Source: Massalongia carnosa (lineage: Eukaryota). Taken from it: 64,000 bases of DNA. Below the pieces are notes generated by a model, which worked only from the letters and a program-made list of their open reading frames with translations, was not told the DNA's origin and did not search any database. Numbering within the stretch: the stretch's first letter is position 1; each line of letters opens with the position of its first letter. Position numbers and translations under genes: made by a program. The DNA is taken from assembly GCA_965645245.1 (NCBI GenBank), contig OZ287071.1, positions 1,798,001-1,862,000 on the forward strand. Direction: 5' to 3'. Shown piece by piece: positions 1-64,000 of the stretch.

Positions 1-28
1 AAGACTAGTATTTCCAAGTGCCTTTTGC

Positions 29-2075
29 TTATAAAGGCACTTCTACAGTGGCAAGTACCTCTTCAATGACCTGCTCAGCCGTCACGCCATCGAGAAGTGC
101 TGTCACGGCTGCCAAATGGCTACCGTATTGCATACTTCTTTCATTTTCGGGTTTAGTTATGTTAACCCTGTGGGAGTAAATTTTTCTTGCAGCCAGAGTA
201 ACAAGAGAAGGTGTGACAAAATCAAGATGATGGAGAGGAGCAAGGGATCTAAGCGAATCTTTCAACTTTTGATCAACAAAAAATGTAGGTAATAAACCTA
301 CCTGACGAGGAGGTTGAAATGTCTGGTTGCACGGGGAGTTATGCCACCATCGACGGCACGATGAAGTCGGAGGAACGTGATGATGTTATGGAGGTAGCCC
401 ATCACTTCTCCAGCAACGGTGACATCTTTGCTGAGATCCGTCAACGTACGGATGTCCTGGGAATTTATAAGCATGTATCCTCAAATAAGCGCTTTACCGC
501 TAACCTCGTGGCTGAAAACGGGGCTTTCGCCGGATTTTAGGGAGGCTTGTACTGGGGAATGATGCAGCACGGAGGTCAAGGATTCCCGGTCATCGTCAAA
601 CCACCCAGACCCTTCCTCGAGATTTGCAAACCCGTCATCTAGCTGGTGATAATGAGAGATAAACAAGTGATCATTCTAGCATGCATCAGTTCATAATATT
701 ATGCAAAGCAAGACTAAACCTACAAGATGATTTACCAACGCGGCTCCAGAGGTAGTCTTCAGCACGACAATGAGAAATACCTTTGGGGCTGAATAGAAAG
801 CCGTACGAGTGAATATTCGCTTTGTCCTTAAAATCTAGGCTCGAGTCTTAGCGTTGATAGTAAATGTTGTTGCATAGACCGCACCTCGAGGACTTGGATT
901 TGAACTTGTGGGTCAGCTAAGTTAAGATTTTTGAGCAGCACGACATTCGCTATCTTGCGATCATCTTCATGATTTTTTGACCCGACCAAGGGAGCTGATG
1001 GATCAGCGAAAGAAGAAGTTGGCTTGGGTTTGCGAAAAGAACCCTGTATCGAGAGAGGCTTCAGCTGGCGTACAAAACATAATATGGAGCGGCAGGTTAT
1101 ATAATAAAATTCTAAATGGGTTAAAGGAGATGATTAGGAGGACCATTGAACGCATGCTAAACAACTGCCAAGCAAAAAAAGGCAAAATAAATCATGGGAG
1201 CAAGCTCTTGTTGATGAGCGAACCGAACAAATCGTGGTCAAAAACTCCTCCCTCTAGACTGAGTAAAGCTTGCAAGAGATTGAGGTGTTTAGGTAACTAA
1301 ATGATATGAGTTCCAAGCGCTAATAAACATCAAATTTAAACTCTTCTATGATTAATTTAATACTACAGCCAGTCTAGAGTATAATGCTTCAGCTATATTA
1401 AGAAACGAAAAGCTTCAGCTCGCAATAAGGATCGTAGTACTAGCCGTCGATCTCCTTTAGCCTTGTCATATGTCCATTGAACTGAAGACGCTTTATGGAG
1501 TCCTAGGAATTTGTATTCTTGGTTATGCATACTTTGCCATCTTCGTTATGCCCATGTCGGCCGCCGTGTACATAGCTTTTTCTAAAGTTCGCAGGAGTAC
1601 AAAATAGGAACGTGGGAAAGGAGAGTTAGAATCAAGACTTGTGTTGATGATTATAAAAATAGCATCTTATAAATAGTCTATGATTTTGAATGACCTAGTC
1701 TAAAAGACCATTAAGCAAATAGTATATAGCTTACCTGGTTTGATTTTGGCTTGTCTCCGTTCTCGGGCCCTCGGTTAAAATCACCTTCTATTAGAACCCC
1801 ATTGCTAAAGTCATCCAAAGACATGGAGGTGGTGCATTGGATTACAGTGTGTGAGAGACCAAAGACGTTGGAGGCAATCTATGAGTGGTTTCAGTGAAGC
1901 CGGTGATCATCATTCAGAAGGTGAGCCGCACAAGTTCGAGCTCATCCTCGAGCGAATCCAAAGCCTCTTCTTCGGTTTGAACTATACAATGCTCGCCAGC
2001 GACTAGGCTCAGGAGAATGGCAAGTTCGAGGTCTGTACATTCTTGGACTCTCTCTATCAGACCTGACGCTTCCAT
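29..2075 (-). CDS. Conserved fungal protein, MTC2/magnesium-chelatase-like degenerate AAA+ family (multi-exon)
   Basis: Exons join in frame through GT-AG introns: MEASGLIERVQECTDLELAILLSLVAGEHCIVQT / IASNVFGLSHTVIQC / ...DDRKIANVVLLKNLNLADPQVQIQVLE / ...DFVTPSLVTLAARKIYSHRV...ERSMQYGS...VEVPL*. Family name is from recall of similar fungal proteins. Confidence 0.7.
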
Positions 2076-2312
2076 TGGTATTCTTTCAAAATGGCGTTGA
2101 AAGATATGCCCAGACATATGATGATTTGGATCCTAGGAAATATTGCATTTCAGACGAGATTTTATATCTCGGGTAAGAACCGTGAGGGTAAATCTACCGC
2201 CAAGGTTCCCCGTAAGTCACGTGCTGATCAACTCGAGACTGTCGTTGATAGATTCCCAAGTTTCAATGCTCCTACAACAACAACACCACTGCCTCAGAGG
2301 CTGCCTGTACCG

Positions 2313-5054
2313 ATGTCAAATCCTACTGCTGATTGGGAACGGGTTGCTGATAAATACTATCGCAAAGTCAAGCTCTATGATGCTATTTTTGACCAGGATT
2401 TGGAACTTGAAAATTATATAGTCGCAGGAGCTCCTTATGGAGGTGCTCTTGGTATGACTACTTTCTTGTCTAAAGTGACGTATTGACAACTAAATACTTG
2501 TAGCTTTGTATCGTGATGAGGATAAAGTATCAACGTATCGTGGGGCTCAAGTCTCGAAGTCCAGCATCGACATCTACAGCTTTTCTGGCCAGTTGATTCA
2601 GCGAATCAATGTGGGTTATATCAAGCGGCATGTTAATTTTTTTTACAGTGCTGATAGCTCTAGTGGGATAAAGGCTCGATAAGAGGTCTAGGATGGTCAG
2701 AAGATGAGAAGTTGTTGGTCATTACCCAGGATGGGACTGTTAGGTGTTACTACAACCTTCAAAAGGACTTTACCCAATTTTCCCTGGGCCATGTATGTAG
2801 CGGGGAGATTAATAAAGTTCTGGTTCTGGGCTGATCAGAGAAGCATTAGGGGGCCGAAGAGCATGGCGTTGTCGCTTGTCGATTCTGGCTTACTGGCTTC
2901 GTTGCTATTCTATCAAACAATCATCTCATTGCAGTGTCCCACTACACCGAACCGCGACCGAAGCTGCTCGCGACACCCCCTACGGACTTGGTGCATTCCT
3001 GGACAGTTATACCTCCTGCCCACACACTTTCTCGGAGCGTCGAGGTTTTGCTGGCAATAGGACAAACTATTTTTGTCGTGGATGCTAGCGAAGCCGAGGA
3101 CCGGATGTTACCAAATGGGCCCTTCAAGCATGTCAGTGTATCTCCGAATGGACTATACGTAACTTTATATACAGAAGACGGCAAGGTTTGGGTAATTACT
3201 AGCGATTTTCAGAACAAGATTGGGGAATACGAATCGAAAGCAAAAACACTCCCAAAGGATGTCCAATGGTGTGGCAATGACTCCGTTGTACTTGTATGGG
3301 AAGATGAAGTGCATATGATAGGTCCAAATGGGGTAGTGTTGAGGTGGGTGATGAAAATGCAGAGTACACTCGTACTCTAACTGTGGTTTCTTAGGCACTA
3401 CTATGATGGGTGGGTCCATCTGTTAGCAGACGTTGACGGCGTTCGTTTGATCACTAATGAAATATGCGAGTTTTTGCAAAAAGTGCCGGGTCAGTCTCAT
3501 CAAGTTATTTTTCGTATTTTTTGTTCTAACCTTGACGAAGACACTACTGAGGAAGTGTTTAAGCTTGGCTCTACGTCGCCGGCGTCCGTTCTTTTAGATG
3601 CTGTGGATCAGCTTGAAAAGAAGTCGCCCAAAGCAGACGAAAATATACAGCTGATCCGATCGAACTTGCCCGACGCGGTTGCAGCCTGTGTAGAAGCCGC
3701 TGGTCAGGAATACAGCACTCACTGGCAAAAACAATTACTGAAAGCAGCATCTTTTGGAAAGTCCGTGCTGGATCTTTACAGCAGTGACGATTTCGTTGAC
3801 ATGTGCGAAAATATCCGTGTACTAAATGCAGTCCGAGATTATCGCATAGGTCTACCAATATCTTACGATCAATATCAATATCTAACCCCCGAAAAGCTCA
3901 TTCAGCGTCTCATAAATCGGCAAGAATATCTACTTGCAATTCGCCTTTCAGAGTACCTCCGTCTTCCCACCAACAAGATCTATGTCCACTGGGCTTCCCA
4001 AAAAGTACGAAACTCCACGGCCGACGAAGAATCCATCTGCAAAACAGTCGTCAACAAACTTCAGAATAAACAGGGCATCTCGTTTGAGGCTATTGCCCGC
4101 TCGGCTTACGATGAAGGCCGTAGCCATCTGGCGACTCAGCTCCTAGATCATGAAACCCGCGCCGGCAAGCAAGTCCCTCTCTTGCTCTCGATGGAAGAGG
4201 ACGAAATCGCTCTTGATAAAGCCATCGAAAGCGGTGACACCGATCTTGTATTCTTTGTTCTGCTCCACCTTAAGAAAAAACTCCCTCTCGCCTCCTTCTT
4301 CCGCGTCCTGAATAACCGACCCGTTGCCACCGCGCTTGTTGAGTCATCTGCCAGATCTCAAGACAGGGAACTCCTCAAGGACCTCTACTACCAAGATGAC
4401 CGCCGCCTTGACGGCGCCAACCTCCTCATTGCCGAGGCCCTCGCCCAATCCGCCCCACAAACCAAGATCGACAAGCTCAAACTCGCCACTAAGCTGCTCT
4501 CGGACTTCAAAGACCCGGCCGCAAGCCTACATCAAAAATCCTACGCCGAAGCTCAGCAACTCATCCGCACACAGGACGTGTTGGACCGCGACCTCGACGC
4601 CCGCTTCTCAGGCCTCTCTCTTAACGAAACCCTTGTTCGCCTTGTCCGCTCCGGCTACTCAAAGCGTGCTGCCAAGATCCAGGCCGAATTTCGCGTCCCC
4701 GATAAAACGTGGTGGTGGCTGCGCCTCCGCGCCCTGGTCGCCAAGCGCGACTGGGGCGAAATTGAGGAGATGGCTAAGCAGCGCCGCAGCGCCATTGGTT
4801 GGGAACCCTTCTTCAACGAGGTCTTGGGTGCCGGCAACACCAAGCTAGCCGCCGTGTTTGTGTCCAAGTGCACGGGCTTGACGGCGAGGGAGCGCAGTGG
4901 GATGTGGGTCAAGTGCGGGATGGTTGGGAAGGCGGGAGAGGAACTGATGAAGGCGAAGGATCTCGAGGGACTAGAGGGCTTGAGGGCCAAGGCGAGCGGG
5001 GCTGGGGCCGCGGAGATTGATCGGATGATTGGGGGGTTGAGACCGAGACGATGA
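2313..5054 (+). CDS. VPS16: Vacuolar protein sorting protein Vps16 (HOPS/CORVET core), multi-exon
   Basis: MSNPTADWERVADKYYRK...YIVAGAPYGGA; KQLLKAASFGK; RVLNAVR; LLLSMEEDEIALDKAIESGDTDL; WWWLRLRALV; IGWEPF. Several short GT-AG introns in the 5' half. Confidence 0.95.
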
Positions 5055-5491
5055 TTCATGGGGTGCGAAGATTATATGCACGCGAAAGGGTAATTAATTA
5101 TGGGTGAGAGTGACAGAAGCTTTTGATGGAAGATGCAACGGGTTATGTAATGGCCGCTTTGCTGTAAAGTGAGAGAGGCCAAGCTTTCATGCCACAAAAT
5201 ATAGTTGGGTACGAATCCGTCTGGCCTACCTTCTTTCCTCCAATCCCTCAAGCCCACAGCTTGAACGTGCGCGCTACTGTTTCCCTTTCCCTTTCTTTCC
5301 TTCCAAGTTGCGGCCGTGAGTTGTCCGATCCTATTTTAATTCCTCCTGCCGGAACGCCCTAGCTGTCCATTCTCGCTCGATGCGTGTCGGAAGAGCTGAA
5401 CCCTTGGGTTCATGCCAAATCAGTCCCACACGCAAATCTTCTCTCCTTTCCTTGAACGCGCTAGAAACAAACCCCAATCACACGCGAAGTT

Positions 5492-7514
5492 TCAATTCCT
5501 TGTCCGTTCCCCTAGAACTTCTCTCTTGCGCCCTCTCCGACGAACGCCATCGCCACCGCCGCCGCCAATCCCCTTGACAAGGCCGAATCGCGCATGATCG
5601 TCCGCTACTTTCCGCCGAAAGAGGTTGAGATCCTTGAGCAAATCCTCCATGCGCGCCTGCATCTCCACGGCCTCCTCTTCCACCCGCCGGTCGTGTTGCT
5701 GGTCACTCTCGTGCCATTGCCGCTCAGCTTCCATCTGCGAGGGGCTAGGCGCGCGGTTTTCCTTGTCCGCCGCAGTGTCGCTTCGCGGCGGCTCGCGGCC
5801 GGACTTGATCGCATCATCGGCGGATTCGTCATCGGCTGAGATGTTGGCGGTTTGAGGAGGGGGGTTCAGTGGTGGCAAGACCTCGATGGGGTTCCGCAAG
5901 CTCTCGACCGCAAGTTTTAGATGTAGACGCAGCGCCTCGTTCTGTTCGACCAGCTGCCTGATCTTGCTTTCGCCCACCAAGCGCTCCTCCTCCATGAGCC
6001 GCTGCATACGCTCAACCTTGATCTGGTACTCCTCGAGTTTCTCGTCACGGGCGCCGCTCGCCACAGACGTGGTTTCGGGGCGACCTTTACGCTCATTGGC
6101 AGCCTGGTTAGCGACACTAACTTGCACCTGTAGCTCGCGGATCGTGTTCTGCATCTCGGCGATTTGGGCGTCGCGCTCGGCGGCTGAGACGCTGTCCTGA
6201 TTAACAATGGCGCGCGTACGAATATGCTTGGCCTGATCGGCATATCGAAGCGTGGAAAGCGTTTCGTCGTAGTCTGCAGGCGATATGCAGGCGATCATAG
6301 CTGTTTTTGAGTTGCCCCCTAAGGAGTCTTTGAGCAGCCAGGTGAGGATGGAATCGCGGTAAGGGACTACGTCTTTGCTTCTGTGCTTGCCACCATTGTG
6401 GACACGGCCATGGCGGGGATCGGCGAGAGCGGCGATGACACGCCCGAGCGTTGTGAGGGATTTATTGATGTTACTGCCTTCGCGCAGTCGGGCGCCGGTG
6501 GCTTCTGTAGCTTTGGCACGCTCACTGCCAGCAAGGTCGACGAGCCGGATGCGGGCAAGACGTTCAGTCGTAGAGTCCGTTGAGAGGTCGTGATGGATTT
6601 GTTTAAGGATGATGGTAAAGACGGCGTGAGAGCGCGAAGAAGTGTCGTTCATTTTCGTAGAGGCGATGGTCCGGTTGTTATCACCGAGGCGCATATATCG
6701 AAGAAGCTCATGATAGTTTTTTACCGGAACGTCGGTGAGGTCCTTGATGTAGGGGCCTTCGGTGGGTGATTCACGAATTTTGAGATAGTAAGGGGTATTG
6801 TTAGACGAGGGATGGGGAGGCGTCAGGAGGTCACGAACGTGCTCGTTATAAACCTCAAAGTAGGAGACCCGGACGGTATAGGAGACGTGCGGTAACACGC
6901 TCGCTTCAATGCGCTGGAACAGATCTTCACATGTCCTTGGAATTAAGCCTGGCTGGGTAGGGGTACCCATCATGGTGTAAGATTTCCCTGAACCGGTCTG
7001 ACCGTAGGCCAAGATGCATGTATGATAGCCTTCAAAATTGTGATCCAAAAACTCTTCCCCAAGCGCATTGTAGATATCTTCTTGATGCGCATAGTGAGAG
7101 TCAGCGGGATTGTGAGACCAAAAGGAGTTATCGAAGGTGAAGGCCTTCTCCTCAAGAACTTTACGACTCTGCATTCGGGCATTGGCGGGGTCGATGGTGT
7201 TTGGTACCAACAGCTTTGTAGCTTGAGTGTGTGGATGCATTTCCACAAGGCATTCTGCTCCCCGTTCGATCTCTGTATCGCATTTAGCTCTGCTGGCCAC
7301 GAGTTCATTGAACACTAGCACTATCCATACCTCGAGGTAGAAATCCTCTGACGCGGACGACTACCCTCACATTTCCTCCCCCGTTGTCAGGTGTACTTCG
7401 GCCCATGGGAACGAGTTCGGACTCGCGTGAACGCAAGGACGGAGTGGATGCGGATGATTTAAGTTGCCGGGCCTCTGCAGCAACTCCAGGATAAGCTCGA
7501 GGATCCAGCCCCAT
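5492..7514 (-). CDS. Kinesin-3 family motor (short, UncB/Nkin3-like)
   Basis: NVRVVVRVR, FTFDNSFWS, P-loop AYGQTGSGKSYTMMG, switch I NDTSSRSHA, switch II LVDLAGSER, YDETLSTLRYA, then coiled coil. One intron with donor at 7330; ATG at 7514. Confidence 0.93.
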
Positions 7515-8617
7515 TTCTTCTAGTCGACTGATGATGTCGTCGATGATCTCTCTATATCTCAATCGCTGCAGCACATACATCCACGAGTTATGCTGCAATT
7601 TATGCTCGGCATAATGAAAGTAAACAAAACAACTGGTCAGGGTATCAACTGCAGGGATGATGCGTTTCCAACGGGTGACTGTGCGTATGAGAAACGCCAG
7701 CATGTGGACCCCAAGACGCGGCTGTTTCACGTAATCACGAGACTTTCAAGCTCTCTCACTAACATATTTCGTATATGACCACGCTTTGGGCATGACTTTT
7801 GATAAGTTTATAGCAGTATGGAACGGAGAAAAAGGTCATACAAAGACCCATGCTTGCTTGAAAGTTTGGAGCGCACAGAATATCGAACACCTACCTACCA
7901 GTGCCTATGTACAGAGTACTCTATACTCTATACCTACTTCTGAATGGCGGGAAGCGAGTTTGTTATGCATCGTCCGAATCTGGCTTCTTAAATCCGGCGA
8001 AACTCCGAAGATTGGTAAAAATAACCCAGTGAGGCAAAACCCTAACTTTACCTCTTCCCCATGTGCTGGGGGGGGTAAGGGCTATAATAAATCTACCTTC
8101 CTCCAGGTATCTTCTCTCTCGATATTTGCACACTTTTGTCCCCATCATTCACATCTTACAATGCTGCATACCTAAACAATGTTCTTTCCCTACCAATCAC
8201 CCTACCTACCTAAACTATCTACTGAACTGCCAGTAACATCATGATTGGTTTCATGTTCTCCTCTGCACCTTTCCTTCGTTACGTTCCCACGAAGCCATTC
8301 ACCTCCTCCCCGGTTGGCTCGACGTTTTGAGAAGAGAATAGACAATGGAACTACCAGCATGCCCTCGCCACGATCATAAAGTCGGTTCTATGCAATACTT
8401 GACACCTTCACAAACCTGTAGACCTGACTGGCTGACTTGAACATGCGGTGTAAAGCGGACGCATCATCAAATGTCCACTGGCTCCGGCCGGAATTTTAAT
8501 CACTCTGAACCTTCCAGCAACACTCGTGATCCGACTCACCCTACCACACATTCGCTCCACCTTACCCTCCCGTCCCTCAGGTTTCCTGGTGACGGCCTCG
8601 ACTGTAGAAGGCCTATC

Positions 8618-9607
8618 ATGTCGCAAACGCAGGAAGTAATTGATCTGACGGAGGATTCGTCAAGCCCTTTGGAGAATTTGTTCCATCCCCACTCAGCATA
8701 TGGTTCATCAAGAGCTCGTAACAACCACTATCCGCATTTCGGGCGTGACGTCATTGCCATAGACGAGCAGGAGGACCCCAATGCCAACCGAGCTGTCGAC
8801 GAGCCTCGAAGGGGCAGTCCAGAGGTTGAGCTGCTCTATTCTAGACCACGCCTTATGGCTATACCACGGCCGCGTAATGCAGCAGGTGGGCCAAACATGC
8901 AGCGAAATGACAGGATAGGAAACAACCACGAGGGGAACGAGAGGCATACAGATGCTGTCAATGGTCGCCCCGTTCAAAGCTTGACTACTTTGGCGGAATG
9001 GAGAGCCCGAGCTCAAAGAACCCATCCGCCCCATGCACATCAGCCAGGCAATTTTGACCCCACGCGCCGGCTTTCGCGAGAAATCTTGGCTCATCTCCAG
9101 CCTGGCTTTCAAGTACCACCAAATCTAGGCCTGGATGACGATGTGATGTTTATAGATGGAGTTCCTCAAATAGATCTTCCTGGGCAACTGGATTTCCTCC
9201 GCCAGGGCTTTGCTATGGGGAATGTTCCACAACCTCAATTACCACCTCCAACTTACGATGCGCCTGCTTCCCCTCGTACGGGCTATACCCGATCACCTAC
9301 GGAGGACGACATGCTCGTCTGTCCTAATTGTGAGGAAGAGTTGGGAATGGGGAAGGACGAAGTGAAAAAGCAAGTCTGGGTTGCAAAGAAATGTGGCCAC
9401 GTAAGTACAACATTTGGGGGATGTTGGCTCTTGTGGGGCTGACGGTTGGTGTAGGTCTACTGCGGTGAATGCACCAAGCATCGGCAAAGCTCTGGAAGGG
9501 GGAAGCTTATGCGAGCACAACTGCCGAAGCCCTTTTCGAAATGCGTGGTTGAGGATTGTGATAATCGAATTAGCCATGCTAGAAGTTTCTTCCAGATCTA
9601 TCTCTAA
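8618..9607 (+). CDS. SUMO-targeted ubiquitin ligase subunit-like protein (Slx5/Rfp1-like): SIMs plus C-terminal RING-like domain
   Basis: SIM-like motifs VIDLTED, VIAIDE, DDDVMFID. CPNC...KCGH|VYCGEC...C..EDC joined by GT-AG intron 9401-9454; ends FFQIYL*. Start could be the upstream ATG at 8471. Confidence 0.75.
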
Positions 9608-11006
9608 TTCCCTATCCTCGGTGCGAAATCAAAGTTGTATAGCATTGGCGTTCTGGTAATACAACGGAGGCGTTGAAATGGAAAATTTCGGCCAGCGTGG
9701 GAAATTGGATGTCTTAAGAACAGGTAGCTACCTCATGGCGGCATACTATCGTCCCATAAAAGGTGGCGGGCGAGGGCACGCTTTGGGTGATTGAGGTCTG
9801 GACTGGCCATAAGGCTTAGATCGTGGATCTCGCGGACCGGTTGCATCAAGATTTGTGGGTTTGTTATCCTGGCTTGTGCTGCTAAAGATGGCGATGATAT
9901 GTTTGGTAACGATCCCATGCTATGCGCTAAGCAGATGCATATGTGTGAGCTTTGGTGATTCGCTGAAAACAGCTCTTCATGCAGTCAACTAGAGGGATGA
10001 AGCTATCCTAGCGAAAAGGGAAGGGGAAGAACAGTGATGGTAAATGGATGAGTTCAACAAGATAGGACCATCAACGCATCTGAAGGAATGCTTTCCGACA
10101 AGTCTTTCTCCGTATAAGAAGATGTTATCTTCCTGCTATTGTCATCTCGGCCTCCAAATGACCCTTCCATGAATTGACCCTTTCATCTCATCATTCCTTA
10201 ACCCTTTCTCTTCACCACCGTTCCCCCCATGTTTAAACTTTCCCACAACTCCCGACTTCAAAGTCACCTCTACAAATTTCAACGAAACATTTCTTTTCTC
10301 CTTCAAAGATCTCCTGACGAGGATTTTGAATTTGGAGCGGAGGGTCGCAGATGGATGCACTCTGAGCACTTTGCCTCTTCGAAGGTTCCGTTCATTTTTA
10401 GATCTCAATCGCATACTTATATTGAGGGAAACGAACCTATCACAAGTTTCTGAATAGTGCAAAGTAACAATGTATTGGAGTTCGCTTTCCGGCTTAAATT
10501 GGGGCAGGAGCAGGAGAAACACCGGCTCACGATAAGGATAACATGAAAAAGGGGTAAAAAATGGAAGAACTCGGATGGGAGCCATTGGAGCATGGAGTGC
10601 TGATTGGTAGCGATGAAAAGAGATAAAGAGAAAGAAATAAAATACAGAGTACTCGTGTGAAGCCGGAAAGTATGTGTAGGCTGCCAGGCATCAGAAAGTG
10701 TATTTCAAATTTTTTTTTGGCCTTACGATCCAACGAATAGCCTGAGGATATCATAAGGTTCTCATTTACCTATTCGCCATTCATGTTCTTCTCCGTTGCA
10801 TCTGAGTGTCAACTACAGAAATGGAGGATATTCTTGTTGAGTGAATGGCAATCTAGAGAAAGACGCTAGCCCTCACGGTACGGTACCTGCCAGCCACTGT
10901 ATTACCTCAGGGGTTAACCACGTGACTACGTATAGTTGATTGAACCTCAAAAGTGATTAAGGAGTATGTACAATCGTAGTTTGATCTCCCATTTCGGAAG
11001 ATCGAA

Positions 11007-11774
11007 ATGGATCGTCCGTCTGCCTCCCGCCAACAGCTCAAGTCTCAGTATCTAACTCTTTATAACTTTGTCAGCGCCATCCTCTGGGTTGCTGTCTTCG
11101 GCCGCGTCGTTCTGCTCATACCTCTTGTAGGAGCGCAGAATGTCTATGGCGGTGTTGGCGAGTTCACCAAATGGACGCAAACTGTTGCACTCTTGGAGGT
11201 TTTACATTCCGCCCTAGGTACCAAGCCAAGACTGCTCTGCCCCCCCGGTGCTACTCAGGATCTATTATACTAATATAATGCTATGAACAGGCCTTGTCCG
11301 TTCCCCTATCCTCACAACCTTGATGCAAGTTTCCTCACGTATCCTTCTGGTTTGGGGCGTCGTGGATGCTCACCCAAAAGCCACTTCACCGTCCCCGTTC
11401 TACAGCAGCATGCTCTTGGCCTGGTCCATTACCGAAGTTGTTCGGTACAGCTACTTTGCCCTGAACCTCCGAAGCGGGGTCCCGAGCTTCCTGACGTGGC
11501 TGCGCTACAACACCTTCTACCTGCTGTATCCGATTGGGATTGGCAGCGAGATGGTCATGATTTTCAAGGCGAGCGAGGTGTCGGAAAAGAGGTGGCAGTG
11601 GCTGTATTTGGGGGTTTTACTGGCCTATGTTCCTGGTTTGTGCTTTACATCCTCTCGGTGTGTGGAGAAGGTCTTCTGGCTGAAATTGCTCTAGGGTCAT
11701 ACGTTATGTATACACACATGATGACGCAAAGGAGGAAGATTATGAGAGGGAAGGGGCCTGAGAGGAGACAATGA
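11007..11774 (+). CDS. PHS1: Very-long-chain 3-hydroxyacyl-CoA dehydratase (PTPLA family)
   Basis: YLTLYN, WTQTVALLEVLHSALG, QVSSR, AWSITEVVRYSYF, WLRYNTFYLLYPIG, YTHMMTQRRK. Introns at about 11218-11290 and 11636-11694. Confidence 0.95.
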
Positions 11775-12189
11775 ACGTTGGCTTCGCGGTGATAACCGCT
11801 TTGCATTTAAGGCCGCAGGGCAAGCATAATCCGGCTCTTACGGCCCGTAGAGCTCGGTGCTGGCGAGGGGGGACCAATGTGCACAGCGGAGGAACCCAAA
11901 GAAGAAAGTCTGACCTCCTAACCGCTTGCGATCCTAGTACCATAATGCACGTCCCCAAAGAGAGCCGAGCAGCACCCTGATTACATATTTTTCGACCAGG
12001 GGCGATGCACTACATAGATCTTTCCCAAGTACCAGGCTCCCTCAGGCTCCGTCCCCAACATTTGCAGGGGCTTAGTTACTTGCCTCCGCAGTATCTATTT
12101 ATGCTCTATATCGCTTAGAACTCCCCCATTCCTCAAGGAGGCAAAAGAGAGACTGTTACCATTCCCTCCGCCTTGGGAGTGGAGGAACA

Positions 12190-13025
12190 GCTCTCTCTCT
12201 TTCTCTCACACACACATAGAGTTCGGGAGCGAGGTATTCCTTATGTATCATAAAAGAGACATGAGCCATGCATGGATTGCTGAGCAGGGAAACAATCCCC
12301 CGGGATTTCCCATTAATTAAAAGCTTCTAACACTTTCTGTTAACCTTTTTCATTTAGCCATACAAGACCCAAGCCTGGGCGCAAACCCCAACGTTATAAC
12401 CAACGATTCATACGCAATTCTCTTACTTCCTCTCTCTCTCTCTCTCTAAATCCCCTTTCCACCCATCCCCCCCCAAAAAAAAACCATCCTTCCCAACCAA
12501 CCCCATCCATCCATCCATCCATCCATCCATCCCTCATTTCCTCCCACTCCATACTCAATACTCAACAGTCTTCCCGCCAAAATCCAGTCCCCGCCGCGTC
12601 GTTCCGAATCATGCTCTTTGGGAAGGGGGAGGAGGAGGACGGGGTTCGGTTCGTTGCGTGGAGAGAATCGTGCATGGGAGATAGATGGTGGAAATTTGTC
12701 TAGATAATTGAGGAGACATAAATTTTGTGTTAATTTTTTCCCCCGCCTCCTACCGGGGTCTTGGGGAGTATTCTTATCTCTCTGGTTTTGATTTTGATTT
12801 TGTGCTAAAACCCCCTTTTTCCGTTATCTTATCCTCGAAAAAAAACCCCCCATTTCACTCCCCCCTTTCGTCCCATCCCTTCCATCCCATCCGCTATCCT
12901 TGTCTCCCACCTCAACGCCCCCCCAAAAAAAGAATCCGCTACGTGGAGAGATGATGGTCGTCTATCTATCTAGGTATTTATTTATTAATATGGATCTATC
13001 TATCTATATATATAGGTAGGTAGGT
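12190..13025. repeat. Low-complexity intergenic tract with microsatellites: (CT)n/(CA)n at about 12190-12217, (CT)n at about 12430-12447, (CCAT)x7 at 12503-12530, CTAT/TAGG runs at about 12960-13025
   Basis: Read directly from the sequence, between the convergent PHS1 and flippase genes. Confidence 0.85.
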
Positions 13026-13247
13026 GTTGCGTGTATGTAAACAGATAGGTGGTTAAAACACAGGCTGATTAAATCCCGCTTCTACGAGCCCCCCCGCACG
13101 ACTAGGCTAGAAATAGGGGACTCACTTGATGCGAGGAGAGAGATACTCTCACTTCCTCATGCTTCCAGTCCCCCTGAACCCCAACTTCAAACTCCCACAT
13201 TTTGCTAAAACGCCAACAAAATATCAACCGATTAACCAGTCTAGCAA

Positions 13248-16200
13248 TCAATCCAAGCGCCCCCCTTCCAGACTCCTCCTTACAGACCCAAACCCCCGCC
13301 GTAGCAATTCATGAACATCAACGCTCCTCCTCGAATGCCTTTTCGCCTTTGCGCCGCTATCATCTTGGTTGCCGTCCTCGCCGTCATCACCTTGGCTTTT
13401 GGGCCTTTCCCCCAGATACTCGTTCTTTATTCCAGCGCCACCACCGGCGCCACCGCCCTCGGACAGCTGTCGCCTCCGCACCACTGTCGCACCCATGACC
13501 GCTCGCGGCCGCTCCAATAGCAACCGCACATCATCTTCGCGGCGCCGTTGCTCCTCCTCCTCCTCCTCCTCCTGCTCCAATCTCGTCATCGCATCCCCTT
13601 CCTGAGCTTGAGCGCGTCTGATCTCTTCATCACGCTCGGAATCGCCACTACTATGACAGTTCATGCCCAAGTCGGCAGCGAGCTCTAATCGGGCTTGCAC
13701 CCCTTCATCCTTCTCCAGCTCCTGGAACATGTCGATGTCCCCCGGCGCCCACGCCATCCGTATGCTCTTGGCCGCAATCTCAAAGGCCCAGCAGGCGACA
13801 ACGATCAAGATAAGTGTGAGCCACCAAAGCGCGTTCCTACCGAATCGTTGTAGGAAGCCATCACGGACGTTATAGATGACATTATTAGTGTATAGGGCGC
13901 TAAGGATAAGGTCCCAGAGGCACCAACCGCCAATGCTTAGGAACATGGCCGCAAGGCAGGTTATGCTTTTGTTGTGAATTTCAAGGAATTGAAGTTTTGT
14001 CACGATTAGAAGAACACAAGCAGAGAAGGTTAATGTGCCCATGGCGTACAGGTTGTTATCATCGGTGAAGAGAGCCTGGCCATACAGCCCGAGCATGATG
14101 AAAAAGATAATCATGGCCTCGGCACTAGCCATAAAGACCCACCAGGCATAGATGGCGAGGTTGAAGCCGCCGTTATGATGGCCAAGGGTGTACAGCTCGG
14201 GGACGGCGAGGAGGGTAGTAGGCGCTAGGTCTTTCTCGAAAATTCCCAAGAAGATGACGGGCAAGGAGGTAAAGAGCGTGTTGAACATGGAGAGGGACCA
14301 GGATTCGTAGAGAGAGGTGCCGGTGTAGCCTGCGTAACGCTGGTATAGGGCTTGGGTTAGAAAGAAAAGCATTTCTTTCCAAAAAGTGCCTAGTGTGTAT
14401 TTGCAAGTGCGGATGTAGTTCCAGCGCCCATGGACGAGTAGTAGTTTCAGGAGGAAGCGGAACTGCGCGATGGAGTAATCGGACGTGCGTGCGGCTTGGA
14501 GACCTTCCTTTCCTGTGATGCCAATCCCTACATGTGCCTCTTGGATCATGGCGATATCATTGGCACCGTCACCAATAGCGAGAGTAACTGCATTCTTCAC
14601 CTTCTTGCAGATGGTATGCACGAGGTAAGCCTTTTGGGCAGGAGATGCGCGACAGCAGATCACCGAGTCGACGATAACGGCTAAGTCAATGAAGAGCTTC
14701 TTCACTGTGTCATTGGCTTCGATTAGAGCAAGGGTCTGGCCATCGACCACAACGACAGAGTGAGCAACTTGACCTCGATTGATCTCGACAAAGGCGTTTG
14801 CAATGCACTGTTCGACTTCCCCAGTCTCGTGGTCAAGAATTGTTATTGATGAATAGTCCTTGATCAATCGACAGGAATGGCCAATATTGATGGCTGTTTC
14901 GCGTTTGTCGCCCGTCAACATCCATAGTTTAATCTTGGCTCGACGAAGTTTCTCTATCGCTTCGGGAACGCCGTCTTGCAGCTTGTCTTCGATTGCAGTG
15001 GCACCCGCTAGTTCCAGGTTCGTCTCAACCAGATTGCCCGCCTTCTCAACCATTGCTTGCCGATTGGTAAGGCTTGTTGAAGCGTCACGATAAAGCTTCT
15101 TCCATGAATTATACTCATCTTCTTCCAAGAATCTGTAGCCATAAAGTAGCGTTCTTAGACCCTCTGTCGCAAAGTCATTGATATGTTGAAAGCATCGTTC
15201 GAAGACTACTGCGTCATCCACAACCATGGCCTCCTCTACCAACTCTTCGCTTTCGTCGCCTTGAAACGATGACCTGCCTGATCCTGGCGAAAATGTAAGG
15301 CTTGAAGGAAAATGAACCGAAGGGCGCGGTGTATAGGCGGCTTGGTTGTCTTGCGACGAAAAGTCGACATCAGTCTCCCGATCTCGAAGCCAGTGATCAA
15401 AATCATCTCGAATTGGGCGAAGTCTCCTGGCCACCAAGCTCGGTCGTGGGATACCACCCAAACTGTGGCGATTCATACTCAAACTCGATCGAGCCATGCT
15501 GGTCTTCCGGTTGCGATGCTCGCTATCACGTCTGATAGCTTCCTGGGCCTCTAAGCTCTTCCTTTTACTAACACGGCGTTCGATCAGTATAGCTTTATCA
15601 ATAGCTAAACTAGACAACCTCAAAAGTTGGGCAATCGTCGAGTCAGCACCTTTGCAAAAAACGCAAATGCGATTATCAGGCATTCGAACGATGATCGACA
15701 TTCTCTTCCTGTTGCTGGAGAACCCGATCACATCAAGGATCTGATAGATCTCATAAGCTAGTTCACCCTCGTCACCCAAAGGGTTGGTTTGGAGAGTTAT
15801 GGAAGCATTTTGCCTATCAATCACCATGTAACCAAGTTCCTGTGCAGCCCGCACCAAAGCTTGCTCATCCGGTGACGCGGCTTGGTATGTGATCGCACCG
15901 TCCTCGCGCCTTTCGGGTATGCAAGTATGGCAAAGAGAGATTGAAAGTAAGAACATTCGGGTCTTCCGTGCAAACGTCGTATGTGGCTTAACCTGAATAT
16001 ATCGCAGAAGCTCTGCAGTCCGCAGCTCCGGCTGAGCCATAGAGGGTTTGGTTGAGCGTTTCCAACCTGAGCCTGAGGAGCTTTTAGGACCCCACGGGGA
16101 ATCACTCGAAGGTCCTGCAGGAGGAGTTGTATCCGAGTTTTCCTGCAATCCACCACTGACACAATGGATGTTTTGAGATCGCATGGGTTTCTTTCCTTTG

Positions 16201-18454
16201 CAGCGAGGTTTTTTTGAGACAGTTCGTTGAACGGTGTTGCCTATAGCTTCCTTTTCAATATCTGGATCATGAAGCCACGCTGTGCCTGCAACGCTCATTT
16301 TTTGAAATTGCATCGAGTTATTAGTCAGTGTACCGGTTTTATCAGAGAAGATGTAGCTAAGATTATGTTAGCCCAGACACAAGAACCCTGGCAAACAACA
16401 TACTTCACTTGACCCAGTTCCTCGTTGATTGTTGAAGTTCTTGCTTCCATAGGGGTATTGGAGTCCTCGTCATACATGTCAACATCATCCATCAAGACCA
16501 ACTGGAAAAGTTTGACAACTTCCAAGCTGACGTACAGCGAAAGTGGAACCATTGTGTTGAACAGGATGATAAAAGAAGATAGGATGGGAAAGAAAGCAAC
16601 ACTGGCTTGTTGTAGATACCAAGATTTCTCCTCTTTTGCTTCAGACCAGATCTGATATGCTATAGTGTTGAATGTGGCAAGAGCGAGAACAAAAAGCACA
16701 ATGATAATAATAACTTTGTTTACTACGGCTTGCAGAGACGGTGCTTTTATTCGAGGATTCTTAGTTGCGTTCATTCTGATCTTGCATTCTTCGCCCGTGT
16801 AGATTACCATGCCGTATAGCTCGGCAGTGTTCCTCAAAATGCTTCCACGATACACAATCTCGCTATTAGTTAACGGAAGGGTCTCGCCTGCAATTGAGCA
16901 TTTGCCCTCGAAATTGTATAAGTCAAGATTGGGATCTTCAACGACGAAATGAGCCTCACATTGGCGTATGGCTTCAAAACTTCCGCAGTTCCTTGCTAAC
17001 GAAGGCAACGCTTCTTTGCTCTTCAAATTTGTCTCTCCATCTAGAGCCATGGTTTCAACGTATGCAATGCCATTCATTCCTTTTGCGTTTAATATGACAA
17101 GATCCGCCGGGGCAGCTTCATCGCGCGCAAGCCTAACGATATCACCAACCCGAACATCCCTCCATTTGATGTTTACCAAGTGTTTAGGTTCAGAGGCTAT
17201 TGAAACTAATCCCTTACTTCTATTAGTGGTGATGCTTCCTCTAAGGCTCGATGTAACTGGATTGCAGGCCTCCAAGATCGATGTCAGTCGGTTGTTTTCA
17301 CCTTTGTCAAGCCTATAGCGGCGCATATCATCGTAACCTTCTTTAGCCATTGAGAGGGTAACAAAGAAAGTCAAGGGGACAATCGTAGTATAATTTCCCG
17401 TGGTACTCAGACCAGGGATCATTTGCAGAATCGAGACGCAAAGGAAATAGAAATTGGCCAACTTCGAGAATTGAGCAAAGAGTTGGCGTGGCAGAAAATT
17501 CCAGACAGTATATCTACATGACCGGATTACATTGTCGATGTAGGCCCGTCCAGTTCTCTCATCGATCTGCGACTCTTTACGGCTTTCATCAAGGTGGAGA
17601 TGCCGTCCATCTTTTGAGCACGGTATATTGTGTATATGAAGCAAGATATCGCTAGCCTTATGATAGAGAGTTTTTAGTTTTACAAGGAGGTTCGACTTGG
17701 CTGCTGTGTTCTTAACCCAGCTCTCATAATGCGGCAAGAAAGACGATTTTTGTACAGCCTTTGCAGGTCTTAAGGCTCGGTCCACATCATCTAGCATGGG
17801 AGCTATGGTAATGGTTGTTCCTGATTTCTTGTTGAAATAAGGCCCACTATCTAATTGCGATGACCCGCAGACATGTGTAGGCCTGAGACCTGCTTGCATC
17901 TCCAAGAGAGAGCCATTACCTTGAGACTGGCCGTTGATATTGCGAGCTAACAGTGCTCTGCGCAGAGAAAATCCGCGATCTCGGGTTCGGGTCGGTATTG
18001 GTAGGTTGGGAGGTAAAAATCTAGCCCGGCTCGTACCTGAGGATGTTGGCGAGGGATTGCCTAAAGATGATCCACTACTGCCCTCGTCGACCCTTGTATC
18101 TTGCACGTTGCTTACCCTTCGTGTATCAGTCGATAGACTGGGAGTTGATGAGAGTTCCGTGGTTCTCCTTGATACTTCCTCGTCCTGGGAACGGTGTTTG
18201 TCAACTGCTAGAGCAGACCTCTGCTCCTTGAGAGAGTTGCCACGGGTCATACTTGATGCCAGCTTAGCTCGTGAGGCGGATGACATCGAAGGCGACACAG
18301 GTTTAGGAGCAAGGATGGAGCTGCCTTCGGAGCTTTGTACCCCTTGGGTGTTGCCATCTTCGACCGTATCGTTCAAATCCTTGTATTCGCGCCGTGCCTC
18401 TTCTCGACAAGGATCATTCTCCTGAATCACGCCATCATGCTCTTCCGCTGCCAT
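13248..18454 (-). CDS. DNF3: P4-type phospholipid-translocating ATPase (Dnf3-like flippase)
   Basis: ETMALDGETNLK, PLSLYV, EELGQV|..YIFSDKTGTLT (phosphorylation motif restored by splicing the 47-nt intron 16357-16403), SPDEQALV, KLWMLTGDKRETA, AIGDGANDIAMIQ. The long N-terminal extension suggests the Dnf3 clade. Confidence 0.93.
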
Positions 18455-19236
18455 CTTGACTTGGAGTTCTCTTTCATTGAGAATCTACGCATGCAGCGCT
18501 TTCATAGGGGGTTTCGGTAAGAATGTGTCGACTAGTCCATCTCGATTGTACATTTGTTGTCGTCACTCCGAATTGGGTGTCTGATGCAGCCTTGCCTGAT
18601 TAAGCTCAAAAGAATCAGCAAAAGAGGGAAAATAAAGATGAGGGAGAAACCCTGCCTCCTTATTACACGGTGTATTTTTTGAACTCCACCATAGAAGTTT
18701 TTAACGGCGTCTTGACATCGCAGAGTGACGCCAGATAACTAGTTTAGTTAGCCAAATGTTAATCAGGCATGCTTACCACGCGCTCACTATTACCTATCCT
18801 ACGAATCACAAGCCAACTTAACCTGTGAATATGTACTCTAACGAATATAGCATTTGGATTGAAACATTATATATAGTATGGTAGAGCAGTGTTCAAGTCA
18901 TCGTTCAACTACGCTGGCAGCACGGAGCACGGAGCACTCCGCAACTATACGAATATGCTCCTGATTCAAACCCTCGGTTACCAGACAGAGACTATTATGG
19001 CGCGGAACGGCTGTAGTGGTCAAGGGTTAGAAGTTTGAACTGATTAATATCTGGTCATAGCTAGCATTGCACATATCCAGAGACAGTAGAAGGCACAGCT
19101 CCTCAGAGCAAACAGGCCAAAGAAAACGGGGGCGAGAAGCGAATAAAAGAACGCTGCGATCCCCCATGTGCCGGACAGACAGATACGCAGGTTGCCAGAT
19201 TGCCCCCCAGCTCCATGAGACCCGTACCCCAAAACT

Positions 19237-19300
19237 CCGGCATCGAGTATTCCCGGCATCGAGTATTCCCGGCATCGAGTATTCCCGGCATCGAGTATTT
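19237..19300. repeat. Tandem repeat, 16-bp unit CCGGCATCGAGTATTC, about 4 copies
   Basis: Head-to-tail copies with no spacers, just downstream of the homeobox gene stop. Confidence 0.9.
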
Positions 19301-19477
19301 CCAGGATTGATTAAGCGCAGGATATTGCCATTTGTTTACAGCCATCAAGCGAAACCTCCCCTTCAGATAAGGCGTTACCACCACCCGCCTCCAGATAACC
19401 CCTGTGAAGATGTGAAATTCAATCAACGCCTATCCTTTCCCTTAGGCTATCATAGCTTCTTCTGCAAGCCGAGTCGA

Positions 19478-21365
19478 TTACATCCCAATGTTCTCCGGAC
19501 TTAGGCTCGACGGGTCTATGGTTCCGAACGCAACCATGTTGTGTAGATCCATTTCCTCGCTTGAAGACTCCTCGTGCATATGAAGAGCCATACCTAGGTC
19601 CTCAACTCCAGGTGAGTGCATGGGTAAATTGAGATTTTGCTTCGAATACATCTCGCTAAGTAATAATCCATCGTCCGACATGCTGGAGCGGTGGTCCTGG
19701 GATATGGTGAGAAATTCAGCCGATGGACTGCGGTGCATGTTAGATAAAGGAGGTGACTGATCAGCAATCACTGGGTCTCCATGGCCCAAGGTAGACAGAG
19801 GCGAAACAGAAGGGTGAATCATGTTTGGATGCTCCACCATAGGCGAGAGAAATGGTAGACTATATGATGGATTGAAGCTGCTGGCAGGAATTCCTTCCAT
19901 GTGCGCCCCTGCAGTGTAGAATGGAGGACTGGCGTAATCAGATGGGGAGGTAGTGGTCGCTGCTGACATTGGATACGTTCGGAAATCTAAGCCGTAACCA
20001 GAGGTTGTGTCGATTCGTAGATTTGGTCCCATTGGTCCAAGATGAGAATGGTGTTGAGGTATTGGCGCGTAAATGCTAGCATCGTTCATGGTGGTGGACG
20101 GATGTTGGATATGGAATGATGGCATGGGAGACTGGAGCAACGAAAAGTCAACTGCCACAGGGACAGATCTGCTGCGAGTTCGCTTGTGGCCTCGCGGGCC
20201 AGGATGTAAGTTCATGCCAAATGGATTTTCTTGGAATATGGCGAGATGTGGATGTGACATGTGGTTCGGTTGGGAAGCTGGTCGAGGAACGATAGGAGAC
20301 ATGGGAGCGGGCATTGACAGAGCATGGGTGTCGAACGGGTTGTGTCGATTCTGGAAAGCTTCGAGAGACACCAGCTTTGCAAGCTGGCCACTCAGCACCC
20401 TAGGATGACCCCCTAGATGATGCACCATGATCTGGGAGGCTTGCTGTTCTTCCGTAAAATCGCCGCATTGGTTGAAGCCGCCAGTCCCGGATGAGTCCAT
20501 GAAGAAATTTGGGGGGCGGTTCAGCTCTATGCAAAGCCCTCGAGGCCTTAAAGGCATACCATGGGCGTCTTCGGGAGCGTCTGCATTTTCCAGCGTGATG
20601 TTTTTGATATATGAAAACGGAAACTCAATTTTGTAGCCAGCCGACTCATTGTTGATGTAATAAGTGAGACAAGCCTTATCGGGCACATAGAAGATGACTA
20701 GGTCCATGGCGTTTTGGCCTACACGGCGCCAAGATCCTATACTCAAAGACTTGCAAGTAAAATGGTGGATGACTGGTCTCGGATCAGTAAAGCCCTGCCT
20801 ATTGAACCAGACTTTTCAACTCACCAACTTTTCCAGGCGCATTCGATTCTGCATTCAAAAAATTGCCAACGCTACCGTAAGGACTCAACCCCTGCGAGCG
20901 CCCAAAGAAATCTCTAGTGAGCGACTTTCCCGATTCTTGGGCTTGCAATGCTAGGTAATGACGCATGGAGTCTGGTATGGCATCGCAATCTTCACCAGTC
21001 TCGATGCTTTTTTTGGCGAGTAGTTTGATCTTGGCACGTCTAAAAGCTATTAGCATTCGGCTTAACCATCTTCCAGAAAATACCGACCTGTTCTGAAACC
21101 AGATTTGAACCGAGCGTTCGGTCATGCTAATATCCTGAGCTATACGCTCACGGACGGGCGCGGTGGGCGTAGGATTCTTGTTGAATTCCACTTCCAGCGT
21201 CACCAGCTGATCCTGTGTCGCTCTTTGACGTTTCTGATTCTTTTGTTGTTGTGTAAGCGTGCTTTTTCTGGGAGGCCGACGGGAATTAGTAGGGCCGACG
21301 GTGGCCGACACCGTAGGCGAAGGTGTTGAGGTTGACATAATGTCAAGAGAGCTTGGGGACTGCAT
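19478..21365 (-). CDS. Homeodomain transcription factor (Pho2/Phx1-like), multi-exon
   Basis: [54 protein letters not shown], followed by [10 protein letters not shown]...GYKIEFPF...[11 protein letters not shown]. Start is either 21365 or 21338. Confidence 0.9.
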
Positions 21366-22756
21366 CAATCAGGGTAGAAAGTGCACCAAGCCTCTTTGAT
21401 TTGTGTGCTTTTTTCAGGGAAAACCGAAAGTGTTCTAGAATGTTTACAAACGGATGAACTTCGAACGTCGCGTATGGACAAGTTGAGAACAAATATGTAG
21501 TATCTTGTAGAGGAGGCTGGGATGACTAATTACTGGAGCGGCGTGCTTACGGGACCGATGCTGTAGCAGAGCAGCTACAAAGTCAATAGCGCTGTAGCTT
21601 TGAAGGTGACGAAGAAAAATTGCGTAAAGGACAGTTAAGGCAAAATAAGCCGAAGGAGTGTTATGGACCCGAAAGGAGTGACGGCGTCCGTGAGAGGCAG
21701 AATAAAAAGAAAAGGAATGTGGGGGGAGGGGGGGGAGGTTTTCGAAGTAGGAAGATGGCGACGACGAGAGTGAAAATGATGCTGTTGATATTATCAAAAG
21801 AAGGTCAAGAAAGGAAGGAAAAGGTGGGAGAGGGGAAGATGTCGCCCCTGAGGGAAAACATGCAGGGGTGCCTTGTGTGAGGGGGGGCGGGTGCTAGGGG
21901 TACTGGTCGGTTGACACTAAACTGGAGTGTCGAGGCCGAAGCGCAGGACGAATTAAGGTTCCGATCTTTTTGGGGTATCATGAGCGGTGCCCGTGTGACC
22001 TTGCAGTCTGTAGGCGAGGACTTGGCTTTCGCCTTGCTTGTAGGCACGACAGGAAGTACTCTGCACTGACTACCCTGTACACATTGAGAGCATAGTACTC
22101 TGTATGGAGTATATGAAATACTCTCTGTACAGTACTTCGTAGCCTCCCTCACTCACCCATGTCGGGATCAATACCTTCAGACGTTCTAAGGCACTCGATA
22201 GTATATTCATATTGTTTCTTACTAGCACTCGTCACGATTCTTTGATTCTAGTCCTCGGCATCGAACATTAGGATTTGCCCCGAAACCAACTGCTCCTCGA
22301 AAGCCAAAGAGGGTGTCATGGTTAGAAGGAGAAGGAACAGACCCCCTAATGCACTCCGCTACCTAACTAGTTGCAGCAAAGGAGCACCGAACAAGCACAG
22401 AGTACATAGAACCTCAACGTCTCACTTGCATCTGAAAGCATCGCAAATCCATGCTCCATTGATGACTCGCATATCCAAGGAAAACAGGAAGCAGGAGCAG
22501 CTGTGAATAGGCTAGCCGTGAACCTGTTCCTCATTGAAGCCTTTCGAGGCTAGATGAGTTGGATGTTGCGCCGTTAGATCCGTTGGATCCAATGGTAACG
22601 GTCAGCATGGCTTGCCGCCCGTCAGGAATGGCATGATTCCAGCCAGCCATGGGCGACGAGTGGCGATTTGGGAGTCGCGTGGGAAGACTGATGGTATGCA
22701 AGTTGCCCAAGTACTCGGGCCTAAAAATACCTTTCCAACACTTCCCAGTCGGCAGG

Positions 22757-22758
<2 letters not shown>

Positions 22759-22796
<38 letters not shown>
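22759..22796. repeat. (GT)19 microsatellite
   Basis: Read directly from the sequence. Confidence 0.95.
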
Positions 22797-22799
<3 letters not shown>

Positions 22800-24593
22800 T
22801 GAGTGTGTTTGTCTATGTGGTCGGAGTACTCCGTAAGTTCAGTGGCGGTACTCTGTATTCTCGTTGGTCAGCTCTCTCGCGGTGCATCAGCTCTTCCAAA
22901 AATGCACTTGTGTAGTGACAGGAACAGGCTTAGCGGAATGTTTCAAAACCACGCTAGTCTAGGATCCTTCTGACGCTAAGTTTGCGTGCAGGAAACAAGG
23001 GTCAGGACTCAGGAGTCACTCTGTACAGTGTACTTGCGCCCTCGATTGTGCAACGCATCTGTTCGCACGGAGATTCTGCAGAGTACAGAGCAGGAGAAAC
23101 TCTCTGCGCAATCCAAGATTTTGGTGCTATTCTCGGTTGCAGCATAAGACCCCTTTAACTAACCCCCGTGCAGAGTTCACGGTCCAGAATACTGAATACA
23201 TAGTGAGCTTCCAGGAGCGATAAGGTGGCTCATCCAGAATGGACCTCACTACCTCACCACCTCTGCCGGAATACTAGTTCGTGCCTCCCAGATGCAGAAC
23301 GGCCAAGCAGAAGCCCATGTTCCTCCGAAGTAACAGTCGCTGTGTTGCCGAGACTTGAACACTTGAAGACTAGAGTCGAACCGAAAGACGCCCATTTTGT
23401 TGCGTCAAGCAAGACAAGGACCTCCATAAACCAGGAGTTGCCCACATGACGGCTCGAAGGGAGAAAAAAATACTTGGGCAAGTCTCTCTCTTTTCACCGG
23501 GTTCTGGGCGTGCGCGTTGTTATCCATTACCCGCTGAACTTACCCGCCTTTTCGCTCTTGGCAGAGGCAAAAAGCGCCCTCACTTGGCTCGTTGTGGCTA
23601 CTTCATGACGGCTGGAGGGGCTTTCGCAAGGCTGATAGGGCTGCTTCTAACCTCCCTCTCTCGCTGCTTGGGGGTTCTCGCCGCCTTTGAAAGGCGGGTC
23701 TCTCTCTTTCTCTCTCTTCACTTCTTTGCTCTCTACATATGTATCGAGGTACTACTGGGCCGTTCAGGGGTAGAAATCGAAACAAGCACGACATCGCAGC
23801 GGGAAAACGAGGATTGGGGAATGATGTCGATGATCGTGCCGAACCCTAGTGTCTTTCTCAAACCCCCCAATATGTAATCATTCTAGACAGTGAGCTAGAA
23901 CTTGGCGTTAACCAGATCGCCTCCTATCTTTTTGGTTCTGCAGCGCTGGTACGGTGTATGGAGTACAGTACCATGCGAAATGAACGGATGCGTTTGAAAC
24001 GTTGTAGATAACCTGGCACTTGAATCCGCGGCATCAGAACTGGAAGCTTTAAGTAATAAGAAATGGTAAACTCTCGTTGGCTTTTTCCATGTTCAGACTT
24101 TGAGAATATGAAGGACCCTCATCCCCCCCTTTTTTGTAGCCCCTATACATTTATAGAAAAACCGCAGCTCTCCTACTCATCCTGTTTACCAACGTGTCGT
24201 CTACGAGTTACAAGAGTCTCCATGATAGTTCTCAAGCTTTTAAACAGGTAGCAAACGAACTGATCGAATTCCAGACATGTAGGCAGAATGTGCACACTCG
24301 CTCGGACAAACGTCATGAGGCTCAGGCCACTGTTAAGATCACTTATGAACAAACCCGGAGCGATGTACTTATAGGTATTCTTAAACGTTTAGGTCGTACA
24401 TCTAAGATTTGAGCTTGCCAAGATCAAAACATCACGCCTTCGGGCTGAAGACGTCAGTGAGTCGGGGTTTCCATCCAAGAGTTGCATCAATATCCCTCCG
24501 CATCCGGGGCCTTTACGGCACCTCAAACTCTGTATAGACCTCCAGATTATTCTGCTATGGTGTAACAATCCTCCGTCTCAATCCCACCACAAC

Positions 24594-25492
24594 TCAAGGT
24601 CTCGGGGCTTCAAACCCCTTGCGGTATAGATAGCCGGGCAATTTGGCCTCCCAGCGTGATATCTGAGCATGCATCAGAAGCGTAGAGCGACGAACCGAAA
24701 ATGGCAGCTGCAAGCAACCGAAACACTTACAAAGCTTTTCTGGGGAACGACCCCATCCTTCACCCAGATGCTCCAAAAGCCCATCATATTCGCCATCATT
24801 ACGTCGGTAAAAAGCCGATCCCCCACAACAGCGATCTGGCTCGGCGAATTGACGTTCGCATCCGGTGCTACGTGGCGGAAGTAGTCCATGATTTTAGGGC
24901 CACAGCCGGGCTTTTTCGTGCTGTGTCTCAGGACCTTGACGCCAGTGGCTGTCTCCAAGAGACTGGCTTCTTTCCCTTCAACGTCATCGCCTGTGCCGGC
25001 GGAGTTGCTGACAATCAGAAGGCGTGAGCCCGGGTAGGCTTTACGTAGAGCTTTGAATTTCTCCTACTAGGAAGGTTAGCCCACCTGAATTTCCAAAACA
25101 TGGGGAAACCGCCAAAGAAACTCATGGAGTGGAGCATATGAGCACAAGCTACAGAGTGTTCCGTGATACATCTTACCAAGTAAACCTCCAAGCATAGAAA
25201 AACATCACAACCCACAGCTTCATTTTTAAAGAGGGAAACCATTCATTTTAGGTCTCGCAAATTGACCTACAGCGTATGGCTCGAAGACAGTGTTTTCTTT
25301 CGGTATCGCAAAGCAATCGTCCTTGTCCAGGACAACGGCCCTGATGTCTGAGTTTCGCCTATCAGGGTACGAAGTAAAGGACGAGGAAATGGGGATTGGC
25401 AAGTGATTGAAGGTCGATAGGGTAGCTTGTGGAAGGCAAAGGGCCGGATTCTGGATTAGTCGAAAAACATTGAGAGTGGCGGACACATTCAT
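24594..25492 (-). CDS. GEP4: Phosphatidylglycerophosphatase, HAD IIIA (Gep4/YqeG-like), 3 exons
   Basis: IRAVVLDKDDCF (HAD motif I), LLIVSNSAG, VLRHSTKKPGC, AVVGDRLFTDVMMAN. Confidence 0.9.
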
Positions 25493-25784
25493 TGATGTGC
25501 AACAGTCTGGAGATTACCCAGCAAAACTTGTGACTGGGAAGGGTTGCTCTGTACTCTGCTGTATGGGAGTAACGAACTGCGACTTGTGTACAGAATCCGG
25601 GGTAGTTATGTAACGTACAGTATAGTATTACTTAGCGGTAATCTACTAGTCTGAGTTCTAGTAACGATATTGAGTATCTATATAGATACCTACCTAGGTA
25701 TCCAAGAATAAGGCCGTCAATTCACCTCTTCACCGGTTTTCGAAAGTTCTATCCTCCGGTTTTACCTCAGCGCATACCTCTAAG

Positions 25785-26381
25785 ATGACCAGCACAATTG
25801 GAATACCCATCAAGCTGTTGAACGAAGCTCAGGTAAGTGGATGCAGCCTACAATCACCTGGTGGCCGAAAGCTAACGGACTTCTGTGGGACGAGTAGAAC
25901 CATGTTATCACACTCGAAATTACATCTGGTCAGGTCTACCGAGGCAAATTAATTGAAGGTTGCCCGCCCTCCCTAATTGGCAATACCTTGTCATTACTCG
26001 TTCGCTTTCCCTTCGACTTTCCCAATTTACAAAACCTAATATCTCTTCTTGACTCCGATAGCCGAAGACAATATGAACGTCCAGCTTAAAGACATCACTG
26101 TCACCGCCCGCGACGGTCGAGTCAGCCATCTGGACCAGGTGTATATCCGGGGAAGCCATGTACGATTTTTCATCGTACCGGACATGCTGCGGTATGACAC
26201 TAGCTCCTTGTGTCCCTGGGATCTCAGACACAGGGCTCAACTCAGCTGACATTTCTTGGATTTCAGGAATGCGCCAATGTTCCGCTCACGAGGGACCCGA
26301 GGACGAGGGGTGGGGTTAGCAAGAGGGCGAGCGACTGTCAATCGGGCAAGGGGCCAACGAGGACCAAGAGGTGGGCCGTGA
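25785..26381 (+). CDS. SMD3: Small nuclear ribonucleoprotein Sm D3, 4 exons
   Basis: [87 protein letters not shown]...[14 protein letters not shown]-rich tail. Confidence 0.97.
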
Positions 26382-26691
26382 AGAACCGGGTCGATTTGTT
26401 CCACCGGTATGGGTCTTTGCGATGACAAAGCATTGCGGTTTTGAAGGGGGCGCAGAGGTGATAGCCACAAGTGGCATGACAATGGGCGGCAGAAACTGGG
26501 GGCGATCGTAGTGTTGAAAATCATAAATACCCATCAAATGCACAATACTTCATAAGGTTTATTTCTAGATTGTTTACTCTTCCAATCCTTAAATTTTTAC
26601 TTGCGCAAAATAAAAACCAAGTCCAGCACAACCGCCCCCCCCTTCTTCCTCCTGACTGACTTCCATACTTTTTTTCTATCTCTTCAAACCA

Positions 26692-28346
26692 ATGCCCCAC
26701 CAACCCCCTCCCCAAATATCCTCCCCCCTCCGTATCCTCGTTCTCTCCCCACCCTCCACCCCCGTTCCCCCTATTCTAAAAGGTTCCAACCCCCCACTCC
26801 CCCCCCTTTCCCCCTCTCGTCCATCCTTTCTTCCAACCCCACCCAATCTAACCTCCCCTCTCAGATCCCACCCTTGCGCTTTCCACCCCCTACTACAGCG
26901 CCAACATCCCTGTCTGGCATGATGCGCTCCCCACCTCAGGGCCCGAGCTCCGGCAGTGGGAGGGCGAGTGGAGGGGCGAGGAGGCGGGCGAGGTGGTGAG
27001 GGCGGTGGGGGCTTGGGCGGTGTGTTTCCTGAAACCGCTCGAGGTTGAGGGGGGTGGGGACCGGGTGGTGGTATGTGGGAACTTTTTTTTCTTGTTGTTA
27101 TTACTTCGACTTCTTTTTTCTCTTCTTGTTTCTTGTCGGTTACTACTGCTTTCTCATCTATCATCACTCCTTCCACCCCCCTCCACCCCCCCCTCGAAAT
27201 ATAAGAAAATAATCCCTACCCTTCCATTGCCCTTCCACCCCTCCCTTCATACCCATCCAACCAACTAACCACCATCCCTCACCCCATCCTCTCCATAGTC
27301 CATCTCCCACATCGGTGCCCTCCTGACAGCCATCTCCGCCCTCCTCTCCCACCACCACCACTTTACCACCACCTCCTCCCCCTACTTACCCATGCCCGAC
27401 CCCCCACTCCTCCTCGCCATCGGCCTGCACCAGCCACTGAGCCCGCGACTCGAGCTCCCGGACGCGGATTGGGAGGATTTGTTGCGGGAGTGTGGCGGGT
27501 GGGAGTGGGTGGATGGAGAGGTGAGTGGGGAAGAAGGGAAGGGGAAGGAGGCGAGGAATGAATTTGGTGGTGAGTCGTAAGGTTTTGCAGCTGTGTTTGC
27601 GTTGACATTTCTCCACGCCCCCTTTCTTGTTATCGCCAATATGGGCATGAAAAGTCTATTGTGGATCCCACTCCACTTTCAAGAAATATCCTCCCCTCCA
27701 ACACTAACCCTCCTCCCCCAAAATCCCATTACAAAACCCCTAACCTCCCCAGAAAAAATCGGCCTCGCCCGCCTCCACGAAGCGCTCTGCGCAAACGAAT
27801 GGTCCGCCAACGCGGACTCAGACATCTCGGACCTAGACTCCCTCCTCGCTCAGCACGACCACGACGCCGACGCCGACGTCGAATTTGCCTTTGAGGCGGG
27901 GAGCGCAGATGGGGCGATGAGGATGGGACTTATGGAGAAAGTAGGGGGGGTTGGTGAGGATGATGATCATCGGGGGGGGGAGGGGGATGGAGATGGGGGT
28001 GTGGAAGAGCTGGAGGCTATGATGAGCAAGATGCTAGCTGTGAGAAGTACGTGTCTTATACTTTTCCTTCGCTGTTTCCCTTGGTTTCCCCTCCCCCTAT
28101 GTTTTCCCATTCAACAAGTCCCACTGTCACCACCATCCACCACCACCTCCTTCACAGCTTCTCCAAGAGTCCAATGACCCCTCTCAATCAAACCCCCCCC
28201 CCCCAAAAAGACCGAAACCGCTCAAAACCGCTTGCTTCCATTCTAAAATCCCGGCTCCGGCGACAGATTTAGGCCAAGACATGCCAGAAGCGGAGAGGCG
28301 ACGGTTTGCCGCTCGGGCGGTGCGGGACGTGATGCTTAGTTCTTGA
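26692..28346 (+). CDS. IRC6: Alpha/gamma-adaptin-binding protein p34 (Irc6/AAGAB-like), multi-exon, hidden in very skewed low-complexity DNA
   Basis: Spliced reading gives LRILVLS...|...STPYYSANIPVWHD...EAGEVVRAVGAWAVCFLKP...DWEDLLRECGGWEWVDGE...RNEFG|EKIGLARLHEALCANEW...VEELEAMMSKMLAVR|DLGQDMPEAERRRFAARAVRDVM*. Confidence 0.8.
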
Positions 28347-28916
28347 TTGAGGGTGCAATGGGGGGGGGACAAAAATTGGGAGAAGAGGGGAGGATTCAAC
28401 GTGGAAGGTTTTTGTTTGGAAGTTTATTGTGTGAGGAAGGTGAAGAATAAAAACATTTATGGATTGTTTGGGGTTATGTATGTATGGGAGGGTTGTGGGG
28501 GAGGGGGAGTGATTCCGAACTGGCTTTTTCCCTTGCTTTTTTGCTGTCCGGATGTAGCGGTTCGCCGAGTCAGCGTAAAACCTTTCCGCTACGGCTGTAT
28601 TCCCGTTTTGTGAAATGAAGAGAAAGTGGAACGATATTCTTTAGCGAGTAGAGGGTTTTTTCTTGCTAGGTGAACCTGGCGAGGCCCTTTTTTGCTAAAG
28701 GTGATTTTTTTCGTAATAACGAAAAGCACAAAAAGGGATCATGGAACCATTACCAAAAATTACCAATACATTCAAGAGCTCCAAACGCCAACTCATATAG
28801 TCGACTACCAGACCTACCCTCCTTTCCTAGTGGTCACATAATACTTTCCCCTAGCACAAATGTTCAGCCGAGTAAAGCTAGTCGCCGAACCATACTGGGC
28901 CACGTAGAAGTCCTAC

Positions 28917-30887
28917 CTAAACCGCACCTTCAGTTTGCTGGATTAGGCTGGCAACCGTCCTGCAACCTGCTACCCTCCCAGCACTTCCATCAAACACGAA
29001 CGGGCCGGCGTTATTTGTTGGTGTTAGGGGTCCATCGGTAGCTAGGTCTCCTCCTGGCGGGGGAGTTATTAGTGTAGATGGCGACCGGTTGGGCGTGACA
29101 TTTCCCCTTTGCACGGTTGGTTGGGTGGGCGTTATTGGTCTTAGATAGTTCGCCAAATTTGAAATTCGGCTCGAAGGTTCTTCGATGATAAATGATGATG
29201 CTAAGTTTTCGCTCGATCGTAGATTTGTCGTCATCCGGGATGCGTTTCGACGGTTGATGATACTTGAGGAAGCAACGGATACGGAAGGATTAGTCGCTCT
29301 GGACGCCAAAGAAGGAGAATCAGAAGCGGAATAGGAGGACATGGCAGCATTGGCGCGATCTGTGGATGCCAAGGAAGGTTGACCAGATAGGAGAAGAGAG
29401 GATGCAGTACCTGTACCGGTTCTGACCGACAAATTTCCAGATAGCGCCGCCGCTTCAGCTTCGCCTCCGGTGGCTGTAGTATGCAACGTATGTTCTCCGT
29501 TCGTGCCATTGTTCTCGGATAGGATAACATCATCGAGATTCAAGTCTTCGTTTTCGTCGTCTTCCCATTCGGCGTCGTCAGGATCATCAACATCTGCCTC
29601 TAAATCGGCCACAGCGCGGCAATTTGGACAAAGGAATTGGGGCCAAGTCTTGTGGTCATTAAGTATTGGCCGTATGCATTTGAAATGCCACACGTGTGAA
29701 CAGGGCGCAACGAAGAGCGATTGGCATGGCTAGGAAGAATTAATAAAATGGCAAAATAAATATACATTATCTTTGGACTTACAGCTATTGACATCAGACA
29801 TATTGAACACTCGGTGCCGGATGAGTGTGTGGAAGTCCCATCAATATCCTTTTTGGCTGTTGATTTGCCTAAGTCCCGTAACCGTTTGTGGGTTGAAATA
29901 CTGTTTAAAAATTAGATAACCGGGTGAGGGGTTGTAAGCCGTACATGTAACTTACTTGAAAGTATTCAGACTTTTCTGCCATGCTCGATTGCATTCAACT
30001 CGAATCTTTACACATCGAAAGATCATTTCCTCCCCACCCCTGAAGTCAATTCCCAGCTGCACAACATCCCCATCGTTGACAGGCCATGGCCTAGACTCTA
30101 CACTAGGCTGGCTGAGCCGAATGTGATTGAGAAATGTGCCAGAGGAGCTTTTAACGTCTTTGATGTACCATTGACCATTAGAACACCAGAACTCGCAGTG
30201 CCTTCGACTAACCACCTTTGATTTGAAACCTACCGGTGCGGAGGATGGGATGTTGGTGGGTGGGTTTGGATGGCTATCCCGTTCAGAATATCTCCCTACT
30301 CGAATCACACAATCCTCGTGAGGGAGTGTTCTCGAGGTAGGAGGAAATGCCAATGACGGTCTAGCAGCCCGTGGGTCCTGGTGCGGGATAAGACGAATAG
30401 TTGGCATCTGATCCTGTGGGTATCCTGCCAGGTTCGACGTTACAGACTCCGCTTCTTTTCGAGCGTTACGTTGTGTAGCCCCGGTTCGATTCCTGGCCAT
30501 AAGCCTTGATATTCCTACCAAAGCAGTATTGACAGCTGCTTGACCTGTCGCCGACACAGCCGCTGGAGCAGGGTGATCTGCGTCTGCCGGTTGAGAGGCT
30601 CCTTCTTGCCCGCCTTCTCCAGGCTTTACAGCACTATTCAACTCCGACTCGCTGGTCTGCTCACGCGTGGGGTAACTAATCGACCTGAAAATGCCGTGCC
30701 GTGGAATGGACGGTTGCGGAGACGAAGAGCTTGCGGTTTGATTTGACGATGAAGATAGATGACTTTGCGTGTAGCTTCGAAGATAGCTCAACCCACGGCG
30801 CCGAGCTGATCGGGAGGGCGGCGTGACGGAAGTGGGGTTGCTAGAAGGTAGAGGTGCCGACGGTGACTGGGTGGAGTAAGTGACCAT
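28917..30887 (-). CDS. DMA1: FHA + RING-H2 E3 ubiquitin ligase (Dma1/Chf-like), 3 exons
   Basis: FHA: IRVGRYSE...FKSKVVSRRHCEF...DVKSSSGTFLN...DGDVVQLGIDFRGG. RING: ECSICL...|PCQSLFVAPCSHVWHFKC...CPNCR. Confidence 0.93.
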
Positions 30888-31562
30888 TTGTAAACATTTG
30901 ATTTAAAGCATGTGAATCAACTGCAACAGGTCGTGACAACGTTGACGGTGTCGATTCACAGGAGTGTACAGAGTAAAGGCAGCCAACAAACTTGCGGAAA
31001 CCAATTGTCGACCACACAGAGCGATGGTGGGCTGCGATGATTACTTTAACAGGAAGGAATGATATTTAATAGTAAGGCAACAGGTAGCAAGTAGCAGTCA
31101 GTAAGTATCCGGAGACATGAAACATCCGCAGTTCAGCCAATAGCAATTTAGAATACTTTGGTTTCTTAAGTAACGTAGCTTTGCATGCTGCTCTTTCGTT
31201 AGTCAAAGGTGCAGAGGAACTGATAAGTCCTTGAGACGAGTTCTATACGAGTACAGAGTAGATACAGCCAACGAGGCTAGACTCGCTTTTGACGTTCCAT
31301 TGTGGCTGCGGATGTGCCAAGACTCACCCCTCAGTCTACGAAGCATGGTAGAGTATAGAGCGTCTACTCGATACTCTAAAGGTTGCTGGGAATGGATGGA
31401 ATTCATACGTGGACAGGCAAGTGATGCGAGTTCCCTCTTTGAGATACCGGTATGTGGAGAGCAAAAGCATGAGTATCCTCACCAACGTCGCTGATAACGT
31501 CGAGAGTAATTTGATGTTATACAGTGAGAAATGGTACATTCTCGGCAAAATATCGAACTCCC

Positions 31563-33195
31563 CTATTCCGACCCGAGAATTGTCAAAGCTCCATCAGGCC
31601 CCAGAGCAACTAGAGTCTGCGCCATCGACCCCCATTCAACGGCAACTGCAGGCACTGCGCTCCTTAAAAGTTCAGACCACTCTTTTGAAGACTTGGAGTA
31701 TTGGTGCACCGCCAATCCACTCGGCCCGGCTAAAGCCAGAAACTGTCCCGTATAATCCCATCGTAAGTGTTGAATCTGGCCACCCACTTCAAGCACCTTT
31801 ATCTGCGTCGACTTGCGAAGATCCCAGATGGAAACTTTTGTTGACCCTTTGCTCGCTGCTGCAAGCCAAGTGCCATTTTCGGAGAATGTCAGATCTTCAA
31901 CGGGACCATCCATACTGAAATCGGCAGCGTTGGCCCCAGACTTCACATCGTATAACTTGATCAGCCCATCGGCTCCTGCCGCAAATAGGTGACCATCAGG
32001 ATGAAATTCAGCGCTTGTGAAACCTAAACGCCGTTAGCGAGATATTTGACGTATAGAACTTGAGGATTTTACTTGAATTGCTATAGACTTGCATAGCCTG
32101 GCTCAAGGTTGAAAGGTCATAAAATATGTAGCTTCTATCCACCCCAACGGAAGCTAGGATTTCGTTGCTTGGATGTACTGCGAGCGCCGTCACTTCACCA
32201 TTGTGTCCCTTGAAGCTTGCAACTTCAGATCTGTCTTCGAATATCTTAACATGTCCAGTGACCGTAGCGAAGACCGCGCGGCCACCGACCCAGGTGGCAT
32301 CAGTAATGGCACCGGCACCAACATCAAGCTCATACACTACTTTTTTTTGTGAAAGCGAATAGACCCCGGCAATGCCATTGGTACCACCAATTAGAGCCAA
32401 GGCGTCGTTCGTATTTAATGGAACGGACGTAGCTCCAGAGTATAAGGGAGCCGAGTTTTCTACTACTTTGAAAGTCTGGAGCGCATCAGAAGTTATCCAT
32501 TCGTTAGGTATGCTCCGTTTTCTTCGAGTCTTTGATAGCCTAGAAAAACTATCAGCGAGATTCGCCTTTTGTTTTGTTTTAGGGGGCCATGGTTTACTTC
32601 TCTTGCGTGGCTTCAACCTTGGCCACCAAAGCAGCGGATAGTTCCTGGCCATCCACCTGCATAGCATCCCCATTATTTGTAGCTCTCCCATTAACGTGAA
32701 TCCGCGACAACGCATCACGAGCTTCATCCCTTTCTCTAGATAACCTTACAATAACTCGGACCGCGGCATCTTGCTGATATAGGGCTGTACTCAGTTCTTG
32801 TCTTGTTTGTGCTAGGTTCTGTTTTAAAGTAAATATTTCCAGCGCATTTGCATCCCATTCGTTCTGAAAGATCGACAACAAGGAGGGTATTGAAGTAAGT
32901 GTTGGAGGTCTGGGGCGAGCAATTCGAGACGACTTGAGGTCTACCAAATCTTCTGCATTAAGTTCTTCATTGGTGATTGGGTCTTTCCCATTTTCTTGGA
33001 TGTAAGCCTCGATGAGACTTCTCTCGAATATATGACCTATACTAGATCAGCCTGCCTTCTCCTAATGGCGCCTGTGTACAAACCACTCTTCCGTGAAGCC
33101 ACCGGGATTCGAGGAGTCTCCCCAGAAACTGCAACCAGTTAACCGACATGAGCTGCTGGATGAATGTAGGGGATGAGCGTACTTGCGCACAGCAT
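31563..33195 (-). CDS. PRP19: Pre-mRNA processing factor 19 (U-box, coiled coil, WD40), multi-exon
   Basis: MLCA|ISGE.P..PVASRKS|GHIFERSLIEAYI...GKDPIT; RPRPPTLTSIPSLLSIFQNEWDA; RQELSTALYQQDAAVRVI; WD repeats FSENGTWLA, IWDLRK. Confidence 0.96.
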
Positions 33196-33478
33196 TGTAG
33201 AAGAGTTGAATGATTCTGGATAATGTCCTGTAAAGCTCGATAGCTAAAATTATAATCACGGCCAAGGGTTATGAAACTCTTATTACGGACTACTACTAAT
33301 CTGAGATTTACTTGAAATTTCACGGCTTGCTCATAATTGCTGCAGAACCCGACTTTTCACAAAGGGTATGTAATAAATCAGCCCTAATACTACATAGTCA
33401 ATTCCACCATCCTCCAAATTTCATATACATCCACGCTGGCTGGAACAAGATTCTAGTCTATTTTCCTTTAATGATAAT

Positions 33479-34056
33479 TTATTCGTCAAACGACAACTTG
33501 ACTTTCTTCGGATTTTTCATCTTCATGCTGGGTTTTGAAACTTTTATGCTGCCAATTAGAGAAGAATCAGCGCCTTCTATGGCAGCATTTACTTCTCCTG
33601 CATTGTCGCCAAAGACTTTACCAGCTCGTTTTTTGGAAGTACGACCAATACTAGCTTCCAACTGTTTGAATAGCAATGCACCTTCCAACGGGTCAGTGGT
33701 GGCTGCAACATGATCTTCTGGTAGATGGGATTGCGGGTTTGTCGATGGAGGACTCTTTTCCTCACACTTTTCGAGCTCTCTTTGGTTTACCAATGCATCA
33801 TATTCAGCCTTTGAGATTGAGGTTTGACCGTCTACATCAAAATAGGTGGGCTCATCTTCTTCTTCGTCGGTCATTTTATGTTTCTTTGGCCTTGTCAATG
33901 AATTTTGGTGACGACTTGGGTCGCCATCTCCCTGTGCACCCCTAAGCCTGCGTAGGAACGCCGGCTCCTTGGCCTCTGTGCCTTCTGTTAGTTCAGAAAC
34001 TGCAAGGTTCGTGATCAAAACATGCCATAACTTAAATTTTTAGCATTGAAGCTCAT
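33479..34056 (-). CDS. Small conserved fungal protein (DUF4604-like), 2 exons
   Basis: MSFNAKNLSY|EAKEPAFLRRLR...KKVKLSFDE*. The unspliced frame stops right after exon 1; intron 33976-34025 restores it. Confidence 0.75.
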
Positions 34057-34805
34057 TTTGATACCATTTCACATTTGAACACAAAAATAGCCGTGGTATA
34101 TAGAGTATGAATGAGAGCTAAGTAAGGTTGACCTTTAAGAAAATGGGCATCCGAGCAGAAACAAGTGATTTTTGGCCAAGTGTTGGTTGAATTGCCGTTC
34201 GATACAGCTTTCAAAGCCTCAGTTTAAGTAACGATGAAATGACATAAAGTGCAACTAATGTTGAGAACAATAACATGAAATGGTCATATTTGTCTCCAGT
34301 TCTTGTGTTGAATTGAATGTCAGCACAAAACTTAGACCTTGTTGATTAGACATCTAGAACATCTAACCAAGTTTGTCAAAAGGCTCTTTCAGTGGGAGCG
34401 GATAAACTTTCACGCGAATATTTCTTCTAAGTTATCTAACCTTCGACCTCCTATCGGCGCATTAAGTACAACCGTATTGATTCAACATCGCGCCAATACC
34501 CTACATTATATCTTGTCGGTTTGAGATTGCTTGATTGACATGTTTTGCGTCAGTTGAACCGCTTTACATGTTGAGAACACACTTTAGGGAGTTCCTGCCG
34601 CTCGTTACTATAACAGTCATACAGAGTATCGCCGAGGAATACTCGGAAAACTTTATGACTTTTTCGACGAATCTTTCTTCTTTTTCCACAGTCGATTCAA
34701 GAAATAGTGCTTCTAAATTTCAGAGAACCCAACATCAACCCAGGAGTTTTTCAATACCCATACCTTCATTACGCCCAGAGCATCTTGGGCTCCTTTGGCG
34801 CGGCG

Positions 34806-36545
34806 ATGAGTTTCGTGCAGAAATTGGCGAAGAGGATTCCATCATCCCCTAGTCTTCCATCTCTCGAGGATATAAGTCGCCAAAAAGAGTTGATGCTCCC
34901 AAGGTTAGCATTATTTAGGAGACGCATCCGCTTAAAAGGCAACTCAAAGATATCTATCCCTCTGGGTGCTGTACTTTTATTTCCGCTCGTTGTAATAATC
35001 TTAATTCTTGTTCTCATCGTTCGACATCCATCTTCGCCGGGAAGAATTTTAATGCCTGCAGGTGCTCCTCCGCTGATAAGGTAGGAATCGCAACTTGGAT
35101 TACGAGATCTCTGGTTCGGTTATTGAATGGAAGGCTAATTTGACAACTTTGTAGGAAAATCAGCGAAAAACATGACAAGGTCTTCGTGACCGGTTGCCTG
35201 GAGCCGCAAACCGATGGACATCGAGCGAACGCGGCTCTGGTAGTTTTAGCTAGGAATCAAGAGCTGGATGGCGTTATACAGTCTATTAAGTCAATGGAAA
35301 GACATTTCAATAGGTGGTTTCATTATCCATATGTGTTTTTAAACGACGGCGAGTTCAACTCAACATTCAAAGAGGCAATATTGAACCACACCAGCTCGCC
35401 GGTAGAGTTTGGCAAAGTAGAGCCAAGTATGTGGGGTTATCCAGATTGGGTCAACGCCGAGGTCGCGAGAGAGGGCATTAGAAAGCAAGGAGACAAAGCA
35501 ATAATGTATGGAGGCATGGAGAGCTACCATCATATGTGCAGATTTTATTCAGGGTTCGTGCCTTCGCCCTTATACTCGCCTCAGCTGATAAACGACAGTT
35601 TCTTCTACAAGCACGAACTTTTAGAAAAATACGATTGGTATTGGCGAGTTGAACCGGATATCAAATACTTCTGTGATATGACCTAGTAAGTCCTATTTAG
35701 CTGTAGCTACATTTGTTGCTGATTCAGCAAAGCGATCCTTTCATACACATGATTCACGAAAACAAAACCTATGGCTTTACTATTGCTGTTAAGGAGCTCA
35801 AGGAGACCGTCCCTAATATCTTTCGTTATGCCTCAGCCTATAAGCGTATGAACAACCTCACATCGCAGGGCTTGTGGGAGATGTTTGCAGAGCCGGCTGA
35901 GGTGCCAAACATTCCTGCTAAGGATGATCTTAAATACCAGGCACCATTACCTGAAGAGATTCTCAGTACTGAGGCCGGGCAACGTGGGCTTCCAGACATT
36001 GATCCTGAAGCCATGGAGGGTGAGGTTTACAACATGTGCCATTTTTGGAGTAATTTTGAAATTGCAAGGCTGGACTGGTTCAGAAGCAAGGAATATAACG
36101 ACTTCTTTGATATGATGGATCGGAGCGGGGGTTTCTGGATGGAACGCGTAAGCTATCACTCTTGGTTCTTCAGAAATGAAAATTCTAATCTATTACGTAG
36201 TGGGGAGATGCGCCTATTCATTCACTTGCTGCCGGCGCACTTTTGGGTCCCAAGGATATACACTATTTCCGTGACATTGGCTATCGACACACCACGATAC
36301 AGCACTGCCCTGCAAACGCTCCAGGAAATCGCCAGCTTCCGCGACCTCCTTTTCTTGAAATGACCACGAAGGACGAGAAGAAGAGGAAAGAAGAAGACGA
36401 CTACTGGGAGACATGGGACTCTGTTAAGGAAAACGGCGTTGGATGCAGGTGCAAGTGTGATACTGATATTGTTGACGTTGAGGGCAAACAAGGCAGCTGC
36501 TTGGCTCAATGGGTTGACGTTGCTGGGGGTTGGGCTTCTGCTTAG
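34806..36545 (+). CDS. Alpha-1,2-mannosyltransferase, glycosyltransferase family 15 (Kre2/Ktr family, Ktr5/Ktr7-like), 5 exons
   Basis: N-terminal TM anchor; NAALVVLARN; YPYVFLND; SYHHMCRFYSG; WYWRVEPD; YNMCHFWSNFEIA; GGFWMER|WGDAP; DIGYRH. Confidence 0.94.
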
Positions 36546-37168
36546 GAAACGGATATTAAGGTTTTTCCCTTGTTAAATACGGTTCTTGCACTGTCAGACT
36601 CTAAGGTGGCGTTTTGGCAGCATTCATATATCAGCATCTTCCGCATACTCGTACTTCAGCATAGGATCTGGCGTTCTGGCCCCGTGTTACTCTGTATATG
36701 CAATGCAAAAGCCCTGACCAGCCTTTTCAAGGGCTGCAGCAGCAAATAGTATCAATGAAATCTATATAGACACCTATTTAGTCTGAAATTGTCAATTCTC
36801 CCCTCAATCTAATCTCATCCATCAGGGAGAGAGAATATGGTACAAAAAAGTGTTTGACTGTTATTATATGTGTAGGTAGGTGTAAGTAATAGGCGTGCGA
36901 TAAGCACAACTAAGGCTATCTATCGCCTTATCGATAAGATACTATTCCACGTTAAGTTTAGGTGACTAGGTAATCAGGGAGTCATCTTGACCCCTCCTTT
37001 TACACTCGGTTGAAGCTCTCCATGTTCGCCTTCTTTATTTACGGCCACCGCTCGTCAGCACCATAAAAAGAGGCCTCTAGATGAGCATTCCGCTTCAAGT
37101 GTTCTTTCCTCTATTTATAACTTATATGCTATCACCCGTGCCACCGACATCATTCTTTTCAGCTCCCC

Positions 37169-40024
37169 GTGATCACTTCTCCACAAACTAAGAGTCATAA
37201 GGCTGTCTTAGCAATTTACAGAACTGGATGTTTAGGCAGTAGGTATTATAGTCTACTTTATTGTGTGAGTATAACTATACGTTGGTCCCCCCTATATCGT
37301 TACAAGCCAGTGTCAATCAGCGCCCCAGATATTCACAGCAGGAGGGATTTCGTTGCTGACTCAATGCAGCAGCCGGACGAAGACACGCTCGGCCCACCAA
37401 CCATCACTCTGCAATATCCAACTATTGCTATAAATGGTACACCTGCAAGCTGGCTGTTGCAGTCTCAGCTCATCACCATGGTCTCAAACCCTGATGACAG
37501 TTCTTGTGACGACACTCTTAGCTCTTTAGGAGACAGTACCTACGATTTTATAGATGATAAAAGTGTCGTAATATCAGATGACGAGGATCAAGACAATTCA
37601 AACCAATCAGATTCATCGAATGATCGACGCGAGACTGAGCCGCCATGCAACCGTCAGCAAGATGGAGGCGACATGAGGGAGAACACCAGTCATGATTCTT
37701 ATGGTCAGGCTTCTTCGCTTGCTTTTCATTTGGAAGATTCAACTACTACACAATCTGGCTCAACTTACGAAAAAGCCAAAGGCCATGGTGATGGACTTGC
37801 AGCCGAAGGCGGTGGAGAGATTTATGGAGGCCCGAACCAGGATAGGCACCAAGCGATAGAGCTCGCTGAATCAAGGGGTACCTTCATCGGTTCAAATAGA
37901 ACTACGGAAGGCTCGCATACATTGAGGGTCTTTCAAGGAGCTGAAATGTTCAATCTTATACATCATACTGCTCTGATGCCTTCGCCATCTCGAATTATTG
38001 CCACAGTTAAGCAAACGATGATTAGCCAAGGACTTGTTCTCCATGGGCCTTACAAGTTGCTGTATGTCGGAGGACCTTTGGCCAAAGATCCTATCATTCA
38101 AAAGTTCGGCGCAGCTTTGGCCGCAACATTGAGTTCCGAGAAGGATCGGCCGTCCAGGTTCAATGTAGTGCCGATCTCATCATTTGGGGAATCCTCATCT
38201 CCAGATGTTGTACTCATCGATTCTACTGGGTTAGAGCTAAGTGTTGAAGAGTGCAATTTGGCTTCCTTCACAAAACGGGAGGGAGGCAACGATACCATAT
38301 CCATGACTCTTTCCGATCAAACGCTTGTTGAGTCATTTTGGTCTGGGTCTAGATTTGCCATAACGAATCAGTGGAAACTTCCTGATATAGCAGTATTTTA
38401 TTTGTCTGACGATGACAATATATCGATCAAGCAGACTCGCCGCTTCGCCCGATCCTTCATGAGCCGTCACACTGTGCCGTGCATCTTCATTTCGCAGACA
38501 CTACTTTGGAATAAACCTGCAGAAATAATCGCGCTGGATCACATGACGCCGCATCTCTGTCTTCAGGCCTATGGCTCAGATATCCCGAAATTTGAAATTA
38601 TCAAACGATTACCGATTGACATACAAAACTTCTTAAGCCTTGATGCTCGCCAGCTGAACAGAAATCTAGCGTGCCTTGCGATGGCTCACAATAACTTTAA
38701 ACCATCAATCCGGCAGCGTTCAGTTTCAAATCCCAAGCCCCGGAAGGACTTCAGGGCCAAAACCAGGCGGTTTCCATATTATGCTTATCTCCCCTACTTC
38801 GGTGAATCTCGTATACTGAGAAAGATTCCATTTCTCGAGCTTTCTTCCCTGTTGCTTCTTTTTCTGGGGTTTTTTCTCTACCATGCTATTATCTCTGGTC
38901 TCTCCAATTTGGCCCCGGTTTCCGTTATGCGACAAAGCCTGACAAACTTTACAGCGGCTCATAATCAGGCGCTTCTAAAACCGACGATAACCAATCCTGC
39001 CGCGATTGGGGGTGAGTTCTCCACATTGCTGAGCTCAGTTCCGCAACCACCCAGACAAGAAACGGTTCCAAGAAAAAAATCCCCTCCGGGGCCTAACACA
39101 GATATTGCCTCGTTTCTCTTAGCCAGGCATGCCTTGATTCCAAATAGCTCCGATAAGTTTATGATCAACATCGTTGGAAATTCACACATTCTGCTCAGAC
39201 CACCATATTGGTTTACACGCTCTAGGAAGGCTTCAAACCTCTCCTTCAGCGTTTCACGCGGAGCTTCTACCCTAAGCTACCAGGTTTCAGCCCTTTTTGA
39301 TGGCCTGTTTGCGATAGAGATTCCCCGTGAGGACGCCTATGGTGTGCTCAAGGTTTCGGTATGGACAACTTCGAAACCAAGGATAAATGAGAGTTTTGAT
39401 GTGGACTTTGGAGCGTCTTGGTTAAGGTTTGCTAGATTGGTAGATGCTGGACACAAAATCCGGAGCTTTCTCCGAACAGATTTAAGTTTGATTAGCTCAG
39501 GGCTACCGGGCTTGTACAATTGTACCAAAGGAAAGCTTCAATATCTGGTTCATGAAGTACAAGAAAAGGCGGAAGAAATCCAAACTGAAGCCGGAAGGAT
39601 TGGTATGGCATCTTTCAATCAGACAGCCAAGACCAAAAACATTATCTTCATGCGAGTATTAGAAATACCTCATAGTCTTTCTAAGAGACTAGCTTCTGGG
39701 AACGTTGCAGCTTCTAAGAGAATCATGCGTCACGCGGAGCACCTACACAAGGATCTCATTGCTTCTGTAGCAAAAAGGTCCCTGATGGTATCTCGCCAAG
39801 CACAACGATTGTCTCAAGCGGCTTGTAGCATCAACGTCAAGGCCTTCACTCGTGATGTTAATGAGTACAGAAAGAGGCACAAACGATTGATTCAGAAGAG
39901 AGGTTTGAAATTTTGGTGGAAGATAAGGGGGTTACCGGATTACAAAATTAGCAATGTTAAGGCCTCGACCAACGCAAATATGATGAAAGGAAAGTCTGGG
40001 CATAAGAAGCGGACAACTAGGTGA
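37169..40024 (+). CDS. Uncharacterised membrane protein of about 850-950 aa (true start probably the ATG of MQQPDE or MVSNPD)
   Basis: 2.85-kb uninterrupted ORF with an acidic S/D-rich N-terminus, a globular middle, one hydrophobic segment (LSSLLLLFLGFFLYHAII) and a basic C-terminus. No family recognised. Confidence 0.8.
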   Translation: MITSPQTKSHKAVLAIYRTGCLGSRYYSLLYCVSITIRWSPLYRYKPVSISAPDIHSRRDFVADSMQQPDEDTLGPPTITLQYPTIAINGTPASWLLQSQLITMVSNPDDSSCDDTLSSLGDSTYDFIDDKSVVISDDEDQDNSNQSDSSNDRRETEPPCNRQQDGGDMRENTSHDSYGQASSLAFHLEDSTTTQSGSTYEKAKGHGDGLAAEGGGEIYGGPNQDRHQAIELAESRGTFIGSNRTTEGSHTLRVFQGAEMFNLIHHTALMPSPSRIIATVKQTMISQGLVLHGPYKLLYVGGPLAKDPIIQKFGAALAATLSSEKDRPSRFNVVPISSFGESSSPDVVLIDSTGLELSVEECNLASFTKREGGNDTISMTLSDQTLVESFWSGSRFAITNQWKLPDIAVFYLSDDDNISIKQTRRFARSFMSRHTVPCIFISQTLLWNKPAEIIALDHMTPHLCLQAYGSDIPKFEIIKRLPIDIQNFLSLDARQLNRNLACLAMAHNNFKPSIRQRSVSNPKPRKDFRAKTRRFPYYAYLPYFGESRILRKIPFLELSSLLLLFLGFFLYHAIISGLSNLAPVSVMRQSLTNFTAAHNQALLKPTITNPAAIGGEFSTLLSSVPQPPRQETVPRKKSPPGPNTDIASFLLARHALIPNSSDKFMINIVGNSHILLRPPYWFTRSRKASNLSFSVSRGASTLSYQVSALFDGLFAIEIPREDAYGVLKVSVWTTSKPRINESFDVDFGASWLRFARLVDAGHKIRSFLRTDLSLISSGLPGLYNCTKGKLQYLVHEVQEKAEEIQTEAGRIGMASFNQTAKTKNIIFMRVLEIPHSLSKRLASGNVAASKRIMRHAEHLHKDLIASVAKRSLMVSRQAQRLSQAACSINVKAFTRDVNEYRKRHKRLIQKRGLKFWWKIRGLPDYKISNVKASTNANMMKGKSGHKKRTTR

Positions 40025-40437
40025 AATGGATAATTATTGGGTTGATTTGGCGCTTTTTCTAAAGATGGACTTGACAATTTAGAAGCCATAGAAGTACCTA
40101 CCTGGAGGGGGAAATGGAAACTGAGGGCCATGGCGTTGCTCAGGTGGCAGGATTTCTTCTGCTTATGATAACTATGTTGTATCACAAACCCCGAAAGCGG
40201 AATCAACGTCTAAACTATCAGTGATGATATTTAGCATACGTCATAGCTCCGTAGCTCCGCAATTTAGTTAAGCCCTGCGGGCGCTAATTAGCCCTGCACT
40301 ACCTTAGCTAGTATGAATCACTTGCAACACCATCAATATACCCAACATTCTCAAGTTTCTTGTTTCATCAACTTTATCTCTTTCTGCATAAGTCCGCAGT
40401 ACCATATATCATATTGTTACTTGAGTTCTCATTCAGC

Positions 40438-41403
40438 ATGACTTCAAAGGAGGACAACAAAGAAGAACTAGGTACGGTCCAAGTTTCTCCTAGGGAACCT
40501 TCAGATGCGCCAAGGGAAGAATCCCAACCCCAAGAAACGCGAAGCCAAAAGACCTCCGAGAACTCCAAAAGCGCTTTGACAGAACTAGCTAGTTCTGCAG
40601 CTACATCCGCCACCACTGTCGTGGCTGGGGTAAAAGATAATGTTTTTTCCATGTTCGGGGGTGGATCGAAGAAGGAAAAGAAAGTAGAGCCTGACGACCA
40701 AGTCGAAGAGGCATCTGGTTCAGCAAAGGCGCAGAAAGCTGCTGAAGCTGAAGCTGAGGGGGAGGTTGGTTTCCTGTGTACCATGGTAACTTTAAGTCCA
40801 TGGTTACTGCTAACTCTGGTTCACGCCCAAGGATGAGGCACCAGATTCCCCTGATGTTCACTTCGAGCCCGTTGTGCATTTGACGGAGAAGGTAGAGACG
40901 AAGACCAACGAGGAGCTTGAAGAACAGATATTTAAGATGCGAGCGAAGCTCTTCAAGTTCGATAGAGAGAGCAAGGAGTGGAAGGAGCGGGGGACGGGTG
41001 ATGTACGACTACTCAAGCATAAAGAAAATCACAAGACAAGATTGGTCATGAGGAGAGACAAGACCTTGAAAGTCTGTGCCAATCATTACGGTAGCGCTGA
41101 GACCTTGACTAGATTTCGGGCGCCTATGCTTACTACTCGTTAGTGGTACCGGACATGAAGCTATCACCAAACGTCGGCAGCGATAGAAGCTGGGTATGGA
41201 ATGCTGCAGCGGATGTTAGTGAGGGCGAACCAGAGGCACAAACTCTTGCAATCCGTTTTGCCAACAGCGATAGTATGATCTATTCTACGCTGATTTGCCC
41301 CCTCTAGCTCTTTGCTAACCTTTCCATAATAGATGCCAATCTCTTCAAAGAGGCTTTTATAAAAGCACAGCAGGAGAATGAAGCGCTATTCAAGGAGGAC
41401 TAA
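40438..41403 (+). CDS. YRB1: Ran-binding protein 1 (RanBP1), 4 exons
   Basis: [76 protein letters not shown]. Confidence 0.96.
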
Positions 41404-42223
41404 GTCACAACTAAGGAGCTAGAATAAACCAGGAAGCGTGTCAGTGAAGTTCAATTCGTTCTCAATTCTCATGACCAAGGTAGCCGTACATTTTGCAGTC
41501 GTATGGTCGTACCTAGTACCTCTCATAGTTATGTCGTCATTGCCCCGGTTCCATCTACAGATTCGTCAGGTCATGATAGGGGCTATTTCTAACATCACTC
41601 AAAAACCCATTCTTCATCTCAATCTGGCTCCGCAGCCCGTCAACTGCGCTCCTCATGTAATTCACGTTACCTCAAGTGTTCTCTATTTGGCCCTCATATG
41701 TTCAAGAAATCTTGCTTGTGTCACCTTTCACTTGTTAGCCTCGTCTTACCGCTCTTCTATATTGACCAAAGTGATTATGTGGACCTAGGGTTGAGCGAAG
41801 ATGTGAGTGCTAGTAGAAGTGTGAGATATAGTGGTAAAAGCGATAGGCCTGTGCGCCCAGCCGCTACCCACGTATCTGATGCAAATTTTCTGAGATACGG
41901 TCACGGATGGAGATGAAAGATTTGTAGTTGGCATGGCATAAATCGTACGCCTCTTTAAACTCAAACCATCAGATCAAATAGCATCTGGGCTTAAGTAGCT
42001 GAAAGACTTTTATCCCCGCACATTTAATTTAAAGTGTGCTTTTCATATCTTATCTAACTAAGTATTGTACTGTATACTGTAATATTTGATTAAGTACGGA
42101 TACGTGTTCCCGTGCTCCTCCCCCCACCACGCGTTATCTACACGTCCTCTCCACATCTTTACTATTACTATAACATTGAGCATTTATCTCATCACAGCCG
42201 ACGTAGCATCTCTCTTCAACATC

Positions 42224-43326
42224 ATGCCTGACGTAAGAGCCCAAGGACAACTTGTTTGCACTCCATTCTCCGATGATAAATGTGCTGACCAAGAAATCCA
42301 ATCAAGGTTAAACGAACCGTCAAGATTATTACTGAGCAACAAGTAATGTAAGGTCCCCTTGCGTTGCTTATCTTTACCATGGGTTTTGCCATTAATACTT
42401 ACCAATGAATGCTGCCATATCAGCGACAAGCCCTCAGGTGTTGAGGGATTCCCTTTGCGGCAATGGAGTATACATATTGTCCTTCTAAACGATCATGGCG
42501 AGGAAATACCTGCTACGATTTTTGAGAAGGCAACCTATAAGCTACATCCTTCGTTCGACAAGCGGGCGACTCAAGGTAAAACTTCTGGAACTGTCTCCTA
42601 TTGCATAGAAATTGACAACAATGCTTCCGTATATAGTATTTAAGAAGCCCCCTTTTCGAATAGAGGAAGAAGGATGGGGAGAATTTGATATGACCATTGT
42701 GCTATCAGCGTTAGATAAAGGAGGCGACCATTCACTGCAGCACGATCTTAACTTTCAAGCTGAGAGATACGAAGCAAAACATCCGCTCGTAAGTCCATAT
42801 GGCACAAGGAAGCGTCTCGAAGTAATAATGCTAACTGCATGGACAACCAGACTTTTAAAAACCCTAAGCCAGCTTTACTCGCCGCTTTGAAAGAGTCCGG
42901 CTCTACTTTTGGCGAGGAGAACGGAGTAAAGCCGAAGCGAGGAGATGAGTCAACTAAAAAGAAGAAACGACCTGACAAAGGAGTATGTGTTGTTGAAACC
43001 AATATGAAGTCCTAATATCCTCATTTGATGCATGGCACTAAAGCCATCTACCGCAGATTGACATGGAGAAGCTTGCGGATAATCTCCAAAGATTAGGAGA
43101 AGACGATCTACTTCAGGTAGTGAGTATGGTACACGAAAATAAGACTGCCGATACATACACGAAAAACGATGTCGACCGTGAGCTATCCATTGTAACTCCT
43201 TTTCACTTGTTTTCCAAGTGGCTAACCAACGAAACAGAAGGCGAATTTCACGTTGACCTCTATACACTCCCAGATAGCCTAGTTCGAATGCTATGGGAAT
43301 TTTCACAGGAAAAGCTTGGTGCATGA
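42224..43326 (+). CDS. TAF14: YEATS-domain protein Taf14/Tfg3, multi-exon with a 9-nt first coding exon
   Basis: MPD|VKRTVKIITEQ...GFPLRQWSI...YKLHPSF...PPFRIEEEGWGEFDM...HDLNF; C-terminal DMEKLA..LQRLGEDDLLQVV...GEFHVDLYTLPD. Confidence 0.95.
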
Positions 43327-45629
43327 CAACAGCTTCAACAGCACTTCTAAACACCATTATTTCTCTCGGTAAGATACCCCACATCATTTTGGCCTTGGAT
43401 CGGCTTTGTCGATGTATTAGCGCAGCCTGGAAGGAAGAGTTTCACGAAAAACTTGCCCGACCCCAAGTTATGGTTACGATCAATTTACGAGACATTGTGG
43501 TGCTATGGCGCTGCAATTTCAGCGTTGCTTAAAGCACGGTAATATTTCACATGTATCAAAAATTTGGTCTCTTTAAACTTGGCTATGAATCCGAGCGTAG
43601 CCTTAACAATCTGTGGTGAAAACAGCTTGAAGCGCCACTCTACGTCAACAACATTGTGCTCCGGATGCCTTTATTTGGGGATCGGTTCTCGTCGGTTCTC
43701 ATAGAATACGACAGCCCATGCAATGTTGAGTAGCCAACGGACTTTTTTAACTTCCTACTTAATGGTGTAATCTATCTATTGCCTTAGCCCCGACTTGGGT
43801 CTAGCACTGTGATTGAAGGCTACAGGCTTCACACTCGGCGAGATACCTATGTATTTGGATAGTCGCACGCGCACCTCACGTATTCAATCAATCCAGAGAG
43901 TTCCGTATTCTTTGAGCATGTGATGCTCATTGGAGACCACAACTGTTTCAAAGTCTATGCGAAAAAAGAGAACATGTCCAATGCTTATGCGCTGGTTTTG
44001 GTCCTGGGCATATTCGTATAGAAGCATATCCTGTCAAATATCCTTTCCATGTAGCATTTTACTCTCATGCCCTTGAATTTTGATTCTATATGTACTTGCA
44101 ATACCACCCTTTGCTCCTTCACTTTTCACTCTGATACCCCTCCTTTGTTTTCGATGCTCGATACCTGCCCAATTTTCTTTGTGTCCTCCATCAACATTGT
44201 CTTTCATCCGCTCCTTTTTGATTCTCTTCCAATCGGGATTCCACTCTAAAGCGGAAGTATAGGAGAGATTAAAGGAAAGCATCCTGAGAGGCAAACCGAC
44301 GGTAGGAAATAGGAAGCTAGAGAGATAGAAAAGGTGCGACTTAGGGGGATGGTAAGAAGAAAGTGGATAACTTTTTAACATCAAACATCAAGCCGAGAGT
44401 TGGTTGATTCCTAGCCATACTTTGGACTCTTTCTGTTCTCTCTCTGTCTATCTCTTTCCAACGTGATGTAACTGTAGAGCTGCACTGGCATCTCGAACAC
44501 CTCAAAACTTAGAGCAAGGCGTTAAGTATCTCTGCGTTCTGGGAGGAGTGCCTTCCCTCCCTGAACCTGCAATCCTTGTTCATAATCTTCAGTTCACCAA
44601 AAATCCGTAAGATTGAGCAGTGGAAAAGTCACTACCTATGACAAACACTACGTCTCGTCATGCAAACAACCCTCATGATCATTGCATGAGCCCTAACGTA
44701 CATCTATCTACTTAGGCATCAATTGAGTGCAGTTCAGTCGGTCTTTGACAGTTTATCGAGCGTATCTCCGCCCATTCATAGTCCTTGTAGTTGCTGGTCA
44801 ATAGTACTGCTTCCAAACCTTCTGTGTATCGCAATTGTATGCTTGCAAGACGCAAACAAAGCCCGCTCTCTTTTCATGACGGTCCCTGAGTAATTATGGG
44901 ACGTTCCTCGATACACGCCAGGTATCAAGAATTTACGTAATGTTTTAAAGGCTCAAAGTTGTACTCAATGGACTTCATAGAACTGTATCCTTTCATCCTC
45001 GTACGGAGGTAAGGAATCCCTCGTGTATTTATTTTGTTAAAATACGTCAACCTTTACTCTTGCTGTTGCTGTCATCCTCTGTCTACACATCCATCCCTTG
45101 GATCTATCGTACAATTAGAAAGGTATTATCATCATGGGGTTCCTTCCATGCAAAGTCTTTGGCAAAAACTCATGCACGGCATTTTAAGTCTCGGTTGCCT
45201 TAGAGTATAGAGCAGAGGGTCAGGGTTGTTAAGATGATGAGGAAGAATTGCTGGGATCTAACGCCATGGTCAAATGTTAACCTAACAGCATCAAAGCGTT
45301 GGGTCTTTACACTGTGGCAAGTCCGCTGTACGCAGGAGACTCATTGTTGTTAGCTCTTTTGAGATAGAGAACCCAACAACGAATCGGAGCAAGGTACTGA
45401 GTAGACCTTGTTTGTGTGTGTGGCTTGCTCCTCTTGTTGCGCATAAGCTGCGCGTATTTCCTTATCCAAACGAAACTGTGCACTTTTTCCTTTGGAATCC
45501 CATGCCTCATCATATTGTATAAGTTTTATATATTGTGTTCATTTATGAAGTGCCCCAACTACTTCAAGTCTTCCAAACTTTCCCACTTTCTTTATTATTA
45601 CCAATTCTCTCTACACCATCTTGACCTTG

Positions 45630-47640
45630 ATGATATCTAGCCATTACAGCGGAGAAGCTTCCAGAGATGTTCAAGAGCCTTCATTCCGAGACGGTCTGGA
45701 GTTAGTTGGTGTGTCTCACCTAGACGACTGGTCGTCTCAAATGACCTAGATAATGCTCAGAATTGACTGTTTGCTGTCAAGATTTACCATACCATTATCC
45801 TAGCAACCTTTGGCTTCCTTATGTATAACTTCACCCATGTGCTCTGCGATCGGGGATGCTGAGAGTGCTGATTGTTTGGCAAAGCACCTTCTCCACCACA
45901 AGTGTTCTTACCAGGTATCCATGACGTCGCACATTATTTTCACGTTTCCACGTTAGCTTCCATCGTACCCTTCTCGCTTTTTGTTCTAGGCTACGCCTCT
46001 GGTCCTATAACCTTAGCTCCCTGCAGCGACACATTTGGCCGTTGAGCTGTATACTAGACTTCAATATCATGTTACGCAATCTTTATCCTGGGCTGTGTGC
46101 TGTCTCAAAACTTCCCCAGCTTGTTTATTTGCCGCTTCCTCACGAGACTGTTTGGGAGCCCTAATTTGAGTATTGGTAGCGGAACCATTGCTGATATATG
46201 GGAGCCTAGGGAACGTGCAGTCTCGATGGCGGCTTATGTTGCGGCGCCTTTTATCGGCCCCACAATTGGGTATGAATTTGGTTGTTAATTATTGTGGCTT
46301 CACCCAAAGGCATTATGAGAAGACTGCGCCGTGCTGATATTCATACATCACTTTAGGGTCTTGATTGGCAGCTTGGTAGTTGAGGCCAACGGTTGGCGCT
46401 AGATGCAGTGGATCACTCTCTTTTCCGCCGTTGCCATTCACATATTATCTCTTTTCGTCCGCGAGACATACAAGAAAACCATCCTTTCGCACCGAGCACG
46501 CAGGAAGTGGTGCCTCCAGCTAGCATCTGGCAATGCGCCACTACAGCTCTCGGGAAAAATAGCACACTAACTTCTCTCAGTCGCCTTGACACGGCTTATA
46601 TATGCTTTTCACAGAACCTATTGTTGGCCTTCTTAGTCTATACGTTGCCTTTGTCTTTGCGATTGGATATGCTTTCTACGCTACCATTCCATGGATATTC
46701 GTGCGCGAGTATGGCTTCTCCGTTGTCTCTCGAGGCCTTGTATTTCTTAGCCTGACTTCCGGGTATGAAGGGGCAATTGGTACCATTATCTATAACACCC
46801 AAATGCAGACGAAGCGACGACAGCATGCTAGAGCAAAAGAAGTAGATAGTAAGGTGAGCTCCTCGCTAGAGGAGAGTCTTTATTTGGTGATGCTTGGTGG
46901 CTAGGCTCTAACCATCGCTCTTTTCTGTTTCGGCTGGTCGGCCAATGCTACGGTTCCTTGGATAGTACCGTTCATCGCTGTTGCGGTGTATGGGTGGGGC
47001 ACTCTTCTTGTTTTCGTACGTAAATTCCGTTTCTAATCTGTTTCTTGTACTTTCTCCCTGCAAAATTTAGACAGGAAAAGGAAGACGAAACTGTTAGCTT
47101 GGCGGCCAAGCGGCTAAGGGTTCATCAGAGGAAAGTTGCTGATTGCCAACACGGACAGATGGGCGCAAACATATACATCATGAACACATATGGTTCCCTG
47201 TAGGGCGCGTCCGCAATAGCAACCAACCGCTTCCTATCATTCTTGTTTGCCGTTATGTTTTCACTCTTTGCGATCCAGAGTAAGTAGTTGCAGAATTTCT
47301 TCCGTTTCCCCCCTCCTAAAACTTCCTACAAGAGAGCCTAGTTATTTGGTTGCTGGATATTTCCCCTTCGCCCCCTCGTCTTCAACGAAATAAATCATTG
47401 TACACTCAAAAGGCAAAAGAATGGGGCAAAGTAACTGAATGGAAAGGGGTGTGGATGGTGAATATGTAGCGCAATGCCAACAACGATTAACCACAAAGTG
47501 TTCTCGACGCTGGGAATCGCGTGGGCAAGCAGCCCACTGGGATTAATAGCCGCCGCACTGAACCCCACGCCATGGATATTTTTTACCGGTACGGCGTTCG
47601 GTTATGAGGAATGAGCAAGTCGAGGAGGGTGATAGTAAGA
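45630..47640 (+). pseudogene. MFS drug:H+ antiporter (DHA1-like) pseudogene
   Basis: Recognisable motifs (D..NAQN*, GPITLAPCSDTFGR*, CRFLTRLFGSP, GTIADIW, GWR*MQW, MLFTEPIV, YGSL*GASA) broken by in-frame stops at 45764, 46043, 46400, 46902 and 47201, plus at least one frameshift near 45735. Confidence 0.88.
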
Positions 47641-48123
47641 GATAGGTATGTCGGGGGCAATGAACAAACAAGTTTGTACGCGCTAGTCTCGCTTTCCGAC
47701 ATGGATATATACAATGTATGATGTATTCTAGTCTTGATTGATTTTTCGCTGAAGTAGAGGGAGAAATCTATATGGGTCGAGAACAATAGCCTCAACGCTA
47801 CTAAGCAGAAGGCTGGGGTTTGCACAAAGCCATCAGAAGAATGGACCAATAATATCATATATGTGTATATATATTTTTTTGAAAACAGATCTCTCCTGCA
47901 AGCATTGTCTGTCCCCCCCAAAGCCAACGCCGGCAAGCAAGAATAGAGAGAAGAAGACGCATGACGTAAGTTAGAACCAAACTCATCAGGGGTAGTTTGG
48001 GCAATCCCCAAGGTTGGGGGCCAACATGAAAGGGAGCAATCTAAGCACAGGAAAAATCTGATATCGTCGCAGAACCAAGGAGAACGGAACGATGCTCTCT
48101 GCAAAGCCAAACCCGCAGAACTG

Positions 48124-48124
<1 letters not shown>

Positions 48125-48154
<30 letters not shown>

Positions 48155-48265
48155 CGACAAAAACAACAACAAGAACAACAACAACAAGAACAACAACAAC
48201 AAGAACAACAAGAACAACAACAACAAGAACAACAACAACAAGAACAACAACAACAACAACAGCAA
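48125..48265. repeat. Compound trinucleotide repeat: (CAT)9 followed by a CAA/GAA run of about 110 bp
   Basis: Read directly from the sequence, just downstream of the phosducin-like gene stop. Confidence 0.95.
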
Positions 48266-48347
48266 CTCTCCAAAAACCCCAGCGAACCCCCGTCAGGCAC
48301 ATGGTCCGTCTCCCGTATATCATACAACCACCGTCGTAAGGTTTCTT

Positions 48348-49328
48348 TTAGATGACGATGATCCTATGACTAGCCAAACATTAGCAACGGGTTTGCTAAC
48401 CCTTCGAAACTCCGCGAAAAAAAACGTGCTCACCGCTGCAAAATACTTTCCAACGAGGATTGATTCATTTCCTGTCCAGCAGGCAGCTCGCTCATGACCG
48501 ACGCAAGATTAGCAAAGCAGTCCCCTCCCCTGTATGCCAATACACCCGGTACAGCGATCTCGTCCATCTCCGCGTCCAGCTGGTGGAGTTTCACGAACCG
48601 AACAGTAGGATGTTTGTGAGCGAGGATATCAAGAGCATCTTCCACAATGCCGCTAACAGCAGACTGAAAGGTGATCTTTGTTAGCGGGGCAGATACGGAG
48701 GAGGATTTAGAGCGAGTCGTACCTCATCGTCATAGATCAAAACCACCACGATTGTGTCGGCAGGAACCTTCTCTACAGCATCGAGATAGCCGGTTGGATC
48801 GACCGCGGTCACAGTGCCGTATTTTCGCTGGCTAGGGGATTGTCTTCGTGTCCGGAGCTCCTGGTTCATCGTTGCCAGCTCGTCCAAACGGTTGGCCCGC
48901 CATGTACGCATAAAATCCTCTTCATCATCGTCTGCCGAGATGTCTGGGCTTGCACTCCTCTCGCGTAAGAAATCATAGGCCGGCTTCTTTTGTTTGGCGA
49001 ACAGCGGGGGAGATGGGCTGTTGGAGAACACTTGTAGAGTCTGTCGGAAGCTGCGTTTCCTGGCGCTCTCAAAGCTGCGGGCATCGGCTATGACACCTTT
49101 GGGGCCGGTGTTGGCATTGAAATTCGTGGTACTCGGAAGGTGGTAAGTGGAGGAAGGCATATCAGCTCGGTGATTGGGGGCAAGCGCTTGGTCGTCGTCG
49201 ATGTCCGAATGAAAAGTGGTGCTATCGTTATCGGAGGAGGAAGATAAGTTGTCTTCTGGATGACGCTGGGAGGTTTGCTTCGCCCCGCTGAACAAGACAT
49301 CAAACTCGTCCACCGCCATGTTCGACAT
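48348..49328 (-). CDS. phnA: Phosducin-like protein, class I (PhLP1/PhnA/BDM-1), 3 exons
   Basis: G-beta-binding signature NTGPKGVIADA; FMRTWRANRL; thioredoxin-like YLDAVEK...VVVLIYD|...VRFVKL...VPGVLAYRGGDCFANL; short last exon ending HRIIVI*. Confidence 0.92.
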
Positions 49329-51742
49329 GCCCAATGGAGATGCTGAGGCTTTAATGCTGGAGTTACTCGCGGGCGGCTCGCACGGTAATGCGTTTCAGTC
49401 GGAAGTTGAGCGCTAGGGTGGGCGGGTCGCAGGTGACGATGGAGGAAGAGAGCCAGCTGTTTAGCGGTCGCGTTATTACTTGTCCAGTGTGACAGGAAAG
49501 ACTCGGCATGCGTCAGGAATCAGAGAGCGGGCATTGAAGGGTTAAGCGACGAGGAATTGATCACGGAAAGAATGGGTTGTGTTATTGAGAGAAAGCGAGG
49601 GTGAAGAATTAGTTAATTGTTGAGATGGAACAGGAAGAGCTTACCTGAACTTTAAAGAAAAGATACCACCGAGATCTGTTTTTTTTTTCAAAAAGGAAAG
49701 AAAAGAAATTAATGACGGGACACCTCGTGGCGACAGGGATCCGATGAACGCGCTAGGAGGCATGCGGCTAGCAGTCTTACTCGGACAACGCCCCCGAGGC
49801 CCCCAAAGACACACGAGACAACATCTGACACGAGTTGCCTCACCTAAGGACCACTCAAGGCCACGCGACAAGTCCCCGGTACAGAGTATGCTGGAGCGAG
49901 GTCAATCTTTTTGCGGTTTTGCGGTTTTGCGGTTTTGAGCCAATAGTCGGATGAAACTGATCTTACTTTGACTCTCACAGGCGCAGCGGGTACTCTGTAC
50001 TGCGGGTACTCTGTACGGCGAAGGAAGGAAACAAGATCGACGATTGCCCATCCGATGGATTCCTCGCTTTCATTGACGGGCCCATTAATAGATCCATCGG
50101 AGATATCAAGTATCCTTTTCTGGAAGGGATGGGATGATCATCTCCATCCCGCCTTAAATTGATCTCGATGCACGAATGAGATAGATGGGTATGTGTTAGC
50201 TCAAGTGCTAAGTAACTTTGGATGCTTGCTGCCCTCCTGTTTCGTGAGTCCACACATGACACATCGGACATCTCAGAGCCAAGTCTACCAAACCAACGAC
50301 TCTCCCGCATTTGGTTACTCGTCCTTCCCCCTCGTTTACAAACTCGTACACCCCCAGCCATAATAACTAAAGCAATTCCGCCGCTAAGTTGGTTATTAAT
50401 ATGGTCATCATCAGCTTATCAAGCATCAAAACTAGTCGACAACGTCTCGAAGACGACGTGTTGAACTTATTTGACAAACAAAATTTTAACTCATTCATCC
50501 CAGAAGAATGTGATTGAATGAATCGTATAAAATGAAATTCCAAACAGAGAATATATATTTTTTGGATGAAAACGTGTTCGCTCACTAACTAGCGTGTTTC
50601 AAATAAGGTGTGTGGCAAATAGGGGTGAATACTTCTATACAAGTACTTATCATAACTAGCTATCGCAATCGATATTCTGTACTCGAGGCATTTTTCATTC
50701 TCATTCACATTTTCATTCGCATCATCCCCATCACCCCTTGGAGCAGCGCTCTACTTGCATCAAACACATTAACCTTATCATCTTTAACAGTAAAATCTTC
50801 ACTAAAGTTGATTCAAGCACACCATGAAGATGACTTCAACGCGTAAAGGATATATCTGCAAGATACGTATTGTAAACCGGTAGTTTACCTGAGAAGTACT
50901 GTACCTAGATCCGGGGACCCAGCGCTGCTGAGGTAAAGGTTTAGCAGGACCTTGGTGATAGCTCGCTAAGACGGTAATTGGTACTTGGCTGCGATTACCT
51001 TACCGGTACTAAAGACCTTTCCAGCATTTTCCGTTATACTCTAGATTGTTCCCAGGTACCTACCTACCAGGTAATCTAAATATCAATTAAGAAATCCGGG
51101 TTTCTTAATTTAATCTGTTGCTTTGGGCTCAACGGACGGGAGCCGCTATGATTTGCAGTGTTTGTATTTGGTATCTACCTGCGTGCATAGTACACGTGCT
51201 CGAGTGGTGAAAACGCCGGTGCTGGGAAGTCGGTAACAAGATGAATCCTCCATGAGCCATTCCCTGCAAGAGACTTTTGACGCTGAGTAGGGTCAAACGC
51301 ATATCCCCGAGATCCTAAGAAAAGATCTAGCGCCCTGACTTGGATTTCCCTCACGGTTAAATGGAAGAAACAAGAAGAACAAAAGACACAACATCCCCGC
51401 GACTGTAAGATACATGGTTGATTAATGATTCCTGCGTGCCACTTCAAAGAACATGTATGGAAAACTTTGGATTGACCCCCAATGGCCGAAGTAGATTGCT
51501 GGAAAAACATGTTGGCAGCACCTTGGCGATTCCGAGGAGATCCATGTCATTGTGGCTCATCCTACATCAACATGCTGAATACCGTCCGTAATTATAACAA
51601 TCCAGTCTTCCCAACCTGCAGGAGAAGGCCATTTGAAGGTTGTTGGGGGCAAGAAGGGGACAGCTGACACGCAATGAGTGACCCAGAGAAGGCTGTCGAA
51701 GGTAAATCTCCGGATGTTATCTTCAATTCAACCTAGGTACGT

Positions 51743-53476
51743 TCACCAAGCCCACACTCGGAGCTGTTGCGCGGTTTCAAATATCAGCTCACGCCCAAGA
51801 GAACAGGTTTAAAAAGAAGTATAGACTTACTACTGAGTCCCAAGACCCTGTGCAAAGGCTCATTCCATCGTTACTAACACCCAGACAGCTGACTCGATTT
51901 TCGTGGCCATTCAGACTTCCGACCCGGTCGCCCCGAAGCACATCCCAGACCTGGATATCTAAATTAGCATCTCTACCACAAAAACACTTCATTTAACAGA
52001 GAGAAGATGCAGGGGTCACTTGTTAAATAGATGAGAAGAGCGGGTTTCCGACCTTGCATTCAAAATCATCATAACCAGCGAAGAGTAATCGTCCCGACAC
52101 AGAAAAAGCGACCGAAGTAATACCACAGAGAATTTGATCACTCTGTTGATAGAAGTTAGCAAGCTCTGAAACCATCATTATAAAATTTCTGGATGAAAGG
52201 GACACGAATTGGTATGAATCAAAAGATTTAATAAAAAAACGAACCCGAGAATTTTTTTTTGAAAGCAGGTAATATAAAAATTTTTTTAACATAAAGCTGA
52301 GTATATCACCGAGGCTCCACATAAGACAGATCAGCATGGAAACAGAGGCTTATTTTAAATTTGTACACAATCAATCACTTTGAGGGCTTTCAAATCAGAA
52401 ACAACAAATCAAGCAGTAATAGATTAATTGAGCCCAAACGAACGGGAAACATAGAAATCCGATATCAAAAAACACTCTTGGGAGAATTTGATGAACACAA
52501 CCAGATACACGATATTTAACGGAGCTGCGAGCAAAGAGACTTACAGCGTATGTGTTAACTTCGCGATCTGCTCTAATGTCAAATAGACGGCATGTGGCAT
52601 CATCAGAGCCGGTGCCAAAAGCTTGACCGTCAGGGAAAAATTGGACGGCATTGATATCGGACTCATGGCCAGCAAAAGTTTGTACGGCTTTGCCGGTGCG
52701 TATGTCCCAGAGCTTGGCAAATGCGTCGCAAGCCCCGGAGACAAAAACGTTCTGATTTGTAGGGTTTATACTTATGCTCATAACGTCTCCCAAATGATCC
52801 GCAAACTCGGTCACCTTCGATCCAGTCTCAACGTCCCATAACATACAGGTCATGTCGCCTGACGAGGTTAAAATGCGGCGATCGTTGATGAAGCGACAGC
52901 AGGAAAGATAGCCAGAATGGCCAGAAAGCTCCCGAGCGACACGAGTGGGTCCTTCACGAGATGACAGATTATACACCGAGCAGATATTATCAAGCCCGCC
53001 GCAGGCTACATAGTTGCCGCTGGGGGCATATGCACAAGTCATGACCCAGGAGGAGCGAAGTGGAATGGCATGGACCTTGTTGGTAGTATATGCATCCCAA
53101 ATGATTAGCTTCCCATCTTGCGAAGCGGAAACTAGATGTCTTCGATCCGTTGACCAGTGCATTGCATATATTTTGGCAAGATGGCCCTTTAGAACCCTAC
53201 GAGACTTCATGCCAATTCGAGGTAGTTGATCTGTGTGGGATTGAGCCACTCCGCGCACTGCAGAACCCTGTCAGCTCAAGGTTCTTTAAAAAGGTAGGAC
53301 TCTTTTATTCCTTTCGAGGCGATAATATGGTCTTACAGAAGAAACTCTATAAACTTACAAGACGTGTCGGCAAGCTCCTCCTTCTTGCGCTTAATTCTGT
53401 CCTTCAAGCCTTCTGCATCGCGTCTTGCAGCGGCAATTTTGGCTTGCATCTGCTCGCCAGACATCTCGGAGGACAT
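51743..53476 (-). CDS. sfaD: Heterotrimeric G-protein beta subunit, multi-exon
   Basis: [93 protein letters not shown]; ends LRVWAW*. Confidence 0.98.
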
Positions 53477-54918
53477 AATCGGTAAATAATCCTATAGAAG
53501 GAGGTCTACTCGCTGATTAGGTTGATCACTCTAGGGATTCGCTGCGACGGGTGCGCAGCGAGGTTTTGGAGTGAGCGAGCGACTGTAACAATGGCGGTGA
53601 TTGTAGATTGATAAGGCTAAAGCTGACAACAGGACAGGAGAAAGTAGGCGTGAACAGCTCTGATTCCAAGTCAAATCTAAAGACTAGATCAGTAAGGGCC
53701 TGCACTCGTAGTGAGTAAGACCAAATGATGGACAACGGAAAGGTCGTGTTGACCTCAGACAAAGGTTGATTAAACGGACTAGTGAATCTGCTTGGGTAAG
53801 TGTTACATTAGATATCCGTAATATTTCAGGTACAGAGTACTCTGAGCCAAAACGTTGTATTCCAGAGGAGATCTAGAATAGGCCCGTTCTTTACGGGATC
53901 TTTGAGGTGTAGAGGCTAAGAGGCAACTCAATAATATTGATGGGGAAGGGCTTTGTTACAAAGCATCGGAAGTCCACTGGCCTATTCTGTATAGAGTATT
54001 CTGGACTTATGGGCCGATATAGTACGGGATACAGAGAAGTACCTAACTACGCTAAGAAAAAGTAAAGCCCCCTGACTTGGTTTTCGACTTGACTCCACGG
54101 AGTACAGAGTAACCAAAAATCTGCCTTGGGATAGAGTTAACCACCGAAAGACTGTAATCAAAAAGTGGGCATGTCTTTCTAAGAATCTTTTAACATAATA
54201 TTTCTACTTGGGAAATCCCATGAAATGCTTTTCAAATCTGGATGATTTGTAGCCTTGCGAGTACTAACTACTATAGTGTATCCTGTGTGCGGGACTGTAT
54301 AATATTCTGCCATACTATTGTAAAATTGCTGCTCCTCTATATTACCTTCGTAAGTGACTGTAATGAATACACCGTACAGCATGACACATTTCATACACAT
54401 ATTAATATCAAACTTTACCTTACAGAGTTCTCTGTAACTACTCTGTATCCGGAATTAGTTCTAATTTCTTCCCCCCTCGCCATGCCTCCACTACATTCAT
54501 CTTACCTTCATCGTCGACACTTTGATTCGGATTGCCATATCAACTTCTCGACGATCGGTCTCTGAAGTTGATTTTCTTGGGGGTGATACAATTGTATCTC
54601 ATTTAATGCGGCGTTGCCTGTGTCGCCTGCAAACTCTCCCTTCCTATTATCGATCAATTTGAACGGCTTTTTTTACTTCATTTGGAACCTATATCCCCCC
54701 CCTCTCTCAATCAGCATCCACGCGCCATTTCACCCAACACAGCTACACAACCGGCCATTTTTCCAACTTGGCTAATTGTCCTTACTGGTCTGAACAGACA
54801 AAGAGTGTCGTATTTTTTTCTCGTCAATCGCGACAACCCACCCCTAGAAACCTTAGCTGGACTTCGACCGGAAACAGGATTGAAAGACATTCAGTAGAGT
54901 TGTTGGACGCTGGTTACA

Positions 54919-56802
54919 ATGAGGGAAGTTAATTTCAGCATACCAAATGTCAACAAGGCATCTGTAGGCATAACAACTGCCTTGTATGACCGTCGAGCTC
55001 TCGATTGCACGTCAACTCTCCCCCTCATTAACTCGCTCAACCATCTCGCTTATCTTACAACGTCGTCCGCCCGCATACGAGACATCCTTACTGTTGATGG
55101 TGGTGTGGAGAGGTTAGTGTGCATTCTGAAGAATGGCAGGAGCCAAGAGATGATGGAGATGTGGAAATGGAATCTCGCTTTTCAATGTGTGGTTAACATT
55201 GGGGTTCGGGGATCGGAAAACGTTCGAACAAGAGTTGTTGAAGCCGACATGGTTCCTGTGATCGCTACGATACTCGACAACTACATTAAAGTTATTGATA
55301 AATGCCGTGAGAAAGTTGAGGCCGATGCTCGGCGCAGTGCCTTACGCTCCACCAAGCCAAACGCCAGGATTTCCCCCAGGCCCCAGGTAGAACGTCAAAG
55401 CTTCAATGATCGCGGCAACACCATGTCTGATAACCGAACATTTCGACGTCAAGAACCCCCTTCAGCGATAGAGATACCACAAACCTTCACCCAGACAATC
55501 CACGCAAACTCACAATACCACTCGACAACCCCTACCGATATGGAACTTACTCCTACGTTGCCTCAATTCATTATGGCGTCCCCGCCTGAACGTTTGACTT
55601 TTGCGCGTCATCATCATCACCATCATCACCACTACCACCATCGTAGCCAAGATGGCAGACATCCCCAATATCGAGGCCCTGGTGCTGGAAGTCGTCATAC
55701 GGCCATGCAGTCCATAACAGCATCTGTCCCATCGATGGATCCTGGCGACGGCTTTGGGCTTCGCCCGGTACGAGATGTAGATCGCTTACCATCCATGCTA
55801 CCTGCCCTCCAGAGCGGTATCACATCCCAGCCAGAATCGCCGACAACGCCAGGTGCCCCGTCCGCCCGTCCTACTTTACCCAGCCTCAGGGATAGACGAA
55901 GGTCCTCTATTCGTCAGCAACAATCAAACTCGGGAGATTCAGATGACGCGAACGGGGAGGAAGTTGCTTCCGAGGCCTCTGCTATCAACGAGATCCTTGA
56001 TGACGCCATGATTGACATACAGACTACAGTAGATATCCAAGAGGCCGAGGATCCTATGCTCGACGCAGTCGCCCCGCTTGGCCTTGCTGCGCAAAACGTA
56101 TCCGAAGGACAGGAAGTCGAAACATTTAACATCACCCACCGATCTGTTATTGATGGAAGCATCATCAATGCCAACGTGGTTCCTGCCAATCCCAATGTCG
56201 GGTTCCCCCCAGTTCCGCAACCCATGAATGCTTCAAATGTTCCCCCTCCTACAATGCCACAGAACATACACGCACGATACCTTCTTGATCGATCTGCTCC
56301 TCCAGGTATACTAGCCGCAACGCCCCGTGACGAGGATGTCTTGATGTCCTTGCAGCTTCTAGCTTACGTTTCCAAATACTGCAATCTAAGGACATACTTT
56401 CAGCAGTCTCATCTTGTTCCTAAACTCAAGATTGGTCACAATCTCCAAATGCTCGACGAGAACCCCCCAAACGAATGCATTCCTTTGGAAGAGTCTATGC
56501 AAGAAGAGTACCTGCTTCCGGATGATTTCAATATTTTTCCGCTGGTAGAGAAGTTCACGGTACGCCATCATTCTAATGACATGCAGCATTGGGCTGGTGT
56601 TGTGATGAGGAATCTTTGCCGCAAGGATGATGCTCGAGGCGGTATACGCCAGTGTGCGTATTACGAGTGTGGAAAATGGGAGCAATGGACAAGGCAATTC
56701 GCGAAGTGTCGGCGTTGTCGTCGCACCAAATACTGCAGCAAAGAATGCCAGAAAAATGCTTGGGGTTACCATCGGCATTGGTGTCAGGTTGCAACGCAGT
56801 GA
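54919..56802 (+). CDS. samB: MYND-type zinc finger protein SamB/Mub1
   Basis: Conserved N-terminus MREVNFSIPNVNKASVGITTALYDRRALDCTS; VVMRNLCRKD; C-terminal CAYYECGKWE..RQFAKCRRCRRTKYCSKECQK.AW..HRHWC. Confidence 0.95.
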   Translation: MREVNFSIPNVNKASVGITTALYDRRALDCTSTLPLINSLNHLAYLTTSSARIRDILTVDGGVERLVCILKNGRSQEMMEMWKWNLAFQCVVNIGVRGSENVRTRVVEADMVPVIATILDNYIKVIDKCREKVEADARRSALRSTKPNARISPRPQVERQSFNDRGNTMSDNRTFRRQEPPSAIEIPQTFTQTIHANSQYHSTTPTDMELTPTLPQFIMASPPERLTFARHHHHHHHHYHHRSQDGRHPQYRGPGAGSRHTAMQSITASVPSMDPGDGFGLRPVRDVDRLPSMLPALQSGITSQPESPTTPGAPSARPTLPSLRDRRRSSIRQQQSNSGDSDDANGEEVASEASAINEILDDAMIDIQTTVDIQEAEDPMLDAVAPLGLAAQNVSEGQEVETFNITHRSVIDGSIINANVVPANPNVGFPPVPQPMNASNVPPPTMPQNIHARYLLDRSAPPGILAATPRDEDVLMSLQLLAYVSKYCNLRTYFQQSHLVPKLKIGHNLQMLDENPPNECIPLEESMQEEYLLPDDFNIFPLVEKFTVRHHSNDMQHWAGVVMRNLCRKDDARGGIRQCAYYECGKWEQWTRQFAKCRRCRRTKYCSKECQKNAWGYHRHWCQVATQ

Positions 56803-57275
56803 CATATCCTTTCCTCTCTTTATCAATTGGTCCTTATTGTGCATAATGGAATACTTACGCAAGATTGGTGGCATCAGCAGCTGATTAGCGCTTCTTATTA
56901 CTTCTTCAGCGCTCCTATTACTACGAGTCTCCTTGCTTTCGCCCATGTACCTTTGAACCTTACGGACATGCTATGCTTGGGCATTCGAATCGCACCCAAT
57001 CTCCATATCACATCTCACGACCAATATCGTCGAGTGGCTCTATTATGAGTTCCTCAACCACATTGCATTATTATACTGAGAATTCCTTGACGGTATTGAT
57101 CCTTTGCACGCTCTCCAAGCGTGTGCAGCTTTCCCATCCACGCTGTTGGTTATTCTTGGCTTTCATATACCCTTCTGAATAGTATACTTATTTCAGCCAA
57201 AAGAGGGGACTTCTTCGTAGCAATGGATCGTTAGAGATGGGCCGAAAACCATGTTTCTTGTCATGATGCTGTGTT

Positions 57276-58741
57276 TTAACTTTGCTGTACTTCTCCGCCC
57301 AATGGATTCGTCTGCTTGGCCCACCCGTATGTAGCTACCAGTCGGCTATCCAGGTGCTCTGCCGCGGTCATGATACTGTCGATATTCTCATCTCCACATG
57401 CTTCCTTTATCTCTAATCTCCTCATGCTCACGAGTCTGCTCGGGATTCTAACCAACTTTGTATCATTTAGGGGGTGACAAAAATATGCAATACTGTATCT
57501 GTCTTCCTGCCTATCTGTTGCCATAACTACCCTATGCACTGTACTTTTGAGTAATCCACCTGTCCAATGGTCCAGCAGATCCCCTATGTTAACAAGAATG
57601 GGTGGGTAGTCGTCACTCTCAGTTCCTTGTGGAAAGACAGGAACAGATGACCATAGTAGGTCCTGCGTGAATATTTCTAGCCCTGTTTGTGAGGGTCGCT
57701 GAAACAAGAGAGTTAAGGAGCCTATCGCTATAATTAGTTTTATTACCTTTGTCGTCGAAAGATGTTACCCTTAGGCTACTGGAAATACCGTAATCGCTGT
57801 GAGCACCGGCCCGAACATCATTTGATAAGCTATTGCTTGCTCCATTTCGAATTCTGGGGTACTGGTGTCCAAAAGTCAGTTATGTAACCAAGAGAAACAG
57901 AATGCTAAGTGCGGCTAACATATAGCAGTCGGAGAATACTACCCGAGGAACCTTTTGAGGTATCGTGGCGGTGAGAGAACCAGTGCTCACCTCCACTACT
58001 TTCATCGATCTGGTCTTCCCTATTAGAAGAAGTTCTTGATTCAGCATCGAAGGGAACTACGTACTTCCAGGCCGAGTGCGAAGAGACGGAGCAGCTTGAT
58101 ACAAAGATTACGACAGAGACACTCGAAATGTCTAATCGCATTTTCGTCATTGACTAGCGATCTCGGTAGGGGTTGTTGGGCTTTGCCGTTAACGAATTCA
58201 CCGAAGTTTAACGCTCTGAGTATTGTCAAAGCTAACTCGTGAAAAAATTTAGGCACGCAAACTCTTTAAAGTCTCCTGTCTTCAAGATCGTCAATTGGAT
58301 TTCCATCTTGGAGTTTTTTCTAACAACTTACTTTCTGACTATCTTGATCCAAAATCTCGGAATATGGTGATGACCATCCCATATTCTAGGAGACGTGTTA
58401 AATTATTCCGTAAGTAGAATACCTAAAGAAATATATGTATCATACATTGGGGCTAATTGCACATTTCTCCTTCTCTTCTACAGGAGATTTGAAGAAGTTG
58501 CGTGACTTCTGAAAGCGTTAGGAATGCTTCCATGGTCCCGATACTTCTGTAGAGGGGGTAATTTTGACCTAACCAGTTCGAAAATGGCATCAATAACTTC
58601 GGGCGTAAAGCCTAGTTCCTTCCCCTTGACGAAAACAAACCCCCATCTCGCCGCGGCGGCCACCATTTCATTTCCTGTTTGCGTGTCCACTTGGGAAATA
58701 TTGATAACGGGAATCGAACCTTCTTTCCCTGGGGCCGACAT
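57276..58741 (-). CDS. 2-oxoglutarate/Fe(II)-dependent oxygenase (IPNS/DAO-like), multi-exon
   Basis: IPVINIS...WGFVFV; SILRLLY; RAGAHSDYG (HxD); ILVNIGDLL..WT.G.LKSTVHRV (distal His); RYSIAYF (RxS). Confidence 0.92.
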
Positions 58742-59027
58742 AATAAGCCCAAGTGTGGCTTCTTATTGTTAGGTAGGATATTTGATTCAGGAAGTCCCAT
58801 AGGTTTCACGTAGACAAAAAAAAAGGCGATTTCAACAAATCGTTACTTGTGCTTGGCAATATTTTTTAAATCATTAATTTCGATCAGGCATCCTCAGCTT
58901 CCAACACATCAGCTTATGATATCAACATTAGATGGCCAAACTTAATCATCATGATGGATTCTGGTTAATCTTATCTCTGCACTTACGTACAATACTCGGT
59001 ACTCGTACAAAGAAAAACAAGTAACTA

Positions 59028-59060
59028 GCCACGCGGGGCCAAAAAAAGTTCCCACACCAA
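59028..59060 (+). repeat. Candidate left terminal inverted repeat of a Tc1-like DNA transposon
   Basis: (TA)GCCACGCGGGGCCAAAAAAAGTTCCCACAC resembles Tc1-type termini (GGCCAAAAA...CCAC). The partner repeat would lie beyond the window, so this is unconfirmed. Confidence 0.45.
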
Positions 59061-59327
59061 AAATTTCACCCACCCTAAAAATCCATCTATGACCCTTATC
59101 GGTGCCGTTACCTTCGCTTGCGCTGGGGGGGCTTTTAATTGGATGAATTGATTTGAATGCTTGAATTTGATTGGGCATGGGAACGACACAGGTCAGCCCG
59201 GGCAGGCCTAGGCACGTGACTCGGGGTCGGTGCTGAGGTGAGAACCTCATCTTCTAGGCCCGAGGCGTCTGCTGACGCTCAACGATCCGATAGATGATGC
59301 CCGACGGCAGTGCCCGACGGCGATGAT

Positions 59328-60491
59328 CTAGATGGAGGTGCCCGGCGGCGCTCCGGATCGATGCCCTGGTTGACCTGTACGCCCAATGGAATGCCCAATT
59401 GAGTAGGGGTAGGAGTTTGTAGGATTCGTCTCGGCGACGACAGCACGTGGGACTGCTAGAGGGATGCCTTTTTGAAAACTGAGGTTCAAATTGAATAGTG
59501 AGGCCTGGGACGTCTGAAAGTATAGCTGAAACGCGTTTGATGACCATCTTCCGAGTCTCTGAATACTCTCATCCAGCATCCCGTGGTCGGCGGCGTGTTG
59601 TGCTGCTCCTTTTCTGAAGCTGTGTCCCGAGTATGCCGAGTCGTTGATGCCGACGGCTATCAGTCTCTTTTTCAGGGATGCTATGACGGAGGCTCTGGTG
59701 AATGCGGTGCCGAGACGAAAAAGCGGGGATGTAGATGGCTGAGGATCATTTCTGAAAAGACGCCGTAGTGCTGTCACGGGGCAAGTGCTCTCATTGGTCG
59801 CTGCCAGCACTATCTGAACTCCTGAGTGATTTGTGTCTGTTTTGCTTCTTTTGAGACGTAATGTCGCGTATTGATCGTTCTCGGCGAATGAGATGTCACC
59901 TCGTGTAGGTTTCAATCTCTGAAAAGATGTCTTCTTACGATCAGCGACAGTGTAGGTGATTTCCCCGAGTCTGAGGAACCCTGCCCATGCAACTTTGAAT
60001 GTCGCGTCGATGTTGAGGTCTTCGGCCGAATGAGCGGGAATACTGGTGATTTTTGTCAGTAATTCTTTTGAAATGGGTAGGCGTCTTCTTTTTGTCTGAG
60101 AAAAGATCCTTTTTCCCCCTTTCAGCATCAATTGAAGTCTCGGCCCCTCGAATGGGGTGAGGCCGTATCCTCGGTCTACATGGTATGATCTGAGGCCGGC
60201 GAGGTAGCTCGCTGCCGTCTCTGGTTTTATCTTTCCCTGCTTGGGTGTGCCGCCCCCGTATAGTCGACCGGCTAGCCATTCCTCGAGGGACTCGGTTGTT
60301 GCAGGCCACGACGTGCGTCCCGTCGTCGCGCAGAATGCCTCGTATGAGTCGATCGCCGTCCCGTACCCTTTTCTCGTGTCCGCCGAGTGTCCGTGCCAGA
60401 CGAGACGTTTTACCAGGGCTGACCCTGGTGTGGAGGATAGGTAGGTGGAGGGAGGTTCATCGAATTGTATGGGTTCTGCCAATGAGGGCAA
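59328..60491 (-). CDS. Tyrosine recombinase (phage-integrase family) of the YR retrotransposon
   Basis: Complete catalytic set: FLRLGE (R), KRSKTD (K), SGHSFRKG (HxxR), LGRW (W), FQLY (Y). N-terminal SAM-like core-binding region (TRKGY...SYLAGLRSYH). Confidence 0.95.
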   Translation of the reverse strand: MPSLAEPIQFDEPPSTYLSSTPGSALVKRLVWHGHSADTRKGYGTAIDSYEAFCATTGRTSWPATTESLEEWLAGRLYGGGTPKQGKIKPETAASYLAGLRSYHVDRGYGLTPFEGPRLQLMLKGGKRIFSQTKRRRLPISKELLTKITSIPAHSAEDLNIDATFKVAWAGFLRLGEITYTVADRKKTSFQRLKPTRGDISFAENDQYATLRLKRSKTDTNHSGVQIVLAATNESTCPVTALRRLFRNDPQPSTSPLFRLGTAFTRASVIASLKKRLIAVGINDSAYSGHSFRKGAAQHAADHGMLDESIQRLGRWSSNAFQLYFQTSQASLFNLNLSFQKGIPLAVPRAVVAETNPTNSYPYSIGHSIGRTGQPGHRSGAPPGTSI

Positions 60492-62113
60492 AAGTTAGCC
60501 AATCTTTCATCATCAAAACGTGACAGGGCATCTGCTAGTCCATTGGAAGTGCCACTGATCCATTGACAACGTAGTACGATGTCCCACTTTGCAGCTATGG
60601 ACAGTATTTCTCGTAGAGGCGCGTTGGCCGGTCCCTTGAGGGTTAGATTCGTGAATCCTGTGTATGCTGTGTTGCTGTCGGTAAAGACAAGGATCTGTCG
60701 ATGTCGCCATGTCGGCGCCCATTTCTGAAGGATTAGAAGGATAGCTTCGACTTCTCGGACGTTTATGCTCGGTGATCCTTCCTGATTGAGGACTAGGACT
60801 CGGGCCCTACATGCGTTTTTTTGATTCACGAGCTCGTTGTCTTGTTGAAAATAGCCTCCGAGACCCGTGAGGCATGCATCCGTATGCACCTTGATCGTGT
60901 CTCGTGTTGACGTCTCGAAGAAGACAATACCGTTGAAGTCCACTAGAAGTTTGTTCCACCAGATGAGATCCTGTCTGACCCATGTGGGAATTCTTCTTTT
61001 GACCCGACGATGACTGCCCGAGGGAAATGAGGCTATAAAATTCCAGAATAATCGTAAGAAGACTCGGCCCAATTTGACTGCCTGTGCGCAGAAGCTTAGG
61101 AAGCCCGCTATTGACTGCATGTCGCCGAGGCTGATTGTCGTCTCGTTTAGTGCCTTTGTAGTGATGATTCTCGCTTTTTCCAGCTTGTCCGCTGGCAGAC
61201 GAATAAGACTGTTGATGGTGTCGACCTCGAGTCCGAAGACTGTCGCTGTCGTTCCCTCGGCGTCTTTTGAGTCGTTTCTCGGGATGCCAAGAATGTCGGT
61301 GAGAATGTTGTAGGCTTTTGTTTCTTGGTGCAATCGTTCTGACGATGTCTCGGATGGGAAGATTGCAACGAAGTCGTCTAGATAGTGATGTAATCTCCAT
61401 TGTAGAAAGGATTTCAAAATCCAATGAAAGCCTTCCGCAAAAAGATTGAAGATGAACGGGGCCGTCGACAGTCCGAACGAAAGGCATGTCTCGGTGTAGA
61501 ATTCGTCATTCCATCCGAAACCCAGAAGCCATTGATGATGAGGTGCGACGGGAACGTTTCGAAAGGCGTCTTTGACGTCTCTTTTCACTATGACAGCACC
61601 TTTGCCCGCTGACAGAATCAATTGAATAATGTCGTCGAGTCTGGCGTATTGTAATTTGGATGCCTCTTCTGGAATGTTGTCGTTGACTGATGTTTGATTG
61701 GGATGAGACAGATGATGAATGCGTCGCCATCCTCCGTCATGTTTCGGGACCAAGCCGAGGGGGGAGGCCACAAATGGCTGACTCGGGGCGGCTATTCGTC
61801 TGACTCGGCCCTTCCTGAGGTCCTCTTGGAGCTTATTCTCGATCGTTTCCGGGTCCTCATTCGCTGATGTCAGATTTTTTTCGATCCGAAGGATGTCTGT
61901 GGGGCCTTCGTATCCGATTTGTACTCCGAAACGAAGGATCATGGGCAGATGGACTCGGAGGGGGCCCGGATACTCTTGAAGTAGAGTTGCCCATGCGGAC
62001 GGTACGAGGGGAGATGGGCTGTCTTTCAAACGCTGACGAGATGCGTCTACGAGTTGAAACGAAGGGATTGTATTTGGTCTGATTGGTGCAGGTAAGCAGG
62101 GATGGGACGTCAT
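60410..62113 (-). CDS. Reverse transcriptase / RNase H of the YR retrotransposon
   Basis: SPLGLVPK..GGWRRIHHLS, KRDVKDAFRNVPV, LSFGLSTAPFIF, HYLDDF. RNase H: VHTDAC..GLGG, INVREVEA, FTDSNT, WISGTSNGLADALSR. Confidence 0.96.
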   Translation of the reverse strand: MTSHPCLPAPIRPNTIPSFQLVDASRQRLKDSPSPLVPSAWATLLQEYPGPLRVHLPMILRFGVQIGYEGPTDILRIEKNLTSANEDPETIENKLQEDLRKGRVRRIAAPSQPFVASPLGLVPKHDGGWRRIHHLSHPNQTSVNDNIPEEASKLQYARLDDIIQLILSAGKGAVIVKRDVKDAFRNVPVAPHHQWLLGFGWNDEFYTETCLSFGLSTAPFIFNLFAEGFHWILKSFLQWRLHHYLDDFVAIFPSETSSERLHQETKAYNILTDILGIPRNDSKDAEGTTATVFGLEVDTINSLIRLPADKLEKARIITTKALNETTISLGDMQSIAGFLSFCAQAVKLGRVFLRLFWNFIASFPSGSHRRVKRRIPTWVRQDLIWWNKLLVDFNGIVFFETSTRDTIKVHTDACLTGLGGYFQQDNELVNQKNACRARVLVLNQEGSPSINVREVEAILLILQKWAPTWRHRQILVFTDSNTAYTGFTNLTLKGPANAPLREILSIAAKWDIVLRCQWISGTSNGLADALSRFDDERLANFCPHWQNPYNSMNLPPPTYPPHQGQPW

Positions 62114-62158
62114 GAATTCAGCTATTGAAGCTATTCTACTGCCTCCTGCACCAACCCC

Positions 62159-63173
62159 CTATTTCTTCGTTGGGCATGTCTTCTGGCCATGCCCAGCCGC
62201 GCCGCACGATTTACATTTGTGCTGTCGGTAGCACGACGGCCAGGTGCAGGTGCCGCTGTTGTACTTGTCGCAGATTTCCCCCGCTGCCTTCTCGGCCCTA
62301 TCGGCCCTGTCTCCTCTCGGGGTCGGTCGCCGGGACGGCGGGGATCGTGAGCGGCGACGGCGTAGGACTGTGAGGGGGGTGCAGAATCGAGCTTGGAATT
62401 CGTCGGGCATTTTCCATTGGGATGCGTCGGATGGCTGAGACGCGATGATGTGAGTGTGGGTTTCGATGGCGAGGGGGAGGACTGCTTCCTGCCACTCGTA
62501 CACCTTGGCCAGCGTGAGGATTTTTCCGTGGAATGCCGACATGGTGGCGTGAAGCTGTTGACTCGATTTCCCGAAAAGACTGACCATGATCGAGGTGTAG
62601 TTGATGAAGCTCTCGGTCCAGACGTCATGAACTGTCTTTCCGAAATCTTTGTAGGTCCCGGATGCCTTTCTCAACCTCAAGGCGCCGTCTTCGATGCCGA
62701 TGCGGTCCTAATCCTTGTAGGACTCGTATTGCATGCCGTGCATGTGTCGGAGGCGGGAGAGGTTGATGGCTTTGAATTTATTTGAAAAGATCTTGATGAT
62801 CTCGTCCTGTGGTAGGCCCGCGAAACGGGGTGCTATACTTCTTACTTCGAGAGGGATCTCACCTAGGTCCTCGTCGTCATCGCCGACGACACGACTCGGC
62901 TTGCCAGCAGGAATGACGGCCGCTATTCGGGCGTCAGATTCTCGGCGCATGCAGTCGATTTCTAGCTGCATTTTTTCCACCTCCTTCTCGGCGACCAATG
63001 CCTTGGACTCGGCAATTCTGGCCTCAGCCTCGGCCGCCTTCGCTTCTGCCTCGGCTTTCTTCTTTTGTAGGGCGAAGATTTTGATTGGACTGGGCCTGCG
63101 TCAATCCGACAATCTCCTGGGAGTCGGGGACTATGTCGTCCATCGGGGTGCTTTGGGAACGGGTGTTCGTCAT
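62159..63173 (-). pseudogene. gag-like ORF1 of the YR retrotransposon, with one frameshift and one nonsense codon
   Basis: ATG at 63173 (MTNTRSQSTPMDD). Removing one base in the run at 63079-63082 joins the coiled-coil frame (IFALQKKKAEAEAKAAEAEAR). In-frame TAG at 62708-62710. C-terminal CDKYNSGTCTWPSCYRQH and CKSCGAAGHGQKTC zinc fingers. Confidence 0.85.
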
Positions 63174-63180
63174 TGGGAAA

Positions 63181-63319
63181 AAGCACCGACAGCGAGGTAG
63201 GGGCACCGAGGACAACGTGAGGTCGACGACGAGTCAGTGAGATGGGAAAAGCAGCAAGCACTGACAGCGAGGTAGGGGCACCGAGACAACGTGGGGTCGA
63301 CGACGAGTCAGTGAGATGG
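63181..63319. repeat. Direct duplication of about 65 bp (63181-63245 and 63256-63319) in the 5' leader of the YR element
   Basis: AAGCAC[C/T]GACAGCGAGGTAGGGGCACCGAG(G)ACAACGTG[A/G]GGTCGACGACGAGTCAGTGAGATGG; two substitutions and one indel between copies. Confidence 0.95.
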
Positions 63320-63441
63320 ATGAGGCCGAGTGAGAAGAAGTGGATGAGGAAAGAATTTTCAGAGGGTGATTCTTAATTTACTTTGACTCAGGGGCCTCAC
63401 GTGACATAGAACCATCTCATCTTTTACCCAACTCCCTCATT

Positions 63442-64000
63442 ATGAATAATCAATCATCAATTAATCGTTCTAGTACACCTGATTTTGATGATCATAACTG
63501 TAATCAGGAGTATTCTACGCCCATAAAAGCTAAAGTTCAAGCTGTTGTTGAATTTAATGATGCTCATAAAATTCTCTATTTTAAAGAAGACGTTTTTCGT
63601 CATTTCGGCGTGGAACGAACGAGCGGTTATGCCATGCTTCGGGGCGAATCATCTCGTCGATTTCATCACAACTCGGTCTGGCCAGAGCTTCGAGGTAGAA
63701 AAAAAGCGATTGATTGGGAGACTCTCAAGAGACTGGAGGAAATAATTGAAAATGGAGGTATTCAAGCTCGAGCTATGTCCTGGTATCAACTGGCCAAAGA
63801 AGTAGGCCTCGTGGGCAGTAATCGAGTGCATTGGCACACCATCAGAAATACTATGCAGGACTTGGAATATCACAAATGCATCGCTTGTACGAGGACCTGG
63901 ATTGCTCCTCATCTTCGTGCTTTAAGACGTACTTTTGCACGAGATAAAATCACCACTTGGACATTGGAGGACTGGAAGTTGGTTCGTTTCAGCGATGAAG
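63442..64000 (+). CDS. Tc1/mariner-superfamily DDE transposase, 5' part (runs off the window; missing from the ORF track)
   Basis: My translation is open for 186 codons: MNNQSSINRSSTPDF...STPIKAKVQAVVEF...DVFRHFGVERTSGYAML (HTH), RGRKKAI (GRPR-like linker), SWYQLAKEVG...VHWHTIRNTM (second HTH), WTLEDWKLVRFSDE (first catalytic Asp motif of Tc1-type enzymes). Confidence 0.9.
   Translation, partial: MNNQSSINRSSTPDFDDHNCNQEYSTPIKAKVQAVVEFNDAHKILYFKEDVFRHFGVERTSGYAMLRGESSRRFHHNSVWPELRGRKKAIDWETLKRLEEIIENGGIQARAMSWYQLAKEVGLVGSNRVHWHTIRNTMQDLEYHKCIACTRTWIAPHLRALRRTFARDKITTWTLEDWKLVRFSDE

Follow-up and report, generated by a model that had tools for sequence, protein, structure and literature searches.

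Anatomy of the locus

The end of the window (the window being the whole stretch of 64,000 nucleotides that was analysed) carries the left part of a Tc1-like DNA transposon, which continues past the window end and is interrupted by a tyrosine recombinase (YR) retrotransposon of the Ngaro type. The anatomy and boundaries of both elements, read directly from the sequence, are collected in Table 1.

Table 1. Features of the interrupted Tc1-like transposon and of the YR retrotransposon inside it (window numbering)
Feature	Coordinates	Strand	Remarks
Target-site duplication CTAGC (5 bp), left copy	59025..59029	.	DNA transposon's own
Left terminal inverted repeat (TIR) of Tc1-like element, outer 56 bp	59030..59085	+	begins CACGCGGGG
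Ngaro-type YR retrotransposon, 4,334 bp	59086..63419	-	short form, A1-gag-RT/RH-YR-B1
B1 split repeat, 300 bp	59086..59385	-	identical to B2 of full-length copies
Tyrosine recombinase ORF	59328..60494	-	open, 388 aa stop to stop
Reverse transcriptase (RT) and RNase H ORF	60410..62158	-	open, 582 aa stop to stop, YLDD
gag	62159..63173	-	C-terminal zinc knuckle; broken in window copy
A1 split repeat, 176 bp	63244..63419	-	
Left TIR, inner 33 bp	63420..63452	+	transposase ATG included
Tc1-like transposase	63442..64000	+	aa 1-186 of 383 in window; ORF end 64593
Right TIR	64627-64713		0.7 kb beyond window
Target-site duplication CTAGC (5 bp), right copy	64714-64718		past window end

The initial annotation had described an open transposase ORF on the plus strand, a gag ATG on the minus strand 268 bp from the transposase ATG, and a Tc1-like left terminus near 59030. 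Each of these was borne out: the transposase ORF stays open beyond the window end, the two ATGs lie as described, and the terminus starts exactly at 59030. The inverted partner of this terminus, which that annotation had expected past the transposase, lies there as the right TIR. The leader remaining once the YR element is removed amounts to 78 bp (56+22) rather than the supposed 150-250 bp. Furthermore, no TA target duplication is present; CTAGC flanks the element on both sides instead, which explains why the annotation had found its TA misplaced.

The translation of the tyrosine recombinase shows the R, HxxR, W and Y motif residues, and its Phage_integrase and Phage_int_SAM_1 matches are weak and under the curated cut-offs, as is the RNase H match. 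The TCT junction core of the element is carried at the end of B1, and A1 overlaps a tandem repeat (63181-63319, two units of 75 bp). The gag gene is disrupted by a frame change near 63079 and a stop near 62710, and is open in both copies aligned to it. Since gag is broken and the internal junction template is absent, the copy carrying A1 and B1 only and no A2-B2 repeats, it probably cannot replicate in cis.

The retrotransposon is nested in the left TIR

Uninterrupted copies of the host family measure 1,348-1,351 bp and consist of a single ORF between TIRs of 87-89 bp, the left TIR (about 89 bp) taking in the transposase ATG. In these empty copies the two TIR halves of the window element are directly joined (...AAAATCCA^TCTTTTACCC...); thus, the YR element is nested in the Tc1-like element and is not a mere neighbour. 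Its insertion point follows base 56 of the left TIR (89 bp) in an element of 1,350 bp, and host bases were neither lost nor gained. The earlier statement that the insertion spares both TIR and transposase holds for the ORF, which is open, but not for the TIR, which is cut into 56 + 33 bp.

When all 23 TIR candidates of the family were scored, 11 two-ended copies were obtained, 10 of them without a YR element. On the listed contigs, YR ends are absent from all 43 other CACGCGGGG-type pairs, as they are from four further pairs, and several further family members hold unrelated insertions. A chance nested insertion, one of three readings offered in the initial annotation, fits these counts. The nesting itself is real, and the nest is ordinary: a younger single-copy element within an older one. 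Compared with ordinary nested insertions in fungal transposon clusters, nothing essential differs, the insertion lying within a TIR and the ORF being left open.

The Ngaro family across the genome and its target

Ngaro elements are described as carrying split direct repeats in the order A1-ORFs-B1-A2-B2 (PMC3783388 and PMC13465315, in the portions available). The family in this genome shares with them the gag-RT/RH-YR order and the lack of a true target duplication, and no methyltransferase was matched (no Dam match at E <= 0.1). Pairing of end motifs (100 of 103 A-end and all 98 B-end matches used) gave about 96 loci: 48 short, 12 full, 10 solo, 8 other and 18 single ends. The complete split repeats are present in the 12 full copies, whereas most copies, the one in the window included, have the short A-ORFs-B form. 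Thirty-six copies compared with the window copy are 97.3-99.9% identical to it, and 8 of these 36 were scored as open in all three ORFs. RT relatives, at about 44% identity, occur in Aspergillus fischeri, Talaromyces and Penicillium.

Flanks were examined at 80 B ends and 57 A ends among these loci. All 80 outer B ends have TCT, and at the A ends the triplet contributed by the host varies (ATCTCATCT in 30/57). The target is a loose, T-rich motif, t^T(C/T/A)T(A/T). The initial annotation had also raised the possibility that the YR element targets Tc1 leaders. This reading is not supported: the motif is loose, and of 80 distinct outer B-end junctions only that of the window interrupts the left TIR in an element of the host lineage that is of autonomous size.

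The annotation had further asked how many YR copies have Tc1 flanks and whether the composite recurs. Four nested and five adjacent cases were counted among the ~96 loci, and the composite occurs at one locus only. The three nests beyond that of the window lie in different families and positions: in the right arm of a TA-type Tc1, leaving ORF and TIR both untouched (C1; 11/11 sampled siblings empty), in mid-ORF of a canonical Tc1-like transposase (C2), and in a MITE-like remnant (C7; 4/4 siblings empty). In the adjacent cases the two elements are 60-490 bp apart. Extra nests suggested by tblastn on C19, C22, C15, C16 and C7 proved to be neighbours: each of these elements is separated from the YR element by an intact TIR of its own.

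These counts bear on a weaker form of targeting, in which Ngaro is biased to Tc1-type elements or their ends (through open chromatin common to both, through AT/CT-rich arms or by capture where a transposase is bound to DNA), so that nests recur above chance without sequence-specific targeting. Four nests and five adjacencies may exceed chance: the probability of at least four is 0.003, 0.03 or 0.20 if Tc1-type DNA makes up 0.6, 1.2 or 2.4% of targets, shares that are assumed, not measured. In addition, an element end is no more than ~56 bp away in three of the four nests, and the target motif is 1.6x denser in the transposon (every 15.5 bp) than in the window (every 25 bp). However, the four nests differ in host family and position, neighbouring elements retain their own intact TIRs, YR copies also occupy LTR-element and unique DNA, Tc1-type elements are very common here (first-look counts of 954 and 218 candidates), and clustering of transposable elements in gene-poor DNA would give an equal pattern. 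We regard such a bias as unlikely.

Proposed origin of the nest

Two independent events, the insertion of a DNA transposon followed by a one-off YR nest, very probably account for the locus. A 1,350-bp cut-and-paste element would have entered here, duplicating CTAGC. Later, the tyrosine recombinase of the recently amplified Ngaro family would have recombined a short-form copy, presumably from a circular intermediate, into a TCT site lying, by chance, 56 bp within the left TIR. Strand exchange between a circle junction CTCA^TCTAT and the target TCCA^TCTTT would place TCT from the element at the B end and the triplet from the host at the A end; no true target duplication is therefore expected. 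The transposase ORF is intact, yet severed from 56 of its 78 leader bases.

The remaining reading of the initial annotation, a functional composite in which the cut-and-paste ends of a 5.68-kb unit carry the retroelement and A1 serves as a divergent promoter for gag and transposase, is very improbable. In its favour, the transposase is open, the 5-bp duplication and both outer ends are undamaged, and an outer 56 bp could be enough, given that relatives have TIRs as short as 26-50 bp; on C2, a member of the family reaches 7.5 kb, with other insertions lying between ends that are still intact. Against this, the unit occurs at a single locus, the YR element being present in one of 11 two-ended copies; its cargo has a broken gag and no A2-B2, its left TIR is split, and A1 is the same in all YR copies, so that nothing in it is adapted to this locus.

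Under the preferred history of two separate insertions, excision of the 5.68-kb unit in trans via its outer ends might still occur. Because the C1 nest spares both ORF and TIR, near-intact composites arose twice. A single-copy composite that arrived here after leaving its donor would look the same as a nest that arose on the spot. Of four sets of contigs from sequencing runs, two cover both flanks as far as the TIRs; no set spans the stretch or contains an empty site, and the other two sets look like traces of the same organism.

Ends and target-site duplications of the host lineage

In the available text of PMC7325037, a TA target-site duplication is treated as defining IS630/Tc1/mariner. The window element belongs to a lineage that departs from this rule. 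Its members end in CACGCG, CAAGCG or CTCGCG, generalised as C(A/T)(A/C)GC (CACGCG in the window), whereas the TA-type Tc1 family of the same genome ends in CAG. Duplication lengths from 2 to 9 bp were tested on elements with both ends, and an exact 5-bp duplication was found in 30 of 38 elements of the genome and in 13 of 20 from metagenomes, with a G+C content of 69-75%. Exact duplications of 3, 4 or 6 to 9 bp were found in 0/38 genome elements, and a TA duplication for this lineage was rejected, TA standing on both sides in 0/38 genome and 0/20 metagenome elements. Eight of the 38 and seven of the 20 lack an exact 5-bp duplication, and one of these seven has an exact 6-bp one. As an in-genome control, a DD34E Tc1 family showed TA at 11/11 right ends and at all 9 left ends found.

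These counts suggest that the host transposase would use G+C-rich sites and a 5-nt stagger when it joins its ends to the target, in place of TA and a 2-nt stagger. The lineage has more than 100 copies in this genome, open ones among them, and relatives in several ascomycete classes (Colletotrichum, Botrytis, Pyrenophora, Bimuria, Ophiobolus and Eremomyces); no relatives of the transposase were found in viral contigs. Literature searches turned up no account of a Tc1-like lineage that duplicates 5 bp, although supplements, Repbase or Dfam may hold one, and none appears in the available parts of PMC2836289, PMC4188875, PMC3227409, PMC7325037, PMC11544213, PMC5751038, PMC10085805, 10.1101/562892 and 10.1101/2021.09.26.461848.

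The transposase

The catalytic triad D185-D282-E321 has DD38E spacing, and spacings of DD37E-DD38E were found in 42 of the 46 scorable sequences among 60 aligned relatives (range of those scored, 37-42). Two CxxC motifs, at residues 146/149 and 208/211, are conserved in the lineage. Pfam gave DDE_3 above the cut-off (E 5e-14), a weak HTH_Tnp_Tc3_2 match and no RAG1 match. The only PDB sequence matches were Sleeping Beauty (profile E 7e-21) and, weakly, Mos1, and the best 15 fold matches listed comprise Sleeping Beauty, at the top, Mos1 and SETMAR.

The host thus shares with the Tc1 family of IS630/Tc1/mariner (Sleeping Beauty, the fungal impala with DD37E, Intruder with DD38E) a length of ~1.3 kb, one ORF, TIRs, DDE_3 and the Sleeping Beauty/Mos1 fold, but duplicates 5 bp of G+C-rich sequence, not TA, and has YHKCIAC where a KKRPLL-type linker would be, together with a second CxxC. 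Its DD38E spacing sets it apart from Tc1 sensu stricto (DD34E); spacing by itself does not assign it to impala or Intruder. The TA-type Tc1 family of the same genome has a spacing of 34 and is 22-28% identical to the host transposase. In a tree from a quick search on 17 rows, none of them a named reference and frameshifted loci being left out, one branch (SH-aLRT 100) separates 13 rows labelled as 5-bp from 3 TA rows, the label of L138 being uncertain (maybe a 7-bp duplication). At L184, a TA-flanked Tc1 neighbours an element of the 5-bp type.

Transib elements are characterised by CAC ends and a 5-bp G+C-rich duplication. The host shares both with Transib and RAG signal ends, and an identity as a Transib-like transposon rather than a Tc1 relative nevertheless has next to no probability, being already refuted at the protein level: the transposase resembles that of Tc1 and not RAG1, and the fold matches listed include neither a Transib nor a RAG chain. 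The likeness to Transib is convergent; Transib is, moreover, reported absent in fungi (PMC5751038, in the part available).

Tentatively, the host may represent an undescribed, widespread fungal branch of Tc1/mariner with Transib/RAG-like CAC ends, in which a target chemistry based on TA and a 2-nt stagger would have given way to one based on G+C-rich 5-mers and a 5-nt stagger. This switch might reside in the two CxxC motifs, which stand in place of the linker in the clamp-loop region and could form a zinc staple linking the subunits.

Significance

The nest itself is of little importance; the host lineage matters more. The Ngaro burst in this ascomycete is recent and constitutes a second, smaller novelty. 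In the available portions of Muszewska et al. 2013 (PMC3783388), Ngaro in all Ascomycota amounts to one truncated remnant, whereas some 96 loci are present here; a young burst with full, short and solo forms corrects the view of Ngaro as nearly absent from Ascomycota. In addition, its ~80 junctions establish where a retrotransposon tyrosine recombinase exchanges strands.

Structure-based annotation of transposable elements depends on the TA duplication, and a transposase of the Tc1 fold with 5-bp G+C-rich duplications would escape it or be misfiled. Since open copies exist, stagger and target choice are directly testable against Sleeping Beauty and Mos1. If the proposed switch is true, the lineage would provide a natural system in which to study the determinants of stagger length and of TA specificity in the Sleeping Beauty/Mos1 fold, as well as an integration tool whose target spectrum complements that of Sleeping Beauty.

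The YR element is nested in a Tc1-like transposon

The Ngaro-type YR retrotransposon of the window (59086–63419, minus strand; gag, RT/RNase H and YR ORFs) lies within a Tc1-like element. When the assembly (G000; 52 Mb, 25 contigs, designated C1, C2 and so on), in which the window is C5:1798001-1862000, was queried with 59015–59090, all 23 candidates were scored, yielding 11 end pairs and one diverged relative. Uninterrupted family copies measure 1,348–1,351 bp (1,278 bp in one deleted copy) and are bounded by TIRs of 87–89 bp, which begin with CACGCGGGG and include the transposase ATG at base 79. The window copy is 97.8–99.5% identical to eight siblings. Since the two halves of its left TIR are directly contiguous in empty sibling copies, the nesting proposed in the initial annotation is confirmed, and the inverted partner of the left end was located past the window. 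The accompanying proposal that the insertion spares both the TIR and the transposase holds for the ORF (63442–64593, 383 aa) but not for the left TIR, which the YR element interrupts. The leader remaining after removal of the YR element is 78 bp rather than the anticipated 150–250 bp, and the expected TA duplication is absent, a 5-bp sequence flanking both ends instead.

Features of the interrupted Tc1-like transposon (positions past 64000 continue the window numbering)
Feature	Position	Remark
Left TIR	59030–59085 and 63420–63452	Cut in two
Right TIR	64627–64713	
Target duplication		CTAGC at both ends

Two host genes lie to the left of the transposon: an ORF at 54898–56802 (plus strand) with a MYND-type cysteine pattern at its end, which we take to be SamB/Mub1-like, and an intron-split gene at ~57276–58772 (minus strand), presumably like a 2-oxoglutarate/Fe dioxygenase by motif, with the transposon ~280 bp upstream of its likely start.

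The host lineage duplicates five base pairs

All relatives of the host element in the assembly (~46–75% protein identity) have CACGCG ends. Among 38 distinct elements with both ends, an exact 5-bp duplication was found in 30 (33 with one mismatch allowed) and an exact 2-bp duplication in three, while none had an exact duplication of 3, 4 or 6 to 9 bp, or TA at both sides. From 80 metagenome loci, 20 distinct elements were obtained whose ends both fitted the terminal pattern (CAAGCG, CACGCG, CTCGCG or CAAGCT); 13 showed an exact 5-bp duplication, one a 6-bp duplication and none a TA duplication. The duplications are 69–75% G+C with a loose symmetry, S(C/T)W(G/A)S. An in-genome control, a DD34E Tc1 family, showed TA at 11/11 right ends, so the method detects TA where it is present. 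A 5-bp, non-TA duplication is thus a well-supported trait of this lineage.

The transposase is Tc1-like, with a DDE_3 match above the cut-off. Sequence, profile and fold comparisons with the PDB all place Sleeping Beauty first, followed by Mos1 and SETMAR; the named relatives of the transposase are all filamentous ascomycetes. Besides the catalytic triad (D185, D282, E321), it contains C146, C149, C208 and C211, conserved in 59, 57, 52 and 58 of 60 aligned relatives, respectively, the first pair occupying the position of KKRPLL in the TA-type Tc1 elements of the assembly. In a small tree, the 5-bp elements stand apart from three TA elements. Because the linker of Mos1 and its partner's clamp loop pair beside the target DNA, a cysteine-stapled linker/clamp loop is, by analogy, a candidate explanation for why the stagger is longer; residues 206–218 are of low confidence in the structure model.

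Exceptions to TA exist, since Tc4 and TBE1 duplicate 3 bp. The host element is alike to Transib in its ends, but its transposase is not RAG1-like. One report describes Transib as absent from fungi (PMC5751038). TA duplication is stated to be a common trait of the IS630/Tc1/mariner superfamily (PMC7325037), and fungal surveys either record TA or define no duplication (PMC2836289, PMC4188875, PMC3227409). No description of a 5-bp Tc1-like lineage was found in the literature searched (outside Repbase, Dfam, subscription journals and supplements); a prior one, perhaps in repeat libraries, is quite possible.

Several individual loci were also recorded. Paired CACGCGGGGACC ends ~240 bp apart (G000:C9:1830254-1830489 and C12:441262-441505) are candidate MITEs of the lineage. 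Three of its copies (loci L213, L214 and L215, on C19, C11 and C13) have identical flanks on both sides and hence seem to be carried within a larger repeated element, which may represent a real passenger composite. Two family copies 6.6 kb apart in opposite orientation (L087/L088; G000:C6:2494661-2496008 and 2501308-2502656) have equal flanks and an equal duplication, which suggests local duplication with inversion between TIRs. Another copy (L089:3411-5015, C9) sits between ~127 bp of inverted, near-identical DNA, its flanking 5-mers being mutually reverse complementary. TA-type and 5-bp-type elements often adjoin or nest mutually (L217:1489-4109, L184, L222).

Nests of YR copies in Tc1-type DNA

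The window case is very probably an ordinary single nested insertion. Only the window copy, one of 11 in its family, holds a YR element, and YR ends were found in none of the 43 other CACGCGGGG-type pairs listed (100 of 117 ends listed, largest family completed). Searches with YR flanks revealed three further nests. On C1 (L291:2079-7835; G000:C1:2732078-2737834), a second near-intact nest consists of a short YR copy in the right arm of a TA-flanked DD34E Tc1. The insertion lies 54 bp inside the end of the Tc1 and leaves its ORF and both TIRs untouched; 11/11 sampled siblings of this Tc1 lack YR. On C2, the YR element lies mid-ORF in a canonical Tc1-like transposase gene, and on C7 it lies in a MITE-like remnant within a five-copy repeat whose four siblings are all empty. 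Five more YR copies lie 60–490 bp from Tc1-type elements that retain their own TIRs.

No two of the nests share a host family or position, and every nest is single-copy. Tc1-type DNA is plentiful in the assembly, and the probability of at least four nests is 0.003–0.20 at assumed target fractions of 0.6–2.4%, so a mild YR bias towards such DNA may exist. The diversity of the nests and their single-copy state argue against specific targeting of Tc1 leaders and against a composite unit in which cut-and-paste ends carry the YR element.

Target site and copy forms of the YR family

Outer B ends of the YR element read TCT-ATGA in 80/80 distinct cases; TCT was part of the pattern that selected most of these loci, so aberrant B ends are under-represented. 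The 57 outer A ends terminate in CATCTCA or a one-base variant of it, beyond which the bases are T (91%), C (58%), T (88%) and then A/T (96%). Since the A-end flanking bases vary and the B-end TCT is constant, TCT is part of the element, and the triplet at the A end is host DNA. Strands are exchanged immediately 5' of the triplet, and what resembles a duplication around the window YR copy is microhomology to the circle junction. YR-type target sites occur once per 15–25 bp. Several sets of copies (L263, L026 and L028; L269/L272; L262/L274; L091/L281; L224/L246), often near contig ends, have identical or almost identical outer flanks, which may reflect segmental duplication, transport within another repeat or local insertion hot spots.

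When A-end matches (100 of 103 listed) were paired with the 98 B-end matches, 96 YR loci resulted. Among the matches listed were 12 full copies (A1-ORFs-B1-A2-spacer-B2, where A1 to B2 are split repeats), 48 short copies (A1-ORFs-B1), outnumbering the full form four to one, 10 solo units of ~530 bp, 8 otherwise altered loci and 18 single ends. The full form has the Ngaro layout, as described in PMC3783388 and PMC13465315. Short and solo forms could have arisen in three ways: the repeats may have recombined, the YR may have acted between the three junction cores, or shorter RNAs may have been reverse-transcribed. The family falls into two length subfamilies (~4,316 and ~4,334 bp). Four differences separate the window copy, a short form, from one full copy, and two of them break gag. 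The 36 copies compared are 97.3–99.9% identical to the window copy, and a motif test found all three ORFs open in eight of them.

All named fungi with a relative of the RT are filamentous ascomycetes; two other relatives bear bacterial MAG labels and are taken as misbinned. Judging from the named relatives of the transposase and the RT, the assembly is probably that of an ascomycete. As of 2013, PMC3783388 gives one truncated remnant as the Ngaro record in Ascomycota. A young Ngaro family is present in this probable ascomycete.
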